From a virus: a stretch of DNA of 64,000 nt. Numbering within the stretch: the first letter of the stretch is position 1; the number at the start of each line of letters is the position of its first letter. Location: IMG/VR virus record IMGVR_UViG_3300036768_001490, positions 96,001 through 160,000 of that record. One strand, given 5' to 3'. Both the position numbers and the translations under genes were made by a program. The notes beneath the pieces are model-generated. The model made no database searches. It was not told where the DNA came from and was given only the letters and a program-made list of their open reading frames with translations. Positions 1 to 64,000 of the stretch are shown piece by piece.

Positions 1-85
1 TGACAGCCTTCGTGAGGCTCTCCAGCTCCGTGGTCAGGCTGTGGATTGCCCGTTGCTCCGGCGTAGGGCCAGAGGTGGGTGACAT
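1..85 (-). CDS. hypothetical protein, 5' part only (runs off the left edge)
   Basis: ATG at 83-85 with GGAGG upstream; open to the window edge (MSPTSGPTPEQRAIHSLTTELESL...). Confidence 0.4.
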   Translation of the reverse strand, partial: MSPTSGPTPEQRAIHSLTTELESLTKAV

Positions 86-388
86 CGGCGCGCCTCCGTT
101 TCCTTACGTTGGCCACCAGGGAATGGGAAAGGCTGGCCGGACGCTGTCTCCCCAGCTTCCCCAGGTGCTGGGGCACCGCCGCGCACCTTGCAGGCACGCG
201 CCACGAGCGGCCAGACGGCGTTCCGCTCGACCTCCTAGCCCCCGGCTTTTCGCCACGGGACCGTACCCGACCAGGGTAGCGCCATCCTAAACGCTCCCCG
301 GCACCCATAACCGGCCGACGCCAGCGGCAGGCAGCGGCCGGCCAGCGACACGCATTGTAACGGCGGGCAGCGCCACGGGGCCAGACCA

Positions 389-652
389 TCAGCCCACGGG
401 TCGCACGCAACGCCCCTCGGTGAAGCTGTGACAGTGGTACGGCCGGCCGCAGTCGCAGGAATGGGTCAACGTGGCCAGAACCCGGGACACGGCGGCCTTG
501 GAATGGGACCAGACCGGACCGACGCGCACGCCGCTGTAAAGGCATTCCGCGTACACGCAAAGCTGGTTCTGGCCCCTTTCGTTGCGGGACCGTGTGAAGT
601 GAACGACGGCAGGCGCCGCCCGGCGTGGCAGGAAATGTCGGCGGCTGGTCAT
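389..652 (-). CDS. small Cys/His-containing hypothetical protein
   Basis: 87-aa ORF on the coding strand; C-terminal CDCGRPYHCH. Confidence 0.45.
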   Translation of the reverse strand: MTSRRHFLPRRAAPAVVHFTRSRNERGQNQLCVYAECLYSGVRVGPVWSHSKAAVSRVLATLTHSCDCGRPYHCHSFTEGRCVRPVG

Positions 653-807
653 GGTCGGGGCACTCGGAAAAGAAACCGGCAGACGTCCGTGGCCTGCCGG
701 TTTCGACGGTACTCCTCCGCCCAGGAGGAGATGCGCATGGTCCCGCTCTCCTTCCAGTCTACCACCCGGGGCGCGAGCTTTCCAGCCCGCCCGACGCAGG
801 CCAGGGG

Positions 808-1683
808 CTAGACCTCCTGGACAATCTCCACACTATCGTCGGCCTGCAAGTTGACAGGGTAGAGGCCGTCCGGCCAGCGGCCCGAGGTTTCGTGGGTGAA
901 GGCCACGGCGTCCACGCCGCTCACCGTCACCGTGGCAGCGTCCCACAGGTAGTGGTCCAGAGCGGCCCGCACGTCCGGCTCATGCCGCCGCAGCCACTCC
1001 GCCGTCCGTCCCCGGGACTGCGCCAGCTTGCGATGGGCCTCGTGGCCGCGCAGGTTGTTATGAGTCACGCCGACCATGTGGTGATAGGTCAGGTCGCCCA
1101 ACGCGACCAGGCGCGGCCGCTGGCCGATGGTGTGCGGCCCGCTCAGAATCTCAACTGCCGGCGACAGACGGAAATGCCCCTCCGGGCAGGGGAACACGTC
1201 CCGCGGCCCCATGACCGTCGAGGGGACAACGCGCTCGGCAGCCGGCGCCCCAGGCACCTCGCAGTGGACCACAAAGACCTCGTTGCTGTCATGGAAGTAA
1301 TAGAGCGACCCCGCGAACGCGGTCAGCGCGTCCGGGAAGCGCAGCTGCCGGTCCACCTGCACCTCCAGGCGTTCCGGCTGGTTCAGGTTGTCGTCGTCCC
1401 AGACAGTGATGAAGTCGCCCCGTGCCTGGCACAGGGCGTACAGCAAGCCCTCGGACGGCTGGTACACGCCGCGCGCGAACACCTTGACCACGCCTTCCCC
1501 ATCCACGCGCTGGGAAACGAAGTCCTGCACCAGAGAGGCGTAGTCGTTCTGGTCGCCCACCACGATGACCAGCTCGCGCCGCGGATAGGTCTGCCGCTGA
1601 AAGTCCAGGATGGCGCGTTGCAGCTGCCCCCAGCGCTCCGGGCGGCTGCTGCACAGGCACGATACCAGGGGGCCGTCCGCCAT
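808..1683 (-). CDS. GT2-like glycosyltransferase
   Basis: N-terminal PLVSCLC...AILDFQRQTYPRRELVIV; ARGDFITVWDDD (DxD) motif. Confidence 0.78.
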   Translation of the reverse strand: MADGPLVSCLCSSRPERWGQLQRAILDFQRQTYPRRELVIVVGDQNDYASLVQDFVSQRVDGEGVVKVFARGVYQPSEGLLYALCQARGDFITVWDDDNLNQPERLEVQVDRQLRFPDALTAFAGSLYYFHDSNEVFVVHCEVPGAPAAERVVPSTVMGPRDVFPCPEGHFRLSPAVEILSGPHTIGQRPRLVALGDLTYHHMVGVTHNNLRGHEAHRKLAQSRGRTAEWLRRHEPDVRAALDHYLWDAATVTVSGVDAVAFTHETSGRWPDGLYPVNLQADDSVEIVQEV

Positions 1684-1708
1684 GCAAAGTCCTCCTCTCG
1701 CCTTCCAC

Positions 1709-2269
1709 CTAGACCGCGCCGCACAGGACCAGGGCGCTGGCGACCCGGTAGCCGTCCGGCTCGTTCACGTCCAGGGCCTCCACCAGCCCGACCGGGACAA
1801 TGTCCACGCGGACCGCCGGCGCCGGCGGCGCGGCGAACACACGCAGGCTGTCCAGCAGGACGTGCCCCTGCCGGAACAACCACGCCGGCTGGCACGCCGG
1901 ACTGCCGCCGTCCACGACCCGGGCGACGCACTCCTCGATCTTGGCCGCTGGCAAGAACGGAGTGGCAGGCCGCAGCACGGCCACGGCCGCGGCGCCGGCG
2001 GCCGGCCCCTGCGGCCCGCACAGCCAACTATCTAGACCGGCACGGTCGGCCAGCAGGTCCGCGGGGGCCGGCACCACCTCGACCTCCTCCGGCACCGCCA
2101 GCAGCTGCCGGGCCGTGTCTGCCAGGCCCGCGGAAACGACGCAGACGGACCGGTCCACGCCGCGGGCCTCCAGCAACTGCCCCAGGCACCAAGACAGCAC
2201 GGTCAGGTGCCCCAGGCGACGGAACGCCTGGTCGTCCTGGACAATCATGCAGGCCACCGTCCTGGCCAT
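1709..2269 (-). CDS. acylneuraminate cytidylyltransferase (NeuA/KdsB)-like protein, divergent
   Basis: LRPATPFLPAAKIEEC resembles the LQPTSP motif; C-terminal ALDVNEPDGYRVA resembles 'iDIDt.eD'. Confidence 0.55.
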   Translation of the reverse strand: MARTVACMIVQDDQAFRRLGHLTVLSWCLGQLLEARGVDRSVCVVSAGLADTARQLLAVPEEVEVVPAPADLLADRAGLDSWLCGPQGPAAGAAAVAVLRPATPFLPAAKIEECVARVVDGGSPACQPAWLFRQGHVLLDSLRVFAAPPAPAVRVDIVPVGLVEALDVNEPDGYRVASALVLCGAV

Positions 2270-2280
2270 CGCGCAGTCCC

Positions 2281-2874
2281 TTACGGCTGACCAGAAGAAG
2301 ACCAGCGCGGACGCCGCTCCGCCCTCCCCCGGCGCTCCACGCGCCCGTCCGTGTGGTAGATGGTGGACGACCCGTCATGCGGGTCCAGCGTGACCACCCG
2401 GTCGCGGCCAATGAAGGTGATGACCGCGTCCACCGGCACGTCCACCACGCCATCGTCACAAACAATCAGTCGGCCAGGGGTGCGGGCCGGGCCGGCCGGT
2501 CCCTTCCCAGACCACCCCTGACCATTCCCGCCGGCACCAGCAGCCGGCTGCGGCACCGGCCCGGGCTCCGTCAGCTGTTTCCTCTGTCCGTCCGGCCCCT
2601 CCAGAAAGCTCGACCCGTCCTCGTACAGCACAGCCCACCAGCCCCGCGCTCCTGCCACCGGCAGACGGCGCGGCCAGCGGCCAGGAGACGTCTCCTTCTC
2701 CTCCGTCTCTTCCACGCTGCCGGCCACCCCGGCCGACGACGTGGAAGGCACAGGAGAGGGAGCAGCGCCGTCCAGGATGACAGCCAACGCGACCAGCCCC
2801 AAGACAGCGGCGGCCGCCGCGGCGGCCAGCAGTCCAGGCCGCGCGGGCCAGCGGTCATGTCCCATCCCAACCAT
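2281..2874 (-). CDS. hypothetical membrane-anchored protein
   Basis: N-terminal hydrophobic helix LLAAAAAAAVLGLVALAVIL; in tandem with neighbouring genes. Confidence 0.5.
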   Translation of the reverse strand: MVGMGHDRWPARPGLLAAAAAAAVLGLVALAVILDGAAPSPVPSTSSAGVAGSVEETEEKETSPGRWPRRLPVAGARGWWAVLYEDGSSFLEGPDGQRKQLTEPGPVPQPAAGAGGNGQGWSGKGPAGPARTPGRLIVCDDGVVDVPVDAVITFIGRDRVVTLDPHDGSSTIYHTDGRVERRGRAERRPRWSSSGQP

Positions 2875-2885
2875 GTTGCTCCGCC

Positions 2886-3686
2886 TCAGACCAGGTCGTC
2901 TGCCAGCAGGCAGTCCCGGACGTCCGAGGGTACGCAGCGCAACAGGCTGTCCAGGTTCGCAATGCGCTCCCGGACCCGGTTGCGGTTGCGTAGGCGGCGG
3001 CAGCCCGGGACCGCCCGGTCCGCGCAGGAAGGCAGCTCCAGGAAGTCAAATACCCGCTGCATCTCCCTCTGATAGTCCCGCAGCAGGTCACGGTACTGCA
3101 CCTCCAGACGGTCGGCGCAGGAGGCCCGGACCTTGCCCAGGGTGGCGGCGTGGCAGCGGCAGAACTCCGTCACCTCGTCCGCGTCCAGGTGGACCGGAGC
3201 AGGACAGGCCGCCGGCGCCGCGTCCCAGCCGCGCGTCCACACACCGGAGCGCTCGGCCTGCTTGAGGCTCACCAGGCAAGCCACCGGATTGCGCAGGACA
3301 ACGACCAGGCAGAAGTCCCCCTCGCGGTAACGCGACTCGAACAGCTCCCACAGCTCCAGCCGGCGCACGTCCGGGTACAGCACGCGGAAGCCGACCGCGC
3401 GCTCCCCCCGAAGGGGACGGTCCAGGATGACATGGTTGATGTACTGCCAGGGGGACGTCACGCCTTCCTGGAACCACTCCGGCAGGTGCCGCGGCCACCG
3501 GCTGGGGCCGAAGTATTCCTCGTGGCTGGCCCGCCGGACCTTCTCGTCCGGGTGAAACAGGTCGCCGTGGCAGACCGCGACGTGCCCCGGACGGTTGTTC
3601 AAGGTGGACTGGACCACGCGGGAGCCGCTGCGCACTTCGCCCACGACCACGTAGTTCAGGACGCGGACGTCCTGTCCTAGCAACAC
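2886..3686 (-). CDS. sulfotransferase-like (P-loop) protein
   Basis: VVVGEVRSGSRVVQSTLNNRP (5'-PSB loop-like), VGFRVLY, VVLRNPVACLVS, VQYRDLL..MQRVFDFLEL. Confidence 0.62.
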   Translation of the reverse strand: MLLGQDVRVLNYVVVGEVRSGSRVVQSTLNNRPGHVAVCHGDLFHPDEKVRRASHEEYFGPSRWPRHLPEWFQEGVTSPWQYINHVILDRPLRGERAVGFRVLYPDVRRLELWELFESRYREGDFCLVVVLRNPVACLVSLKQAERSGVWTRGWDAAPAACPAPVHLDADEVTEFCRCHAATLGKVRASCADRLEVQYRDLLRDYQREMQRVFDFLELPSCADRAVPGCRRLRNRNRVRERIANLDSLLRCVPSDVRDCLLADDLV

Positions 3687-3711
3687 GGTCCGTCCCCCCT
3701 TTCCCTGACGG

Positions 3712-4767
3712 TCAGGACAGCAACTGGCCGGCAGTCCCTGCCACTACCTCGTCGGACGTCCGGGGCCTGGCCTCGATGCCGAAGCCGGCCAGCAACACGC
3801 GCAGGTGCATGGCCTCCTGCTCGTCCAGCTCCCAGCGGCCGTGGTACTCCTCCTCGCTGTGGCCGTACATGAACTCCTCCCGGGGAGTGACGTTGTGCCC
3901 GTGGTAGGCTGCCACGGACAGGCCGTTAAAGGGGAACTGGCCATTGTCCACGGCCACGGTCCTGTCGCCGTAGTTCTCCAGCCAGAACGCCTGGGCATCG
4001 TTCACGTCCACGTCCGGGAAGCGCGCCTGGGAAGAGCGGGGCACCAGCATGGTGTTGGGGATGCCCTCTTCCTGGTGGTGGACGTAAGCCGTGGCCGTGT
4101 TAATGTCCACGCGCATCTGGTGCGTGAGCAGGGAGGCATGCCCAGGACGGCGAAAGCACATCTGGTAAGCCAGCTGGAGCGGATGGTAGTAGTCATCGTC
4201 GTCCCAGCAGGGACGGACCCAGTCGCCGTCCGCCAGCTCCAGGCCAATGTTGCGCATCTGGCCCAGGGTGAGCCGCCGCGGCAGGCTGACCCGGCGCTCC
4301 TTGATGGCGAAGTGGGGCACCGTGGTCACGTCCAGGTCGGTCGTGTTGACGATGACCAGCTGCTTGCGCGGGTAGACCTGCTCCACGAACTGCTGCACGG
4401 CCTTGCGGGCCATGCGGATGCGCTCCCGCAGGCCAAAGACCAGGATGCACGTCACCAGGGGCAAGTCCTCCCCCAGGCCGGAAGGAGGCACCACGGACTC
4501 CTTGCCCGCGTGCGGGTCCACCAGGGGGAACGGGAACGCGGACAGCGGTGCCGGCAGAAGGCTGGCCCCGCCGACCTGCCCACCTGCCTCTTCCTCCTTC
4601 TTTTCCTCCGGGCCTCGGTAGTCCGGGCTGGGAGGGACCGGCCTACCGGCCCGAATCGCCTCGACCTGCTCCCGCGTCAGATGAGGGAAGATCTCCCCCA
4701 GACTAGCCTTGGCCATCTCGCCGATGGGAATCCGCGCACTACCTCGGATCGGCATGCCGTTGCCCAT
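3712..4767 (-). CDS. GT2-like glycosyltransferase with Pro-rich N-terminal extension
   Basis: PLVTCIL...FVEQVYPRKQLVIVN; LGQMRNIGLELADGDWVRPCWDDDD; start moved to ATG 4767 after GGAGG. Confidence 0.78.
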   Translation of the reverse strand: MGNGMPIRGSARIPIGEMAKASLGEIFPHLTREQVEAIRAGRPVPPSPDYRGPEEKKEEEAGGQVGGASLLPAPLSAFPFPLVDPHAGKESVVPPSGLGEDLPLVTCILVFGLRERIRMARKAVQQFVEQVYPRKQLVIVNTTDLDVTTVPHFAIKERRVSLPRRLTLGQMRNIGLELADGDWVRPCWDDDDYYHPLQLAYQMCFRRPGHASLLTHQMRVDINTATAYVHHQEEGIPNTMLVPRSSQARFPDVDVNDAQAFWLENYGDRTVAVDNGQFPFNGLSVAAYHGHNVTPREEFMYGHSEEEYHGRWELDEQEAMHLRVLLAGFGIEARPRTSDEVVAGTAGQLLS

Positions 4768-5359
4768 GTGTCGGATGCTCCCTCCAGAAAGAAAGGAGAA
4801 GGAAAGGACAGCGATGGGGCCGATGCCCCGCCGGACGGAAGGGACCACGCGACCGGGAACGGCAGAAGGGAAACGGACCGCCTGGTAAGGGTAAGGGGCT
4901 AAAGGGAAAGTTACCGTCACCGGCCGCGTGGACCCGTCCGTCCTGCCACAGGACAGCGGCGGACGACAGCATAACATAACCGGTCTTCCGACAAAAGCAA
5001 CTCGATTTTTGCAGGCAATGGTCCCCGCGGCAGGGACGGACCGGAAGCAAAAGAACGGGGCCGGCCACGTAGACAGTCATGACCGGCCCCAGCGGAGGGG
5101 AAGGAACGAACAGGTTGACAGCACTCGTACCCTTTGAGGAGGAAGGAGAAAGTTCCCTTGTGGCGGCCGCGCCGAACCGCCTTAACCCGCCAAGTACCCG
5201 CCCGGACAGCGTGCAGGCCAGCTGCTCCTCCCACCTTCGCCCCTGGTGGCAGCTTCCTTGCCCGGGTAGCCAGCCACAGCACGGCTGCTCCACCCCTGCG
5301 CCAGGACCGCCACGGCCTCCGTCATCCCAAACGCCGTCCGTGCCGGGAGGAAAAAAGCA

Positions 5360-5534
5360 ACAGGATGCAACCCCCACCGGGCGGGACAAGGTACAGGGAC
5401 AGATACCGACGCTACCGTGGCCGGCCACGGCCAGCCGGCCCACGCTCGGCTTCTTGCCTGGTCCGAGCCGGACATGACAGTCGCCACGGCACCGTGGTCC
5501 TGGTCCCGCCTGGCGCACTGCAAGAGTTGCGCCA
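5360..5534 (-). ncRNA. candidate structured RNA directly downstream of a sigma70-type promoter
   Basis: GGCGCA/UGCGCC 5' hairpin; GGCGGGAC/GUCCCGCC long-range stem enclosing several hairpins; ends in a U-run; no convincing ORF. Confidence 0.3.
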
Positions 5535-5540
5535 AGAGGG

Positions 5541-5569
5541 AGTGTAGAAAACGGCACGCGCACTGTCAA
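5541..5569 (-). promoter_or_regulatory. sigma70-type promoter
   Basis: TTGACA-17 nt-TACACT on the minus strand. Confidence 0.7.
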
Positions 5570-5691
5570 TAGGCCAGCTTCGACTTTTCTGCCAGGACGG
5601 ACCTGGGCTCCACCACCCCCACACCCACCTATTCCAGCCAGCCCTACACCAGCCGAAAGCGACCACAAGAAGACATGCCTTGCTGATAGCT

Positions 5692-5742
5692 AAGAAAAAG
5701 AACGACGCCCCAGCCGATCCGCTTCCTGCGAATCGGCTGGGG
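5692..5742 (-). terminator. intrinsic terminator; terminator half of the cassette repeat (copy A)
   Basis: CCCCAGCCGAT/ATCGGCTGGGG hairpin followed by TTCTTTTTCTT; same hairpin recurs near 6507, 7385 and 8660. Confidence 0.75.
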
Positions 5743-5768
5743 AGAGAGGAGTAGTCACTACATGGTGA

Positions 5769-6224
5769 CTACTCCATCACAGCCCTAACCTCCTCCATGA
5801 CGATGGAGGATGCCTTCATCCAGCGGATGAAGGCATCAAAAGAACTCGCTCTTTTGATGCCTTCCCTGGCCAGCTCCAACCTCCATCCTGGCGGACCATG
5901 CGTACCGTCCACCTGGATGGTCTCCCCACCCAGGCGGAACATTATCTTCCCATCCCTCGATGGGAAGAATGCAGCCCCCCCACTACCCTCCGTCAGCATC
6001 CTTGCCATTTCCGAGACAATCCTGTTCCCTTCCTGGGTTCTCACCTTCTCCCAGCCCCATAGGGCCGGGTGGTGACACTTCCTTTCCCTCCCGGCCAAGT
6101 CGGCCAGGAGGATGACCGCTACGTGGTGGTCGACGCCTTGGCGTCGACCTCCACGCCCTTGGCGGGAGATAATATACTCCTCTGCCGCTTGGCGGAGGAG
6201 TCCAAAGGTATTGGTGGTGGACAT
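5769..6224 (-). CDS. hypothetical protein, paralog of 6566..7102
   Basis: AAGGAGG SD; shares HPAxWGW and HGPPGWRLxxAREG with the neighbouring gene. Confidence 0.75.
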   Translation of the reverse strand: MSTTNTFGLLRQAAEEYIISRQGRGGRRQGVDHHVAVILLADLAGRERKCHHPALWGWEKVRTQEGNRIVSEMARMLTEGSGGAAFFPSRDGKIMFRLGGETIQVDGTHGPPGWRLELAREGIKRASSFDAFIRWMKASSIVMEEVRAVME

Positions 6225-6236
6225 AAGAGTCCCCTC

Positions 6237-6572
6237 CTTTGCGGCATCTAGCCGCAGTTGTGTGGTAATAAAAATTGGACAGGAACGTCCTGTCCACCTT
6301 TTGTGACATCAATGGAGAAGATATTTAGGCAGGAGGCGGAGCACCCTGGTCAGAGCAGGGAGCATGGCGCAGGTAGCGCGCCTGAGCCTGATGGGAAGTA
6401 CACTGGCCTGATTGGTGGGAAACGTCTCCCGTGCTTGCTGACCCACGCCAGACGAAAGCGACCACAGGAAAACATGCCTGGCTGATAACTAAGAAAAAGA
6501 ACGACGCCCCAGCTGGTCCGCTTCCTGCGGATCGGCTGGGGAAGAGGAGTAAGCCGCTACGCGGCTTACTCC
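6237..6572 (-). repeat. ~330-bp intergenic cassette repeat, copy B (terminator + upstream block + palindrome + RBS hairpin)
   Basis: Near-identical to 7111-7458 and 8424-8696 by direct reading. Confidence 0.92.
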
Positions 6573-7102
6573 TTTCGGATCTCTTCCGTGATACTCCTCA
6601 CGACCGTACTCCAGATGGGTAGGTCATGAGGGATGGATATTACGTGAATCATTCTAAGTTGGGGTGGATACCCCGCTGATCGGAGTAGCCCTTCACGGGC
6701 TACTCTTAACCTCCATCCTGGAGGTCCGTGCTCGCGGCCGAGCAGTACCCTGCGTCCGTCATCCGTGACGAACACCAGCCTTTCTATCTCGGGGTGAAAT
6801 ACCCCGCCGTAAAACGGCGGCGATCCCCCTACGCTGCAGCGTCTTGCGACGGCCCGGATCGCCATCGACCATACCTCAATCCTTGCTTTGGGCTGTTGGC
6901 CGCTGCCCCAGCCCCAGAAAGCCGGGTGGCGTGCGCATCCCTCCTCTTCTCCGGCCATGTCAAGCATGGCGATGGCCGCAGAGTGTGCTGCAAGCTCCTC
7001 CGAGGAAACGTCTTTGCGATCCAGCCCGGCGAGGCGTAGGTAGTATTCCTCGGCCATGTTTGCCGCCATTATGAACCTGGTGGTTTCGTGATGGGACATC
7101 AT
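6566..7102 (-). CDS. hypothetical protein, paralog of 5769..6224
   Basis: AAGGAGG SD; shared motifs; stop codon sits inside the GGAGTAAGCCGC hairpin. Confidence 0.75.
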   Translation of the reverse strand: MMSHHETTRFIMAANMAEEYYLRLAGLDRKDVSSEELAAHSAAIAMLDMAGEEEGCARHPAFWGWGSGQQPKARIEVWSMAIRAVARRCSVGGSPPFYGGVFHPEIERLVFVTDDGRRVLLGREHGPPGWRLRVAREGLLRSAGYPPQLRMIHVISIPHDLPIWSTVVRSITEEIRKE

Positions 7103-7110
7103 GGTGTCCT

Positions 7111-7458
7111 CCTTTGCGGCTGTGCCGCAGTTGTGTGGTAATAAAAATTGGACAGGAACGTCCTGTCCGCGGCATTTATTGTGACATCAATGGAGAAGAT
7201 ATTTAGGCAGGATGTGAAGCACCCTGGTCAGGGCAGGGAGCATGGCGCAGGTAGCGCGCCTGAGCCTGATGGGAAGTACACTGGCCTGATTGGTGGGAAA
7301 CGTCTCTCGTGCTTGCTGACCCACACCAGCAGGAAGCTACCGCGAGAAAACACGACGGGCTGATAGCTAAGAAAAAGAACGACGCCCCAGCCGATCCGCT
7401 TCCTGCAGATCGGCTGGGGAGAGAGAGAGAGGAGTAGTCACCGAGTAGTGACTACTCC
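7111..7458 (-). repeat. intergenic cassette repeat, copy C
   Basis: Near-identical to copy B. Confidence 0.92.
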
Positions 7459-8366
7459 TCTTCTTTCTTGCCGCCAATCCTCCTCATGGCCTCGGCGACG
7501 GACTGTCGTACTCTTTCGTTTTGGTCCAGCCTATACCTGTTCAAGGCTGGCACGGCGTCCTTGCCGTCCGGGCCGAGCTTGCCGATGGCCTTGCACACAT
7601 GCTCTCGGATCATCCTGTTCTCGAGGGCTTTGACAAGAACCGGCAGCAAGGCCCTACCCTTGGAGGGGAAATCATCCACGATCTCCCCGAGGACCTCGAC
7701 CGCTGCTACCTGGGCGATATAGTGAAAGTAACCCGAACTAGAGTTCGGGTCGGATGAGATCAGCTTGACCATCATGGCGACCGTTTCGCCATCGTCCGGC
7801 GACACGGCGCCAAGGGCCTTGACCAGGCCCCTCACGTTTACGGTCTTGCTGTCCAGGCAGCGCTGAAGCGCTGCCCTCATAAGCGGGGCAAGCGGCCGAG
7901 CACCACGCTTCATCTCTTTGACTTCGTCGGCCAACGCCAGCAACTCTCTTGGCTGGCCGACTGCAAAGACGACCGCGTACTTGTACAGGTCTGGGCGAAC
8001 CTGCCGCAACGCTTTGGCGGCAGCCTGCACAACCTCCTTGTTGTTAGCCGACACCGCCATCGCCTCACACAGGGCATAGGCAGACTCCTCTTCCCTGGAC
8101 TTTGCCAATGCCTTGGCGGCGATCTTCTCGGCATCCGTACCTTCATGGCGCGCAATGGCTTCCTTGCACTTGGCCTTCGCCTGCTCTCCTCTCACGTCGC
8201 AGCCGCAGCCGCATTGCCAACCTAGCTTGGCCGCTGCACATGCCCCGATCACCATCCCGATCACCACTCCGAGCAGCAGGGCGGGAATGATGCCCTTGCT
8301 GCGGGAAGTTGCCGGCTGCAGCAGCACGACTACCTTGCACGAGTCGAGGACGAAGATGGTGTTCAT
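7452..8366 (-). CDS. HEAT/ARM-repeat protein with N-terminal transmembrane helix
   Basis: TM IIPALLLGVVIGMVIGACAAA; HEAT-like units (VREHVCKAIGKLGPDGKDAVPAL; VRQSVAEAMRRIG). Confidence 0.7.
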   Translation of the reverse strand: MNTIFVLDSCKVVVLLQPATSRSKGIIPALLLGVVIGMVIGACAAAKLGWQCGCGCDVRGEQAKAKCKEAIARHEGTDAEKIAAKALAKSREEESAYALCEAMAVSANNKEVVQAAAKALRQVRPDLYKYAVVFAVGQPRELLALADEVKEMKRGARPLAPLMRAALQRCLDSKTVNVRGLVKALGAVSPDDGETVAMMVKLISSDPNSSSGYFHYIAQVAAVEVLGEIVDDFPSKGRALLPVLVKALENRMIREHVCKAIGKLGPDGKDAVPALNRYRLDQNERVRQSVAEAMRRIGGKKEEE

Positions 8367-8423
8367 AACGAACTCCCCAAATGGGCGACGCCCAACTGAC
8401 GCACATGCGTCAGTCGTGGTTAG

Positions 8424-8696
8424 ATTGGACAGGAACGTCCTGTCCGCGGCATTTATTGTGGCACCAATGGAGAAGATATTTAGGCAGGAGGCGGAGCACC
8501 CTGGTCAGGGCAGGGAGCATGGCGCAGGTAGCGCGCCTGAACCTGATGGGAAGTACACTGGCCTGGTTGGTGGGAAACGTCTCTCGTGCTTGCTGACCCA
8601 TGCCAGCCGGAGGCTACCACGAGAAAACATGCCGGGCCGATAGCTAAGAAAAAGAACGACCCCAGCCGATCCGCTTCCTGCAGATCGGCTGGGGGG
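8424..8696 (-). repeat. intergenic cassette repeat, copy D
   Basis: Near-identical to copies B and C. Confidence 0.9.
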
Positions 8697-8709
8697 AATG
8701 CGGGCAGCC

Positions 8710-8856
8710 CTAAACGGGCCACCCGCAGGTGGGACACTCCTCCGTGAAACACGGAGGAGTGTCCTCACCGCAGTGAGGACACCTGTCGGCCCCCACTGCC
8801 TCCTCCTCATCGAGGAGGATGTCGTCGTCGTACTCGAAGTCGTAGTAGTACATCAT
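8710..8856 (-). CDS. 48-aa acidic zinc-ribbon peptide (absent from the ORF track)
   Basis: TAAGGAGG SD; MMYYYDFEYDDDILLDEEEAVGADRCPHCGEDTPPCFTEECPTCGWPV; occupies a cassette slot between repeats. Confidence 0.65.
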   Translation of the reverse strand: MMYYYDFEYDDDILLDEEEAVGADRCPHCGEDTPPCFTEECPTCGWPV

Positions 8857-8881
8857 TTCCCCTCCTTAAGGGATAACGTTT

Positions 8882-8957
8882 ATTGGACAGGTACGTCCTG
8901 TCCACCTTTTATGACACCAGTGGAGGGGATATTTAGGCGGGGAGGATGGAGCGCCTG
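8882..8957 (-). repeat. partial cassette repeat, copy E (palindrome + CTAAATAT block)
   Basis: GGACAGGTACGTCCTGTCC and ATATTTAGGC match copies B-D. Confidence 0.8.
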
Positions 8958-9043
8958 AATGTTGGCAGAGAAAGGAAAAACCCCGCCACCGTGACGCCAC
9001 GGCGGCGGGGCCGTCAGGGATGACCGGAGGTGGAGCGCCCCGG

Positions 9044-9847
9044 TCAGAACAGGGGAGTATTCCGAAGCGCCGGCAGCGCGTTAAGCTGAGGCGTCTGCTG
9101 GAAGTCCCAGGAGGGCAAATACTGCCGCAACTGGCGGAAAACGTCCTGATACGTGCCGCCCCGCGACTGCACCAGCCGGAAGGCACGCAGGGCGTAATAG
9201 GTCATGGCGCCGCAGAAGCGGCCGCCAATCCGCGCGTCCGCGCTGTACTCATGGTCCCGGCAGGCCGAGAAGTGAATGACGCCAGGCAGAGGCTGGTCCT
9301 GCCACCGGACCTGCTGGCCAAAGGCGCGCTCCATGCCATGCCACAACGGACTGTCGGGCGAAAGGAAGTGGGACGGCGGCAGGAAACGGACCCTCCGCTC
9401 CGACACGCTGCTGTCCGTGGCGAAGCGGAAGACCGAGCCCGAATGGCAGCAGTCACTGATCCAGAGCAGGCGCGCTCCCGGACGCAGCCGGCCAAACAGA
9501 TCGGCCAGTTCGTCGTCCAGGATCAGGTTGCGGCCATTGTCGCCCATGTCCGCCGGGCACAGCGCCTCGTCCCGGCCGTCCGGCTCGTCCCCGGAGAGGT
9601 CCGGCAGCCAGGTGCCGTGGCCAGAATACGTCACGGCGCTGCACGTGCCCGGCGACGTCTGGTCGATGACCTGCCGCAGGGCCGTCAGGATGTTACAGCG
9701 GCTGGCCTGGCGCTCCAGCATGGAGACGACGTCGAAGCCCTGGCCATGCAGGAAGCTGCCCCAGTCGTTGGCATCGTTGATGCAGCCGCGCAGCTCAAAC
9801 GGAGTGCCCGTGTAATTGATGCCGATGCACAGTGCCTTGCCCGACAT
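9044..9847 (-). CDS. metacaspase (peptidase C14 family)
   Basis: KALCIGINY...LRGCIND; catalytic His in YSGHG; catalytic Cys in ISDCCHSG. Confidence 0.9.
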   Translation of the reverse strand: MSGKALCIGINYTGTPFELRGCINDANDWGSFLHGQGFDVVSMLERQASRCNILTALRQVIDQTSPGTCSAVTYSGHGTWLPDLSGDEPDGRDEALCPADMGDNGRNLILDDELADLFGRLRPGARLLWISDCCHSGSVFRFATDSSVSERRVRFLPPSHFLSPDSPLWHGMERAFGQQVRWQDQPLPGVIHFSACRDHEYSADARIGGRFCGAMTYYALRAFRLVQSRGGTYQDVFRQLRQYLPSWDFQQTPQLNALPALRNTPLF

Positions 9848-9913
9848 GCCTGCCCTCCTCTCCCATTGCCTCCGGGCGACGGCCCAGCCCGCAGGAAACC
9901 TAAAAAACGGATT

Positions 9914-10219
9914 TTACCGGGCAGACGGCTGGACCGGGGCATCTCCCCCGCTTCTGGCCGCCGACGTCTCCCGATCCGTCGGCGGCCGGCTGGCCGGCGG
10001 CCAGCCACGGAACCAGACGCCCAGGTAGTAGCAGACCTGGGCCAGTACCGTCCCGGCCACGAACAGCAGCACAAGCCCGAGGACCAGGACGCTGAGGCTG
10101 AAGGCCATCTGGCTCAGCGCGGGCCACTTCCCGTAGGCTTCCAACCACCTGTCCATTGCGCCCCCAGACAACAGCCCGCCAGCGAAGGCGGCACGGAACG
10201 ACCTGACGTCCGGTGCCAA
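9914..10219 (-). CDS. small membrane protein
   Basis: Single long hydrophobic segment; follows gene order. Confidence 0.5.
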   Translation of the reverse strand: MAPDVRSFRAAFAGGLLSGGAMDRWLEAYGKWPALSQMAFSLSVLVLGLVLLFVAGTVLAQVCYYLGVWFRGWPPASRPPTDRETSAARSGGDAPVQPSAR

Positions 10220-10253
10220 GTATAGACGGCACGGCCCCTGACAGCAAGCCGGC

Positions 10254-10832
10254 CTAACGCGCCGCCAGCAGCTCCCGCGCCTGCCGCAGGGCCTCCTCGT
10301 AGCGCTCCCCGAAGTAGCACCGGTCCCCCGCGTGGGCCTCCTGGAGAAGTCCCTGGATAAAGCAGGGGGACACGCCCAGGTCGAGCAGGTCGGACATCAG
10401 CAGACGGGTCGCGCGGCGATAGCCCAGGTACGGGTAGCCCGAGTCACCGGCGGCATGGCAGTAGGAGCGGTAGCTGGACAGGGAGGCATAACGCTGGGCC
10501 AGCGGACAGTCCCCTTCCATCACATAGGTCCGGCGGCGCGTGCAGTACCACAGGCCGTCCAGGCAGGGGTAGGGCTCCAGCTCCTCCAGCCAGGCCGCGT
10601 GCAGGGCGTCCAGCAGCCGGCGGGAGCGGCGCGCGACCTCCGCGTCCGGGTGGGTCCGCCCCGCCAGCAGGACGGGCCGGACCTGCCAGCCCAGGCGCTC
10701 CAGCCGGACGGACGCCTCCTCGCGCCGGCCGAAGTCCGGGTCGCCCAGCTGGTGGACCAGGGACCAGGCGTCCGGGTCCAGGCACAGGGGCCCCGCCGCC
10801 CACAGGTAAAGGCCAAGGAACAGGGCGTCCAT
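10254..10832 (-). CDS. hypothetical protein with a HEAT-like motif
   Basis: LVHQLGDPDFGRREEASVRLERLG...HPDAEVARR. Confidence 0.6.
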   Translation of the reverse strand: MDALFLGLYLWAAGPLCLDPDAWSLVHQLGDPDFGRREEASVRLERLGWQVRPVLLAGRTHPDAEVARRSRRLLDALHAAWLEELEPYPCLDGLWYCTRRRTYVMEGDCPLAQRYASLSSYRSYCHAAGDSGYPYLGYRRATRLLMSDLLDLGVSPCFIQGLLQEAHAGDRCYFGERYEEALRQARELLAAR

Positions 10833-10870
10833 CGTTCTCCCTCCATCCTCTTCTCGGAAGCCAGTCAGAG

Positions 10871-11512
10871 CTAGTTATGCACGAACAGCGTGGCGCGGAC
10901 CTTCACGACCAGCCGGGGGCCAGCTACCCGGACCAGCCGGTCGATCCAGTCGCCGTCCGCGTTGAACGATGTCTTGTCGAAGGGCACCCGCCGGGCCAGC
11001 GCCGCCGCCACCAGCAGGCCGCCCAGGTCCAGGTGCCGGTAGCGCGGCTGAGTGACCAGCGGCTGCCACAGCCGATGGCTATGGACCATGTCGCAGTAGG
11101 CCAGCTGGGCCGGAGGCCGCGCCGCCGTGGCCTCGGCCAGCAGCCACTCCAGGAAGACCGGGGCGTACCAGTTGTCGTCGTTGGTCAGCAGCAGCCACGG
11201 ACACGTCCCCGCCAGCTCCTCGATGGCGCGCTGCCGCCAAGGGTGGCCGAACTGCTGCTTCCGGCTGGGCGTCTCCACCAGGGACAGGCGGGAGTCGCGG
11301 GCCGCTTCCTGCTCCCATTCCCGCCGGACGTCCGCGCTGGCCGGCCCGTCGTGGTAGGCCACCAGCCGCCAGTGGGGGTAGGTCTGAGCCTGGAAGGAGG
11401 CCAGCAGGGAACGCAGGGCGGCGCGGCGGCGCGGCTCGTCGTTGAGATAGGTGGCGACTCCGATGCCGACCGTGGGCGTGCCCCGGACCTGCTTGCTCCG
11501 CCAGTAGCGCAC
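10871..11512 (-). CDS. GT2 glycosyltransferase
   Basis: SLLASFQAQTYPHWRLVAYHDG; WLLLTNDDNWY; ADGDWI; TLFVHN. Confidence 0.85.
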   Translation of the reverse strand: MRYWRSKQVRGTPTVGIGVATYLNDEPRRRAALRSLLASFQAQTYPHWRLVAYHDGPASADVRREWEQEAARDSRLSLVETPSRKQQFGHPWRQRAIEELAGTCPWLLLTNDDNWYAPVFLEWLLAEATAARPPAQLAYCDMVHSHRLWQPLVTQPRYRHLDLGGLLVAAALARRVPFDKTSFNADGDWIDRLVRVAGPRLVVKVRATLFVHN

Positions 11513-11534
11513 CGTGGCCTCCCGCCGCCCGCCG

Positions 11535-12146
11535 TCAGGGGCGCAGCGTCACCTCCACCATGCGGATGTCCAGGCCCGTGTGGGTGAAGTGGTCCACCGG
11601 GTCCAGCAGGACCACCTGGTAGCGCTCCCGGTCCAGGCCGTTCACCAGGGGGCGGCAGCCAAAGTCGTCCCGTCCCTCGTAGTAGTCGTCCAGCAGGACA
11701 AGCGTGTGCGGCCCCATGACCCGGGCGACAGCGCCCCAGTCCGAGGCCACCGTGTCCAGGCTGTGCCCGCCGTCCAGGAAGATCAGGTCCGGCCGGATGT
11801 CCGTGTGCTTCGACCAGGGAACCAGCCGGTCGCGCGTGAAGCCCTTGAACAGCGTGACCTGGGCGCCCGTGGCCAGCAGCCGGAGCTTGACCTCGCTCTC
11901 GCGCGGCGGCAGGCGCTCCTTGGACAGCTCCGCCCGCGCGATCTCCGGCGTGCATAGCTCGAACAGGTCGAAGCCGATGTAGTGGGCCGTGCGGCCGGCG
12001 CTGTCCTTCAGCCAGGTGCTGAGCAGCTGGCTGGCGCGCACGCCGTCGTACGTCCCCACCTCCAGGAAGACCAGGTGCTTCCGCCCGCTCCGGCCGATCC
12101 GGTCCAGGGCACGGAACAGGTGGACATACCTTCCTAGCATGGCCAT
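11535..12146 (-). CDS. class I SAM-dependent methyltransferase (Methyltransf_24-like)
   Basis: FLEVGTYDG motif I; DLIFLDGGHS; VLLDDY. Confidence 0.85.
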   Translation of the reverse strand: MAMLGRYVHLFRALDRIGRSGRKHLVFLEVGTYDGVRASQLLSTWLKDSAGRTAHYIGFDLFELCTPEIARAELSKERLPPRESEVKLRLLATGAQVTLFKGFTRDRLVPWSKHTDIRPDLIFLDGGHSLDTVASDWGAVARVMGPHTLVLLDDYYEGRDDFGCRPLVNGLDRERYQVVLLDPVDHFTHTGLDIRMVEVTLRP

Positions 12147-12204
12147 GCCATCCATCCTCCTCCCAGACATTCCCATGCGGCCGTGACTCCCCGCCCTTCC
12201 CCCA

Positions 12205-12903
12205 TCACAGCCTGGGCCGCGCCCTACGGTACGGCGACGTGTCCCGCGGCGGAGGCAGACGGGACAGGCCCCGCTCCAGGCAGAGGCGCTGGTAGTCCTC
12301 CTGCGGAGCGTCCAGGCCGACAAACGGGCTCAGAGTCAGCGTCTGCACGCCGAACGCCTCGCGCAGGGCCTTGCGGACCTTGGCCGTGTACCGGCGGTAC
12401 TCCTTGTAGATGATGTCCGGCTCCAGGCCATAGAAGCGGACATGCTGGTCGTGGCCGTGGTGGTCGCCGCACAGGTCGCAGTGGTCGCAGCCGACCAGGA
12501 TGACCGTGCGCGCCCCCATGCGGGCGGCCATGTCCATCGCCGTACACTGGACGCCGCGACCCAAAAACAGAGTGTCCCGCGGCCGGGCGCGCAGCGTGTT
12601 CCAGTCCTCGCTGGTATGGAAGACGTAGTGGCTCGGGTCGTCCAGCTCCAGGCATTTCATGGGCGGCTTCTTCTTGATGAGCCACTGCGTTGCCGGCCGC
12701 GACGGCAGCTGGAGGTACTCCAGGACCAGCTCCGGATGGACCGTGATGGAGTAGGTGGGCGCGAAGTAGCGGAACGCCTGGTTGAGGCCGATGGTGACGC
12801 GGCCGCGCAAGAACTCCATTGGGAAGCAGCGCATGGACGGCCCCGTGCCAACCACGTAGATGTCGTCGTTGCAGTGCTTGCGGTAAAGTTGTTCGATACG
12901 CAT
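12205..12903 (-). CDS. DUF115/MptE-like (sialyltransferase-like Rossmann) protein
   Basis: IYVVGTGPSM; TIGLNQAF; MAARMGARTVILVGCD. Confidence 0.7.
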   Translation of the reverse strand: MRIEQLYRKHCNDDIYVVGTGPSMRCFPMEFLRGRVTIGLNQAFRYFAPTYSITVHPELVLEYLQLPSRPATQWLIKKKPPMKCLELDDPSHYVFHTSEDWNTLRARPRDTLFLGRGVQCTAMDMAARMGARTVILVGCDHCDLCGDHHGHDQHVRFYGLEPDIIYKEYRRYTAKVRKALREAFGVQTLTLSPFVGLDAPQEDYQRLCLERGLSRLPPPRDTSPYRRARPRL

Positions 12904-13112
12904 GGCGTCACCCTGTCTACGGCTAGCGCCACAGGACCACGTTGGTGCGCCAGGGAGCGGACCGCATGTAACGGCGGAAGCGGCGCGTGGCCAGTCCCAG
13001 GAACACGCCGGTCCCGCCCCGCTGCTCCAGCCGGTGCGGCGCCAGCTCCACGCACCAGGGCATGGTCCCTTCCTCCAGCAGACGGCGCGCCCGCCAGCAC
13101 CTGCCCTTCTGC

Positions 13113-13733
13113 TCAGGCCGGCGCGGGCGAGATGTCCAGGCCGTGCTCCCGCAGCCACTCCTCCACGTCCAGCTGGACGGCAGCGTAAGCGTCGTGCCGC
13201 TCCGCGTGGCGCCGGTTCCAGATGCGTGGGCACAGGATGGCGCCGGCTGGCACGCCATCCTCCTGGGCCCGGCCAAGGAAGGAGTCCACGTTCTCGTCCG
13301 AGTCGTCGATCAGGAGCGCGTGGGGCGCCGCGCACAGGTGCTTGTGCCGCGTCATGACGTAGCGGTCAAAGCCCGGATCTCCCGTCCATGCCCGCAGCCA
13401 GCGCTCCTTGCCCCAGGAGGCGGCGCCGCTGGGCGGCGCCGTCAGGAAGAAGACATCGGCCCGCTGGCGCAGCCAGGCATAAAAGTCCCGCGCTCCCGGG
13501 TACTCCTCCAAGGAGGACCAGAAGGAGGCATCGAGCCGCCGCAGGCGGCGACGGTACTGCCCCAGCGACCAGCCCAGAGAAACGCTCAGGTGCCAGTAGT
13601 CGCCCGGCGGCCAGGAAGCCTGCCTCTCCTCGGCGTCCAGGCCAAGGGAGCGGTACATGCCGCCGACGAAATCGGCCACGACTCCGTCCATGTCCAGCAG
13701 GACCGTGGCCCTTCTCTTCTTCCTGCGGCGCAC
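13113..13733 (-). CDS. HAD-family 5'(3')-deoxyribonucleotidase
   Basis: LLDMDGVVADF motif I; FLTAP; KERWL; LLIDDSDEN. Confidence 0.85.
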   Translation of the reverse strand: MRRRKKRRATVLLDMDGVVADFVGGMYRSLGLDAEERQASWPPGDYWHLSVSLGWSLGQYRRRLRRLDASFWSSLEEYPGARDFYAWLRQRADVFFLTAPPSGAASWGKERWLRAWTGDPGFDRYVMTRHKHLCAAPHALLIDDSDENVDSFLGRAQEDGVPAGAILCPRIWNRRHAERHDAYAAVQLDVEEWLREHGLDISPAPA

Positions 13734-14237
13734 CTATTCCACCTCGCTCTCCCCGTCTCCGTCCGCGGCGGCGCCACGGAACGGCCGCAGGAACTCCCAC
13801 TCCTCATCATGCCACCGGCCGTCGCCGGGCAACTGCGACCACTGGCAGCGCAGCCGGCCGTCCGGCAAGATGGCCATGACGGCCACCCCGCGCTCCCGGC
13901 CGCTTCTGCCGCTGAAGCCGACCACCAGCGTGTTGTGCATGCGCTTGCCGGGGCCATACGGGCTGTCGTCGCCGTACCACTGCACCAGGTAGATGTCCCG
14001 CGCCTTGCGGATGCTGGCGACCAGCTCGTAGCTCTGGCCGCTGGCGATGTAGTAGCCTTCCCGCAGCTCGTTCTGCCGCAGCGCGGCCGGCACGTCCAGG
14101 CGGTCGTCCGCCCCCGCCCGAGGGGGCGGCAGGTGCTCCGCCACGACGCCCTGGCGGACACAGGCGCAGTCCAGCAGCGGCGGCAGGCCGCAGGTAAGGG
14201 CCAGGAAGGAAGACAGGAACCAGCCATGCAGGGACAT
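13734..14237 (-). CDS. hypothetical secreted protein
   Basis: Hydrophobic N-terminus; abuts the nucleotidase gene. Confidence 0.5.
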   Translation of the reverse strand: MSLHGWFLSSFLALTCGLPPLLDCACVRQGVVAEHLPPPRAGADDRLDVPAALRQNELREGYYIASGQSYELVASIRKARDIYLVQWYGDDSPYGPGKRMHNTLVVGFSGRSGRERGVAVMAILPDGRLRCQWSQLPGDGRWHDEEWEFLRPFRGAAADGDGESEVE

Positions 14238-14292
14238 GAAGATACCCTCCTGTGCGGTTAGGTGAAAGCCGGGGGCCACCCGGGCGGCCGCG

Positions 14293-15159
14293 TCACGTCA
14301 TGATCCCGCGGCCGCGGCCGCGCGAGTGGCGCCCCTTGTCGTGTACGATGAAGCCGGCCAGCGCGCTGTAAGGGACCACCGCCGCGTGTTCCCCGACCCC
14401 GTGGGCCAGGTCCACCCGGGGCACGTCCGGGCAACGCTCCAGAGCCTTTTGCAAGACGTAGCAGTCGTCCCAGCGCTGGAGGCCGCGGTAGGACTTGCTG
14501 ACGTAACACTGCCGCATCCAGTCCAGGCAGACAGCCCCGCTCCGGTCGATGCGGTAGCCGACGACGCAACCCTCCAGGACCGGGCGCGTGCTGCGCAGGT
14601 AGAAAACGTCCGCCTGGCCGCGCTGGAACCACTCCCACAGCCGGTCCACGGACACGGCCTGCTGGAACTCGCAGTCGGCGTCGATCCAGACTAGCGTGTC
14701 CGCTGCCAGCGTGCCCGCCCGCGCCAGCTCCCAGGCCAGGTCCAGCGCCGCCATCTTGCGGAACCAGCGGCTGGCGTTGCGGCAAAACCACTGGCCGACG
14801 CAGGGCATGCGGTGCCGCTTGTCGTGCGGCCCGTACGGGCCGCCAGGGCACTGGCAGCCGCGCTCCTCCCGGCCGCCCAGGTGGGTCGGGATGATGTCCG
14901 CGTTGTCCTCCAGCCAGCGGCGCAGGAACTCCCGGCTGCCCAGGTCCACGGCCAGCACCCGCTGGTCCCCCGGAGGGGCGCCGGCGGCGGCCACCGCGTC
15001 CGGGTCCAGCCCCTCCGTGCAGGCCAGCAGCCGGCCCGCCGTCCCCTGGTCGCGGAAGGACGCCAGCAGGGGCGCGCCGCTGATAGCGTACATGTCGGCG
15101 GCAAAGGACGTCACCCACAAGGGACGCAGCACGTCAGGCGGCACGGACCGTTCCTCCAT
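14293..15159 (-). CDS. nucleotide-diphospho-sugar transferase-like protein
   Basis: WVTSF...; WFRKMAAL; LVWIDAD (DxD); WDDCYV; IVHDKG. Confidence 0.72.
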   Translation of the reverse strand: MEERSVPPDVLRPLWVTSFAADMYAISGAPLLASFRDQGTAGRLLACTEGLDPDAVAAAGAPPGDQRVLAVDLGSREFLRRWLEDNADIIPTHLGGREERGCQCPGGPYGPHDKRHRMPCVGQWFCRNASRWFRKMAALDLAWELARAGTLAADTLVWIDADCEFQQAVSVDRLWEWFQRGQADVFYLRSTRPVLEGCVVGYRIDRSGAVCLDWMRQCYVSKSYRGLQRWDDCYVLQKALERCPDVPRVDLAHGVGEHAAVVPYSALAGFIVHDKGRHSRGRGRGIMT

Positions 15160-15412
15160 CCCCCTCTCCCGGGGCGGCAGCCATGACGTCGTACTCCTCC
15201 GGCCAGGGGCAGTAGCCGCCGTCCGCTGACCAATAGCGCCGGCCGTTCCGGCCGACGACCCAGACCTCCTGCCTGCTACCGTCCAGCAGAAGTAGTTCCC
15301 GGGCGGCCCGCACCGCCTCGGCCAGACAGCTCTGGCCCAGCTCCTGACGGCACACCCACGGCCCGCCCGGAAGACGGTGCATCGGCCAGTACAGAGGGAC
15401 CATCCGCGTCAC
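15134..15412 (-). CDS. small hypothetical protein
   Basis: GTG start overlaps the upstream stop (GTGA); 92 aa. Confidence 0.45.
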   Translation of the reverse strand: MTRMVPLYWPMHRLPGGPWVCRQELGQSCLAEAVRAARELLLLDGSRQEVWVVGRNGRRYWSADGGYCPWPEEYDVMAAAPGEGDGGTVRAA

Positions 15413-16215
15413 GCTCCCTTCTTCTTGCCGCCCTTGCTCAGAAAGCGGGCATAGTCCGGGTGCAGGCCATTGGTCGTCCGCCAGTCCTCCCGGACATTCC
15501 ACTTCGCCAGGGCCTGCCGCAACATGTCGTCGGTGACGTAGCCGGTGGCGATGGCCACGCTCAGCTCCAGCTGCCACTCCCGCGCGTACGGATGGTCGGG
15601 CCGATACCAGGGCTGCTCCGGCTCCTTGGTGTAGTGCAGGAGCTTGGTCTGGCCCGGCTGGTACACGTTGAGGTGGTTCCAGGCGTCCTCGATCCGCTGC
15701 GGCGGCGGCTCCATCCAGGTGCAGTGCATGAAGTCGGCGTACGCCTGCTTGCTGGGATGGCGGCGCAGATGGTCCAGCACCCGCGCGATGTCCCATCCCC
15801 ACTGGCCCCGGGCCGCCTCGCAGTCGATGACCATGACGCTGGACTGCGGCCAGGGAGCGGCCGAGAACTTGTCCGGCTGGTAGGTCAGCCAGGCCGACGT
15901 GCCGCGCGGACCCGGCACCTGCTCCGGCTTGGTCCACAGATCCCAGATGTCGGACAGGACCAGCTGGTCCGCGTCCAGGTAAATGGCACGGCCCTGCCAG
16001 TTGCAGGCGGCCGGGACCATCCAGCGGCGGAGAGAGAAGCCCGTCCCCTGGGTGAAGCCGTCCGTCGGGTACTCCCAGGCCGGTCCCAGCATGGGCGTGA
16101 ACTCGACCGTCATGTCCGTACGCCGCTGGATGCTGCACTCCAGTACCTTGCGAGCAATCTCTGTCTTGGGCTCCGTGCCGATGAAGATACGGATCCGTTC
16201 ACCCACGTACCTCAT
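15409..16215 (-). CDS. GT8-like glycosyltransferase
   Basis: IRIFIG; TGFSLRRWMVP; RAIYLDADQL; SSVMVIDC; WNHLN; KLLHYT..PW. Confidence 0.85.
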   Translation of the reverse strand: MRYVGERIRIFIGTEPKTEIARKVLECSIQRRTDMTVEFTPMLGPAWEYPTDGFTQGTGFSLRRWMVPAACNWQGRAIYLDADQLVLSDIWDLWTKPEQVPGPRGTSAWLTYQPDKFSAAPWPQSSVMVIDCEAARGQWGWDIARVLDHLRRHPSKQAYADFMHCTWMEPPPQRIEDAWNHLNVYQPGQTKLLHYTKEPEQPWYRPDHPYAREWQLELSVAIATGYVTDDMLRQALAKWNVREDWRTTNGLHPDYARFLSKGGKKKGA

Positions 16216-16229
16216 TGCTGGCAACCTCA

Positions 16230-16538
16230 CTACCTCCCCATGCTCCCAGGGAACGTGTCCGCGGCCGGGGGCGCTGGCCCGACCTCCTTCTCGTGCGGCC
16301 AGGGCGGCCGGCCGCCCGGCTCCTGGTGGTCCACGTCCACCAGGACGCCCGTGATCTCCGGCAGAGTGCAAGTGAATTCCCGGCCCGTAACCAGGCAGCG
16401 CAGCACCACCGGCATGACCCAGCGGCTGCGCGTCAGGTCGAAGCTGCGCACCTCGCAGATGGAGCCGTCCGGCACCCGCACCACCGTGCCGGGGCGCAGC
16501 ATCTGGAGCAAGGACCAGACGTCCACGCTCGCGTTCAT
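16230..16538 (-). CDS. small hypothetical protein
   Basis: ATG with GGAGG SD; 102 aa. Confidence 0.45.
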   Translation of the reverse strand: MNASVDVWSLLQMLRPGTVVRVPDGSICEVRSFDLTRSRWVMPVVLRCLVTGREFTCTLPEITGVLVDVDHQEPGGRPPWPHEKEVGPAPPAADTFPGSMGR

Positions 16539-16572
16539 GCCCGCCTCCACCTCTCCCTCCCTTCCTCTCCCC

Positions 16573-17220
16573 TCATGCCAGCGCCGCCAGGTTGACCCAG
16601 ACCATGTGGTGCCGCGCCAGCGTCCGCTGGATTTCCTGGAACTGGCAGTCAAAGCTGTCCCGGCCGTTGGCCAGGCAGTGCCGAGGGTCCATGCCGGCAG
16701 CATAGGACGTACCGCCGTCGATCCCCAGCGTATACACTTCCTTGCAGCCGGCCAATGCCAGCAAGTTGAAGGCGGCCACCGCGCTGAAGTAGCGGACCCG
16801 CACCCGCCGGAGCCCGGGATGGTGACGCTGCCGCGGCACGCGCGTCGAGTTGTAAGACCACAGGCGGCCGGCAGCGGCCAGGTGGTCCAGGCCGCCCCAG
16901 CCGTCCCGCACCAGCTCCTCCAGGGTGAAATGGCCAGGGCCCATGTTCCGGTGCGGCACCCAGGGGAGGACCACGTCCGGGACATGGGGCAGGACCACGC
17001 CGTCCGCGGACAGGACGTCCGCGCGGCAGTCCAGGTACGCCTCCAGGTCCATGAAGTGGACGCAGGTGGCCGGCCAGACCCGGCACGCATGGTTGAGGGC
17101 CAGGACGTGAAAGCGGTCGAGGTCGAAGCAGTCCCGCAGGTCCAGCGACGGCCCCTTGCCCAGGACCAGCCAGGGCCTGGAACGGTACGTGCCCAGCCGC
17201 TCCACCGCGTCACCGATCAC
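16573..17220 (-). CDS. DUF115/MptE-like Rossmann protein, distant paralog of 12205..12903
   Basis: WLVLGKGPS; VLALNHA; LALAGCKEVYTLGIDG. Confidence 0.68.
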   Translation of the reverse strand: MIGDAVERLGTYRSRPWLVLGKGPSLDLRDCFDLDRFHVLALNHACRVWPATCVHFMDLEAYLDCRADVLSADGVVLPHVPDVVLPWVPHRNMGPGHFTLEELVRDGWGGLDHLAAAGRLWSYNSTRVPRQRHHPGLRRVRVRYFSAVAAFNLLALAGCKEVYTLGIDGGTSYAAGMDPRHCLANGRDSFDCQFQEIQRTLARHHMVWVNLAALA

Positions 17221-17250
17221 ACGGAGGCCCTCTCTTTCCCGCCCATCTGC

Positions 17251-18267
17251 CTACCACACCCTGCCGTCCACCACGCGCAGGTTCTCCACATGGAAGCCGC
17301 CGTCCCGGGAAATCTCGACGTAGGCGAAGCCGTGGTTCCAGTTGTTGAGCGGCGCATACTCCGGATGCATGTCGCACAGGCAACCCGTGGAGAAGGTGGT
17401 GATGACCCGCTGCTCCAGGTCTTTCTCGCTGTGCTCGCTGCTGTGATGGAAATGGCCGCCCAGTACATGAGTCTTGGCCCGAAGGAAGAAGCCCCGGGCC
17501 GGGTTGACCGGATTGGAAATGCGGAAGCGGTACTCATGCCCGTGGATGACGTTCAGCTTGCCCAGCTGGATCGGCCTCCGGTCGGCCACCACCTGGATGC
17601 GCTGCTTCTTTAGCCCGACTACATTGTCCCAGCTGAAGGCGGGCACGTCCAGCAGCTCCGGCGCCTTGACCCGCATGTAGCGCTCGTACCTCTCCTCGTG
17701 GTTGCCAAGCTTGTAGACGATGCGGGCCCGAGGAAACTGCCGCCGCAGGCCAGACAGGAAGTATTGCAGGCTGCACAGCTCTTCCCAGAAGTCGCGCTTG
17801 CGCGGGTCACGCTCCCAGTGACTCACCGCATAGTGGTCGGCAATGTCGCCGTTGAGCAAGAGGAAGTTCACCTTGCGCGCAGCGGCAAGGTCCAGGGCCA
17901 GACGCAGGCTGGTCTCGTTGTGATAAGGGATGTGCAGGTCAGACAAGACCAGGGCGCGCATGGGGCCCGGAAAAGACACCGCCCGCCAGGAGTCGAAGTA
18001 GGACTGGGGCGGCGGGACCACGTTCTGCCAGGGGTCGCCCGGCCGCCGCGCGGGCCGGCGGCGAGAACTGTCCCCCTGCGGCCGACGGCTGGACGCGCCC
18101 GCCTGGCCCAGACGCCGACGGACCAGCGTGCGGGCATGCTCGATGCTGTTGAACAGCTCAGGGTGCTCCCGCACCGCCTTGCGCGCCAGGGTCAGGGCCG
18201 GCGCGTCCGGGAACCGATCAAGCAGCTCATCGACCACGGCGCCGGCTGCCGTCATGCGCCTGGCCAC
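17251..18267 (-). CDS. calcineurin-like metallophosphoesterase
   Basis: SDLHIPY, NGDIAD, GNHE, HGHE and GHFH motifs intact. Confidence 0.88.
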   Translation of the reverse strand: MARRMTAAGAVVDELLDRFPDAPALTLARKAVREHPELFNSIEHARTLVRRRLGQAGASSRRPQGDSSRRRPARRPGDPWQNVVPPPQSYFDSWRAVSFPGPMRALVLSDLHIPYHNETSLRLALDLAAARKVNFLLLNGDIADHYAVSHWERDPRKRDFWEELCSLQYFLSGLRRQFPRARIVYKLGNHEERYERYMRVKAPELLDVPAFSWDNVVGLKKQRIQVVADRRPIQLGKLNVIHGHEYRFRISNPVNPARGFFLRAKTHVLGGHFHHSSEHSEKDLEQRVITTFSTGCLCDMHPEYAPLNNWNHGFAYVEISRDGGFHVENLRVVDGRVW

Positions 18268-18284
18268 GGACCGCCTCCTTGTCG

Positions 18285-18677
18285 TTACACCCGCGCCTGC
18301 ACCCGCATCCCGCCCTGGTCGTGCCGCTCGATGTCAGACGGGTCAACGGCGTCGGTCCAGTACCATTCCACCAGTTCCACGTCGGTGACAGCCTCGAAGC
18401 GGTGCCACTCGCCCCGTCCGCAGACCAGCTTCTGACCCGCCGTGAGACGGACCGTGGCGCACGGGTCCTGGTCCCCACGCTGACGGTAAAAATGGACCAG
18501 CAGCTCACCGCGGACCACGTAAAAGGCGTTAGACTTGTCGCGGTGACAGTGCTGGCTGCTGTAACCGCCCGCCCGGATGGAAGCGTGGTGGACCTCGAAA
18601 GCGTGGCTGCGCTCCAGACCACGGTTGGTCCCCCAGGACTTCTCCAAGGCCACCGGCTCCGTCACTTCCGCTGGCAT
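18285..18677 (-). CDS. cupin-domain protein
   Basis: KSWG; SSQHCHRDKSNAFYVVRGEL; GEWHRFEA. Confidence 0.78.
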   Translation of the reverse strand: MPAEVTEPVALEKSWGTNRGLERSHAFEVHHASIRAGGYSSQHCHRDKSNAFYVVRGELLVHFYRQRGDQDPCATVRLTAGQKLVCGRGEWHRFEAVTDVELVEWYWTDAVDPSDIERHDQGGMRVQARV

Positions 18678-18721
18678 GCTCTCTTCTCCCCGGCGAAGAA
18701 CACCACGGCCGGCCCAGCGCC

Positions 18722-19345
18722 TCATTCCGTCACGGCCGGCGGCAGGCTCAGGGAGGACTGCCACGGCGGCGCCGGCGCTGCCAGCACCGCGCACCAGTAG
18801 GGCCGGCCCGAGCTGTCATAGGACAGGCCGAAGCCGGCATGCTGGTAGGCCGTGTCCTGGATGTTCTGCCGGTGGCCCGGACTGCTCAGCCAGGCCGCCA
18901 CCACCTGCTCCGGCCCCCGCTGGCCCAGGGCAATGTTCTCTCCACCCGTGCGCAGGCGATAACCCGCCAGGTGGACCCGTTCGGCAAGATTACGGCCAAA
19001 GAAGCCCGGCGTCCCCGTCTCCTGCCAGTGCTCCAGGGACCGGTTCAGAGACATCCAGTCCGCATGCTTCTGGGCCGCCAGGTGCAGCTTCCGGTCCAAA
19101 GACAGCGGACGCGCGCCGACCTGGGCGCGAGCCCGGTTGTGCAGCTCCAGCAGCCGGTAAGAAGTCGCGTCCGGTGCCGGCTCCGGCGGCGGAGGAGCTG
19201 GCAAAGGCGGCGGGGCCGAGGGGGACGCCGGGGGCGGAGCAGGCGCGGGCGACGGCGCCCCGCCCAGCGCGGATAGCAGCCAGTCCAGCAGGCTGCCACC
19301 AAGCTGAATGCACAACTGCCACAGGCTCTGCCAGAGCGACGACAT
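18722..19345 (-). CDS. CAP/SCP-domain protein with Pro-rich linker
   Basis: HNRAR; AAQKHADWM; GENIA; WLSSPGHRQNI; YWC. Confidence 0.9.
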   Translation of the reverse strand: MSSLWQSLWQLCIQLGGSLLDWLLSALGGAPSPAPAPPPASPSAPPPLPAPPPPEPAPDATSYRLLELHNRARAQVGARPLSLDRKLHLAAQKHADWMSLNRSLEHWQETGTPGFFGRNLAERVHLAGYRLRTGGENIALGQRGPEQVVAAWLSSPGHRQNIQDTAYQHAGFGLSYDSSGRPYWCAVLAAPAPPWQSSLSLPPAVTE

Positions 19346-19399
19346 GGAACGGTCCTCCTCTTCTTTTTTCCTCCCCTGTGCCTGCCACTCCCACCGGCC

Positions 19400-20443
19400 T
19401 CAGCGGCCGCCGCCAGCGGGCAGGCGCCGGTACTGCTGGAAGTAGTCGTGCGCCGGATAGACGAAGCAGCCGTACTCCAGCGTGTCCGCGGGACGGTGAA
19501 TGCCGTCGTCGATGTCCTGGTTGCTGGGCAACTTGCCCGTAAAGGGACGCACCGCGACGGCGTGAGACGGTGGCGGCAGGAAGGACCGCCAGACGGCGGC
19601 GCCGGCCGTGTCCCGCCGCAACAGGAGAGACGGATCCTGCTCGCGCGGGCTGAAGGCGTACGCCCGCCCGGTCCAGGCCGAGACGAACCACTGCCAGGTG
19701 TGCGTGTAGTCGCTGTCCGGATAGTTCGGGTCGATGTAGCGCACCACCCAGTCCCGCGTCCGGTAGCCCTGGCCGTTGTCGAAATCGACCTTGTTGGATG
19801 TGATGTGCGTCAGCAGGATGGCGTGGTTCCCCTCCCGCACGGTAGAGATGCTGGCCACGACGGGCAGCCCCTCCCGCAACTGCTGCATCAGCCAGTCATA
19901 CCCCGCCCGGGTGTTGCCGTGCGGGTTGGTCCGCGCCCGCACACGCAGCGTCCGCAGCCAGTAGGCCACCGCCTCGTCCGTAGCTCCCGAGTGGAAGCCG
20001 ATGCCGCTCTCGACCACCTGGCGCGTGATCGTGGTCAGCGGCGCGATGCCGGCGTGCCGCCCCGCCATCTCCGCGCAGCACCACCAGCAGATGCCGTGGT
20101 CCCGACGGTTGCCCACACGCTCCTGCACGGTGATCGGGGCTTCCTGCCCCCGCGCCGCTGCCGCCAGCAGCAGACAGACAGCCACGACCAACACGTGGAC
20201 GACCGCGGCTACCCAGAACAGCCGCCGTGCCAGCGGACATTTGCCACTGCCTCCACGGGCAGCGTCCTTCTCTTCCCGCAACGGACGGGAACAGGCCCTC
20301 CGGCACACGCCCCGCGACGGACAGGAGGCCCGGCAACGTCCACCACCGTCCGCGTCCGGCCCCACGCCCACGCCACCTGCCATACCCTGACCTCCTTGTG
20401 GAGCAGGCACGGCCATCCTGGCCATCCGCGAGGACTGCTCCAT
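19400..20443 (-). CDS. secreted papain-like (C39-like) cysteine peptidase; true start probably near 20200
   Basis: Signal-like VLVVAVCLLLAAAARG; GICWWCCAEM (Cys), NHAILL (His), YIDPN (Asp). Confidence 0.6.
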   Translation of the reverse strand: MEQSSRMARMAVPAPQGGQGMAGGVGVGPDADGGGRCRASCPSRGVCRRACSRPLREEKDAARGGSGKCPLARRLFWVAAVVHVLVVAVCLLLAAAARGQEAPITVQERVGNRRDHGICWWCCAEMAGRHAGIAPLTTITRQVVESGIGFHSGATDEAVAYWLRTLRVRARTNPHGNTRAGYDWLMQQLREGLPVVASISTVREGNHAILLTHITSNKVDFDNGQGYRTRDWVVRYIDPNYPDSDYTHTWQWFVSAWTGRAYAFSPREQDPSLLLRRDTAGAAVWRSFLPPPSHAVAVRPFTGKLPSNQDIDDGIHRPADTLEYGCFVYPAHDYFQQYRRLPAGGGR

Positions 20444-20568
20444 CTCCTCATCCTGCCGAACTCAGACCAGCGCTCCACGGCGCCTGGCCTTCCCCCTCAC
20501 AAGCTGCAAGGTGGCGGTCTTAGAAGTTATGGAGAACGGGTTAAGCTACCCCGCTAGAGAGAATAGCT

Positions 20569-20608
20569 AAAAGAAAGACCCCGATCAATCCAACAAGGAT
20601 GATCGGGG
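20569..20608 (-). terminator. intrinsic terminator after the TROVE gene
   Basis: CCCCGATC/GATCGGGG hairpin followed by TCTTTCTTTT. Confidence 0.75.
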
Positions 20609-20659
20609 CCAAAGGAGTCTGGAAGCAAGCCCGCCGAGGCAAGCAGATGGCCAAACGGT

Positions 20660-22345
20660 CTAAATCTCGACTGCCTTGACCATGTCCACGAACCGCTGGC
20701 TGTCGTCAGCCAGGTGCGCGGCCATGACCTCAAAGACCACGTCGCTGAAGCCGCCGATATTCAGCGTTTCGGCAGTCTCCGGGGCCTGGGAGCTGCCGCC
20801 CATCTGCAAGTCACAGCAGATGAGCTTCGGCCGCGGAAACCGACCCAACCGCCGCTGGTTGGCCACAAACTTATCCCACTCATGCACGAGTGCCGTGACA
20901 CAGTGGAACATCCTCACTGACGGCGTTACCCAGCTCTGATTGTCAGAGATCAGGATAACACCGCAGAACGCCCGATCCTTGAGTTTCTCGTTGGCGTGCG
21001 CAACCGGCAAATGGCAGTCGGTGCCGCCACCGCCGAAGCGCGAAAGCCGAGTCGAGATGCTCAGAATCTGATCGCCCGGGTCAGCGCTGAACGGACGGAC
21101 CCAGTCGCTGAATGGCACGACGACCGAGTCGGGATTCTTGCGCAGAATCGCTGCTGAGATCAGCGCCGCCACGTCGATGCACCGCATCTTCGAGGACTGC
21201 CCCGGCTTGTCACGGCGTCCCGTGATCGGCGCAAGCATGGAACCGGAGACGTCGCAGCCAATGACGACAGGGCCAGGGAACTTCGGCACCGCCTCGCACG
21301 CCACCTCCGCGGCATCGTTGAGGGCCTTGCGGATGCAGTACGGGATCTCCTCGCTGGCGTTCAGATACGCCGCGAAGAACTGGTACGGCATCTGCTTGGA
21401 CCGACGGACCTCGTTCATGTCGGCAAGACGGCTGGCCACCTCATCGACCATGCGCGGGTCCCGGAATACACCGTGGCGGTTGAGCGTATTCAGGTTCATG
21501 CGCAACGCCTGGTAGCCCATGTTCCTGGCTATCTCCGCCCACACCGGACTCGGACGGACCAGGCGCCGGGTGGCGCCACAACCCTCGTACACCTCGCCCT
21601 TGACCGCGTCCACCAGGAGATCCCAGCGGATGTAGGTCTTGGCGAACTGCCGCGCAAGCTGCACCTGCTCGTCCGGGTCCGTGGTGCCGCGGAACCGGTC
21701 GAGCAGCCGGATCTCCAGCGGGAGATCGTCGTAGGTAGCCGGCCTCCACTTCTCGACCGGATTGCCGCACAGCCAGCCATACAACGCGCGACGGGCATTG
21801 TTGGGCGGCGTCGGCCGCACCAGGCGCAGCACGTCGCGCAACGACGGGTTCTTGCCGACCGAGGCCGACAGGAGCTTGTCGTCGCTAGCGTTGTTCAGCA
21901 GCCTGGACATGACCCGCTGCTTGGCGTGGCTGAAGCACCGCTTCCTGGTGCCGGCGCCGCTGCGCACCATCTGGAAGGCCGTCAGGATCATCTTGCCACT
22001 GTCCACGACACGGTCAGCAATCCGGTCCCACAGCTTGATGTCCATATCGGCGAGCTTCGCCCAACCCGCCGCCGGGGCGTCCTTGAGCAAACCGTCCCGA
22101 CGCGCGGCAATGCACGCCTTGGCCAAGAACTCGGGCGTCACGCACGCTGCCAGCTCGTGAAACCTGGCAAGCTGCTCGGCGCCGCTCTCGTAGTACGCCC
22201 CGTTGAAGCAGGACGTGAACAGGAACTGTGCCAGGGCATGTTCGGACCCGTAAGCGTAAGCCGAGCCGCCAGCCTGATTGATGGCATCAACCGGGCGGTC
22301 AACCAGGGCGGACGAACTGGTGCCGAAGAGGGACTTGCTGGCCAC
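20660..22345 (-). CDS. Ro60/TROVE-domain RNA-binding protein
   Basis: N-terminal NQAGGSAY..SEHALAQFLFT; LRMNLNTLNRHGV; vWA MIDAS DVSGSM; GGGTDC; IGGFSDVVF. Confidence 0.92.
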   Translation of the reverse strand: MASKSLFGTSSSALVDRPVDAINQAGGSAYAYGSEHALAQFLFTSCFNGAYYESGAEQLARFHELAACVTPEFLAKACIAARRDGLLKDAPAAGWAKLADMDIKLWDRIADRVVDSGKMILTAFQMVRSGAGTRKRCFSHAKQRVMSRLLNNASDDKLLSASVGKNPSLRDVLRLVRPTPPNNARRALYGWLCGNPVEKWRPATYDDLPLEIRLLDRFRGTTDPDEQVQLARQFAKTYIRWDLLVDAVKGEVYEGCGATRRLVRPSPVWAEIARNMGYQALRMNLNTLNRHGVFRDPRMVDEVASRLADMNEVRRSKQMPYQFFAAYLNASEEIPYCIRKALNDAAEVACEAVPKFPGPVVIGCDVSGSMLAPITGRRDKPGQSSKMRCIDVAALISAAILRKNPDSVVVPFSDWVRPFSADPGDQILSISTRLSRFGGGGTDCHLPVAHANEKLKDRAFCGVILISDNQSWVTPSVRMFHCVTALVHEWDKFVANQRRLGRFPRPKLICCDLQMGGSSQAPETAETLNIGGFSDVVFEVMAAHLADDSQRFVDMVKAVEI

Positions 22346-22421
22346 GGTGTTGGCCTCCTTGGGTCATTGGAGTAAGCGCAGGTCGAACCCGTATCCCATC
22401 ACTGGCGGTGAGTACGCTCCA

Positions 22422-22555
22422 CCGAGACAGTCAGATTGTTCACACAACGGGAGTCGAAGGGCGAATACCGACGAGTTCTCGAAGCAGCCTTTCTATCCTC
22501 AAGATGAAAGCCGCCCCGACAGTCGGTATGCTCCTTTCAGAATCAGACCATTCGG
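22422..22555 (-). ncRNA. candidate Y RNA (Ro60 partner)
   Basis: Terminal stem CCGA-AUGGUC-U-GAUU / AAUC-U-GACUGU-C-UCGG; GGUCUGA and CUGACU resemble the GGUCCGA/UUGACU Ro-binding helix; internal AUACCGAC/GUCGGUAU stem; immediately upstream of Ro60. Confidence 0.5.
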
Positions 22556-22574
22556 AGTCTCTTGATCTTCCAAC

Positions 22575-22728
22575 TGCTGAGCCGCCGAAGGTTCGCCATG
22601 ACCAAGGACTCGAACCCAGAACAGAGAGATTACGGGCCCAAGAATGGCAGCCAGGTTAACTGGGTCCCGACGAATTCGTCGCGGCAGAGAAACATTCAGC
22701 ATGTACTCCGCCACAGCAGTCGGGATGC
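22575..22728 (-). ncRNA. structured RNA with a long hairpin and a tRNA T-arm-like element (possible second Y-like RNA)
   Basis: UCCCGAC/GUCGGGA and GUGGCGGAG/CUCUGCCGC stems; CUGGGUUCGAGUCCUUG T-arm-like element at about 22603-22619. Confidence 0.42.
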
Positions 22729-22737
22729 CTATAAAAC

Positions 22738-22765
22738 ATGGTAGCGGGACGAGTGCCAAAATCAA
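22738..22765 (-). promoter_or_regulatory. possible sigma70-type promoter for the ncRNA-Ro60 unit
   Basis: TTGATT-16 nt-TACCAT directly after a terminator hairpin. Confidence 0.4.
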
Positions 22766-22799
22766 GAGGTTCGCGCCAGAAATCCGGCGCGAACCTCTT
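22764..22799 (-). terminator. terminator hairpin after the 1266-aa gene
   Basis: Perfect 14-bp stem AAGAGGTTCGCGCC/GGCGCGAACCTCTT. Confidence 0.7.
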
Positions 22800-22851
22800 C
22801 TCGCCGCATGGGACAATGACTTCCTTCCGTCTGCCACGCCCGCAGCCAGCC

Positions 22852-26652
<3,801 letters not shown>

Positions 26653-26774
26653 GCTTACCTTCCCGGGACAGGATGGCCAGAAGTGTCAGGAGACATCATC
26701 ACTGTCGCCAGGCCAGGGACAGCAGCAGGGATGGTGGGAGGGCTGGCAGCCATCCCACCATCCCTGCCACGTTC

Positions 26775-29444
26775 CTAGCGACGGCCGCCACTTGCCAGCT
26801 GGGCCAGCGCCTGGGCATTGGCGGACACGCGGTCGCCGATGGAGCCTATCGCTCCGCCGAGCGTGCCGCCGGCCAGAATGCCTGGCAACAGGCGGAGCAG
26901 GGCCCCATACCTTCCTCCTAACCGACCACCGCCGACCGGCAGCCGTTGCAAGTGGCGTGGCAAGTTGCTCAGTCCCTGGGACGCCCGCAGGTAGGCGTTG
27001 CGCATGGCGGGCATGGCAGTTCTGGCAGGACTCAACAGGTGCTGGGCACCGGCACCGATCATGGAACCGATAGCGGCGCCGCCAATGCCGATGGGGCCGA
27101 TGCCCTGGTCGTCAACTGCCTGGGGTTGCTGCTGCGCCGGGGCTGTCTGCGTGCCGAAGAAGAGCGCCTTCTTCGTCATCCGTTCCAGTTCCTTGGCGCC
27201 ACGGCTGACAGGCCCCGTGAAGGTGCGCTGCTTCGTGTACCGCAAGCGCGGTCTCGAAGGGAGGACATCCAAATCGGAATCCTCCTCATCGGCCTTCTTG
27301 GCCCAGGCCACCGTGCTGCGCGCTATCTTGGTCGCCAGCACGCCGCGCTGCTCGCCATTCAGGTGAGGATAGGCGGACCGGATCGCCCGCGTCAGCGACT
27401 TGCCGGCTAGCAGCTCGCTCTGGAGCTTGCGCACCTGCGCCGCCTTCTCCAGCGGCAGAACCCGGCAGATGTCATCCAGGTGGCTGCACATCAAACAGGC
27501 CGCCTGCTGCCGCACCAGGTCGCTCGCCTTCTTGACGACCGCCGAGCGCATGGCGTTCAACAGCAAGTCAGAAGCCCGCTTCTGCCGCCGCCGACGCCGG
27601 AGAAGGCGACCGATGCCGTAACCCGCCGAACCACCAGCACCCAGAAGACCGCCGCCAATTATCAAGGCGCGCGCTACCGGGTCCATCGACTCCCAATTCT
27701 TCTGGGCACTGTCCAGCAAGGGTGCAACACGCTCAGCGTAAAAGGCAGGGATGTCCTTCTCCACGAGCCCCCTGGCCCTCTCCTGCATCGCCTGCCAGCC
27801 CTCCTGAAGAGGAGCGCCAAACTGATTATACAGTTTCCGCAGCCAGCCAGGCTCTTCCTCCACATTGCTTGTCGTCGCACCACTGCCTGCAGCCGCACCA
27901 CTGCCTGCAGACGCATCGCTCGCTGCGGCCGCATCGCTTGCCGCCGCAGCCGCATCGCCCGCTGCCTTCACGCCTCTTCTCTTGCGCAGACGCCGGAGAA
28001 GACGGCTGAGGCCGTAACCCGACGCACCGCCAGCACCCAGAAGTCCGCCACCAACTATCAAGGCGCGCGCCAACGGGTCTAGCGACTCCCAATTCTTCTG
28101 GGCACTGTCCAGCAAGGGCGAAACACTCTCTGTGTAAAAGGCAGGGATGTCCTTTTCCACGAGCCCCCTGGCTCTGTCCTGCACCGCCTGCAAGCCCTCA
28201 TTAAACCTGTTCACCAGGGGAGCGCCATGCTGCTCATACAGTTTCCGCAGCCAGCCAGGCTCTTCCTCCACGTTGCTTGTCGCCGCACCACTGCCTGCGG
28301 CCGCACCACTGCCTGCGGCCGCACCACTGCCTGCGGCCGCATCGCTTGCCGCCGCAGCTGCATCGCCCGCTTCCTTCTCGCCTCTTCTCTTGCGCCGGCG
28401 CCGGCGCTCTATCAGGCGATCCAGGCCGAAGCCGGCCAGGCCGCCAGCTCCCAGAAGTCCGCCGCCAATCAGCAGGGCACGGGTGGTCGGGTCCAGCTTG
28501 TCCAGCCCCAGTCTGCTCCCCAGACGGGACAGCCAGTTCAGACTACCGGAGTCATCAGGCGCTGTAGGCAGAGTTAGCAAGCTCTTCAGGCGGCGGAGAT
28601 GCTCATCCTTGATAGGAGACGAAGCTAGCCCGCGATTCAGACGGTGGATAGACTCAGCAGCCGCGATAGGAGGAGAAGTTAGCCAGCGACTCAGGCTGCG
28701 AGAGAGAGGACCAATATAACTATTATCATTGGTAGGAGGCGAAAGTAGCTGGCTCTGCAGTTGCTCAATGTTCTTCAGATTGCGGCTAAACTCATCTCCG
28801 ACAGAATCCTGAGACGGAGGAGGTATCTGGCGTCGCAGGTTGCGGAAAAGCCCAAGATTATCATTATTGTTAGAAGGCGAACTATCATCCTTGGTAGGAG
28901 AAATTAGCCAGCGCTGCAGGTGCTGCAGGTTGCGGAGAGGCTCCTCCTCAGCAAGAGGCTGAGGCGGAGCTAGATATTTCCTCATGTAGCCGCTGAGAGA
29001 TGAATCAATAGGCTCTCCACGGGAAGGCGCGGCCATCTTTTGGAACCAAAGACGGCGCACCGCCGGCACGGTCGTCTCGTACAGCTCCTGGAGTCTCCTA
29101 GCCCCCAGGGAAGAACCGGAACCACCGGCCACCCCGGCCCTCTTCTCTCTTCTCCGTGCGTCCATGTCGATCCTCCGTCTGACGCCGGCGGACGTGCCGG
29201 CAGGAAACGTCTCCATGCCAGCCACTCCCCGGGCCGGCCCACCCAGCGCCGCCATGTCCGGCGCACCGTCCACGGCGCTGCACCTCTTCTCCCTCCCCTT
29301 CCCGTTCCCCTTCCCGTTCCCCTTCTTCTGGCCAACGCGCTCCGGCAAGTCCGCGTCGTCCGGGGTATGGGCCTCCCAGCGCCGCGCCATCTCCGGATCG
29401 TTGGCCCACATCCAGCGGCGCTGCGCCTCGCTACGAAAAGGCAT
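26775..29444 (-). CDS. putative virion polyprotein with internal tandem repeats and K-x-A motifs
   Basis: Start moved to MPFRSEAQRRWMWAN (phage-type N-terminal motif); about 9 K-x-A motifs. Confidence 0.72.
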   Translation of the reverse strand: MPFRSEAQRRWMWANDPEMARRWEAHTPDDADLPERVGQKKGNGKGNGKGREKRCSAVDGAPDMAALGGPARGVAGMETFPAGTSAGVRRRIDMDARRREKRAGVAGGSGSSLGARRLQELYETTVPAVRRLWFQKMAAPSRGEPIDSSLSGYMRKYLAPPQPLAEEEPLRNLQHLQRWLISPTKDDSSPSNNNDNLGLFRNLRRQIPPPSQDSVGDEFSRNLKNIEQLQSQLLSPPTNDNSYIGPLSRSLSRWLTSPPIAAAESIHRLNRGLASSPIKDEHLRRLKSLLTLPTAPDDSGSLNWLSRLGSRLGLDKLDPTTRALLIGGGLLGAGGLAGFGLDRLIERRRRRKRRGEKEAGDAAAAASDAAAGSGAAAGSGAAAGSGAATSNVEEEPGWLRKLYEQHGAPLVNRFNEGLQAVQDRARGLVEKDIPAFYTESVSPLLDSAQKNWESLDPLARALIVGGGLLGAGGASGYGLSRLLRRLRKRRGVKAAGDAAAAASDAAAASDASAGSGAAAGSGATTSNVEEEPGWLRKLYNQFGAPLQEGWQAMQERARGLVEKDIPAFYAERVAPLLDSAQKNWESMDPVARALIIGGGLLGAGGSAGYGIGRLLRRRRRQKRASDLLLNAMRSAVVKKASDLVRQQAACLMCSHLDDICRVLPLEKAAQVRKLQSELLAGKSLTRAIRSAYPHLNGEQRGVLATKIARSTVAWAKKADEEDSDLDVLPSRPRLRYTKQRTFTGPVSRGAKELERMTKKALFFGTQTAPAQQQPQAVDDQGIGPIGIGGAAIGSMIGAGAQHLLSPARTAMPAMRNAYLRASQGLSNLPRHLQRLPVGGGRLGGRYGALLRLLPGILAGGTLGGAIGSIGDRVSANAQALAQLASGGRR
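27575..28385 (-). repeat. two tandem ~400-bp intragenic direct repeats
   Basis: GDAAAAASDAAA...SNVEEEPGWLRKLY...LDSAQKNWES.DP.ARAL..GGGLLGAGG occurs twice. Confidence 0.88.
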
Positions 29445-29472
29445 GACTGGTTCTCCCTTCCTGTCGGCGCAA

Positions 29473-30000
29473 CTATCCTTCACCCCTACCTGCCGCTTCC
29501 TTATCCCCGCCCTCTCCGTCCCGGAGGAAAAATCGGAGGCAGCGCTCCTCGGTGCCGGCCGGCAGGACGCCCCGGAACCGGTCCAGATAGGACAGCAAGG
29601 CCCCACGGAGAAGCTGACGGTCCACGGAAACGTGGACCTCCTGGTCCTCGTCGGTGCCCAACGTCAGACGGTAACGGCCGGTAGGGACCACTACCCCGGC
29701 AGCGGGACAGCGCAGGAACTGCCGCGCGCACAGGATGCGGAACAGACCGCCGCGCGTGTGCAGGGCGAGCGAGTTCTCCACCCACTCCGAGGACCAGCCG
29801 TCCGGGCCAGAGGAGACCGGCGGCGCCGCGTCCGTCTCTGCCTCGGACAGGAACCCTTCCAGATAGGCCACGCCAGCAAGCACCTGGCGCAGGCCGAACG
29901 CCAGCTCGGGGTGGTCTGTCTCCCGGAGTAGACCGTCCGCAAGTAGCAGCAGGCGCCGCAGCTCGCCACGGGACGGAAAGTTGGCGGGCAACACCGGCAT
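29473..30000 (-). CDS. hypothetical protein
   Basis: ORF fits gene order; GGAAAGG upstream. Confidence 0.55.
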   Translation of the reverse strand: MPVLPANFPSRGELRRLLLLADGLLRETDHPELAFGLRQVLAGVAYLEGFLSEAETDAAPPVSSGPDGWSSEWVENSLALHTRGGLFRILCARQFLRCPAAGVVVPTGRYRLTLGTDEDQEVHVSVDRQLLRGALLSYLDRFRGVLPAGTEERCLRFFLRDGEGGDKEAAGRGEG

Positions 30001-30117
30001 GGCCTTTCCTCCATGAAACAGCCAGCCAGCATTATCTCGTTTTAACGGGTGTCACGCCAGGCGGACCTGGGGGCTCCGCCCACGATGGGATCCAACCCAC
30101 ATCACCCATCATCCACC

Positions 30118-30570
30118 TCAACGGGGCGTCCACGGAAGAGAAGGAAAAGTGGAAACGTTGCCTTCCAGAGTGTCTTGTCCAGGGGCGTCGCTGCCCGTCA
30201 CGGCGATGGCATGGCACTCCTGCATGGTGCCAGGGACGTGAGTACCCGGGCAGATCACCAGCGTGTCGTTGTTGGACAGCCGGACGCCGTGGTTGAAGTC
30301 CACGAAGAAGTTCTCCACGACACGGTTCCTCTGCAAGAAGTCGCTCGCCCAGGACAGAAAAGCGCCGACCGGGGCAGAGGCCAGCTCGCGGGCCAGGTCC
30401 AGCGCCTGCGGCTGCGGTCCCTCCATCCAGCGGCGAGCCGCCGCCTCCCTGTGCTCCTCCACGTACCGGTCCCACAGGTACTGAAGCAGATGGGGCAGAC
30501 TAGCCTGCCTGCGGGGGACGCCGCCATCGCCAGCAGAAGTGATAGGATGGATCGAAGCAGATGGGAACAT
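30118..30570 (-). CDS. hypothetical protein
   Basis: Start moved to MFPSASIHP after AAAGG. Confidence 0.5.
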   Translation of the reverse strand: MFPSASIHPITSAGDGGVPRRQASLPHLLQYLWDRYVEEHREAAARRWMEGPQPQALDLARELASAPVGAFLSWASDFLQRNRVVENFFVDFNHGVRLSNNDTLVICPGTHVPGTMQECHAIAVTGSDAPGQDTLEGNVSTFPSLPWTPR

Positions 30571-30622
30571 AGGCCATTTCCTTTCTGAACTTCTCTGGAA
30601 CTTCTCCGGGTCAGAGTGAGGG

Positions 30623-31246
30623 TCAGACCGTCTCGTCGCTGCCCTCGCAGTCGAAAAAGTACATCTGCACCAGCCGGCCATTATCGACACGGGTGCCAAA
30701 GTAGCGGTTGCCAGCATGGCACAGACGCGCGTTCCAGATGGCCAGACGGTTGTACACGTTGCCAATGACGTCCACCACCTCCCAGGCCGTAGGGTCCAGC
30801 AGCTTGTCCTCGTACATCTGCCGCTGGGCCAGCGCCAGCGGAATGCGGCGCAAGCGGGCGGACTCCTCCGGCGTGCGGCCGCCCGTCGCCCGGGAGCGGA
30901 CTAGCACCGTGCCAGCCTCCGGCGGCGCCTGCGGCGTCAGATAGATCACGGCGGCGTAACTCTGCGCGTCGCTGTGGTAGACAACCTGGTCGCCGCCCAG
31001 CGACACCTGGAAGCAGCCGTTGAAGCCGTGCTCCTCCCAGCGCGTGATCTTCCGACCCAGGTAATGCTCAAAGCGCTCCTTGACGCCCGGCCACAGGAAG
31101 CGCTGCTCGGAGCGCTGCACCTTGTACTGGGCATGGTTGCGGACGTAGCGCTGCCGCAGGGCCAGGGCTCGCACCGCGTCCGGGTCGGCCAGAAAATCGT
31201 CCACGATGACCAGGTTGGGGCGTGGCTGGTTCAGCTGCGGCGTCAT
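30623..31246 (-). CDS. 2OG-Fe(II) oxygenase-like protein (DUF6445-like)
   Basis: LVIVDDFLADPDAVR; YHSD (HxD); AVIYLTP; YNRL; HAG; RLVQMYFF. Confidence 0.75.
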   Translation of the reverse strand: MTPQLNQPRPNLVIVDDFLADPDAVRALALRQRYVRNHAQYKVQRSEQRFLWPGVKERFEHYLGRKITRWEEHGFNGCFQVSLGGDQVVYHSDAQSYAAVIYLTPQAPPEAGTVLVRSRATGGRTPEESARLRRIPLALAQRQMYEDKLLDPTAWEVVDVIGNVYNRLAIWNARLCHAGNRYFGTRVDNGRLVQMYFFDCEGSDETV

Positions 31247-32442
31247 GCAACCCCCAGATGACGTGCCGGCGAAGAGACAGACAGACCCCCCGAGAGCATG
31301 CCCGCCTTGCGGGCCAGCTCCTGCAAGCGGTCGTGCGGCGGGTCAAGCTCCGAGATCATGGTGTAACACTGCAAACCATCGTCGTCGCCCGGGTAGATGC
31401 CGCGGTGGATGACGGTGGGGCGGCCGTCCCCCTCCGGGTAGGCGGAGCCGACAATGCGGTCCAGCATGGTGAAGCCGGCGGCAAAAAAGTCCTTGCTGAA
31501 GGTGTGCAGCACCTCCCGGCTCCCCACGAACACGCAGGCCGCCTTCCTGCCCGTGCGCAGGTCCACCTGGGCCAGGACGCTCTCGGCCAGCTGCTCGCGG
31601 ATGGCCGTGGAGATGTCCGCCGGCCCCTGGACCCGGTCCAGGGGAATGTCCGCCGAGCCCATGACGACTACGCCGCCGTCCAGCAGCTGGGCCAGCTCGC
31701 TGCGGTCAAAGGTGATGTACGGGCTCTTGCAGGCCGCCAGCTGGTTGAACAGGTGAAGCAGCCGGCTGACCAAGAAGTTGCTTTTGGGCAGCAGCTCGCC
31801 CATCGCCGGCTGGTACAGGGAATGCACACGGTCATTGTCAATGACAACCAGAGGGCTGACCCGGTCGGCCAGCAGCTCGCGGAAGGCCGCGACCGCGTTG
31901 CGACAGACCGTCTGGCCCTCGTCCACGGACGGCAAGGACACCAGCGCGCCGACACGCGGCGTCTGACCCTTGCTCTCCATGTACTTCCGGGCCAGCCGAA
32001 CCAGTGGCAGCGCTGTCCCCGAGCCCGTGCCGCCGCCCAGGCCGACACAGATCAAGGCATAGTCCAGGTCGTTGCCCCAGGCGCGCTGGAAGAGTTCCCA
32101 GACCTCCTCGTCGCGGCCAGCGAGCGCCTGCCGCGCCCGCTGCATGTCCTTCATGGCGCCGCCGGTGCCAAGGGACAGCAGGGGCACCTTGGGGTCGATG
32201 CCGTCACTGTCCTGGTCGGTCGTGTTGAAGGTGCCAACGCGACGGTAGCCCAGCTCCCAGAAAGCGTGGGCCATGCGCCCACCCCCCTGGCCGGTGCCCA
32301 CGAAGGCCAGACGGAAGGCCGTGTCGTAGGGGAAGGAGTCGTGGATGACGACCTGGCGGGCCGCCGGCCGGTGCGCGGCCGGGCTCAGGCGGGACGCCAG
32401 GTTGCCGAGGCCGACAGGCGCGGCCGCCGGCCCACTCTTCAC
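31243..32442 (-). CDS. tubulin/FtsZ-family GTPase (PhuZ/TubZ-like)
   Basis: FVGTGQGGGR; signature GLGGGTGSG; IDND; FDRSEL; GTG start after GGAGGAGG. Confidence 0.88.
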   Translation of the reverse strand: MKSGPAAAPVGLGNLASRLSPAAHRPAARQVVIHDSFPYDTAFRLAFVGTGQGGGRMAHAFWELGYRRVGTFNTTDQDSDGIDPKVPLLSLGTGGAMKDMQRARQALAGRDEEVWELFQRAWGNDLDYALICVGLGGGTGSGTALPLVRLARKYMESKGQTPRVGALVSLPSVDEGQTVCRNAVAAFRELLADRVSPLVVIDNDRVHSLYQPAMGELLPKSNFLVSRLLHLFNQLAACKSPYITFDRSELAQLLDGGVVVMGSADIPLDRVQGPADISTAIREQLAESVLAQVDLRTGRKAACVFVGSREVLHTFSKDFFAAGFTMLDRIVGSAYPEGDGRPTVIHRGIYPGDDDGLQCYTMISELDPPHDRLQELARKAGMLSGGLSVSSPARHLGVA

Positions 32443-32585
32443 CCCTCCTCCTCCCTTTCCTCCCTCTTTCCTCCCCGCCGCGGCGGACGGAGACTGCCGT
32501 GGTGTCCTGTCAGCAGCCATGTAGCTTGCTCCTCCTTGACTCTCTAACTTGCAACTCGCCATGCCTCCCCGCTGCCGAACTCCCG

Positions 32586-33647
32586 TCATGCCGTCCAGAC
32601 GGCGGACCACAGCTCATTGAAGCGCCGCCGGTGCTCGTCCAGATGCCACGGCTGCTGCTGCAAGCGCAGCAACGTCCACTTGTCGGCCAGCACCTCCGCG
32701 CAGGACGACAGGGACTGGCCGAAGGAAGGCACTGCCACGGGCGCCTGGGACGGGCCGGTGCGGACCTCGCAGGGCACCAGCACTCCGTTGATCCCCGGGG
32801 CAATCAGCTCGCTGTACGGCTCCACGTCATAGGCGATGCACGCCGCGCCGCAGGCCAGAGCGCGTGTGACGTGGATGCCAAAGTCGCTGCGCACGCCGGC
32901 GACAAACACCCAATCGTGACGGTGCAGCTCGCGGACCTGCTCCACCAGGTTGGCGGCCAAGCGCACGTGGCGGAAGCGGTGGCCCCAGCGGCTGGCCAGG
33001 CGCTTGATCTGCCGCCGGTCCTGCCGCGCCCAGGACTTGAGAGACAGCAGCGTGATCTCGACCTTCTGGTGCAGCCCCAACAGGTCATCGGCCAGCTGAA
33101 GGAGCAGCGGGCCGCTGAAGTCAATGGCAGCCGCATCGCACAGGAAACAGACGCGCAGGACGGCGTCCGCCACCGTGCCGTCACGCTGCACGCTCGGCAG
33201 ACCAGACTCCCACTTGCACCAGGTCAACTTGCTGCTGTCCACGTCCCTCCGGCCAGCAAAGGCCAGCGTCCGCAAACGGTCGCAACAAACCTTGCTGGGG
33301 CAGACCACATGGTCGTACAGCGCCACTGACTCCACGTCCGCCGGCCGCAACGCATGCCAGCACGGCACCAGCACCTGCCGCGCCTTCTCCGCCACCAGCT
33401 GGGTCTGCCGCCGGACCTCCGGGTCGCAGACAAAGTGGGTGACAGCCATGCACCCCCGCACTGCCCGGTACAGGCCGTCGCCCTTGCCCGACAAGACCCG
33501 CTGGTCCCAAAAGGAGTGAATGCCGGCCTCGTGCCGTCCGACCGCCACGAGACGGACCGTGAGTCCCAGCGAGATCCCCAGGTCTGCCAACCGGATCGCT
33601 GCCGCGGTGGCCTCGCAACGGCCATAGGGCGCGACAATCCCGATCAT
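32586..33647 (-). CDS. GT-B fold (GT4-like) glycosyltransferase, divergent
   Basis: YDHVVCPS; SDFGIHVTRALACGAACIAYDVEPYSELIAPGINGVLVP. Confidence 0.72.
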   Translation of the reverse strand: MIGIVAPYGRCEATAAAIRLADLGISLGLTVRLVAVGRHEAGIHSFWDQRVLSGKGDGLYRAVRGCMAVTHFVCDPEVRRQTQLVAEKARQVLVPCWHALRPADVESVALYDHVVCPSKVCCDRLRTLAFAGRRDVDSSKLTWCKWESGLPSVQRDGTVADAVLRVCFLCDAAAIDFSGPLLLQLADDLLGLHQKVEITLLSLKSWARQDRRQIKRLASRWGHRFRHVRLAANLVEQVRELHRHDWVFVAGVRSDFGIHVTRALACGAACIAYDVEPYSELIAPGINGVLVPCEVRTGPSQAPVAVPSFGQSLSSCAEVLADKWTLLRLQQQPWHLDEHRRRFNELWSAVWTA

Positions 33648-34408
33648 GCCCGCCACTTCTTCCGTAACCACTGTCCACGACGGTACTTGTCCCCCCGCGT
33701 CACCGACCGGTAATGGAACACGAAGCTGCCAGGGCAGAAGCCGGCCCGCAGACCAGCGGCCCGCCAGCGCTGCTGCAACTCGTACTCCTGCAAGGTCATG
33801 AGTGGGGTCGGGTTCCTCTGCCCCCGCGCATTGGTGTCGTTGCGCGGCCGAAACGGCTGGCCGTCCGCGTAGCAGTGGTCCCACCAGGTCCGCGTCCTGG
33901 CCAGCAGACAGAAGCCGTTCAGGCGCCCCGCCACGCACAACAGGCCGTGCCGGGCGCGCAGGCGGGCAGCCGTCTCGGCAATGTCCTCTTCCCGGTCGGA
34001 CGGGACGTAACCATCCAGCCAGCGGCGGACCTCCTGCGCCGCCTCGCTGCCCGGGGCGTTGCTGACCGGACCGGCCAGGTCCAGGTTTCCAGCAGACAGG
34101 TGGTGCAGCAGTGGCTCGCACCAGCCCGGAGAAAACAGCACGTCGCTGTTGGTCACGCAGGTAAAGGTGCAGTCCGCCTCCCGGGCCAGACGCAATCCCG
34201 CGTTCCAGGCGGCCGTCAGGCCCGAATTACGGGACAGACGGAGGAAGACCGTGGACGGCAGGTTCGCCGGCCGCGGCTCCTCGCTGGCATCGTCCACCAC
34301 CACGACCTCCGCCGGCACCGGCCGCGTGTGCCGGAGGGCAGACTGGATAGCATCCTGGGCGTAGTCCCAATGGTTGTAGACCGGGATGACAATGCCCAGC
34401 TTGTCCAC
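33644..34408 (-). CDS. GT2 glycosyltransferase
   Basis: IVIPVYNH; VVVDDAS; NSGLTAAWNAG; TNSDV; VFHYRS. Confidence 0.85.
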   Translation of the reverse strand: MDKLGIVIPVYNHWDYAQDAIQSALRHTRPVPAEVVVVDDASEEPRPANLPSTVFLRLSRNSGLTAAWNAGLRLAREADCTFTCVTNSDVLFSPGWCEPLLHHLSAGNLDLAGPVSNAPGSEAAQEVRRWLDGYVPSDREEDIAETAARLRARHGLLCVAGRLNGFCLLARTRTWWDHCYADGQPFRPRNDTNARGQRNPTPLMTLQEYELQQRWRAAGLRAGFCPGSFVFHYRSVTRGDKYRRGQWLRKKWRA

Positions 34409-34428
34409 ACCCACGCGCCTCCTTGGTC

Positions 34429-37296
34429 CTATACCGGGACAGGAGCGCCGGCCTGCGCCTGGGCCAGGGCCGCGTTCCCTGCCGCGCGCCGCGTCTCGTT
34501 GCGCTTCTGCGCCATGCGATCCTTGACCATCCCGTGCAAGGCCAGGTTGTACTGCTTGAGCTTGCGCAGCTCGCTGTCCTTGACCGACTCGGGCAAGGAC
34601 AATAACTCGGTCGCCAGGCTGTCGGCCACGGACAGCATGTCCTCGGGCGACTGGGGCACGTTGGGCGGCACCGAGGCCAGGTAGGCCGTCACGGGGCCCT
34701 GGCCCGTCATGGCGCCCACCATACCGCCGCCCTGAGTCGCTCCGCCCGCGTCGGGAGCCGACGCGTCCGCAGGCGCGGCACCCAGCTGACCCTTGGCCAC
34801 CTGCTGGGCGAAGCCGGCCTGCTGCATCTCCTCCTGGATGCGGGACTGCATCTCGGCCTGGAAGCGGGCCTCCTCCGCGATCCGCCTCTGCTCCTTGTGC
34901 CAGTCGTAGCCCAGGTCGCGCAGCACCGTCGTGCCCGAGATCTGCTGCGACATCATGAGCTGCGCCGCCATCATCTGCTTTTCCAGGTTGTCCGCGATGG
35001 TGACACGCTTGAGCTTGGCCACAATGATCTCCCACGACATGATCTGGGAGACCTGCCGCACCAGCCATTCCAGAAAGGCGTTGGCATCATGGACCAAGTG
35101 GTGCCAGGTCGATTCGAACAGCCGCAGCGCCACCGGCGCCGTCTGGAGCTGGAGCGAACCGTTGTACAGCTCGACCGGCGTGCCGGCGTCGTTCAATAGC
35201 ACCTCGTGCCCCTGGTCCAGCAGGTCGCGCGGGGCCAGTTGATTGGCGTCGGCACCGAACACCTGAAAGTTCACCGGGAAAGGAAAGACCTGGATGGCAG
35301 CCGGGTCGCGCCGGCGGCGGCGGATCATCTGCTGCGCCATCATGCGGAAGTCATGCCCCGAGTACATCGACATGGGGTCCAGGGCCACGCCGCCCCGACT
35401 CTGACCCTGGGCCGGCGCCGGCGTGATGACGCGGAAGGGAATGACGTAGTCCAGGGCAATGGCCTCGTTGAAGCGACGCAGCACCTGCACATACCAGATC
35501 TGACGGAAGTTGGACAGGATGCGCGGCAGGCCCCAGCCCCGCACCATGATGCCGCTCAGCGTCGGCTCCTTCATGTGAAAGATGGCGTCCGGGTTGAAGC
35601 GGTACATCTGGTTGAGGTGGACGGCCCGGATCACCTCCTTGGGAGCACGCTCCAGGTGGAACAGGTGCCCCCGGCGGACCTGCATCTTGTAATCCTCGGG
35701 GATGCGCCACAGGTAAGAAACGTCGTCCGTGTACAGGTCGTGCAGGATCTCGATCTCGTGCGGACTCCAGACCTTGATGCGCAGCTTCTTCTCCAGGTCT
35801 TCCTGCTCGTCATGGACGATCCAGGCCCCCGTGTAGCCGGAACCCACCTTGCAGATGGGGCAGGTGGCATGGAACTCGGGGATCTGCCAGCGGAAGGAGA
35901 AGGCCGGGTTGTTATAGACCTCCTTGAGGACAAACGAGCTGCCGCACTTGGGGCAACGCAGGAAGCGCCGGAACGGCACCACGACGGAAGCAAAGGAGTT
36001 GCCGTAACAGTTGGACGTCAGCACGCCGTTGGCCAGGACGAAGCTGTGCGTCTCCGGCTCCACGCAACAAAAGACCTCGTCGAAGATGCCAGTACGCCGG
36101 ACGGCCCGGACGCCCACAGACATCTCGTCCGGCCGCACGGACAGGTAGCTGGTCAGGAACCTCTTCCGGTGCCTGCGCCGCAGAAAGTCCTGCGCCAGCA
36201 GGAAGGAGCGCAGGAGCGTGACGTGGTACATCCGGCCGTGGTAAGTGCCAATGCTCCCGTCCGGCCGTACGCACGGACCCACCTGGTCATGGCCATGCAC
36301 GTGCCCCGCCACCATGCCGATCCGCGGCAGCTGCTCCGCGATGGCCTCCAGCGTGGAACGCGACCGCCGCGCCAGGACCACGTGGCCGTGCTCGTCCACG
36401 GAGCCCTCCGCGGCTAGCAGGCCAGCAACGAAGCCGTACCAGTAGGAGGCGCCGCACCGCGCCGGCGGCAGCGCCTGGTAACGGGCCGGCAGGCCAGCGA
36501 CCATGACCATGCCCGGGTTGCCGGGCGACTGCTGCACCACATAGCCCGCCGAGGTGAAGCGCGCCAACAGCTCGTCGTCCAGGTCCACACCGAAGCGGGC
36601 CGTGCATTGCTCGCCGTCCAGTAGCAGCAAGTAGCTGGCGCCGAAGGCCAGCCCGTGCAGCACGCCAGCGTCGAAGTCAGCGTCCTGGGGCGGCCGCGGG
36701 GCCACTGTCCGCTGGATACGGTGGTTGCTGCTCAGCTCCGTGGTCGGCACACGGAACTCCTCTCCCACGCAGGTGTGGACGATCCACTGGTGTTCCGGCG
36801 TGGCCAGCACCACACTGCCGTCGCTAAGCTCCACCTCCAGCAGCTCCTGCTGTCCAAAGGAGTGGAAGGAGGCCGTCCGGTAGACTCCTCCCCGGGACAG
36901 CACTTCCACCGTCTGGCCCGCCAGGTCGCGCAGGCGGAAGACTCCGTCGCGCGTGACAACCTTGACGTCGCCGTGGAAGCACATGCGGTTGCGCAGCTTG
37001 TTCTGCAAGACCGTGGTGACGTTCAGGACATCGTTGAGGAACGAGGACCACTTCTCCGTCTCCTCCTCGCTGGCGTCCGAGATGTCAATGTCGGTGAGGA
37101 AGTAGGAGATGATGCGCTCCATCGCCATGCGGTACGTGCCGAACATGGAAAAGACGTACTCGCACCAGCGCAGGGCCGAGCGCATGTTGGTCGGCACGCT
37201 CAGGCTGGCAATGTCCAGAAACGGGTCCGGGTACTGCGTGCCGCCGCCTACCCCCGAGAACTGCGAAAACTGGCTGTACAGCGCCAGCTGGCTCAT
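34429..37296 (-). CDS. phage portal protein (large-phage type) containing an intein
   Basis: After intein removal: ...RNRM|CYGNSFASV; FHMKEP; WGLPRIL; RRFNEAIALDYVIPFRVI. Assignment by recall, not searched. Confidence 0.7.
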   Translation of the reverse strand: MSQLALYSQFSQFSGVGGGTQYPDPFLDIASLSVPTNMRSALRWCEYVFSMFGTYRMAMERIISYFLTDIDISDASEEETEKWSSFLNDVLNVTTVLQNKLRNRMCFHGDVKVVTRDGVFRLRDLAGQTVEVLSRGGVYRTASFHSFGQQELLEVELSDGSVVLATPEHQWIVHTCVGEEFRVPTTELSSNHRIQRTVAPRPPQDADFDAGVLHGLAFGASYLLLLDGEQCTARFGVDLDDELLARFTSAGYVVQQSPGNPGMVMVAGLPARYQALPPARCGASYWYGFVAGLLAAEGSVDEHGHVVLARRSRSTLEAIAEQLPRIGMVAGHVHGHDQVGPCVRPDGSIGTYHGRMYHVTLLRSFLLAQDFLRRRHRKRFLTSYLSVRPDEMSVGVRAVRRTGIFDEVFCCVEPETHSFVLANGVLTSNCYGNSFASVVVPFRRFLRCPKCGSSFVLKEVYNNPAFSFRWQIPEFHATCPICKVGSGYTGAWIVHDEQEDLEKKLRIKVWSPHEIEILHDLYTDDVSYLWRIPEDYKMQVRRGHLFHLERAPKEVIRAVHLNQMYRFNPDAIFHMKEPTLSGIMVRGWGLPRILSNFRQIWYVQVLRRFNEAIALDYVIPFRVITPAPAQGQSRGGVALDPMSMYSGHDFRMMAQQMIRRRRRDPAAIQVFPFPVNFQVFGADANQLAPRDLLDQGHEVLLNDAGTPVELYNGSLQLQTAPVALRLFESTWHHLVHDANAFLEWLVRQVSQIMSWEIIVAKLKRVTIADNLEKQMMAAQLMMSQQISGTTVLRDLGYDWHKEQRRIAEEARFQAEMQSRIQEEMQQAGFAQQVAKGQLGAAPADASAPDAGGATQGGGMVGAMTGQGPVTAYLASVPPNVPQSPEDMLSVADSLATELLSLPESVKDSELRKLKQYNLALHGMVKDRMAQKRNETRRAAGNAALAQAQAGAPVPV
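36010..36981 (-). mobile_element. intein (324 aa) with LAGLIDADG-type endonuclease region, in the portal gene
   Basis: Starts CFHGDVKVVTRDG; FVAGLLAAEG block; ends CCVEPETHSFVLANGVLTSN followed by Cys +1. Confidence 0.92.
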
Positions 37297-37523
37297 GCTG
37301 GACCTCCACTACCGCGGCCGGGACGCTGGCACCCGCGCCCCCGGACCACGTCCGCCATGCGGCTCACGATGTCATCGCCGCAAGCTGGCCCGCCATCTCC
37401 CCGGAGAGAACCCTTCTTTTGCTGCTGGGAACACCCCACGTCGCCGCCAGCGACGTCCGCCGGGTCCGTGTCCGGCTCCGGGACCAGGTCCAGGTCTTCC
37501 TGGGTCACGCCGCGCTTTTCCAT
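37293..37523 (-). CDS. small hypothetical protein
   Basis: AGGAGG SD; stop overlaps the portal ATG. Confidence 0.55.
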   Translation of the reverse strand: MEKRGVTQEDLDLVPEPDTDPADVAGGDVGCSQQQKKGSLRGDGGPACGDDIVSRMADVVRGRGCQRPGRGSGGPA

Positions 37524-37581
37524 GCCTTTCCTCCTGTCTCTCCCCCGGCGGCAGCCGCCGGCCGTCTACCTGCCAGACGGC

Positions 37582-38904
37582 TCACCGCTCGTCGTAGTCC
37601 AGGTGTTCCGTGTCTCCCTTGACCAGGACAATATGGTCGAAGACGCCAAAGGAATAATGCAGTCCCATGCTGCCCACCGTGAACGACTTCTTGAGATGAG
37701 GGACGTGCAGCTTCAGCTGGGTCTCGCCCAGGTTCGGCGGCAGGTACTGCGTGCCGTCCTCGAAGCGGGTGTCGTAGACCAGCACGACGCAGCCGTCACT
37801 GTCAATGACGTCGTGGTAGCGCGCGCTGTGCTTGCCGGCACCTGGGATCTCGAAAAAGACCTGCCGCTTGGCCCGGTTGCCCACCGGGCCCGTGACCCAG
37901 GGCAGGTTGAGCGTCTCGAAGCCGCCAGTCGGGACTTCTTCCCCTTCCTCGACCCCCGCCGACCGAACGCCCCGCCTGGACCCGCGCCGCCCGGACGGCA
38001 AGGTATCCTCCTCGCCAGCCCGCCCATCTTCCAGGACTTCCTCGGCCTCCTGCATGGGACGGCTGCGCCGGAGACGCGGGTGAACAGGGCTGGACGTACC
38101 GTCATCACTCATGTCGCCGTGGCCAGGTGCCGGACGCTGCCCAACCCCGGCGGCTGGCACGGAAGGCAAGGGGTTCTCCGGAGAACGTTGCGCCACCAGG
38201 GCGGCAAGCTGCTGCTGCACGCTGACCACCGCCTGCATCATGGCCATGACGTTCGGGTCCGCGGCCGCGGGCGGGACCGGCGCCAGCGGGTGATGATAGA
38301 CGGCCGGCGCCAGGTAGGTGGAAGGCAGAACGGCAGGTTCCCGGGGAGGCGGTGGAACCGGCGCCGGCGCCAGATAGGGGGCCGGGCCGGCGACCGGGGT
38401 GGCGGCCGGGATGGCCGGTGCAGCAGGGGAAGGGGAGGGAGCCGGAGCGGCCGGAGAGGAAACGGCGGCCGACGCCGGCGCGCGCTCCCGACCAGAGGAA
38501 GACGAAGGGACGTCCGGCGTGGTAGAAAGGGAGCCCCGCCGTCGCTTCAGCGATGACGACGGCGTGCCCAAAGCGTAAAAAACATGGTGCGGCTGCTGCG
38601 CCTGAGCAACCGCCTGCCGCAACTTCTGCGGATCGACCGAGCAGGGGTCAAACACCACGCCGCCGTCCGGAGCGTCTGGATCAACGTGGACCGGTCCCGG
38701 ATCGTTGTGGTCGAAACCGCTGCTCCTACCGTCCGGTAGCGCCGCGGGTATGGTGACAAAATTCTTGACGGGGCCATTGTCGATCTTGCTCAGCTGGTGC
38801 GAGTCCGGAGCAAGATAACTGGTCCTGTCTGGCGTGTGGCGGACAGCCGACTCGTTCCTGCCATCCGTGCCATCCCACCAGGGAGTCGATCCATTCTCAG
38901 CCAT
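37582..38904 (-). CDS. Pro/Ala-rich hypothetical protein with a globular C-terminal domain
   Basis: Start moved to MAENG after a purine-rich SD. Confidence 0.65.
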   Translation of the reverse strand: MAENGSTPWWDGTDGRNESAVRHTPDRTSYLAPDSHQLSKIDNGPVKNFVTIPAALPDGRSSGFDHNDPGPVHVDPDAPDGGVVFDPCSVDPQKLRQAVAQAQQPHHVFYALGTPSSSLKRRRGSLSTTPDVPSSSSGRERAPASAAVSSPAAPAPSPSPAAPAIPAATPVAGPAPYLAPAPVPPPPREPAVLPSTYLAPAVYHHPLAPVPPAAADPNVMAMMQAVVSVQQQLAALVAQRSPENPLPSVPAAGVGQRPAPGHGDMSDDGTSSPVHPRLRRSRPMQEAEEVLEDGRAGEEDTLPSGRRGSRRGVRSAGVEEGEEVPTGGFETLNLPWVTGPVGNRAKRQVFFEIPGAGKHSARYHDVIDSDGCVVLVYDTRFEDGTQYLPPNLGETQLKLHVPHLKKSFTVGSMGLHYSFGVFDHIVLVKGDTEHLDYDER

Positions 38905-39094
38905 AAGGTTTGCTTCTCCTCTTCCTCCTTCCGCCCGCCATGCCCGTCCCCCCAGCCGCCCGCTCATCCTAGCCTGATAGCTAAAGAAAAGCTAGTCTTC
39001 CCTGCCACTTCGGAGCAAACCACAAGCGGGGGAAGACACACCGGCCAGGTCGGTAAGATACCGACCAGGCCGGTGACAGACACGTCATTTACCG

Positions 39095-40561
39095 TTACCG
39101 TAGCTGGCAGGAAACCGGACGCCCTGAAGGACGCCGACCCGCCCGCTCCGGCAAGGAAACCCTCGGATCAGCCGGGGTAAAGTCGGCCTCGACCCCCGGC
39201 AGGGCAATGCGCCAGTTGTACCACTGGCGCTTATTGTCCGTGCCGAGTCCCAGTCGAAGAGTCGGAAAGATCCAAGCCTCCAACTCCTCCCGGTAGTACG
39301 GCATGCTTGGCTCCACGTCCCACATCATGTCGTCTACCAGCGTGGCCGAGCTGGAAGCTGCCGCGGCGACCATCACCGACGGCAGGTAGACTACCCCTGG
39401 GCGCACACGGACCACCTCACGCATGAAGAACATGCGGAGGTAATCGTGCATCCTCCCACCCAGGGAGCGGGTGAGACGGTCCCAGCAGACACTGAGGGGC
39501 TTTCGCTCCCACCCGGGCACGTCCGTGACGCCTCTCACCACCTCCGTGGCGAGCACCTCGCCTTCCTTGACCAGCGCGCCGTTGGACACCCGGACGTCCG
39601 CTCCGGGGCCGAACGCCACCACGGTAGGGGGCAGGTCCCCTCCGACCCTCGTCACCATGACCTGGTAGCGCGACGCTTCCCGCCGCACGAATGCAACCCC
39701 CCTGTGGGGAGACTTGTACGGCGAGAATCCGCGCCCCAGGAAATGGTCGCGGAAATCTTCCGTCACCACGCTACCCTCCAGCGCGCGGTCAGACAGAAGA
39801 CCATCCAGCTCGCTCTCGTGTATGCCAAGGTAGCACCTTGGCATCCATACCTCCGGACCTTCCATCCGGTCCGTCAGACCAGGTCCGAAGGCGAACAGCT
39901 TCCCCCAGCTGCTCACCCCGAAACGGGCGGCGAGCTTGTCCCGCCCAGAGGTGACGTCACTCCAGGGAGAGCGGAAGGCAAAGGCCGTGGTGGTCATGGC
40001 CCAGTTCAGCCCATTCAGAATTCGGAATATTCTGGGCTGGCCACCGGCTGCCGGAAGGACATCGGGGCCTGCCGGAAACGTGATTTCACTGCCTCCCCGC
40101 GAAACCACTACCCGGTCGTGAGGCATCACGCGGAAGTCGCACGACCGGCATCCGTCCGCATGGCACAGGTGTGGCATGCCGAACTTCACCTGGGCCCTTG
40201 CCTGGTACGTGGCCAGGTGGACCTCTCTGGTCTTCTCCTTACCAGAGTGGTCCTTCCCGAGACGGAAGTGACCGGATGGAATGTCCACCATCCAGGCCCA
40301 GCGGACTTCCCTGTCCGGGACCAGGATGCGGTCCCCCAGGCTCACAATGCCGTCTCCCGCGTACCCGTCCGCGAGGTACGCGGCCAGGCCCACGCACCCA
40401 CGGAATACCTCCCTCGCAGGGACGGTCAGCAGCACTTCCCGGTGCTTCTGCCAGTCGCTCACCTCCCCGGCGACTGAGGCGTCCGCCAGGAGACGGACGG
40501 AGCCGTCACCCACCTCTACCTCTAAGTTACGGTGAGCAGCCGCCTTGGTGACTGACATCAT
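39095..40561 (-). CDS. hypothetical protein; possibly a highly diverged RNA polymerase beta'-like fragment
   Basis: LCHADGCRSC Cys cluster; VRVSNGALVKEGEVLA resembles a sandwich-barrel hybrid motif (weak). Confidence 0.45.
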   Translation of the reverse strand: MMSVTKAAAHRNLEVEVGDGSVRLLADASVAGEVSDWQKHREVLLTVPAREVFRGCVGLAAYLADGYAGDGIVSLGDRILVPDREVRWAWMVDIPSGHFRLGKDHSGKEKTREVHLATYQARAQVKFGMPHLCHADGCRSCDFRVMPHDRVVVSRGGSEITFPAGPDVLPAAGGQPRIFRILNGLNWAMTTTAFAFRSPWSDVTSGRDKLAARFGVSSWGKLFAFGPGLTDRMEGPEVWMPRCYLGIHESELDGLLSDRALEGSVVTEDFRDHFLGRGFSPYKSPHRGVAFVRREASRYQVMVTRVGGDLPPTVVAFGPGADVRVSNGALVKEGEVLATEVVRGVTDVPGWERKPLSVCWDRLTRSLGGRMHDYLRMFFMREVVRVRPGVVYLPSVMVAAAASSSATLVDDMMWDVEPSMPYYREELEAWIFPTLRLGLGTDNKRQWYNWRIALPGVEADFTPADPRVSLPERAGRRPSGRPVSCQLR

Positions 40562-40624
40562 AACCTTCCCTTCCCCACCATGACTTCATCATGCACGGCA
40601 CATCCGCGCATTCCTGAGCGAAAA

Positions 40625-40660
40625 CAGAAAAGGCCGGACTCCGAAGTCCGGCCTTTTCTG
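40625..40660 (-). terminator. terminator after MORN-like gene 1
   Basis: CAGAAAAGGCCGGAC-TCCGAA-GTCCGGCCTTTTCTG. Confidence 0.8.
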
Positions 40661-40686
40661 CCAGCGAAGACTACTTATCTCGCTAC

Positions 40687-42447
40687 TTACTCTCCTACAA
40701 TGGGCAACTCTATCCTTACTAGCTTGCCCATCCTATATAACTCAGACCTTCCGTCAGGGTAAACCCAGCGTCCGTGCCGCTCACCCTGACGGTAGCAGAC
40801 ACTCACTCCCCCTCTCGTCGTCCATCGTCCATGACGGAGGCCGTTTCGATAAGACTCCACCGGCCCTCCGGGGTACGACTCCATTCGGCCGTGGCGAAGG
40901 CCGTTGCGATAGCACTCCACTCGCCCCGTGCAGGACACCCAACGGCCGTGGGGAAAGCCGTTGCGATAGCGCTCCACGGAGCCCCCGAAGGAAACCCAGA
41001 GGCCGTGTCTTTTGCCTCCGTTGTAGCTGCTTTGGCCCTCCGGGTCGTACCAGCGACCGTGCCACTCACCGTCGCGGTAGTGGCCGACGACGCCACGTCG
41101 GCTCCAGATCCAGCGTCCTTGCCGGAAACCGCGCCTGTAGCGGCCGTAGATTTCGCCGAAGTCTTCCACCCAGCTTCCATGCAGCTTGCCGTCGCAAACG
41201 GCGCCGAAACTTAGGCTGCAGGCCATCGCCAGGAACCTCTTCCGCTTCCTTGCCCTGCGGACCTGGCAATCCGGGTAACGACCACGGACAGCCTCAAGGA
41301 GTTCGTCCGGAGCCTCTGGCCGAAGGACGATCTCCCTGATCTCTAACTCCTCGGCTCTCAGGAAGAAATCTCCCTCTAGCCTTACCCGGCCGCTGGTCAG
41401 GCAGTGAGTGACAGCCATTTCCTGGCCGTCTTTATCACCCTCCTCTCGGGTTGGGACAGAGCTGGGGAGATACCAGCAGGCCCGCAGTCTGGGCCCGCAG
41501 TAACTCACCCCGCCTTTTTTGCTTTTTCCTGATCTTTCGGCAACCGTAACGCGGTTGCCGACGATGACGTAGTCATCGTCATAGATCGTGGGCGAAAGGG
41601 TTCCATCCCTTTGTACCAGGAACACCCTGGTACAGAGCGTCCTCCCATCTTCTCCCTTCATCCCCGGTGGGATGTTGTCACCAGAAGAGGGTGAAGGTCG
41701 TCCACTATCGAAGGACGGCGGCGGAGGGATAACATCCATCATCTCTCCGCACACGTATATCTCTGCTCTTCCGTCTGGCCACAGCCAGACGCCGTGCTCT
41801 TTCCCGTAGCGGTATTCGCCCACAAGCCCACTCGGCCACTTCCAGCGTCCGTGCCGGATGCCTTCGAAGTAGGTCTCCTGGCTCCCGTCGGGATGCCTCC
41901 AGATGCCGTGCTGCAGGCCGTAGCGGTAGCGGCCGGTGCTGCCATCGAAGAACACCCAGCGCCCATGCCGCGTAGTGCCGTTCACCACCGTGCCGTGGGT
42001 GCCATCGTCCTTGAGCACCAGCATCTTCCTCCGCTCCTGTGCCCTTCGGACCCGGCAAGCGGGGTAACGCTGCCGGACGGAATCCAGAAGCTCATCCGGA
42101 GCGTCTGGGTGCAGGACGATCTCCTGCACCTCCATCTTCTCGGCCCGCAGACCAAGGTCTCCGACCCTGACCCGGCCCCAGGCCAGGCAGTGCATGACTG
42201 CCTCGCCTGGACCCACAGGCACCGCCCTTGGTATCCTCCAGACGGCGTGAAGCCCAGCCTCGTCCCTAACCTCTCCTCCCACGGTGAACCGGTCTGCCTC
42301 CATGCGGTGACTGATCCACTCAGTCTTCCGCACTGGAGATACCAGGACGCCATCCCCGCGCACCCGGCAGACCCGGGTGCAACGGAGACGTCCGTCCTTG
42401 GACCTCATCCCCTCGGGGATGATGAGAGAGTCATAGCGTTTGCTCAT
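40687..42447 (-). CDS. MORN-like repeat protein, two-module form (paralog 1)
   Basis: HGRW...G..E.Y..G repeats following a duplicated N-terminal domain (GLHAVW...GLRAE). Confidence 0.82.
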   Translation of the reverse strand: MSKRYDSLIIPEGMRSKDGRLRCTRVCRVRGDGVLVSPVRKTEWISHRMEADRFTVGGEVRDEAGLHAVWRIPRAVPVGPGEAVMHCLAWGRVRVGDLGLRAEKMEVQEIVLHPDAPDELLDSVRQRYPACRVRRAQERRKMLVLKDDGTHGTVVNGTTRHGRWVFFDGSTGRYRYGLQHGIWRHPDGSQETYFEGIRHGRWKWPSGLVGEYRYGKEHGVWLWPDGRAEIYVCGEMMDVIPPPPSFDSGRPSPSSGDNIPPGMKGEDGRTLCTRVFLVQRDGTLSPTIYDDDYVIVGNRVTVAERSGKSKKGGVSYCGPRLRACWYLPSSVPTREEGDKDGQEMAVTHCLTSGRVRLEGDFFLRAEELEIREIVLRPEAPDELLEAVRGRYPDCQVRRARKRKRFLAMACSLSFGAVCDGKLHGSWVEDFGEIYGRYRRGFRQGRWIWSRRGVVGHYRDGEWHGRWYDPEGQSSYNGGKRHGLWVSFGGSVERYRNGFPHGRWVSCTGRVECYRNGLRHGRMESYPGGPVESYRNGLRHGRWTTRGGVSVCYRQGERHGRWVYPDGRSELYRMGKLVRIELPIVGE

Positions 42448-42459
42448 ATCCTACCTCCG

Positions 42460-42650
42460 CTGGAGAAGCAGCTGGCTTGATAGAATTGACCAGCTTGCTT
42501 CTCCCATCACTCGTCCCAGCTGGACCATCTCCATGCTACCAGCCAGGACCATGAGAACAACCACGGCTCCGCCGTGGTGCCATAAAAACACCACCAGGAA
42601 GACCAGCTCTACCACGAGCGGATCTTCCTGGTGGTACGCGCACGGCACAA
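42460..42650 (-). repeat. ~190-bp conserved structured leader repeat, copy 1
   Basis: Near-identical to 43428-43600 and 45915-46090. Confidence 0.9.
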
Positions 42651-42676
42651 CACACATCCTCTCATTCTGAAAGAGG

Positions 42677-42720
42677 AAAAAAAAAAAACAGAAGAGGCAG
42701 GACTCCGAAGTCCTGCCTCT
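42677..42720 (-). terminator. terminator after MORN-like gene 2
   Basis: AGAGGCAGGAC-TCCGAA-GTCCTGCCTCT plus a 12-nt A-run (U-tract on the minus strand). Confidence 0.8.
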
Positions 42721-42729
42721 ATATGGCGT

Positions 42730-43404
42730 TTATTCCAGAACGGGCAAACCTATCCTTATAAGTTTGCCCATTTTGTAAACTTCTACCCGGCCGTCCGGGT
42801 AGGTCCATTGTCCGTGCGGTAGGTCGTAGTGGTAGCACTCAGTTCGGCCGTCGGGGTAGATCCAACGGCCATGCGGCATGTCACGACGGTAGTGTCCTAC
42901 TGTACCGTCGTCACGGACCCAGCGGCCATGAAACTTGCCGTTCACCACGGTCCCGTGGCTGCCGATCTCCGTCAGGACCAGCATCCTCTTCCGCTTCCTT
43001 GCCTTGCGGACACGGCAAGCAGGGTAGCGCCGCCTGACAGCCTCCAGGATCCCGTCCAGCTCATCGTGGTGCAGGACGATCTCCTGCACCTCCATCACTT
43101 CGGCCCGAAGGCCGAAGTTCCCCACTCTGACTCGGCCCCAGGCGAGGCAGTGAAGGACCGCCATGTACGGGATCTCAGGCACTGCCCGGGGGAGCCACCA
43201 GACAGCATGCAACCCCGCCTCACCGCGCAGGCCGCCGCTGTCGTCGAAGCGGTCAGCTCTCATGCGGTTGCTGGTCCACTCCGTTCTACGGAACGGAGAG
43301 ACCAGGGTGCCATCCTGGATAACACAGCAGACCCGGCTGCAGAGGAGTCTCCCATCGCCTGACCTCATCCCGGGAGGGATGAGAATTGAATCATGGTTGT
43401 TCAT
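42730..43404 (-). CDS. MORN-like repeat protein, one-module form (paralog 2)
   Basis: Same N-terminal domain with three HG.W repeats. Confidence 0.82.
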   Translation of the reverse strand: MNNHDSILIPPGMRSGDGRLLCSRVCCVIQDGTLVSPFRRTEWTSNRMRADRFDDSGGLRGEAGLHAVWWLPRAVPEIPYMAVLHCLAWGRVRVGNFGLRAEVMEVQEIVLHHDELDGILEAVRRRYPACRVRKARKRKRMLVLTEIGSHGTVVNGKFHGRWVRDDGTVGHYRRDMPHGRWIYPDGRTECYHYDLPHGQWTYPDGRVEVYKMGKLIRIGLPVLE

Positions 43405-43427
43405 GGGATTTACCTCGTTAGGAGGCA

Positions 43428-43680
43428 TAAGCAGCTGGCTTGATAGAATTGACCAGCTGATTCTCCCATTGCTCGTCCCAGCTGGACCATCTCCATGCTA
43501 CCAGCCATGACCATGAGAACAACCACGGCTCCGCCGTGGTGCCATAAAAACACCACCAGGAAGACCAGCTCTACCACGAGCGGATCTTCCTGGTGGTGCA
43601 TGGTTGAACGGTAAAAAAAGATAGCGCTCTCTGCATCCAGGGAATCGTGCGATCCCTGGATACAGAGAGTGTTAGCGATC
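43428..43680 (-). repeat. structured leader repeat, copy 2 (extended with an upstream hairpin shared with copy 3)
   Basis: Direct sequence identity. Confidence 0.9.
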
Positions 43681-43724
43681 ACCACCCACCTCTGGTCATG
43701 AATGGCCAGGGTGGGTGGTGATCG

Positions 43725-43883
43725 TTAGGAGGCGACAACGGTCTTGTACTTCCTGTACTTATTCTCCCTCTTTTTCATCCTCTTCCCTCTCCCCTCATTC
43801 CACAGATTCTTCTTCCTCTTCTTCTTCTTCTCATCATGGAGGACAACGATCTCGTCCTCCCAGAACCGGCTACTGATCTTCAT
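43725..43883 (-). CDS. 52-aa Lys/Arg-rich peptide
   Basis: TAAGGAGG SD; MKISSRFWEDEIVVLHDEKKKKRKKNL...; followed by a long hairpin at 43676-43724. Confidence 0.5.
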   Translation of the reverse strand: MKISSRFWEDEIVVLHDEKKKKRKKNLWNEGRGKRMKKRENKYRKYKTVVAS

Positions 43884-44044
43884 GGATCTTCCCTCCTTAA
43901 GGAACACTTGCTCACCGCCGTACCGCACGGCGGACTGAGCCAACACCCCGCACGAGCCCCCAAGGCCGGCAGGGTAGATAGCCAAAACTGATAGGGGATC
44001 CGACCCCAGCATATCTTATGACGCGAAACAGAGTAGTTATTTAG

Positions 44045-44120
44045 TCAGACGTGACGCCGTCCGGATCGCCGTCTTCCTCACCCTCCTCGTCTGTATCTCC
44101 TCCCTCGTCTTCTCCGACCG
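44045..44120 (-). pseudogene. orphan duplicate of the 3' end of gene 46169..46861
   Basis: TCAGACGTG...CTTCCTCACCCTCCTCGTCTGTATC.CCTCCCTCGTC matches 46176-46250. Confidence 0.7.
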
Positions 44121-44178
44121 CCAGGCCAGCGCGCGACTTCATCACGCGCTGAGCATCCGCTCGTTCTCTAACGAAAAA

Positions 44179-44214
44179 CAGAAAATGCCGGACTTCGGAG
44201 TCCGGCATTTTCTG
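44179..44214 (-). terminator. terminator after MORN-like gene 3
   Basis: CAGAAAATGCCGGAC-TTCGGA-GTCCGGCATTTTCTG. Confidence 0.8.
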
Positions 44215-44301
44215 ACAGAGAAGACTACTACTATCTACCTCGGATCTCCTTCTGCGGTAGGCAGAGTTCTGACAAGTTTGCCCATCTTGTAGAACTCTAC
44301 C

Positions 44302-45894
44302 CTACCGTCGTTGTCCAACTTCAGTTCCGTTTCGGTATGTCCTCACCTTCCCAGTGCATGATACCCACCTTCCGTGGGGGAGTCCGTCGATGTAGCGCTC
44401 AACAGAGCCTCCGGGCGACACCCAGAGTCCATGCATCTTTCCCATCCTGTAGCACTTCTGCTCTTCAGGGTATGACCACCGTCCGTGCCACTCACCGTCG
44501 CGGTAGTGGCCGACGACGCCACGTCCCCATATCCAGCGTCCGTGCCGGAGGCCGCTTCTGTAGCGGCCAAAACTGTCCCCGAAGTTCTTCATCCAGCTTC
44601 CATGCCGCTTGCCGCCGCAAACGGCACCGAAGCTGAAGCTGGCGGCCACCGCAAGGAACCTCTTCCGCTTCCGTGCCTTGCGGACCTGGCAATCCGGGTA
44701 ACGACCACGGACAGCCTCAAGGAGTTCGTCCGGAGACTCTGGCCGAAGGACGATTTCCCGGATCTCCAACTCCTCTGCGCTAAGGCAGAACTTTCCTTCT
44801 ATCCTGACCCGGCCGCTGGTCAGGCAGTGAGCAACTACTATTTCCTGTCCCCCCTTGTCCAACTCCTCCCTGAAAGGGACTGCGCTGGGAAGATACCAGC
44901 AGGACCGCAATAATCTGGACCTGAAGTAATTCTTCACTCCGCCGTTAACGGAGTCGGAGTGGCTCTTGGCAACCACGCGGTTGCCAGTGGTAGTAGTTAT
45001 CGTTACATCATCATCGTCATATATCGTGGGCGAAAGGGTTCCATCCCTTTCAACCAGGAAGATCCGGGTGCAACGTATCCTCCCACCGCTTTCCTCCATC
45101 CCAGGGGGGATAATAGTGTCATCATGAGAAGATCTACCACTACCGCCTGAAGGCGGCGGAGGGATAACATCCATCATCTCTCCGCACACGTATATCTCAG
45201 ACCTGCCGTCTGGCCATAGCCAGACACCATGTTCCTTACCATAACGGTAGTGGCCGACAAGGCCACTCGGCCACTTCCAGCGTCCGTGACGGATGCCTTC
45301 GAAGTAGGTCTCCTGGCTCCCGTCAGGATGTTTCCAGCGTCCGTGCATCAGGCCGTAGCGGTAGTAGCCGATGCTGCCCTCGGAGAACACCCAGCGCCCA
45401 TGCCGCGTAGTGCCGCCATTCACTGTCATCCCGTAGGTGCCATTGTCCATGAGCACCATCATCCGATTACGCTCCATTGCCCTGCGGACCCGACAAGCCG
45501 GGTACCGCAGCCGTACAGCCTCCAGGAGTTCGTCCGTCACGTCGGGGTGAAGGACTATCTTCCTCACCTCCATCACCTCGGCCCGCAGACCAAGGTCTCC
45601 GACCCTGACCCGGCCCCAGGCCAGGCAGTGCATGACGGCATGGACTGGGTTCTCGGGCACCGCCTTGGGAAGGTACCAGACAGCATGAAACCCTGCCTCA
45701 TCTCGCAATTCACCTCCGTCAGAGAACCGTTCTGTCACCATTCGGTGACTATCCCAACTGGTCCCCTGGTGTGGAGAGACCAGAGTTCCGTCCCAGCTCA
45801 CCCGGCAAACGCGAGTGCAGCGAAGACGGCCATCCTTGGACCTCATTCCATCAGGGATTACAAGAGAGTCATAGTTGTTGTCCTTCTTGGCCAT
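44302..45894 (-). CDS. MORN-like repeat protein, two-module form (paralog 3)
   Basis: Colinear with paralog 1 but with fewer C-terminal repeats; start moved to MAKKDNNYDS. Confidence 0.82.
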   Translation of the reverse strand: MAKKDNNYDSLVIPDGMRSKDGRLRCTRVCRVSWDGTLVSPHQGTSWDSHRMVTERFSDGGELRDEAGFHAVWYLPKAVPENPVHAVMHCLAWGRVRVGDLGLRAEVMEVRKIVLHPDVTDELLEAVRLRYPACRVRRAMERNRMMVLMDNGTYGMTVNGGTTRHGRWVFSEGSIGYYRYGLMHGRWKHPDGSQETYFEGIRHGRWKWPSGLVGHYRYGKEHGVWLWPDGRSEIYVCGEMMDVIPPPPSGGSGRSSHDDTIIPPGMEESGGRIRCTRIFLVERDGTLSPTIYDDDDVTITTTTGNRVVAKSHSDSVNGGVKNYFRSRLLRSCWYLPSAVPFREELDKGGQEIVVAHCLTSGRVRIEGKFCLSAEELEIREIVLRPESPDELLEAVRGRYPDCQVRKARKRKRFLAVAASFSFGAVCGGKRHGSWMKNFGDSFGRYRSGLRHGRWIWGRGVVGHYRDGEWHGRWSYPEEQKCYRMGKMHGLWVSPGGSVERYIDGLPHGRWVSCTGKVRTYRNGTEVGQRR

Positions 45895-45914
45895 AGTCCA
45901 CCCACCTCCGCCGG

Positions 45915-46155
45915 GAAAGCAGCTGGCTTGATAGAATTTTGACCGGATTGCTACCACCACTCGTCCCAGCTGGACCATCTCCATGCTACCAGCCAGGAGC
46001 ATGATAACAACCACGGCTCCGCCGTGGTGCCTGCCATAAAAACACCACCAGGAAGATCAGCCCTACCACGAGTGGATCTTCCTGGTGGCGGTTGAACGAT
46101 AAAAAGATAGCACTTCTCTGCGTCCAGGGATCGTACGATTCCCTGGACGCAGATG
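45915..46155 (-). repeat. structured leader repeat, copy 3
   Basis: Direct sequence identity to copies 1 and 2. Confidence 0.9.
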
Positions 46156-46168
46156 TTGTTAAGCGTAG

Positions 46169-46861
46169 TTATTGGTCAGACGTGTCGATGTCCGGGTCGC
46201 CGCCTTCCTCACCCTCCTCGTCTGTATCGCCTCCCTCGTCGTCCCCGACCAGGGTGACGCCGCCCGGCGAGGGAACAGGAGGCGTCCCCTGCCCCTCCAG
46301 ACGAGAAGTGACGATCCTCGTGTCCGACAACTCCGGCGGACCCAGGAAGCCGTCTTCCTGCACGCCCAGCGTGTCCAGCACGTCCTGCAAGGGCACGGCC
46401 CGGATCGGACCGCCCTCGTACAGGGGGACCGTGATGGCCCTGACACCGTCTGGCAAGGCCAGGTAACGCTGGGGCCCCCGCGTGAAGGGCAAAGGGATGC
46501 CAAAGAAGGCCCAGGCAACCACGTCCTCCCCCTCCAGCTGGCCCAGGCGACGGACCAGGTCTTCCAGAGAGTGGAACTGGCGCAGCAACGGCCAGTCGCC
46601 GTCCGGTGCCTCCACCAGGCAGGGGCGGGCCAGCCGCGCGTCCGCCTGCTGGTAAGAGGGCGGCGAGGCAGCCATCCCGTCCAGGGCCTCCCGCGCGGCG
46701 CGCGTCAGACCCGCGCGCAGGGAAAGGAACTCCGCCTCATGCGCGTCCTGGACCGGGGCCGGAACAGGCAGCCGGGAAGTCGGCTCCAGGGCCTTCCGCG
46801 CCGCCCGGCTCAGACCACTCGCCCATTCCGACCATGCCGGCGGCGGAACTTCCTTCCTCAT
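46169..46861 (-). CDS. hypothetical protein with acidic C-terminus
   Basis: 230-aa ORF in gene order. Confidence 0.6.
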   Translation of the reverse strand: MRKEVPPPAWSEWASGLSRAARKALEPTSRLPVPAPVQDAHEAEFLSLRAGLTRAAREALDGMAASPPSYQQADARLARPCLVEAPDGDWPLLRQFHSLEDLVRRLGQLEGEDVVAWAFFGIPLPFTRGPQRYLALPDGVRAITVPLYEGGPIRAVPLQDVLDTLGVQEDGFLGPPELSDTRIVTSRLEGQGTPPVPSPGGVTLVGDDEGGDTDEEGEEGGDPDIDTSDQ

Positions 46862-47168
46862 CGTCCTCCTCCTCTTCGTCCTCCCCTTCGTCTGCTGCCG
46901 CTGCTGCTGCTGCTGCCACCCTCGGAGCGACGGCGCTTGCCTGAACCTTTCTCTTCCTTACCCGGCCCGTAGCGGGCGACAGCACCAGGGTGAACAGGTC
47001 CGTGGTGGCGCCACTCTCGTCCGTCACGCAGCCGTAGGCCAGCACCGGCCAGGAGGCACGGTCAGCAAACAGGGGCACCAGCTCGATGCCGCTGACATGG
47101 CCCTCACTGTCCGTTGCCAGGTGGAACTCCGCCGTCGGACTGATCTCTAGCCGGAGCCTCACGTCCAT
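46737..47168 (-). CDS. hypothetical protein with acidic tract
   Basis: MDVRLRLEISP after GGAGG; overlaps the next gene. Confidence 0.5.
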   Translation of the reverse strand: MDVRLRLEISPTAEFHLATDSEGHVSGIELVPLFADRASWPVLAYGCVTDESGATTDLFTLVLSPATGRVRKRKVQASAVAPRVAAAAAAAADEGEDEEEEDDEEGSSAAGMVGMGEWSEPGGAEGPGADFPAACSGPGPGRA

Positions 47169-47847
47169 CCTCCTTCTGCCGCGCCAGCCGGTAGTCGCGC
47201 CGCGCAATGCACGGATTGTCGCCGGCGAACAGGGCCCGCGCCGACGCCCGGATCTCGCCGTCCGCCTCCAACCGGACCAGCCGGGGCAGTTCCGCCGGCG
47301 ACCGGCCCGTCTGGCGGAATGCGACGCGGCCAGCGCTACCGTTGATACCAAAAGCGTATATGTCCAACCAGGGTAAACCGTCGTGGTAGACGCCCTTCCT
47401 CTCCAGGGCCAGAGGATCGACCACGGACAGCTTCTGCTCGCCGTAGCACAGGATGACCCGGTTCCGCGACAGGGCCAGCGTCAACGAAATCAGGAACGTG
47501 CTAAGTGGCTCGTAGTCGGCGGGACGGCAGGCCCACAGAACATGGTTCCAGTCAGCGTCCCCGTCCGGCAGCTCCAGGCCGCGAAAGATGGGATGGGCGA
47601 AGCGGCGGTGGTACAGCGGCACTTCCCGGCCCAGCTCCCGCATCAGGTCGATGAGGATTGCGTCGGCGAAGCAGCCGTAAAGATAAAGCACGGCCGGCGT
47701 GAAGAAAGTATACTCCGCCGTCATGGCCAGCAGGGACTCGGCCTGGCCAACCTGCAGCGGCAGCTTGCGGACGATGCCGCGCGCGTCCACGACTGGGCCC
47801 GTCCTGTGTCCTGTCCCCGCCGGCGGGGGACCGTCCCATCCAGACAT
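47104..47847 (-). CDS. hypothetical protein
   Basis: 247-aa ORF with normal amino-acid composition. Confidence 0.6.
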   Translation of the reverse strand: MSGWDGPPPAGTGHRTGPVVDARGIVRKLPLQVGQAESLLAMTAEYTFFTPAVLYLYGCFADAILIDLMRELGREVPLYHRRFAHPIFRGLELPDGDADWNHVLWACRPADYEPLSTFLISLTLALSRNRVILCYGEQKLSVVDPLALERKGVYHDGLPWLDIYAFGINGSAGRVAFRQTGRSPAELPRLVRLEADGEIRASARALFAGDNPCIARRDYRLARQKEDGREAPARDQSDGGVPPGNGQ

Positions 47848-47862
47848 ACCCGGCTCGACCTC

Positions 47863-48531
47863 TTACTCACTCAGGAACCCCAGCTGGGCCGCCAACTCCA
47901 GGGACAGCCTGGCGTCCCGTTCGGGCTGGACGTGCGGCCCATGCCAGCCGTCCAACAGAGCGTCCCACTTGGCCGCGTCCTCCGGGTCCAAGGGACGGCG
48001 GCACTTGAGAACGACCGGCAAGGTCAAGCTCTTCTCAAAGTCCCTGGGCAGGACCGCCTCCAGGATGTCCCGGTGGTCGCTGTTACCATACCACATCCTC
48101 GGCGGGCACGGCTTGCCGACACGGGGCAAGCTGCACTCGATGCCCAGCATCTTGAGGAACAGCCGAGGGTTGAACCCGATGAAAACAACGGTCGGCCGCC
48201 GGACGTCGTGCGTGTCCCAGGTCCAGGCATCCGGATAGGCGCTCAGCAGGTAGTCCCGCACCCGCACGCTCACCGGGGGCTTGCTGCCGTCCGCCGCGTG
48301 CAGGTACTGGAGCGGCCGCCGGTTCTTCCCGTCGATCAGGAACACCTCGTCGAAGGTGCCCGTGTAGGGCTGGTCCCTGGCCACGGCGGCAAAGTGGGCC
48401 TGCTTCTTCTCCAGGTCAGCCCGTATCAGTTCCGGGTCGCGCAGGTTCCTCGACGGCTCGAACGCGGGCGTCAGTTCCTGCAGATTGTCCACGGGGCGAG
48501 TACGGAACCCGACAAAGACCTTCAGCGTCAT
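47863..48531 (-). CDS. PolB-type DEDD 3'-5' exonuclease-like protein, apparently inactivated
   Basis: VFVGFRTRP in place of VFDIET.P; FEPSRNLRDPELIRA; FIGFNPRLFL lacks the ExoII Asp; ERDARLS keeps one Asp. Confidence 0.5.
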   Translation of the reverse strand: MTLKVFVGFRTRPVDNLQELTPAFEPSRNLRDPELIRADLEKKQAHFAAVARDQPYTGTFDEVFLIDGKNRRPLQYLHAADGSKPPVSVRVRDYLLSAYPDAWTWDTHDVRRPTVVFIGFNPRLFLKMLGIECSLPRVGKPCPPRMWYGNSDHRDILEAVLPRDFEKSLTLPVVLKCRRPLDPEDAAKWDALLDGWHGPHVQPERDARLSLELAAQLGFLSE

Positions 48532-49634
48532 TCCACCTTCCCTCCCGGCAGGATGACCTTCCTGCCGTACGAGCGCAAGGACTCCTCGTCCACGTCCAGG
48601 GTGGCCGAGTTTCCTACCAGCACGCGACACTGGCCCTTCTCCGGGCGGAGCACATGCACGGGCCGCAGATAAGTGAAGGTGCGCAGCTGCTCATATTCCG
48701 GCGCAGTGATGTCTACCGGGCCGTCGTCTTCCAGCAAGACCCCTCCCACCAGGGCAGCGCCCACCTCGTCGCACCAGCGGCGCACGTGGCGGTGGGCATC
48801 GCCCGCGCGCGCCGGGCCGGGCCGGCCAACAAAGCCCGTGGTGTTGGCCCAGGCCAGGTCGTCCACAACCACCAGGTCCGGCGGCGACGTCAGCTGGTCC
48901 TCCAGGTGCTCGGCCAGGGACCGCTCCAACTGACGCCAGGAATTGGCAAATCCGTGCCAGGCCGTGCCGCCAACCCGCACCAGCCGGTCCCGCGCTCCGT
49001 CCCGCCCCGGCGCCGTAGTCAGAAAGCGGACCACCCAGCACGGCGGCCCATGGGTCGCGGACAGCACATGGTTGCACAGGCGGTCCAGCAGCCACAGGAC
49101 CGCAGGGCGGTAGCCTACCAGCACCAGGCTGCGCTCCCGCGCCAGCGTGGGACCGTCCGCGCCCAGCGAGTGGGAAAAGCCGATGTCCAGCGGCCGGGCC
49201 CGCCTCTCCTTCTCCTGCCGCTGCTGCTCCGCCCGCGCCTCTTCCTCCTCGGCCGCAGCGTGCTGGTCGATGACGTCCGCCAGCCACGGCAGGACAGAGC
49301 GGAACATGGATTGCCACCAGTCATGCTCCGTGAACGGCTTGCTGGCCTCCCACATGGCGTACTGGATCAGGAAGTCCTCGACCAGGGGCATGGGCTCGCC
49401 CCGTTCCTCGTAGCCGGAACGCAGCCCGTCGCACAGCCGTTGTAGCTCCCGGTAAGCGATGGCATATCCCTGTCTCATGCTGACCAGGGCTGCCGTCAGG
49501 GAACGCCATTCGGGCCGTTGCATCAGTTCCGCCGCCAGCCGGCCAGCGGCCTGGATGGACCGCTGGTCCGGACTCAGACCAGAGGAAGAATCCGTGCCGG
49601 ACGCTTCCGCCTGCTCCGTGACTGCCTCGTCCAT
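48528..49634 (-). CDS. hypothetical protein with a degenerate DnaB/RecA-like C-terminal domain
   Basis: PPDLVVVDDL (Walker B-like) followed by VRRWCDEVGAALVG; no intact Walker A. Confidence 0.4.
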   Translation of the reverse strand: MDEAVTEQAEASGTDSSSGLSPDQRSIQAAGRLAAELMQRPEWRSLTAALVSMRQGYAIAYRELQRLCDGLRSGYEERGEPMPLVEDFLIQYAMWEASKPFTEHDWWQSMFRSVLPWLADVIDQHAAAEEEEARAEQQRQEKERRARPLDIGFSHSLGADGPTLARERSLVLVGYRPAVLWLLDRLCNHVLSATHGPPCWVVRFLTTAPGRDGARDRLVRVGGTAWHGFANSWRQLERSLAEHLEDQLTSPPDLVVVDDLAWANTTGFVGRPGPARAGDAHRHVRRWCDEVGAALVGGVLLEDDGPVDITAPEYEQLRTFTYLRPVHVLRPEKGQCRVLVGNSATLDVDEESLRSYGRKVILPGGKVE

Positions 49635-49724
49635 GTCGTCCTCCCCGGAAACCAAAATCCGTTTTTTAGGTCCAGCAGCACCCCAACCGCTGGAACAGCA
49701 CGTTCCGGCACTTTCTTTTAGCTA

Positions 49725-50363
49725 TCAGCAGCTACGCTTCTCGCGCTGGCGGCGGACGTACTCCGCCAGCAGCAGGGCCTCGGCCCGACCGTGGTCCTTC
49801 TTGCGCATAAGGCCCGCGCTGGGAAAGAGGGACATGGCCTTGAGCCGGCTCGCCTCCTTGTCCTTGCCCAGCAGGCCCAGGCTGCGCTTCCACACGTTCG
49901 GCCGCACGTCCTCGACGGCGTAACCCTTGGCGTACAAAAACAGGGGCCACAGGCCCCAGGAGCGGTTCAGCACCGCCTCGGCATAGCGCCGACCGGGGCC
50001 CAGACTGCGCGGCACCTCCTCCAGCCCCACCGCCACGACCCTGGAGCGGGCCGGCTCCAGGGCCTGGAAAATGTCGCAAATGAGGCCGAAGTTGTACATG
50101 GTCGTCGAGCCATGGACCGTCCGCGTCTTGTGGCCCGTCTCCGCCTGCTCCTGGGCGCTGACGGCCCGGGAGCGCCGGACAGAAACCACGATGACAGGGA
50201 TGTCCACCACGGCGCAGCTGTTCCCGCACAGGAAGCCGATGGCCCCCTGGGCGCCCGGGTCGATGCCGATGTAGACGCCGGCGCCGTCCGTCCTGGCCTG
50301 CACCTCCTCCACGAAATGTCGGACCACTTCCTCCGGCCCCGCCGCTACCTTACCGTCCGTCAT
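49725..50363 (-). CDS. RuvC-like Holliday junction resolvase
   Basis: YIGIDPG; VGLEEV; WKRSLGL..KDKEASR; DHGRAEALLLA. Confidence 0.85.
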   Translation of the reverse strand: MTDGKVAAGPEEVVRHFVEEVQARTDGAGVYIGIDPGAQGAIGFLCGNSCAVVDIPVIVVSVRRSRAVSAQEQAETGHKTRTVHGSTTMYNFGLICDIFQALEPARSRVVAVGLEEVPRSLGPGRRYAEAVLNRSWGLWPLFLYAKGYAVEDVRPNVWKRSLGLLGKDKEASRLKAMSLFPSAGLMRKKDHGRAEALLLAEYVRRQREKRSC

Positions 50364-50431
50364 GTCCTTTCTCCTCCACCTAGACCAGGCACACTGCTAG
50401 AGACGATACCTACCCAGAAAGACAGGCACGG

Positions 50432-51358
50432 CTAGCTGTTCCGCTGTCCACGCAACCGGGACGGGAGCCCTCCGGCCACCGGGGGAGAGTCCGCGCCGGG
50501 TTCCTCTCCCTCCATGCCGCCGTCCAGGGATTCCGGCAGTGGTCCCGCCACGGCCGTTGCCGGCAAGGGCAAGGGGGCGCCAGGCAGAAGGAGCGCCCGG
50601 TACTCTTCCATCAGCAGCCGGCAGCACAGCGCGTCGGTCAGGGCACTGTGCATCTCCTGCCGCGCGATGCCATGCTTCTCCCCGAAGCGGTACTTCTGGT
50701 AGCAGTGCCGGTCCAGGTTGGAACGCACGCCAGGCGAGCGCGCCTGCTGCACCCTCTGGAAGTAACTCCGCAGCGTGTCCCCCGGCAACGGATGCACCCT
50801 CCTGTCACCAACCAGCTGGTTCGCCTTCTCGATGGCCGCCGTGTCGAAGAAGCCGTTGTCGTCATAGCGGAAGCCGTCCGCGATGCAGAAGCCGGCAAAA
50901 TTGCCGTCCAGCATCTGCTCGTCGAAGGACGCATGGTGCGCTACGAAGGGAATGCCGGCTTCCCGCACGCGGGCGAGCACGTCCCGGATAAAGGACAGGG
51001 CCTCCTCGGGACGGCGTCCCTCCGCCTGCATCCGCTCGTACGACATGGAGAAGGTTCCGCCCGCCAGCTCTATCTGCCGCTGCGCCGTCTTCAGCCTGCC
51101 GCGCAGCCAGTCATCCGGGACGGTCTTGTGCCGGGTCCAGTCCAGGACCAGCGTGACCTGCTCCTGGACCTCGCCGTCGCGCACCAGGCAATGGCCCCAT
51201 TCCGTGATGACGTCCAGGCCCGGGTCGAGGCCGGTCGTCTCCACGTCAATGGCGCAGTAATCCACCGGCCAGCTGCCGCCGTACAGGGCGCGGAACCACT
51301 CCGGCCAGTAGTTGACGATGCAGTCAGGCAGGCCCGTGACGCCGTCAGGTGTCTTCAT
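50432..51358 (-). CDS. DEDDh 3'-5' exonuclease (DnaQ-like)
   Basis: AIDVETTG; VAHHASFD; HSALTD. Confidence 0.88.
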   Translation of the reverse strand: MKTPDGVTGLPDCIVNYWPEWFRALYGGSWPVDYCAIDVETTGLDPGLDVITEWGHCLVRDGEVQEQVTLVLDWTRHKTVPDDWLRGRLKTAQRQIELAGGTFSMSYERMQAEGRRPEEALSFIRDVLARVREAGIPFVAHHASFDEQMLDGNFAGFCIADGFRYDDNGFFDTAAIEKANQLVGDRRVHPLPGDTLRSYFQRVQQARSPGVRSNLDRHCYQKYRFGEKHGIARQEMHSALTDALCCRLLMEEYRALLLPGAPLPLPATAVAGPLPESLDGGMEGEEPGADSPPVAGGLPSRLRGQRNS

Positions 51359-51980
51359 AGGAGTTGCTGTCCCACAGGGCCCGCCAGGCAAGACGGCAAC
51401 GGCGCCAGAAATGGTAAAGACGCCGGCGCCAGCGCGGCAGGACCATCAGCTTGGCACAGCGCATGCCGTACCAGCGCAGGCGACGGTAATGCAGGGCCGG
51501 TCCCTTGCCATTGATAGTGGCCTCGCGTACGCCTGCCCAGTGGTAGCCGAGCACCACCGTGCCCAGATAGGCAGCGACCACGACCCGGGCATACGGGTCC
51601 GCGTCCAGAAAGCCGCAGCGGGCCATGCCTCCTGCCATCGACTCCTTGGGGTCGTCCGCCTGGGTGGCGATGAAGCGGCACAGGCTCTGGCAGCAACGCC
51701 CCACCTCCTCGTCGCTCACCTTCTTCTCCCGCAGCAGTTCCTGGAGCGTGTCCCACGTCCCGTCCTCGCACCGCCGGGCGACCTCCTGGATCACCTGGCC
51801 GAAGTTGTGCGCCACGTCCCGGCTGACGTTGTACAGGCGGGGGTCGTGCGGGCTCATCCTGGCGTTGAGCGTCAAGGTCCACTCCTCCTGGTCTTCCAGA
51901 CCATGCCGGCACAGGCAGAAGAGGACACGGGCCTGGCCGGCGCAGGCGGCATGGTACACCTTCCCGCGGCGCCTGTCCAC
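51345..51980 (-). CDS. hypothetical protein
   Basis: ORF coupled to the exonuclease start. Confidence 0.55.
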   Translation of the reverse strand: MDRRRGKVYHAACAGQARVLFCLCRHGLEDQEEWTLTLNARMSPHDPRLYNVSRDVAHNFGQVIQEVARRCEDGTWDTLQELLREKKVSDEEVGRCCQSLCRFIATQADDPKESMAGGMARCGFLDADPYARVVVAAYLGTVVLGYHWAGVREATINGKGPALHYRRLRWYGMRCAKLMVLPRWRRRLYHFWRRCRLAWRALWDSNSYEDT

Positions 51981-52068
51981 AGAGGAAGCGCACCCGCTAT
52001 CCGCAGTCAGGACAACGAAAGGCCCCTGGCCATGTTCCGGCCAGGGGCCCGCGCCGCTCCCGCGCGCC

Positions 52069-52968
52069 TCAAGGAGCAGCTACTTCGTCTTCGGGCGCGC
52101 TGCACCCTTCCGTCCCCCCGACTTGCCCTTCCCCGTTCCTGCAGCCGCGGCAGGGCCGGTCTTCTTCGACTGGCCGACTACCTCCCCGGCCGCATCCTTC
52201 ACTACACGTGCCCGTGCTGACATTATCTTCCTCCTTGGCCAGTTCATGCCTGGCCTGCAAGAGCCGGTCCAGCTCCGCCTGCAAGTCATCTGGTTGCTGC
52301 AGGTCCACAGGCCGTAGACTCGGCTCAAACCTGCGCTGGGAGTGGCCGGGCAAGTTGCTCCGTTCCAGCACCAAGCGCTCTCGGAACCCGAAGGGGAACC
52401 GTTCCCCCCGGGGAATGACCCAGAGGTAGAACTGGTTGGCAGTGTCCACCAACCGGTCCTCCGCCGGGTACAGCTCACATGCCTCGTAGTCAGGGCCAAC
52501 CAACTCGTTCTTGATCCTTTGCAAGTCCCTCCAGTCGTGCCGGGCGCTGTTGTCCATGTCCCGGATGGAAAGACGGACACACTCCATCGTCTCCTTCCCG
52601 CCGTCCCGGCCTACCACGGGCACATCGAAGCGACCCACCTGCACCAGGTAGCGCGCGTTCTGGTAGAAGCGCACGTCCTTCCATTCGCCCCCGTAGGCCA
52701 GGTACAGCAGAGCGTTCCGCGAACCGTCCGTGTTGCCCAGCCGCCGGGCCAGAGGGCTCGATACCTTGCCGGTCACTTCCACCCACGGCGTCCACTCCGG
52801 CCGGGAGTCGTCCAGGATCTGCTGGACGTGCGACCGCAGGTCTGGAGCGCACCGCAGAGCGCGGGACAGCTCCAGCTCCAGCTTCTTCCACTCCTGCGCC
52901 GGCTGCTTCTTCCGGTTCCTCTCCCGGTGGTATCTTTGCCGGTCCCTCCGCCGCTTGCTGACACCCAT
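52069..52968 (-). CDS. phage hypothetical protein (DUF7694-like C-terminal domain)
   Basis: RLSIR....HDWRDLQRIKNELVG..EACELYPAEDRLVDTANQFYLW. Confidence 0.65.
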   Translation of the reverse strand: MGVSKRRRDRQRYHRERNRKKQPAQEWKKLELELSRALRCAPDLRSHVQQILDDSRPEWTPWVEVTGKVSSPLARRLGNTDGSRNALLYLAYGGEWKDVRFYQNARYLVQVGRFDVPVVGRDGGKETMECVRLSIRDMDNSARHDWRDLQRIKNELVGPDYEACELYPAEDRLVDTANQFYLWVIPRGERFPFGFRERLVLERSNLPGHSQRRFEPSLRPVDLQQPDDLQAELDRLLQARHELAKEEDNVSTGTCSEGCGRGGSRPVEEDRPCRGCRNGEGQVGGTEGCSAPEDEVAAP

Positions 52969-53061
52969 CGGACCACCCTCCTCCACCCCCACGGGACAGA
53001 CCCAGCGCAGACAGTGCCGCGCCGCTACCAGGCCCCAGCAGGCCAGGCAACCCGCTCCGGC

Positions 53062-55185
53062 CTACCCTCTACCTCTCCGCCCAGGGCGCCGCGCGTCCGC
53101 GGCAGCGTTCTCCTCGTAGCGCCGGTCCAGCTCCTCCGCCAGCTGGTCCGAGGTATAAAAGCGCAGCGCCTCGGGATGGCCCGCATCCAGCTCGTAAGGC
53201 TGGTGCTTCATGCCAGCGACCTCCAGTAAACCATCATACATGAACTCCCTCGCGTCAGCGACCATACCTGGATACTTTTTCTTGACGATCTCGTACACCT
53301 GGCCGAAGATGACGCGCATCTCCCACTCGCTGGACCGGTGCGTCCGCAAGGCGATGACGTGCCGCAGGGCGCGGATGTTACAGGACATCCCCATCTCATT
53401 GGCCAGTCCGCAAGGCAGGTAGCGCCGCAGGGCAGAAGTGATCTTCTTCCGAAGACCCGGCGGCAGCTCCAGCTCGCCGTCGCGCCCCGGGACCATGCCC
53501 AGATGCTCCGCCTCCCAACGAGCAATGTCCAGGCCGACCTCCTCGACCCCTGCCAGGACCGCCAGGGCGGCACGCAGACGGGCGAAACCGTTCAGACCCA
53601 TCCGGTCGCACCACAGACGGTAACTTGCCTCCAGCCCCTCCGCGTGGCTGTCCAGCAGGTGCTGGATCGGCTCCAGGACCGGGTCCGCAACCAGGCGAAG
53701 TTCGGCGCCACGGCAGTACCGCCCGGACGTCTGGCTGTAGGCCCAGCCCGCCCGGTGCCGGACCTGCTCGTGCGTGTTGCCGCACCAGAACGGCCGACCC
53801 GAGCCGCGGACGTAGACCAGACCGTCCTGCGTGCGCGGACAGTATACCTCGCCCCGGTAGGACAGGGTGAACTGCTGCTGCGGCAGCACCTGGAAGCCAG
53901 CGGCGGACGGGCGCAGCGGGCCCACCCGGTAGCACGTCTCCACCGCCGATCCACCCGTGCCACCGTCCGGGTGCTCCACGCCAAAGACACAGGCATGGGG
54001 GCAGACAGAAACCGGCGCGTCCAGTCCCAGCCTGGCCGCCAGGTACTGCCACTGGCCCGCGACGGCCGGGTTGGCGCAAAACAGCCAGTGTCTGCCCGCG
54101 CGGCCATGACCGGAGGCGATGCCCGGGCTGCCGACCACGGCGGCGGCCAGAAAGCGCCGCAACAGCCGTGCCTCCGCGTCCAGCAGCCAGCGGCTGAAGC
54201 GGCGCAGGGAAGGACCCGCGCCCACGTGCTGCTGCACGAAGCGGGCCAGCTCCGGGTCGTCCACCGTGAAGCAGAACTTCTGCTGCACAGGGCACGGTCC
54301 GCTCCGCTGCCACCTGCCCGGGAACAGACCGGACAGCAGGGAATGCAGTGAAGTCAGCACGGGCGAGGACACGCCGGCGTGCAGGAACACCCGGTCCGGA
54401 CAGGACTGCGGGACCACGCCGTCTGCCGCCACGAACCCTAGCCAGGAAAAGAACGGTCCCGCCGGGTAACAACGCTCCCCCACGCGCACCGTGTCGCCAT
54501 GCCAGTCATCGTCCTTGACAATGCGGTGCTGCAGGACAAAGGCTTTCCCCGCCACCTGGGAGACAGGCAGCTTGCGCGCCTGCCGCACGGCAAGGTCCGA
54601 CGTCAGGCAGGCGGACTCCTCCGGACAAGGAGCCGCCCAGAGGAGATGGTCCGGTGTCAGCAGAGGCGACACGCACTGGTGGGTGGCCCAGCCGTGCAAG
54701 CTGCCCTCGTACGGAAAGACATGCATCGACAGGACCGGACGCCAGTGGGCCAGGCGCGTGTCCGGGTCCAGGGTCAGCACCACGTCCCCCGCCCGCAGCT
54801 GGGAGACCCGGCGCCAGCCGTCCTCGGCCATGACCTCCGCGTCCGGGTGGTAGCAGTAGACCCGCGAGCAGTCTGTCACGACAAAGTTCAGGGAGAAGTG
54901 CTCGAACACGGAGCCGTGTCCCTGAAGCAAGGTGGCCCGGACATTACGGGCAATGTCGCGCACCTCCTGGACGTTGTCGTTGCGACCGGGAACCAGAGTC
55001 TGGTAACAGAGCTTGGCGTAAAACGACGACAGGATGTCTCCGTCGTTCAGTCCCAGGGACCGCGCCTCCTGCACGGCACGCAGGAAATCTTCCTGTCCCG
55101 TGTACGCGAGGTACTCCTTCAACCCCTCCATGTCGATGCCAGAGTACCCGACCAGAAATACCTTCGGCTGCACCCGTTTCGCCAC
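53062..55185 (-). CDS. thyX: flavin-dependent thymidylate synthase containing an intein
   Basis: GHGSVFEH; after splicing SRVY|THEQVRHRAGWAYSQTSGRY (RHRx7S); R..LP.G...NIRALRH..R; GTG start at 55185. Confidence 0.92.
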   Translation of the reverse strand: MAKRVQPKVFLVGYSGIDMEGLKEYLAYTGQEDFLRAVQEARSLGLNDGDILSSFYAKLCYQTLVPGRNDNVQEVRDIARNVRATLLQGHGSVFEHFSLNFVVTDCSRVYCYHPDAEVMAEDGWRRVSQLRAGDVVLTLDPDTRLAHWRPVLSMHVFPYEGSLHGWATHQCVSPLLTPDHLLWAAPCPEESACLTSDLAVRQARKLPVSQVAGKAFVLQHRIVKDDDWHGDTVRVGERCYPAGPFFSWLGFVAADGVVPQSCPDRVFLHAGVSSPVLTSLHSLLSGLFPGRWQRSGPCPVQQKFCFTVDDPELARFVQQHVGAGPSLRRFSRWLLDAEARLLRRFLAAAVVGSPGIASGHGRAGRHWLFCANPAVAGQWQYLAARLGLDAPVSVCPHACVFGVEHPDGGTGGSAVETCYRVGPLRPSAAGFQVLPQQQFTLSYRGEVYCPRTQDGLVYVRGSGRPFWCGNTHEQVRHRAGWAYSQTSGRYCRGAELRLVADPVLEPIQHLLDSHAEGLEASYRLWCDRMGLNGFARLRAALAVLAGVEEVGLDIARWEAEHLGMVPGRDGELELPPGLRKKITSALRRYLPCGLANEMGMSCNIRALRHVIALRTHRSSEWEMRVIFGQVYEIVKKKYPGMVADAREFMYDGLLEVAGMKHQPYELDAGHPEALRFYTSDQLAEELDRRYEENAAADARRPGRRGRG
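53776..54855 (-). mobile_element. intein (360 aa) with a partly degenerate LAGLIDADG region, in thyX
   Basis: Starts CYHPDAEVMAEDGW; TPDHLL block B; WLGFVAADG; ends VYCPRTQDGLVYVRGSGRPFWCGN followed by Thr +1. Confidence 0.92.
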
Positions 55186-55216
55186 CGCTTTCCCTCCCCC
55201 GCGCCAGCGGCGCGTC

Positions 55217-56332
55217 TCAGGAGACAAAACCCACGCTGACAGGCTGGAACGGCACGGTGCCGTCCGCCGTGTCCACGTACTCCGAGAACCGCACCCGCAG
55301 GGAACGTCCCACGTAACCTGCTGCCTGCTCCGCAAAGGCCATCTTCTCTTCCAGACTGCGCCCGGGGGCCAGCACGTCGAAGTAGTTCCCCTCGTCCGTG
55401 GCGCAGACAAAGACCGGCACGCCGGCGTGCCGGCCACGGCCCAGCTTGTAGTCCTCGACCGGAAAGGCGCGGTCATGCACCGGCACCAGCTGGAGCAGGT
55501 ACGGACTGCGCCGTCCGCCCTCGTAACCCGCCGCGCCGTGCCGCAGCATGGCCCCCGTGTGGCCAGCGGCCAGAAAATAGGACTGGGCCACCAGCAGTTC
55601 CTGGTGCGAGCGCACCTTCACCAGCTCAGCCAGGCGGACACAGCGGGACGCCCCCGGGCAGCGCGACCCCAGCAGTCTGCGCAGGTCGGCATGCCGGGCC
55701 AGGAACCCCTTGGGGGACACGAAGTCACAGGCGTGGTAACACACCCGCTCCATCTCTCCCGGCAACGGATGCCGCTGAGGACCCGATACCAGGTTGGCAA
55801 GGGCGGCCACATCCAGGTCGGGATGGCACAGCACGCCGTCCAGCGCCAGCACGCCCTCCTTGCAGCCGGCCGGACCCAGGGCTTCCGTGACATGGGGCAC
55901 GCACAGGACGCGGCCGTCCGCAGAAAAGGCCAGCGCCCTGCCTTCCACGAAACGCACCAGACAACGGACGCCGGCCAGCCTCGGCTGGGCGACCGCTGTG
56001 GACCAGTCAATCCGCCGCATCTCCTTGTGGTAAGGGACCGCTAGCATCGGCTCCTCGGCCCGGGTCGAAGTGACACCGCGTAGACACTTACCGTAGCCCA
56101 AAGCGCACTGGCGCTCCCAACGGGCCAGCGCCCGAGCACACGCGGACGCATAGGGGGACATGCCCCTTTGCCACGCCACGACCTCCTCGCGGACCGTGTG
56201 CTTCTTGCCTGCCAACGGACCGTAGCGTGTCAGGACAGTGGCCCCGGCAGCGGAAGCCTCCACCCATATCTTCCACTCCAGGATGCTGCCGTCCGCAGCA
56301 ACCTTGTACAGGCGAGGAAATGACCTTCTCAT
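55217..56332 (-). CDS. ATP-dependent DNA ligase homolog with WGR-like N-terminus, catalytic motifs lost
   Basis: QPRLAGVRC (normally QPKLDG.R); LDGVL; HTGAMLR; RSPYLLQL; C-terminal OB-like LRVRFSEY...PFQPV. Confidence 0.8.
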   Translation of the reverse strand: MRRSFPRLYKVAADGSILEWKIWVEASAAGATVLTRYGPLAGKKHTVREEVVAWQRGMSPYASACARALARWERQCALGYGKCLRGVTSTRAEEPMLAVPYHKEMRRIDWSTAVAQPRLAGVRCLVRFVEGRALAFSADGRVLCVPHVTEALGPAGCKEGVLALDGVLCHPDLDVAALANLVSGPQRHPLPGEMERVCYHACDFVSPKGFLARHADLRRLLGSRCPGASRCVRLAELVKVRSHQELLVAQSYFLAAGHTGAMLRHGAAGYEGGRRSPYLLQLVPVHDRAFPVEDYKLGRGRHAGVPVFVCATDEGNYFDVLAPGRSLEEKMAFAEQAAGYVGRSLRVRFSEYVDTADGTVPFQPVSVGFVS

Positions 56333-57414
56333 TCCTTGCTGTTTCGGTAAGCGTCCCGGTTAAAACAATCCACGCAAACGTCCGACGGCAGCTCCTCGTC
56401 AAACCAGGAGTCGGCCCGCTGGCACCGCTGGCAAAACCCGCTCGTCCAGTTGTGCTTGTGCTTGCCCGCCTCACACTCCAGGTATCCGACCGGACAGAAA
56501 TGGCACGGAAAGCTGGGAGGGTGTCCCTGCGGACAGGTGAAGCCCGGGTCCACCCGGAACGTCCGTCGCAGCTGCAACCTGTTCCACGCACGCACGCCAG
56601 AAGGAAAGACGCGCTGCTCCAGTCGGACACGGCCAGTTCCATCCACGGCCAGCGGAAAGGTAAATCCAGGGTCGCGGCCGCACAGCGCTGGATCGACCAG
56701 GCCGTACAGGCGGAAGCCGACCAACTGCTGGGGGGCCTGGTACGGGTAGCGCACCTCGCGGAGGTGACGGCGGACCTCGAAGCCAGCGCCGCAGGCCAGC
56801 AGGCGGCACATCCCCTGCGACAGCCATTTCCGCACGCGCCGCGGGCAGGGAGAGCCGGCCAGCACACGGAAAGTGTACGTGGACCCCAGGGACTGCCGTA
56901 CCTTCCTCCGCCAGCAGGCCGTGACCGCCAGCGGCACCCACTCCCGGATGCGCTGGACCTGCCACGGCGGCACCGGCCTGTACTTGAGGCGCGGAACGTT
57001 CCCGGCAATGCGCCAGGCCGTGTCGTCCGCCAGCTCCGGCGTCATGCGCCGGCCAGCCAGATGACGCAAGGAGTCCTCCACGAAGGACCGCCTGGACTCG
57101 TCCCGTGTAAACTCCTTCGGCAAAAAGGCCAACACCGTCTGCACCAGACGAGTGAACTCCTCGCCGCGCGGCGTGCAGTGGTTAAAGCCAGTGACCAGGG
57201 CCAGACGCAGCTCCGCCCTGGTCTTCAGTATCCTCTCAATGTTGTAGTTGTGAAAGAAAGCCGGCGGACCATCCCCTGGCCGCCCCAGAGACCGGCCATC
57301 GGTCGTCACTGTGCCACATGCCTTCCCTTCTCGTTCTCCACCACCAGGGCCGGACTGCCTGCAAGCAGGGACCATGCAGGCTACCATCTCCCCGGCTGAT
57401 CCCATCCTGCCCAA
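56329..57414 (-). CDS. hypothetical protein with a Cys-rich C-terminal zinc-binding region
   Basis: CPQGH..FPCHFC; CQRC; CVDC; start uncertain. Confidence 0.6.
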   Translation of the reverse strand: MGRMGSAGEMVACMVPACRQSGPGGGEREGKACGTVTTDGRSLGRPGDGPPAFFHNYNIERILKTRAELRLALVTGFNHCTPRGEEFTRLVQTVLAFLPKEFTRDESRRSFVEDSLRHLAGRRMTPELADDTAWRIAGNVPRLKYRPVPPWQVQRIREWVPLAVTACWRRKVRQSLGSTYTFRVLAGSPCPRRVRKWLSQGMCRLLACGAGFEVRRHLREVRYPYQAPQQLVGFRLYGLVDPALCGRDPGFTFPLAVDGTGRVRLEQRVFPSGVRAWNRLQLRRTFRVDPGFTCPQGHPPSFPCHFCPVGYLECEAGKHKHNWTSGFCQRCQRADSWFDEELPSDVCVDCFNRDAYRNSKE

Positions 57415-57879
57415 TCACGGCAGGCCCTTACCGTCGGACTGCTGGGGATCCAGACCGGCCATGCGATGGACAGCAGGCCGGACCACCCGGAAGCGCTCGT
57501 ACAGCTCCTCGACTGCCTCTACCATGTCCATTGCCTGGCTGTGGATCAGAGGGTTCAGGACATGCTGGACATGCTGCGGGTCCACCTTCTTCAGGTCTGC
57601 CACGCACTCAATGGATTCCCGACCATTCAGCGAGGCCGGGAACTTGAAGAGGGGCAGCCACCGGCGCCGCTCAACCTCCGCCGGCTGGCCGCTCAGGGAC
57701 ATCAGGGAACCATGCAAGCTCCGGTAGCCGGCGCCAGCGCGCCTCAAGGCCACCAGCCACGCATACATCTCCTCGATCAGATCGAACACGTCTGGCTGTC
57801 CCGCCTCCATCTTCCGGCAGGAAGCGGCTGCAGACGGCAACGGCGCGCTGCCCGCAGGCGAGGAAGGAGACTGTGACAT
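57415..57879 (-). CDS. hypothetical protein
   Basis: AAGGAGG SD upstream. Confidence 0.6.
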   Translation of the reverse strand: MSQSPSSPAGSAPLPSAAASCRKMEAGQPDVFDLIEEMYAWLVALRRAGAGYRSLHGSLMSLSGQPAEVERRRWLPLFKFPASLNGRESIECVADLKKVDPQHVQHVLNPLIHSQAMDMVEAVEELYERFRVVRPAVHRMAGLDPQQSDGKGLP

Positions 57880-57936
57880 GGGAGCACCTCCTTACAACTC
57901 GGGACTCACCGGAAGACAAGCAAGTCGTCTCCAGCT

Positions 57937-58371
57937 CTATCGGACCTGGAAGGCCATGCCCGCGTAACAGCGGAACGCATCGTCCGCCGGGGCCAGGTCC
58001 GTGCATTCGTGCCCCAACACGAGCGTCACCGACTTCGGCATACCCAGGCCGCGCCGGACCAGGTCTCCCAGAGCAACCATGCCCACCTGCAAGCCAAGCC
58101 CCCAGACAGCGGCCAGCGCTCGCTGTTTCGTACGGTAGGCATGGACAGGGACGCGGACCATGTCGCCCGACCGGGTCACGCCCCACTCGAACCCATCCAG
58201 CACGGGCCCCTGGGGCACCCAGAACTCGCCCAGGCGGGCCACGTCCGCGGCGACGAAGCCGTAAGTTCTCCGGTCTGTGCCGTGGTCCGGGCGCTGGAGG
58301 AGAAAGACCGGCTGCTGCCCGGAACGCAGGTAAGGGCCAACGTCAATCCAGTGGACCACAAACTCGGTCAT
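57937..58371 (-). CDS. hypothetical protein
   Basis: ATGA overlap with the upstream gene. Confidence 0.6.
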   Translation of the reverse strand: MTEFVVHWIDVGPYLRSGQQPVFLLQRPDHGTDRRTYGFVAADVARLGEFWVPQGPVLDGFEWGVTRSGDMVRVPVHAYRTKQRALAAVWGLGLQVGMVALGDLVRRGLGMPKSVTLVLGHECTDLAPADDAFRCYAGMAFQVR

Positions 58372-59174
58372 TGCCCGCCCATGCCCCCTGCGGCACCCAG
58401 GACGGAAACCGTGACCTGGAAGTCATGCTGCTGGCCAGCAACAGGACCACTACCTTCCTCCCAAGGCCAGGGGGTCGTCACCCCTCGGCGGACAGCCCGC
58501 GACTCCCCACCCCGGGCCGCATCATAGTTGATGGCCACACCGTCGCGGAAGTGGTGCTGGCGGTAGCCCTGCTGCCGGCACAGCTCGCCTAGCAGCCAGT
58601 CCCCGCCGTTATGGTCCAGAGCGCGGACCGGCCAGTCCCACCTTTGCAGGATGGCAGCGCGGACCACCCACCAGCCGCCGGTGCAGAACACCGGCCGGTG
58701 GTCCGGCGGCAGAGGCTTGCCACCGTACCAGGGCTGGGACATGATGGCCTGGCGCACCGACGCAGGCAGGCTCCGCGCCAGACGGTAGACCGACCCAAGA
58801 AGGTCGCACTGCTCCGCCCGCTGCGCCACCTGGGACCACCAGCCGGGTCCGCCCGTGACGTAGCTGTCGTCGTCAAACCACATGACATGGCTGGTGCGCA
58901 ACGGCGTGTCATGGAACAGACGGCGCATGAGCGGGTACTTGTGCGCATTGGCGTTGCCGCACGGCTGCATGACAAGGCAGGGCACCGGCACGTCCCGGCA
59001 ACGCTCCTGGACGTAGGACAGCGTGGCGTCGGCAACAGCGTTCAGTCCCAGGCGCAGCTCCCGCACCAGTCCCCAGTCCGCCGTGTCCAGGATGGAGCCC
59101 AGGCACCGCCGCGCCAGCTCCGGGTAGTCACCGTAGAAGAGAGCGCAGACTGTGAGCACACCACCCCTCTCCAA
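58368..59174 (-). CDS. GT-A fold glycosyltransferase-like protein
   Basis: TVCALFYG; KYPLMRR; VMWFDDDSY; FCTGGWW; HNGGD..LGE. Confidence 0.72.
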   Translation of the reverse strand: MERGGVLTVCALFYGDYPELARRCLGSILDTADWGLVRELRLGLNAVADATLSYVQERCRDVPVPCLVMQPCGNANAHKYPLMRRLFHDTPLRTSHVMWFDDDSYVTGGPGWWSQVAQRAEQCDLLGSVYRLARSLPASVRQAIMSQPWYGGKPLPPDHRPVFCTGGWWVVRAAILQRWDWPVRALDHNGGDWLLGELCRQQGYRQHHFRDGVAINYDAARGGESRAVRRGVTTPWPWEEGSGPVAGQQHDFQVTVSVLGAAGGMGGQ

Positions 59175-59253
59175 CAGGACAGAAAAAGGCCCCGGGGGCC
59201 AGCAGGAACCGGAACGCCGGCCCCGGGGCGCGTACAGGGTCCACGACCCGACA

Positions 59254-60186
59254 CTAGACGACGGCCTCCTTCCGCGTCAGCTTCTTTTTCTTCTTCCTGT
59301 CCAGGCTGCCGTTCTTCTCCACCTGGCAGTTGCCTGGCGCTGCCTTGCCACTGGTAGCTACTACCCCCAGGCCATTATCGGCGTGGCGGGAAGAGTTCCC
59401 TTCCCGCGCGCGCAGCACGCCGCGCACGCGGCCCGCGCTCTCGTCGATAAGGGACACCATCCTCTTGGCCCTGTCCAGCATCTCCTGGACCTCCTCCCGG
59501 ACCTGCTGCAACTTCTCCAGCAGCCCTTCCGTGATCCGGTCCGGCTCCAGCTCCTTGATGGTGCCGAAAACGGCTTCCTCCGCCGCCGCCTCGTAGTTGT
59601 TGAATCTCTGCGCCAGGTCGAATGCCTTTTGCAGGCCGACTACCGGGTTGGTCGGCACCGTAGGCAGACGACCGCCATGCCGCGCGTTCTTGGTCTTGCC
59701 CGCCTCCCCGCTACGGACCTCCCGTTCCAGCTCCTTGGCACTCAGGGAATGCTTGATGACCCGCTCCAGCATCTTCTCCTGTGCCGCGCGGTCGCGCAGC
59801 TTCATGATCTCGAACCAGTGCGACACCTCCATGTGCCTGCCATTCGCCATCGGCCGCGACGTCCACTCGTCCACGAACTCGATGGTGAACTCCTGGGCGA
59901 AGTTACGTAGCTTGTAAAGCGTGGTCGCGCCACCCGGGATATTGTGGTACTCGGCCAGCTGCTTGACAGCGCCCGAGCCGTACTTGGCCTCGTCGGCCAG
60001 GATCTGGGGTATCTCGGACCCTATCATGTAGTGGACGCGCACCATGACGCCGGCGCCCTTGCTGAGCAGTCCACCCCAGCGCCGGGCCACCTCCTGGGTA
60101 GCCGGCGTCATCTCCCGGAACACCTTGAGGCGCTCCCGCCCCACCACAGTACCGCCCCCCGCTGCTGTTGCTGTTTTCTCGGACAT
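59254..60186 (-). CDS. DUF1016 N-terminal-like (YhcG-like) DNA-binding protein
   Basis: YMIGSEI...KYGSGAVKQLA; TLYKLRNFA; VSHW; SLSAKELEREV. Confidence 0.6.
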   Translation of the reverse strand: MSEKTATAAGGGTVVGRERLKVFREMTPATQEVARRWGGLLSKGAGVMVRVHYMIGSEIPQILADEAKYGSGAVKQLAEYHNIPGGATTLYKLRNFAQEFTIEFVDEWTSRPMANGRHMEVSHWFEIMKLRDRAAQEKMLERVIKHSLSAKELEREVRSGEAGKTKNARHGGRLPTVPTNPVVGLQKAFDLAQRFNNYEAAAEEAVFGTIKELEPDRITEGLLEKLQQVREEVQEMLDRAKRMVSLIDESAGRVRGVLRAREGNSSRHADNGLGVVATSGKAAPGNCQVEKNGSLDRKKKKKLTRKEAVV

Positions 60187-60277
60187 GGTTCATCCTCAGT
60201 GAGTAAAACAAAGTCATGGTCAGTGACCGTGCCCATACAGTCAATGTACAGAACGCCGTCACCAAAAACCATGCCTT

Positions 60278-60856
60278 TCAGTCTTCCGCGCGCCAGCCCG
60301 CCTGGTAGATGCCCTCCACGACGTTCTGGAAGAGACGGACATAGAGACGGCTGCCCGTGCCAGGGTCGCTGTGAACCAGGGACAGCCCCCGGTAGGGGAC
60401 CGCGGCCAGCTCATCGTCCGTGACCAGCAGGCCATGCCGCACCCCCCGGCGCGGAAACACCAGCCCGACTGCCCGCGCCCCCAGCTCGTCAACCTCCAGG
60501 GACGCACGGAACCGCTCGTATGCCTGCACGAACGGCGCGTCCCGGAACCGGCGGAACAGCGCCGGCAGCATGGCCCTCGGGTCCAGATGCAACCTGACGC
60601 AAGGCAGCTCATCCGCCCCCAGAAGGATGGGAAAGGATGGATACAGGTCGTTGAAGGCGCGCAGGGTCAGCCACGGCCGGCCGCTGCGACGCTCCTCCTC
60701 CTGCCGCAGCTGCCGCACCGCCGCGGGCGTCAGGCGCAGGGCCCTGACCAGGAAGCGGACCCTTCCCTCCTCGTACTGGGCGGCACGAAACTCCTCCTCT
60801 CGACCCGACCGAGCGCCCAGCAGGCGGCGAAACGGATGGTTGGTATCTTTCTTCAT
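60278..60856 (-). CDS. hypothetical protein coupled to recA
   Basis: ATGA overlap with the recA stop. Confidence 0.6.
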   Translation of the reverse strand: MKKDTNHPFRRLLGARSGREEEFRAAQYEEGRVRFLVRALRLTPAAVRQLRQEEERRSGRPWLTLRAFNDLYPSFPILLGADELPCVRLHLDPRAMLPALFRRFRDAPFVQAYERFRASLEVDELGARAVGLVFPRRGVRHGLLVTDDELAAVPYRGLSLVHSDPGTGSRLYVRLFQNVVEGIYQAGWRAED

Positions 60857-62520
60857 GGCATGTCCCTGGCCAGCTGGCCCAGCTGCTCCAGATAGTCACC
60901 CGCCAGGACTGGACGGCGGTTGATGCGCAGGGCACAGCGCAGACGGTCCAGCAGCTCCCGGTCCTCGCGGATCAGGGCGCCGACGTCAGACCAGGGCATG
61001 GCGTCCTCCCGCTTCATGCCCAGCGACCTGGACCAGGCCAGGTTCTCCACCTCGGCCGTCTTCGGACATTCGAGGTGGAAGTCGATGTCCTTGAGGGCCT
61101 GACGGAAACGGGGGTTGGCCCGCTCCCCGTGCATGAGCGTGTACAGCAGGTGGACCGTGGACCAGTCCCAGTCCCAGGCGGTGCGCTGCTCCCACTCGCC
61201 ATCTTCGTTCTTCTCGTCCCACCACAGCAGGCGGGTCTGGATGCGACGGTGGGTCGGACCAAAGCTGTTCTTCTCGCAGCTGATCTCCACGGGAAAGCCC
61301 TCGAAGTTGGCGCACGTGATGACCTTCTTGTGCCCGCCAACCTTCTTCAGCTCCAACTCGAACGACTCCTGGAAATTGACCTGCTCGCCCCCCGCCTTGG
61401 AGCGCTCCACGTTGCCCGCATCGTCCGTCTTGATGCGCAGATGGTTGACCAGCACCAGGCTGAACGGCCACTCGTCCAGCTCCCCCGGAATGGTCCGCAT
61501 GTAGCGGGTAATCTTGAGAGCCTCGATGGGGAAGCCGCGAGAGGCAGCACCGTCCCCCGTCGTGCCTCGCTGACCCGTCCGCCGGTCCAGCTTGCCCAGG
61601 ATCGCCTCCTGCGTCTCCTCGCTCGACTTGCCCATGATCGAGTCCACGCCGTACAGCACCGGGATGGTACGCCCGGGGCCGGGAGACTCCTTGCTCCCCT
61701 CCATCCCGGCCTTGGTGCTCTGGATACTGAAGCTGAGCTTCCGCTGCCAGTCCTCGACCGACTTGCAGCGGGCCAACGGCATCATGTCGAAAAACTCCTT
61801 ACCCAGGATCGACCTGTACCAGTTCGGATTGAACTTCGACTCGGCCTCGTTCAGGTACATGCCACCCCCGGCCAGGAAGAACCAGCGGCCGAACTCTGCC
61901 AGCAGGCCCGACTTGCCGACGCCGTGGCGGGCCACCAGCTGGAACACCAGACCCAGCGGGAAGCCGTCCTGCGCCAGCACGAACTCCATCGGCAGACAGC
62001 CAGGATACCTGGCAGCAGCCTCGCCGTGGCCAGCGTACATGGGGATGCAGATGATGAGAGCGTCCGCCTCGCTGCCAACATAGACGCTCTTGTGGCCAAA
62101 CTTCTTCCGTGCCAGCTCTGCCTGACCACGGAAGAAGGCGTCCAGGGCCTTGCCCCGGTTCCGCCCCTTCCAGTCCGCCAGGCGCGCCTCGTCCTTCCGG
62201 CTGAGCTTGCGCTGGTCCAGGGAAATGACCCGCCGCCGGACAACGTTTCCGCCTCCAGCGCCCTTCCCCGAGGATCTGCCAAGGTCGTCAGACCCAGGAG
62301 GAGCAGCCCACTTGCCCAGGTCCAGAAGGTCGTCGCCCAGCTGCTGGCCGGCAGGAGCAGAAGGCAGTGCCTTCCCTGACTCCTCCGCGCCAACATCCTG
62401 GCCGTTCAGCACCTTCCCATCCGCGTCCGATCCCTTTCGGACCTTCCCCTTACTGCTGGCCCGCCGGCGTCCGCCCAAGACAGATGGTCTTCCGGTGGGG
62501 TCACGCTTCTTACCTGCCAT
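60853..62520 (-). CDS. recA: RecA-like recombinase with a long N-terminal extension
   Basis: GFPLGLVFQLVARHGVGKS (Walker A variant); YLNEAE; GVDS; LVNHLR; AGGEQVNFQES; KNSFGP. Confidence 0.8.
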   Translation of the reverse strand: MAGKKRDPTGRPSVLGGRRRASSKGKVRKGSDADGKVLNGQDVGAEESGKALPSAPAGQQLGDDLLDLGKWAAPPGSDDLGRSSGKGAGGGNVVRRRVISLDQRKLSRKDEARLADWKGRNRGKALDAFFRGQAELARKKFGHKSVYVGSEADALIICIPMYAGHGEAAARYPGCLPMEFVLAQDGFPLGLVFQLVARHGVGKSGLLAEFGRWFFLAGGGMYLNEAESKFNPNWYRSILGKEFFDMMPLARCKSVEDWQRKLSFSIQSTKAGMEGSKESPGPGRTIPVLYGVDSIMGKSSEETQEAILGKLDRRTGQRGTTGDGAASRGFPIEALKITRYMRTIPGELDEWPFSLVLVNHLRIKTDDAGNVERSKAGGEQVNFQESFELELKKVGGHKKVITCANFEGFPVEISCEKNSFGPTHRRIQTRLLWWDEKNEDGEWEQRTAWDWDWSTVHLLYTLMHGERANPRFRQALKDIDFHLECPKTAEVENLAWSRSLGMKREDAMPWSDVGALIREDRELLDRLRCALRINRRPVLAGDYLEQLGQLARDMP

Positions 62521-62586
62521 TGCCCTCACCCCCGTGGGGCCAAGCGGAGCAACAGTGTCGCTCCGCTCGGCCCAGGTCAAAAGATC

Positions 62587-64000
62587 CTACTTCTCCCTTC
62601 GCTTCGAAACCCCTCCAGCCGGCGGCCGCGGCGGAGCCTTCTCCGGCATGCTCCTTTTCGCCGACCTGGACGCAGCTTCCTCCACGGAAGGAGCGCCCGT
62701 CTTACCGAACTTCGGAGCAGGGTGCTTCTTCTTGCCCGCACCCTTGCTGGTGGACAGATCCTCGTCAGCATCCATGAAGTCGAGCAGGCCCTTCTTCGAC
62801 CTGGAAGCGGCCGGTCTGCCCTCGTCCTCGTCCTCCTCGTCCTCGTCTTCTTCCTCCTCGTCTTCGTCCTCGTCTTCGTCTTCGTCCTTGTCTTCCTCCT
62901 CGTCCTCGTCTTCTTCCTCCTCGTCTTCGTCCTTGTCTTCCTCCTCGTCGTCTTCCTCCTCGTCCTTGTCTTCTTCTTCTTCTTCTTCTTCGTCCTCGTC
63001 CTCTTCCCTGTTTTCGGCCCCGTCCTCGTCCTCGTCTTCTTCCTCCTCTTCCTCGTCGTCATCTCTCAGCGAGGTGGCGCTGCCACGGCGGACGTTGGCC
63101 AGGGAGCCGCTGGCACGGCCGAACTCGTCCACCTCGTCCTCGTCCTCATCCTCATCATCCTTCACGACCGAACGGGAGCTGCTGCCGCGCAGGACCGGGT
63201 CTTTGCGGACAGGCAGGCGGCGCGAAGCGTCCCGCTCTTCCTCGTCGTCATCACCATCCTCGTCGTCGTCATCCTCACGATTCCCGGCGTAGCCCTTCTC
63301 CGGGACCACCATGACAACCCTCTGCTGGAAGATGCCACGGACCTCGTCCGTGAGCAACTCGTCGTGGTCGCCAAGCGCCCAGATGATGAGCTTGGGAACG
63401 GACCGGAACGCCTGGGCGATCCACAGCATCTGCTGCTCCGGCGGACCAATATGGAGCAGCCCCGGCACGCGGTTGCCGTTGATGTCCTCGCCCGGGAACC
63501 AGAACTGAAGGTGGTCGAACAGGAAGTCCACGTCCTCGCTGTCCAGATCTGGCTGGTAGACACGGCCGTCCAGCCGGAACTCCCGGTGGATCGCCGCCTC
63601 GTATCCCTGTGTCTCCGCGATCTCGCCGCTCCAGGACGAATGGTGGCCAACGATCCGGGTCTTGTAAGGGTTGAAGATCTGGACGAAGCTCCCTCCCTTG
63701 ACAACACGCTTCTTGGGCAAGAACGTGCCGACCGGGTCGCCGAAGACGAAGCCGCAGTTGACGTCCTCGGACTCGTCACCCTCGAACTCGTCCTTGCGCA
63801 GGTTGAACATGTCCATCATGGCGTCACCAGCAGACTTCTTCAGCTGGATGACGCACAGGTCGTCCTTGCCCAGGCCGAACGGCTTGTCCCGCCGCTCCAT
63901 GTAGTTCTTGTCCCCGTTGACAAGAACGCATCCCTGTACGAAGCGGACAGCGGACGGCGGCGAGATGGAGGGGCCTTTCCCCTTGCCGCCCCGCATGAGC
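62587..64000 (-). CDS. acidic-tailed protein, likely single-stranded DNA-binding/recombination accessory protein (5' truncated)
   Basis: Globular N-part plus a long Asp/Glu tract and basic tail; directly upstream of recA. Confidence 0.5.
   Translation of the reverse strand, partial: LMRGGKGKGPSISPPSAVRFVQGCVLVNGDKNYMERRDKPFGLGKDDLCVIQLKKSAGDAMMDMFNLRKDEFEGDESEDVNCGFVFGDPVGTFLPKKRVVKGGSFVQIFNPYKTRIVGHHSSWSGEIAETQGYEAAIHREFRLDGRVYQPDLDSEDVDFLFDHLQFWFPGEDINGNRVPGLLHIGPPEQQMLWIAQAFRSVPKLIIWALGDHDELLTDEVRGIFQQRVVMVVPEKGYAGNREDDDDEDGDDDEEERDASRRLPVRKDPVLRGSSSRSVVKDDEDEDEDEVDEFGRASGSLANVRRGSATSLRDDDEEEEEEDEDEDGAENREEDEDEEEEEEEDKDEEEDDEEEDKDEDEEEEDEDEEEDKDEDEDEDEDEEEEDEDEEDEDEGRPAASRSKKGLLDFMDADEDLSTSKGAGKKKHPAPKFGKTGAPSVEEAASRSAKRSMPEKAPPRPPAGGVSKRREK
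62820..63270 (-). repeat. Asp/Glu low-complexity coding repeat (GAG/GAC)
   Basis: EDEDEEEEEEEDKDEEEDDEEEDKDEDEEE... Confidence 0.85.

Follow-up and report, generated by a model that had tools for sequence, protein, structure and literature searches.

A four-unit accessory-gene array behind a phage caspase-like gene, probably grown by tandem duplication, is a variant of moron and PeSL cassettes

Promoter-early stem-loop (PeSL) elements are cassettes of T4-type phages (Arbiol et al. 2010, PMC2839356; Comeau et al. 2014, PMC4122927). They are ~100 bp long, number ~50 per genome, lie dispersed over several hyperplastic regions and carry a consensus sigma-70 promoter, and both indels between close relatives and mini-circles have been demonstrated for them (PMC2839356; PMC4122927). 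Morons, as described for HK97/HK022, are extra genes of divergent GC content that sit between conserved genes with a terminator and promoter of their own ('The moron comes of age', PMC3594210). The locus described here is a long, single-locus variant of these moron/PeSL cassettes and not a new cassette system, since its long repeats are, as far as alignment can tell, a tandem duplication of the junction behind a neighbouring caspase-like gene.

The array belongs to a 182,719-bp (~183 kb) record of an uncultured microbial-mat phage of jumbo type, which has a high GC content and is distant from the T4 group; the record is 84% complete. It was analysed within a 64,000-nt stretch of that record (the window), whose numbering is used throughout unless another contig is named. 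Four small accessory genes on the minus strand each lie inside their own terminator-bounded unit, and the ~340-bp repeats around them comprise three full copies (R2, R3 and R4), a terminator-side half (R1) and a promoter-side half (R5). The repeat coordinates given in a first-pass annotation hold to within a few bases, and its reading of a single gene per slot was borne out, with two paralogs (p151 and p178), a HEAT protein with a transmembrane segment (HEAT304) and a zinc-ribbon peptide (Zn48). The features, in minus-strand order, are as follows.

9044..9847, minus strand: caspase-like (Peptidase_C14) gene, a conserved flank gene (Pfam PF00656, E 7e-25)
9026..9182, minus strand: caspase 3' segment, putative source of the R2-R4 cores, beginning at the microhomology CTTCCGGCTGGTG (9182-9170) and terminating in the direct repeat GGCGCTCCACCTCC (9039-9026)
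8979..9012, minus strand: the caspase gene's own intrinsic terminator, inside an 84-nt stretch between two ~14-nt direct repeats
8882..8957, minus strand: R5, promoter-side module of unit 1, with CCTAAATATC box (8937-8928) and palindrome (8885-8903), then the Zn48 leader and Shine-Dalgarno (SD) sequence
8710..8856, minus strand: Zn48, gene for a 48-aa acidic zinc-ribbon peptide (ORF with SD AAGGAGGGG, weak Zn_ribbon matches)
8367..8712, minus strand: R4, full repeat, with stop hairpin, terminator with U-run (8694-8660), variable stretch, putative caspase fossil (~8613-8487), CCTAAATATC box (8484-8475), palindrome (8427-8445) and leader (8426-8367; probably arrived with the HEAT gene)
7452..8366, minus strand: HEAT304, gene for a membrane-anchored HEAT-repeat protein (Pfam HEAT_2, E 2e-15; transmembrane segment)
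7103..7465, minus strand: R3, full repeat, with stop hairpin, terminator (7419-7385), variable stretch, putative caspase fossil (7336-7210), CCTAAATATC box (7207-7198), palindrome (7150-7168) and leader with hairpin and SD
6566..7102, minus strand: p178, member of an unnamed protein family of ~210 aa (profile search)
6225..6575, minus strand: R2, full repeat, with terminator (6541-6507; two stem mismatches), putative fossil (6458-6332), CCTAAATATC box (6329-6320), palindrome (6277-6295) and leader with hairpin and SD
5769..6224, minus strand: p151, paralog of p178 (30-34% amino acid identity, 48.5% coding nucleotide identity)
5647..5775, minus strand: R1, terminator-side end of the array, with stop hairpin, terminator (5742-5708), variable stretch and, as its last element, the microhomology CTTTCGGCTGGTG (5659-5647)

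Zn48 carries a CxxC...CxxC motif and has a GC3 of 0.80. Profile searches with p178 recovered ~15 distant homologs with the common motifs RHPAF, AREGLRR and W and the family has no Pfam match; a structure model of p178 reached a pLDDT of 90 and had no match in the PDB. The array forms a low-GC island, with genes of 59-60% GC (GC3 64-80%) between flank genes of 66-72% GC (GC3 84-92%). The caspase gene is syntenic in four related loci (L010, L011, L017 and L018) and its full-length identity to the L010 gene is 62%; no relative with more than 62% caspase identity was found in IMG/VR or the metagenome collection. When slot content was compared among these distant relatives, as the first-pass annotation had proposed, it was found to vary. 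The slot between the caspase and glycosyltransferase genes spans 4.1 kb here, 0.5 kb in L011, 1.07 kb in L017 and L018, and 6.4 kb in L010, where it holds unrelated genes; the relatives' slots contain genes unrelated to those of the array and no such repeats. The array genes are also absent from two relatives that are 98-100% complete (G002 and G003).

The repeats had been called near-identical, which is true of their central core (96-98% identity) but not of the full copies R2, R3 and R4, which are 85-86% identical overall in pairwise comparisons; the variable stretch that adjoins the core is only 74-85% identical (Fisher p 1e-5 to 1e-3). A search of the whole record placed the repeat at one locus only, and its component motifs are similarly confined: TAAATAT occurs four times in the whole genome, always in the array, while GGACAGG-N5-CCTGTCC is found four times in the window (0.07 expected) and CCTAAATATC four times (0.44 expected). 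The repeats were absent from IMG/VR, metagenome contigs (searched with the P-module pattern), species-representative genomes and the 85 related loci fetched, and Rfam 15 covariance models gave just three chance-level matches, far below their gathering scores. A MITE or other small mobile insertion was rejected: terminal inverted repeats and a target-site duplication were absent from the repeat ends, the inverted repeats being internal hairpins only, and the ends coincide with duplication microhomology and gene edges. Logan contigs from two metagenome runs, belonging to two studies, reproduced, with 0 mismatches, all joins of the genes to their own flanking repeats. These short-read contigs break within the invariant core and therefore do not independently bridge the order of the units, which is the one point that favours an assembly artefact. 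This explanation is extremely unlikely, however, because variants and unique flanks are particular to each copy, and an artefact would not produce the indels and mosaic alleles that distinguish the copies.

The ~150-bp core had initially been taken for a purpose-built regulatory element. Alignment, nhmmer and reading-frame remnants argue against this, and on their evidence the core is a decayed copy, or fossil, of the last ~150 nt of the adjacent caspase gene. A local alignment of 9182-9031 with 7336-7215 scored 62, against null maxima of 39 for 300 shuffles, 36 for 103 other genome segments and 34 for 84 other caspase 3' ends. The nhmmer match between core and caspase gene (E 2.3e-4) is colinear with R5 and lies exactly upstream of it, and remnants of protein sequence persist in one frame of the core (F-LV, Y(L/F)PS and ALPA, followed by a stop and then PG). 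Because the caspase C-terminus is conserved in relatives, the caspase gene would be the source and the core the copy. The 84-nt stretch that holds the caspase terminator is absent from R2-R4. With the core read as a decayed caspase 3' end, the array therefore resolves into four tandem units that begin inside the caspase gene, with borders at the 13-nt microhomology CTTYCGGCTGGTG. Each unit extends from one copy of this microhomology to the next and comprises the 3' end of the caspase gene (genuine in unit 1 and putatively a decayed fossil in units 2-4), an upstream module, a gene-specific leader, one gene, a stop-codon hairpin, a 15-bp terminator with a U-run and a short variable tail.

Selection on an exapted function, instead of conversion, could account for the 96-98% identity of the core, two processes that three copies cannot separate. 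The core might itself serve as a transcribed leader or small RNA, as an upstream activating region, or as a caspase-derived micro-ORF of 41 aa with a putative start in the variable stretch and a stop at the fossil TGA. It is the best-conserved part of the repeat, beside a much more variable stretch, the 41-aa frame is open in R2, R3 and R4 with 6 synonymous and ~8 non-synonymous changes (hand count), and one compensatory pair falls in a predicted helix that connects the variable stretch with the beginning of the core. This synonymous excess is not significant, however, and the core has no Rfam match, no Pfam match in any frame and an RNA fold no better than that of shuffled sequences (z ~0 on the gene strand, -1.7 on the other). 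In addition, the micro-ORF has no SD, while all island genes have a strong one, its start lies directly behind a strong terminator with no promoter, and R5 precedes, and may drive, its gene with no fossil core there. We therefore regard a functional core as very unlikely and continue to read it as a caspase remnant.

Every unit provides an upstream module, an SD, an ATG and a 15-bp terminator with a U-run. The upstream module consists of CU-rich stretches around the CCTAAATATC box and then a perfect palindrome of 19-21 bp, whose arms are invariant in 4/4 copies, even though R5 shows just 75% identity in the adjacent stretch. The stop-codon hairpins and intrinsic terminators described at first pass were confirmed, with 15-bp stems, a U-run and fold z-scores of -6.5 to -8.5; the R2 terminator is weakened by two stem mismatches and was missed by the terminator scan. 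Five strong terminators fall within 3.5 kb, whereas the following 20 kb contain none. A hairpin directly adjoining the SD, also reported earlier, was found in R2, R3 and R4, and the leaders fold with z-scores of -3.2 to -3.9, with the SD paired in all four. A promoter scan detected no sigma-70-type promoter in any repeat, where the only AT-rich element is CCTAAATATC. The proposal that each cassette is an autonomous transcription unit thus stands for the terminator, the leader hairpin, the strong SD and the conserved upstream module, but not for a sigma-70 promoter. As the upstream module has no detectable sigma-70 promoter, we infer its promoter and operator roles from conservation: the modules would start transcription from a putative promoter, and the invariant palindrome may act as a shared operator or as a 5' RNA hairpin.

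Alternatively, the four genes could be read from upstream through leaky terminators, in which case the AU-rich CCTAAATATC box and palindrome hairpin would serve for RNA processing and 5' stabilisation, and translation would be controlled by the anti-SD. The missing sigma-70 consensus, the strongly structured leaders with their paired SD and the weakened R2 terminator would all fit such a scheme, as would a different motif, AAAATCCGTTTTTTAG, located 57 nt upstream of the caspase ATG; this motif has six occurrences genome-wide and may represent a promoter type proper to the phage. However, four successive GC-rich 15-bp terminators with U-runs, each with a second hairpin before it, would leave little transcript for the distal genes, and such dense terminators occur in the array island only. 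R5 also matches the other copies from a point ~30 nt upstream of this AT-rich box onwards, a span that a promoter would be expected to cover. We consequently think read-through improbable and favour a promoter-like role for the module.

Traces of recombination include the jump in identity from the variable stretch to the core, and further ones lie on both sides of the palindrome. By linker allele, R2 pairs with R5 and R3 with R4; by leader allele, R2 pairs with R3, and R4 and R5 are each different. All four combinations of linker and leader alleles are present across the palindrome. In p151 and p178, the coding DNA is 48.5% identical, compared with 83-95% in the leader, terminator and tail. 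This pattern shows recombination, which exchanged what flanks the palindrome at least once, and points to homologous recombination and gene conversion among the repeats as having kept the repeat centre almost identical.

HEAT304 is a diverged copy of a gene ~100 kb away (G000:C1:1898-2965, minus strand) and lacks that paralog's N-terminal zinc ribbon. Window positions 8144-7473 align with G000:C1:1907-2578 at 79% nucleotide identity over 683 columns, and the two proteins are 66% identical (dS 0.50, dN/dS 0.49). The 52-nt HEAT304 leader matches the region upstream of the paralog (score 57, null maximum 30), and the homology stops ~7 codons before the stop codon. HEAT304 together with this leader occupies exactly the interval that separates the palindrome from the stop hairpin. 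Neither HEAT copy has a homolog in the two complete relatives. These alignments show HEAT304 with its leader and the distant gene to be a duplicate pair, of which either copy may have been the source.

These data bear on the earlier suggestion of an integron-like but recombinase-independent cassette system. Recombination traces, one gene copied from elsewhere, a variable slot and the lack of an integrase (tyrosine integrase PF00589 is absent from the 84%-complete record) agree with cassette shuffling, but a mobile-cassette origin does not hold, as the repeats arose, by all indications, through tandem segmental duplication and occupy one locus of one genome only. A RecA proposed for the window corresponds to a gene at 60853-62580 with a weak UvsX-like match (phrog_97, E 6.7e-5) and no Pfam RecA match. 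In an active PeSL- or integron-like platform, the repeats would today be portable homology arms for gene capture that need no dedicated site-specific recombinase: UvsX-like or host RecA-type recombination would excise single-gene circles and re-insert or swap them, so that units are duplicated, lost and passed within and between co-infecting phages. Repeats 340 bp long and 85-98% identical lend themselves well to homologous recombination, past exchanges are evident from the mosaic flanks and from the four-gamete pattern at the palindrome, and PeSLs offer a precedent with PCR-proven mini-circles (PMC2839356). The position of the HEAT gene and leader between module edges, the variable slot and the UvsX-like gene also fit. 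Against this, the repeats are absent from all collections searched, the relatives' slots lack them, and the HEAT paralog locus has no matching modules, only the short leader similarity. The excised circles, deletions and reorderings that the first-pass annotation had proposed looking for were not found in the Logan contigs of either run, nor was any unit-skipping joint, though contigs hide rare variants. A tandem-duplication origin therefore accounts for the layout without any mobility, and a currently active platform seems unlikely. If it did exist, a gene recombining between palindrome and stop hairpin would instantly become an insulated, co-regulated unit, and HEAT304 would be the first documented capture.

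The whole account that we consider probable is that of a four-unit tandem array grown out of the junction behind the phage's caspase-like gene. The border sequences show a first duplication that appears to have joined the tail behind the terminator to the interior of the caspase gene, presumably by unequal exchange at the 13-nt microhomology. The copied caspase end would then have decayed, losing its terminator between the two ~14-nt direct repeats, and the decayed unit would have been amplified afterwards. The genes in the slots have diverged or given way to others, as seen for HEAT304 and as is likely for the rest. The outcome would be four insulated, monocistronic, co-regulated moron-type genes, in which a CU-rich anti-SD may mask the SD and the 3' double hairpin would end transcription and protect the message.

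On this reading the steps by which a phage accessory-gene array is built can be followed unusually clearly at this locus: one illegitimate exchange at a short microhomology copies a segment of gene end, start signals, gene and terminator, the copied gene end decays, the control modules are kept alike by recombination and the genes between them are replaced or diverge. It also cautions that a highly conserved intergenic core can be a conversion-maintained gene fossil and not a regulatory device. The units may represent compact natural insulated expression cassettes, and their four orphan genes, among them a family with a confidently predicted fold and no known structure, are candidates for host-takeover or anti-defence functions.

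Compared with known systems, the locus joins two ideas usually kept apart, morons and PeSL-type modular shuffling. Like a PeSL, its composite intergenic repeat combines a terminator stem-loop with the start signals (SD and ATG) of the next small gene, directly precedes small ORFan genes within a plastic region flanked by conserved core genes, and provides homology at which otherwise unrelated genes can be exchanged. Unlike the ~50 dispersed PeSLs of ~100 bp, the array has ~340-bp repeats in three full and two half copies at one locus, lacks the sigma-70 consensus that PeSLs carry, and devotes more than a third of each repeat to what appears to be a gene fossil left by tandem duplication. Integrons likewise consist of ordered single-gene cassettes separated by repeated sites, whereas this record has no tyrosine integrase and no attI/attC-type sites, its units each have their own terminator and start signals in place of one Pc promoter, and its repeats (terminator, gene fossil and control module) would have arisen by duplication. 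Microhomology borders, a partial neighbour-gene copy in each unit, identity that peaks in the repeat centre and mosaic alleles are all comparable to tandem segmental duplication with concerted evolution, except that the array genes are not simple duplicates of each other and at least one was probably imported from another locus. As in morons, the array is extra DNA relative to syntenic relatives, with a GC content different from its neighbours, its own terminators and putatively its own promoters. In lambdoid and other phages, classical morons are inserted singly and have no flanking repeats in common, and nothing indicates a temperate lifestyle or prophage expression for the array, which instead presents four units built on one duplicated set of control modules.

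The repeat array lies in an IMG/VR phage record of 182,719 bp (GC 65.7%, 84% complete according to CheckV), of which the window covers bases 96,001–160,000. The stretch is present in two microbial-mat metagenome runs; no RNA dataset was listed as containing it. Every gene of the locus is on the minus strand. A caspase-like peptidase gene comes first in reading order, followed by four array genes, among them HEAT304, which encodes a membrane-anchored HEAT-repeat protein, and the paralogs p178 and p151, with three full repeats (R2–R4) and two half copies (R1 and R5):

9847-9044, minus: caspase-like peptidase (Pfam Peptidase_C14, E 7e-25), first in reading order
8957-8882, minus: R5, promoter-side half copy, closes the array
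8856-8710, minus: Zn48, second in reading order
8712-8367, minus: R4, full repeat, between genes
8366-7452, minus: HEAT304, third in reading order
7465-7103, minus: R3, full repeat, between genes
7102-6566, minus: p178, fourth in reading order
6575-6225, minus: R2, full repeat, between genes
6224-5769, minus: p151, fifth in reading order
5775-5647, minus: R1, terminator-side half copy, closes the array
about 0.8 kb beyond p151, minus: glycosyltransferase-like gene; homology to relatives begins near 4767

The full repeats are 85–86% identical overall in pairwise comparisons, and the family was found at this locus only in the 182,719-bp record. All four genomic copies of TAAATAT fall within the array locus, and the window holds four palindromes (GGACAGG-N5-CCTGTCC; 0.07 expected) and four copies of the box CCTAAATATC (0.44 expected). 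As the repeats are confined to the locus and these counts far exceed expectation, the description of a repeat array in the first-pass annotation was correct, and its coordinates agree with ours to within a few bases. The array is a real, well-defined feature. Its genes have a GC content of 59–60% (GC3 64–80%), while flanking genes have 66–72% (GC3 84–92%). Between R1 and the conserved glycosyltransferase start, about 880 nt (window 4770–5650) carry no coding signal, and GC3 never exceeds 0.8 in any frame, unlike real genes here. The sole consensus sigma-70-like site of the genome (TTGACA-17-TACACT, 5569–5541, minus strand) lies inside this stretch, which may represent a long leader, an ncRNA or the remains of decayed genes.

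Two hairpins (z-scores −5.0 to −8.5) mark each gene end on the gene strand, that of the caspase gene included: a 10–15-bp stem across the stop codon and a GC-rich 15-bp terminator stem with a U-run. The stop hairpins keep their fold and differ in sequence, and both arms of the R2 inner stem are changed compared with R1 and R3; the R2 terminator has two stem mismatches and was missed by the terminator scan. Five strong terminators lie within 3.5 kb of array, versus none in the next 20 kb. Beyond the terminator, the variable stretch (46 nt) leads into the core (104 nt), which is nearly invariant. Then come CU-rich stretches flanking CCTAAATATC, a linker that exists as two alleles, and the palindrome with arms GGACAGG/CCTGTCC, which reaches 21 bp in R2 and R5. 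Each repeat ends in a leader specific to its gene, which contains a hairpin and a strong Shine–Dalgarno (SD) sequence. In all four copies the stretch from box to SD folds at z −3.2 to −3.9 and pairs the SD with a CU-rich stretch; RNA structure in the core has a z-score of about 0, and the whole repeat folds at z −1.9 on one strand and −1.3 on the other. An Rfam search of the repeats returned no usable match, and small ORFs in the core had no family match. Conservation and folding suggest promoter, operator and anti-SD roles for the repeat modules.

A separate conserved motif, AAAATCCGTTTTTTAG, which in many cases follows CC or CT, has six copies in the 183-kb genome: window 9900–9914 (minus) and 49655–49672 (plus), and whole-record positions G000:C1:12517, 54973, 77804 and 161123. 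One copy precedes the caspase ATG by 57 nt, and none is in the cassette units. The motif may represent a promoter type of the phage itself.

A profile of the three full repeats also matches window 9182–9024 (E 2.3e-4), the end of the caspase gene, which lies directly upstream of, and colinear with, R5. The local alignment of 9182–9031 with R3 (7336–7215) scores 62, against maxima of 39 in 300 shuffles (mean 23.5, sd 3.5), 36 in 103 other genome segments and 34 in 84 related loci, whose caspase 3′ ends were compared. In addition, one frame of the core keeps F-LV, Y(F/L)PS, ALPA and a stop then PG, in the same order as the caspase C-terminus. These comparisons show homology between the cores of R2–R4 and the caspase 3′ end and, since the caspase C-terminus is conserved in relatives through its last residue, the caspase gene is the source and the cores are its decayed copies. 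The true caspase junction has 84 nt more than R2–R4, including the caspase terminator, and this extra segment is bounded by the direct repeats GGCGCTCCACCTCC (9039–9026) and GGCGCTCCATCCTCC (8955–8941). On its left, the caspase-derived part is bounded by CTTCCGGCTGGTG (9182–9170), a 13-mer that recurs with one mismatch at the end of R1 (5659–5647) and at the equivalent point in R2, R3 and R4. Given the caspase-derived core and the shared 13-mer edges, the locus is a series of four tandem units (569, 1277, 878 and 799 nt), the first of which starts inside the real caspase gene.

In the simplest history, whose order of events we infer, an unequal exchange at the CTTCCGGCTGGTG microhomology would have copied the caspase end, this copy would then have decayed and lost its terminator between the direct repeats, and the decayed unit would finally have been amplified. 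The history of the array is largely readable from its sequence. The variable stretch by the terminator (window 7290–7375, plus strand) is also similar to the 3′ end of a gene on the minus strand at window 49690–49760, with a common GCTGATAGCTAA and an A-rich tail; the score of 34 is borderline (reached by 5 of 500 shuffles), and the similarity may reflect either a further gene-end fossil or chance.

HEAT304 reads as a captured gene. Its DNA is 79% identical to a same-strand gene at G000:C1:1898-2965 (66% at the amino acid level, dS 0.50, dN/dS 0.49), a paralog that has an additional N-terminal zinc ribbon. The 52 nt 5′ of the HEAT304 start are also homologous to the region upstream of the paralog (score 57, null maximum 30); this homology starts immediately after the R4 palindrome and stops about seven codons ahead of the stop codon, where the stop hairpin starts. 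Neither strong terminators nor the array repeat are present at the paralog locus. The leader of the gene downstream of the paralog has ACCACACAA...AAAGGAGGGGAC in common with the R2 and R3 leaders (score 34, null maximum 26; three and two genomic copies, respectively). The paralog lies in a second low-GC island outside the window (G000:C1:1500-3500; GC 58–60%, GC3 0.61–0.71), which encodes the full-length protein (zinc ribbon, TM and HEAT), a 76-aa gene with a leader similar to the p151 and p178 leaders, and a fragment-like match of 161 aa to D12 adenine methyltransferase (PF02086, first 93 of 253 positions).

Identity between repeats varies by part: 74–85% in the variable stretch, 96–98% in the core, 88–93% in the box region and 91–100% in the palindrome. 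The rise at the border between variable stretch and core is significant (Fisher p 1e-5 to 1e-3). Informative sites in the terminator and variable part pair R1 with R2 and R3 with R4 (five sites versus one), a 5-nt indel and three substitutions in the linker pair R2 with R5 and R3 with R4, and in the leader R2 pairs with R3. All four linker–leader allele combinations are present, so the palindrome must have been the site of one exchange or more. The p151 and p178 proteins are 34% identical and their coding DNA 48.5%, versus 84% for their leaders, 93% for terminators and 85% for tails, and the likeness changes sharply at the start and stop codons. Simple duplication of these units is ruled out by flanks that are far more alike than the coding parts; the pattern needs flank conversion, replacement of the coding part or very fast coding divergence. 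The RecA proposed in the first-pass annotation amounts to no more than a weak UvsX-like match, and Pfam RecA and Rad51 are absent. The match is a 575-aa ORF (window 60853–62580, minus; phrog_97, E 6.7e-5) with a sub-threshold RecA match of 12 bits and no Pfam family at E 0.01, which may be a very divergent recombinase.

Searching the repeat against the genome and related loci, a check proposed at the outset, placed it at its own locus only, with no match above chance in 85 related loci (blastn and nhmmer). Exact-pattern scans of IMG/VR for the core returned one 20-mer chance match and nothing else; there was no match to the palindrome pattern in IMG/VR, to the CCTAAATATC-box-plus-palindrome pattern in metagenome contigs or to the core pattern in species-representative genomes. 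No close relative of the phage was found in IMG/VR or the metagenome collection. Contigs of the two metagenome runs support every gene joined to its own repeat flanks and, in both runs, end inside the invariant core; no joint skipping a unit, or other alternative joint, was present in them. Contig piece depths differ, inconsistently between the runs. A 160-nt contig with R2/R4-type bases at 7213–7217 in R3 context is best explained by a popped assembly bubble. For the 'variant' pieces at 7975–8094 and the 8144>8256 skip, the best explanation is the distal HEAT paralog, aligned here at 85% likeness.

The caspase and glycosyltransferase genes are syntenic in related phages, where their spacing is 0.5 kb (locus L011), 1.07 kb (L017 and L018) or 6.4 kb (L010); the L010 slot holds unrelated genes without repeats. 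Homologs of HEAT304 and p151/p178 are absent from two nearly complete relatives. Another variable slot (window 9848–10870) separates the caspase gene from a GT-2-like gene at 10871–11512. It measures 1 kb here, with one orphan gene (p192); its length is 1.6–1.7 kb in L011, L017 and L018, and L010 has about 7 kb.

p151 and p178 belong to a real but unnamed family of proteins of around 210 aa, with about 15 distant homologs and conserved RHPAF and AREGLRR motifs; both phage copies lack roughly 40 N-terminal residues that their homologs have. The family had no match in Pfam, PHROG, PADLOC or PDB, and no family loci were found in IMG/VR or the genome collection. The AlphaFold model of p178 is confident (pLDDT 90, pTM 0.88), with no Foldseek match in the PDB (E > 0.09; best VIA Z 4.3), and a search of 5.8 billion proteins found no close relative. 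For the cassette proteins as a whole, cluster look-up gave no names, and PHROGs, PADLOC and Atlas gave nothing useful on function.

No integrase was found in the record (84% complete). Morons are defined as extra DNA with deviant GC and their own terminator (PMC3594210), and the array units are alike in all three respects. They also resemble the promoter-early stem-loop (PeSL) cassettes of T4-type phages, in which a terminator is joined to the start signals of the next gene in a plastic region (PMC2839356; PMC4122927). Unlike PeSL elements, the array repeats feature no sigma-70 consensus promoter and are not short units in many dispersed copies; functional tests of PeSL elements involve indels between close relatives and mini-circles. 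The general kind, PeSL-like or moron cassettes, is already known, and the array is a variant of it.

Follow-up and report, generated by a model that had tools for sequence, protein, structure and literature searches.

Gene content of the locus

The window, that is, the whole 64,000-nucleotide stretch of viral DNA analysed here, comprises bases 96001-160000 of an IMG/VR record (G000) that is linear, 182,719 bp long and estimated to be 84% complete. At the locus of interest, the gene for a homolog of ATP-dependent DNA ligases (P0001) lies between the gene for a Cys-rich protein, immediately upstream, and an interrupted gene for ThyX, downstream, all on the minus strand (Table 1); a preliminary description made from the sequence had given no strand for the ligase gene.

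Table 1. Features at and around the ligase locus (positions are those of the window unless marked G000).
Feature	Position	Strand	Basis or remark
Predicted catalytically dead ATP-dependent DNA ligase homolog P0001 (CDS, 371 aa)	55217..56332	minus	phrog_114 homology, alignments
N-terminal beta-rich domain (about residues 1-92)	56057..56332	minus	homologous to the N-domain of Felix-O1/LAh-type ligases; within the ASFV match
Nucleotidyltransferase (adenylation) domain (about residues 93-284; motifs I, III, IIIa, IV, V)	55481..56056	minus	alignments, model
OB-fold domain (about residues 285-371)	55220..55480	minus	PDB alignment, model
Motif I, P117-R118-L119-A120-G121 (ccg agg ctg gcc ggc) replacing P-K-L-D-G; adenylylated Lys replaced by Arg	55970..55984	minus	DNA, alignments
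Motif III, D165-G166-V167 replacing D-G-E	55832..55840	minus	alignments
Motif IV, T259-G260 replacing E-G; R264 kept	55553..55558	minus	alignments, PDB alignment
Motif V, Q281-L282-V283 replacing K-x-K	55484..55492	minus	alignments, PDB alignment
Cys-rich protein, translationally coupled to the ligase	56329..57273 (ORF open to 57414)	minus	conserved neighbour
ThyX (flavin-dependent thymidylate synthase, Thy1) interrupted by a Hint/intein module	53062..55185	minus	probable GTG start at 55185 after GGGGGAGGG
Replication/recombination module	49725-52992 and 59254-62580	minus	Holliday-junction resolvase (phrog_1770), DnaQ-like exonuclease (phrog_192), DUF7694, DUF1016_N nuclease-like protein, weak UvsX-like recombinase match
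Tubulin-family gene	31813-32307 (G000 127813-128307)	minus	PF00091, 43 bits, above cut-off; inside a 456-aa open frame
Multisubunit RNA polymerase beta-type domain	G000 83545-84510	minus	PF00562, 172 bits; 1767-aa open frame, about 11.5-12.5 kb before the window

The P0001 reading frame consists of 371 codons, is open under translation table 11 with zero internal stops, and has a GC content by codon position of 0.71/0.51/0.80, the GC3 of 0.80 resembling that of the flanking genes. Its ATG overlaps the stop codon of the upstream gene (ATGA; ..AAGGAATGA..) and is preceded by AAGGA as a ribosome-binding site. The IMG gene call (P0004, 55217-56017) is a truncated form of 267 aa that starts at M105, drops the N-terminal domain and leaves the gene unnamed; we favour the 371-aa form because residues 8-95 are homologous to the N-domains of ligases and because of the ATGA coupling. 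The same 371-aa protein, without a single difference, is encoded in an independent Logan assembly. We weighed sequencing error, a frameshift and an alternative genetic code as explanations and dropped all three: table 11 gives an open frame, the differences fall in six separate codons, and the Logan assembly agrees. The preliminary description had called the frame intact and had argued from the number of substitutions against sequencing error, and both statements held up.

Downstream, the apparent 259-nt overlap between the long ORFs of the ligase and ThyX is probably not real, because ThyX most likely starts at the GTG. The Hint/intein module within ThyX is roughly 380 residues long; the ThyX of a related contig, L008, is also long (645 aa), and those of L007 (273 aa) and L038 (333 aa) are of ordinary length, with no space for an insertion. 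Elsewhere in the record are the genes for a tubulin homolog, which we take to be PhuZ-like, as in nucleus-forming jumbo phages, and for a multisubunit RNA polymerase; a multisubunit RNA polymerase and a tubulin are traits of phiKZ-like jumbo phages. A search of G000 for the nuclear shell protein of phiKZ, chimallin gp54, gave no match.

Homology and loss of the catalytic motifs

P0001 is a true homolog of the phage ATP-dependent DNA ligases. It matches phrog_114 (ATP-dependent DNA ligase) at an E value of 6e-22; in Pfam, the whole protein matches zero families at E≤0.1, and PF01068 reaches only 11.8 bits, which is under its cut-off. Word-index searches, with either P0001 or an alignment of the dead clade described below, returned almost solely P0001 itself, and relatives were obtained by an exhaustive HMMER search alone. 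That search yielded 3344 homologs (1286 of them at E≤1e-10), the nearest of which is 42% identical to P0001; the nearest ligases of cultured phages are 26-28% identical. When related loci were sought with P0001 as the single query, zero were found, and with the alignment as query the search returned active ligases having the shared IDW..AQP motif, together with the L008 contig that was already known.

The AlphaFold2 model of P0001, made from an 80-row alignment, has a mean pLDDT of 91.8 and a pTM of 0.80. Its top solved match in Foldseek is the African swine fever virus (ASFV) ligase (6imk; E 3e-24, TM 0.70, about 415-419 columns), and the match spans the N-domain, the adenylation domain and the OB domain of P0001. 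Other matches are the Chlorella virus, Lig E, T4 and human Lig1 ligases, all of them, ASFV included, at E values of 1e-10 to 3e-24. Both the model and the Foldseek matches place an adenylation (NTase) domain before an OB domain, whose core residues F290, C310, G315, F318, G342, P361 and P364 are kept. The protein is thus the full-length ligase homolog that it had been taken for from sequence, on the strength of the phrog_114 match and of the structural match to a three-domain ligase. One earlier label has to be withdrawn: the N-terminus had been called WGR-like, and, besides the empty Pfam result for the whole protein, the N-domain aligns to the N-domains of phage ligases and falls inside the ASFV match. 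Within this domain, a loop conserved in active relatives (GKNxGxxNETTPxxQA) is degraded in P0001.

The register of the catalytic motifs was set by alignment with the ligases of Aeromonas phage LAh_8, Felix-O1-like phages and T7, as well as with 149 homologs, and the PDB alignment to the ASFV ligase agrees with it for motifs IV and V. Read from the DNA, positions 55987-55964 are cag ccg agg ctg gcc ggc gtc cgt, or Q P R L A G V R. Among the aligned rows, K of motif I is present in 142 of 150, E of motif III in 141 of 150, E of motif IV in 144 of 150, and both K of motif V in 143 of 150; the active rows have, at positions 118/120/167/259/281/283, K (100%), D (86%), E (100%), E (100%), K (100%) and K (100%). 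All four replacements listed in the preliminary description (RLAG, DGV, TG and QLV) are real, being placed by the alignments and, for RLAG, legible in the DNA. The covalent nucleotidyltransferase mechanism needs the Lys nucleophile, the carboxylates of motifs III and IV and the lysines of motif V. Because these are gone from P0001, neither adenylylation nor sealing is to be expected of it under the established mechanism, and we infer that the protein is unable to carry out either.

Relatives with the same loss

For the comparison with relatives we used the best 150 of the 3344 homologs, taken as representatives of 50%-identity clusters. K118 and E167 are both missing in seven of these best 150 (P0001, P0009, P0023, P0059, P0088, P0037 and P0131), a count that leaves out two fragments and one partial sequence; for brevity, the seven are referred to as dead. 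Position 118 is occupied in them by R, R, L, D, M, M and I, and position 167 by V, D, A, V, V, S and F. Such differing replacement residues are the pattern that drift at positions freed from constraint should give.

In the maximum-likelihood tree, five of the seven, P0001 included, form a clade (SH-aLRT 95), and the remaining two fall with P0005, which looks active. A tree constrained to unite the seven is worse by 7 log-likelihood units but is not rejected by the AU test (p 0.43), so that one or two losses fit the data; the topology is to be taken cautiously, since long branches and unusual composition were flagged for several of the dead rows. End branches of the dead members are somewhat long (0.59-2.3 versus a median of 0.94), which is consistent with relaxed constraint. 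Because the loss is common to diverged relatives at one locus, KxDG is not kept by all homologs, and the catalytic loss is, as far as these alignments can tell, not a recent decay. Its probable placement before the divergence of the dead members rests on parsimony.

Residues kept in 6-7 of the seven dead proteins are G121, R123, D165, G166, D203, R213, G257, G260, R264, Y270, F290, C310, F318 and P361. Outside the catalytic centre, residues conserved in the active ligases are eroded, with S137/R138 kept in 1/7 and H147 in 3/7, and the N-domain is wholly absent from at least three dead relatives (P0023, P0037 and P0131). A conserved motif specific to the dead set was considered and rejected: the candidates V238, K239, D294 and K296 are also found in the nearest active ligases. 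As every residue conserved in the dead set is shared with active relatives, the set has no positive signature of a new function.

These residues bear on whether P0001 might still be an enzyme that uses a non-canonical nucleophile or cofactor. Such an activity would suit the intact fold and the pocket residues that are kept (G121, R123, D165, G166, D203, G260 and R264), but the metal and phosphate ligands E167, E259, K281 and K283 are all missing in P0001, and the variety of residues at position 118 means that there is no shared nucleophile there. Moreover, the sole lysines conserved across the dead set, K239 and K296, lie outside the motifs and occur in active relatives. We regard a surviving enzymatic activity as extremely unlikely.

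Genomic setting

Neighbourhoods were compared among metagenomic phage contigs with readable flanks, among them L007, a contig of 213 kb, and L040 and L041, which carry P0005 and P0006, respectively. The Cys-rich gene (about 275-325 aa) is found immediately upstream of the dead ligase in G000, L006, L007, L009 and L038, its products being 35-47% identical to one another, and it also lies directly upstream of the active-looking P0005 and P0006 (31-47% identity). ThyX is encoded downstream of the dead ligase, with a few small genes between, in G000, L007, L008, L009 and L038. In G000, L007 and L038 the order is collinear over a longer distance, beginning with genes for UvsX-like, 192-aa, DUF1016_N, 268-aa, 144-aa, 154-aa and Cys-rich proteins ahead of the ligase and continuing after it, with other genes interspersed, through ThyX and DUF7694 to a DnaQ-like exonuclease and a Holliday-junction resolvase. 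P0005 and P0006, which are the nearest active-looking ligases, share the lineage-specific residues VKV and D-x-K-x-G-RG with the dead set. Since these two have the same upstream gene and the same lineage residues, the dead proteins are in-place descendants of the lineage's own ligase rather than a separately acquired paralog.

The Cys-rich protein carries nine invariant Cys/His residues in its C-terminal 60 residues, and its model (pLDDT 75) has a core that is weakly OB-fold-like. Structural matches of the model are weak, namely CsaA/Trbp111 (Z 5.5, the maximum), PrgE, the OB domain of LigA (Z 4.5) and DUF669/SSB-like rows of BFVD. Searches of cultured phages, Pfam and PHROGs, and of the ESM Atlas by features, gave no match to it. 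It may be a Zn-containing ssDNA-binding protein. A complex prediction for the Cys-rich protein and the dead ligase scored 0.00; run as it was without controls, it carries weight neither way.

The setting is also relevant to a possible part in conflict with the host, in which P0001 would be a counter-defence or host-takeover factor, that is, a dominant-negative ligase mimic that occupies DNA breaks or ties up a host factor by which ligase is sensed or needed. Phage ligases matter in conflicts with DNA-targeting nucleases (bioRxiv 10.64898/2026.09.21.753257). Decoys of the pseudoenzyme type are frequent in conflicts of this sort. However, the gene sits at the ancestral ligase locus, in a conserved core module of replication and recombination rather than in a variable anti-defence island, and the present data hold no link to any defence system; a function of this kind is very unlikely.

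Evidence on selection

Crude tests, based on codon position, neighbouring genes and open frames, were used in place of dN/dS, as the pairs are too diverged and their synonymous sites are saturated. In codon alignments between dead members, the excess of identity over the compositional expectation is 0.21-0.44 at positions 1 and 2 versus 0.01-0.18 at position 3. The active-active pair L040/L041 resembles the dead-dead pattern, with excesses of 0.49, 0.51 and 0.14 by codon position. The pattern shown by these alignments is typical of coding selection. When G000 is compared with related contigs, identity is 33-40% for the dead ligase and 27-58% for the neighbouring proteins; on these figures the dead ligases are conserved about as well as the genes beside them. 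The dead frames, of 260-371 codons, are open in contigs of 33-72% GC. The test for purifying selection proposed in the preliminary description had a mixed outcome: conservation is seen at codon positions 1 and 2, with position 3 close to random, and frames are intact in low-GC contigs, but omega was not obtained because of the saturation.

It could be argued that P0001 is a slowly decaying relic, either an unbroken pseudogene or a gene under weak residual constraint, with no new role because the LigA of the host suffices. Such a history would agree with the disappearance of all catalytic and of several non-catalytic conserved residues, with the deletion of the N-domain in several relatives, with end branches that exceed the median and with a set that has no conserved residues of its own. 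A relic would not, however, be expected to leave seven diverged representatives with open frames, even at 33% and 42% GC, where stops arise easily, and the conservation of codon positions 1 and 2 against a saturated position 3, the similarity in conservation to neighbouring genes, the confidently predicted fold and the retained translational coupling all speak against it as well. We consider decay without a new role to be quite improbable.

Discussion

That P0001 is a selected, catalytically dead ortholog of a ligase with a non-enzymatic role appears quite probable to us, and the fuller account, in which a real gene descended in place from a ligase, lost its chemistry and has been kept under selection for a non-catalytic role, appears probable. 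On this account, an uncultured lineage of jumbo phages had an ATP-dependent DNA ligase of its own from which the gene would descend, and the chemistry of all three ligation steps would have gone with the Lys nucleophile, the acidic residues of motifs III and IV and the lysines of motif V. Purifying selection at the protein level would keep a folded, ligase-shaped protein inside the replication/recombination module, nick sealing would be left to the NAD+-dependent ligase of the host, and the retained protein would bind duplex or broken DNA, or else a replisome partner, perhaps the coupled, OB-like Cys-rich protein.

The assignment of sealing to the host follows from what was found in the record. 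No second ligase was detected in G000 (182.7 kb, 84% complete) with PF01068, PF01653, phrog_114 or PF09414, so that the search for a separate active ligase, which had been recommended at the outset, returned none of the ATP-dependent, NAD-dependent or RNA-ligase families. As P0001 is not expected to seal and no other ligase was found in the record, the NAD+-dependent ligase of the host would be the simplest sealer; since the record is 84% complete, a further ligase could sit in the missing ∼16% of the genome. To our knowledge, all bacteria have LigA.

What the retained protein does is less clear than that it is retained. The suggestion that this is a repurposed pseudo-ligase stands as far as "dead and retained" goes, given the shared loss, the same locus and the conservation by codon position, but the particular roles put forward with it (nick protector, recombination scaffold or decoy) did not find support. 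DNA or nick binding as the non-enzymatic role is plausible, though we would put it at somewhat below an even chance. Net charge is positive in 6/7 dead proteins (range -2 to +13, versus an active median of +4), and together with R123, R213 and R264, which are retained in 6-7/7, this suits DNA binding. Loss of the SR motif, of H147, of the N-domain loop and of whole N-domains weakens the DNA- or nick-binding version, and canonical nick recognition or encirclement would be doubtful because S137/R138 and the N-domain loop are lost and the N-domain is missing in several dead relatives.

Alternatively, P0001 may bind proteins, as an adaptor or regulator, and bind DNA little or not at all; its ligase fold would then offer a docking surface to a clamp, to the ligase of the host or to the OB-like Cys-rich protein. 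The pairing with the Cys-rich gene is invariant across active and dead lineages, with overlapping stop and start, conserved residues of the DNA-contact type are eroded, and an interaction between the T4 ligase and the clamp, cited in PMC7824862, offers a precedent. On the other hand, the positive net charge in 6/7 dead proteins and the retention of the basic R123, R213 and R264 would better suit a protein that binds nucleic acid, and we judge the adaptor unlikely, although far less so than the conflict-related function considered above.

A non-catalytic role, if true, would mean that the ligase scaffold is useful apart from sealing, and it raises the question of how a phage of roughly 200 kb, with its own tubulin and multisubunit RNA polymerase, joins its Okazaki fragments. 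Broader still, jumbo phages may repeatedly have turned their own DNA ligase into a non-catalytic accessory factor that binds DNA breaks or belongs to the replisome, with a coupled Zn/OB partner and with an imported or recruited host ligase doing the sealing. We offer this generalization tentatively, as it is rather unlikely to hold in full; if true, it would define a previously unrecognised class of phage replication pseudoenzymes. In the literature searched, we found no description of naturally occurring, evolutionarily retained dead DNA ligases in phages. Automatic annotation would call such genes "DNA ligase" or, as IMG did here, shorten them and leave them unnamed. Because active and dead orthologs occur at one locus with a common partner gene (P0005/P0006 versus P0001/P0009/P0023), comparative biochemistry is feasible.

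Comparison with known systems

The closest known systems are the phage ATP-dependent ligases with an N-terminal beta-rich domain (phrog_114; the Felix-O1-like and LAh_8 ligases; P0005/P0006), which P0001 resembles over its full length, with 26-42% identity and the same order of three domains; P0005/P0006 also share its locus and its upstream partner gene. Unlike the phrog_114-type ligases, P0001 has the catalytic residues of motifs I, III, IV and V replaced and its N-domain loop degraded. AsfvLIG (PDB 6imj/6imk/6iml/6imn) is the best structural match and also ranks first among PDB entries by sequence over the OB domain and motifs IV-V, but the identity is only 18%, and AsfvLIG is an active repair ligase whereas P0001 is without an active site.

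Two non-catalytic systems are instructive. A standalone ligase DNA-binding domain (DBD) occurs in ligase-less phiKZ-like jumbo phages, where it has been proposed to recruit the host ligase (Iyer et al. 2021, PMC7824862). Like P0001, it is a non-catalytic, ligase-derived protein in a jumbo phage without an active ligase (for the phage of P0001, none found in a record that is 84% complete); it differs in being an alpha-helical DBD only, whereas P0001 keeps the adenylation and OB domains and is without the helical DBD, and for both proteins the role is a proposal. Catalytically inactive DNA ligase IV (K273A and similar) still supports end joining, with another ligase sealing (PMC9638927, PMC3549972, PMC11754673), and serves as a working analogy for P0001, namely a non-adenylylating ligase that acts structurally. 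Dead DNA ligase IV, however, is a laboratory point mutant within a eukaryotic complex with XRCC4/Ku, whereas the loss in P0001 is natural, involves multiple residues and has been retained in evolution.
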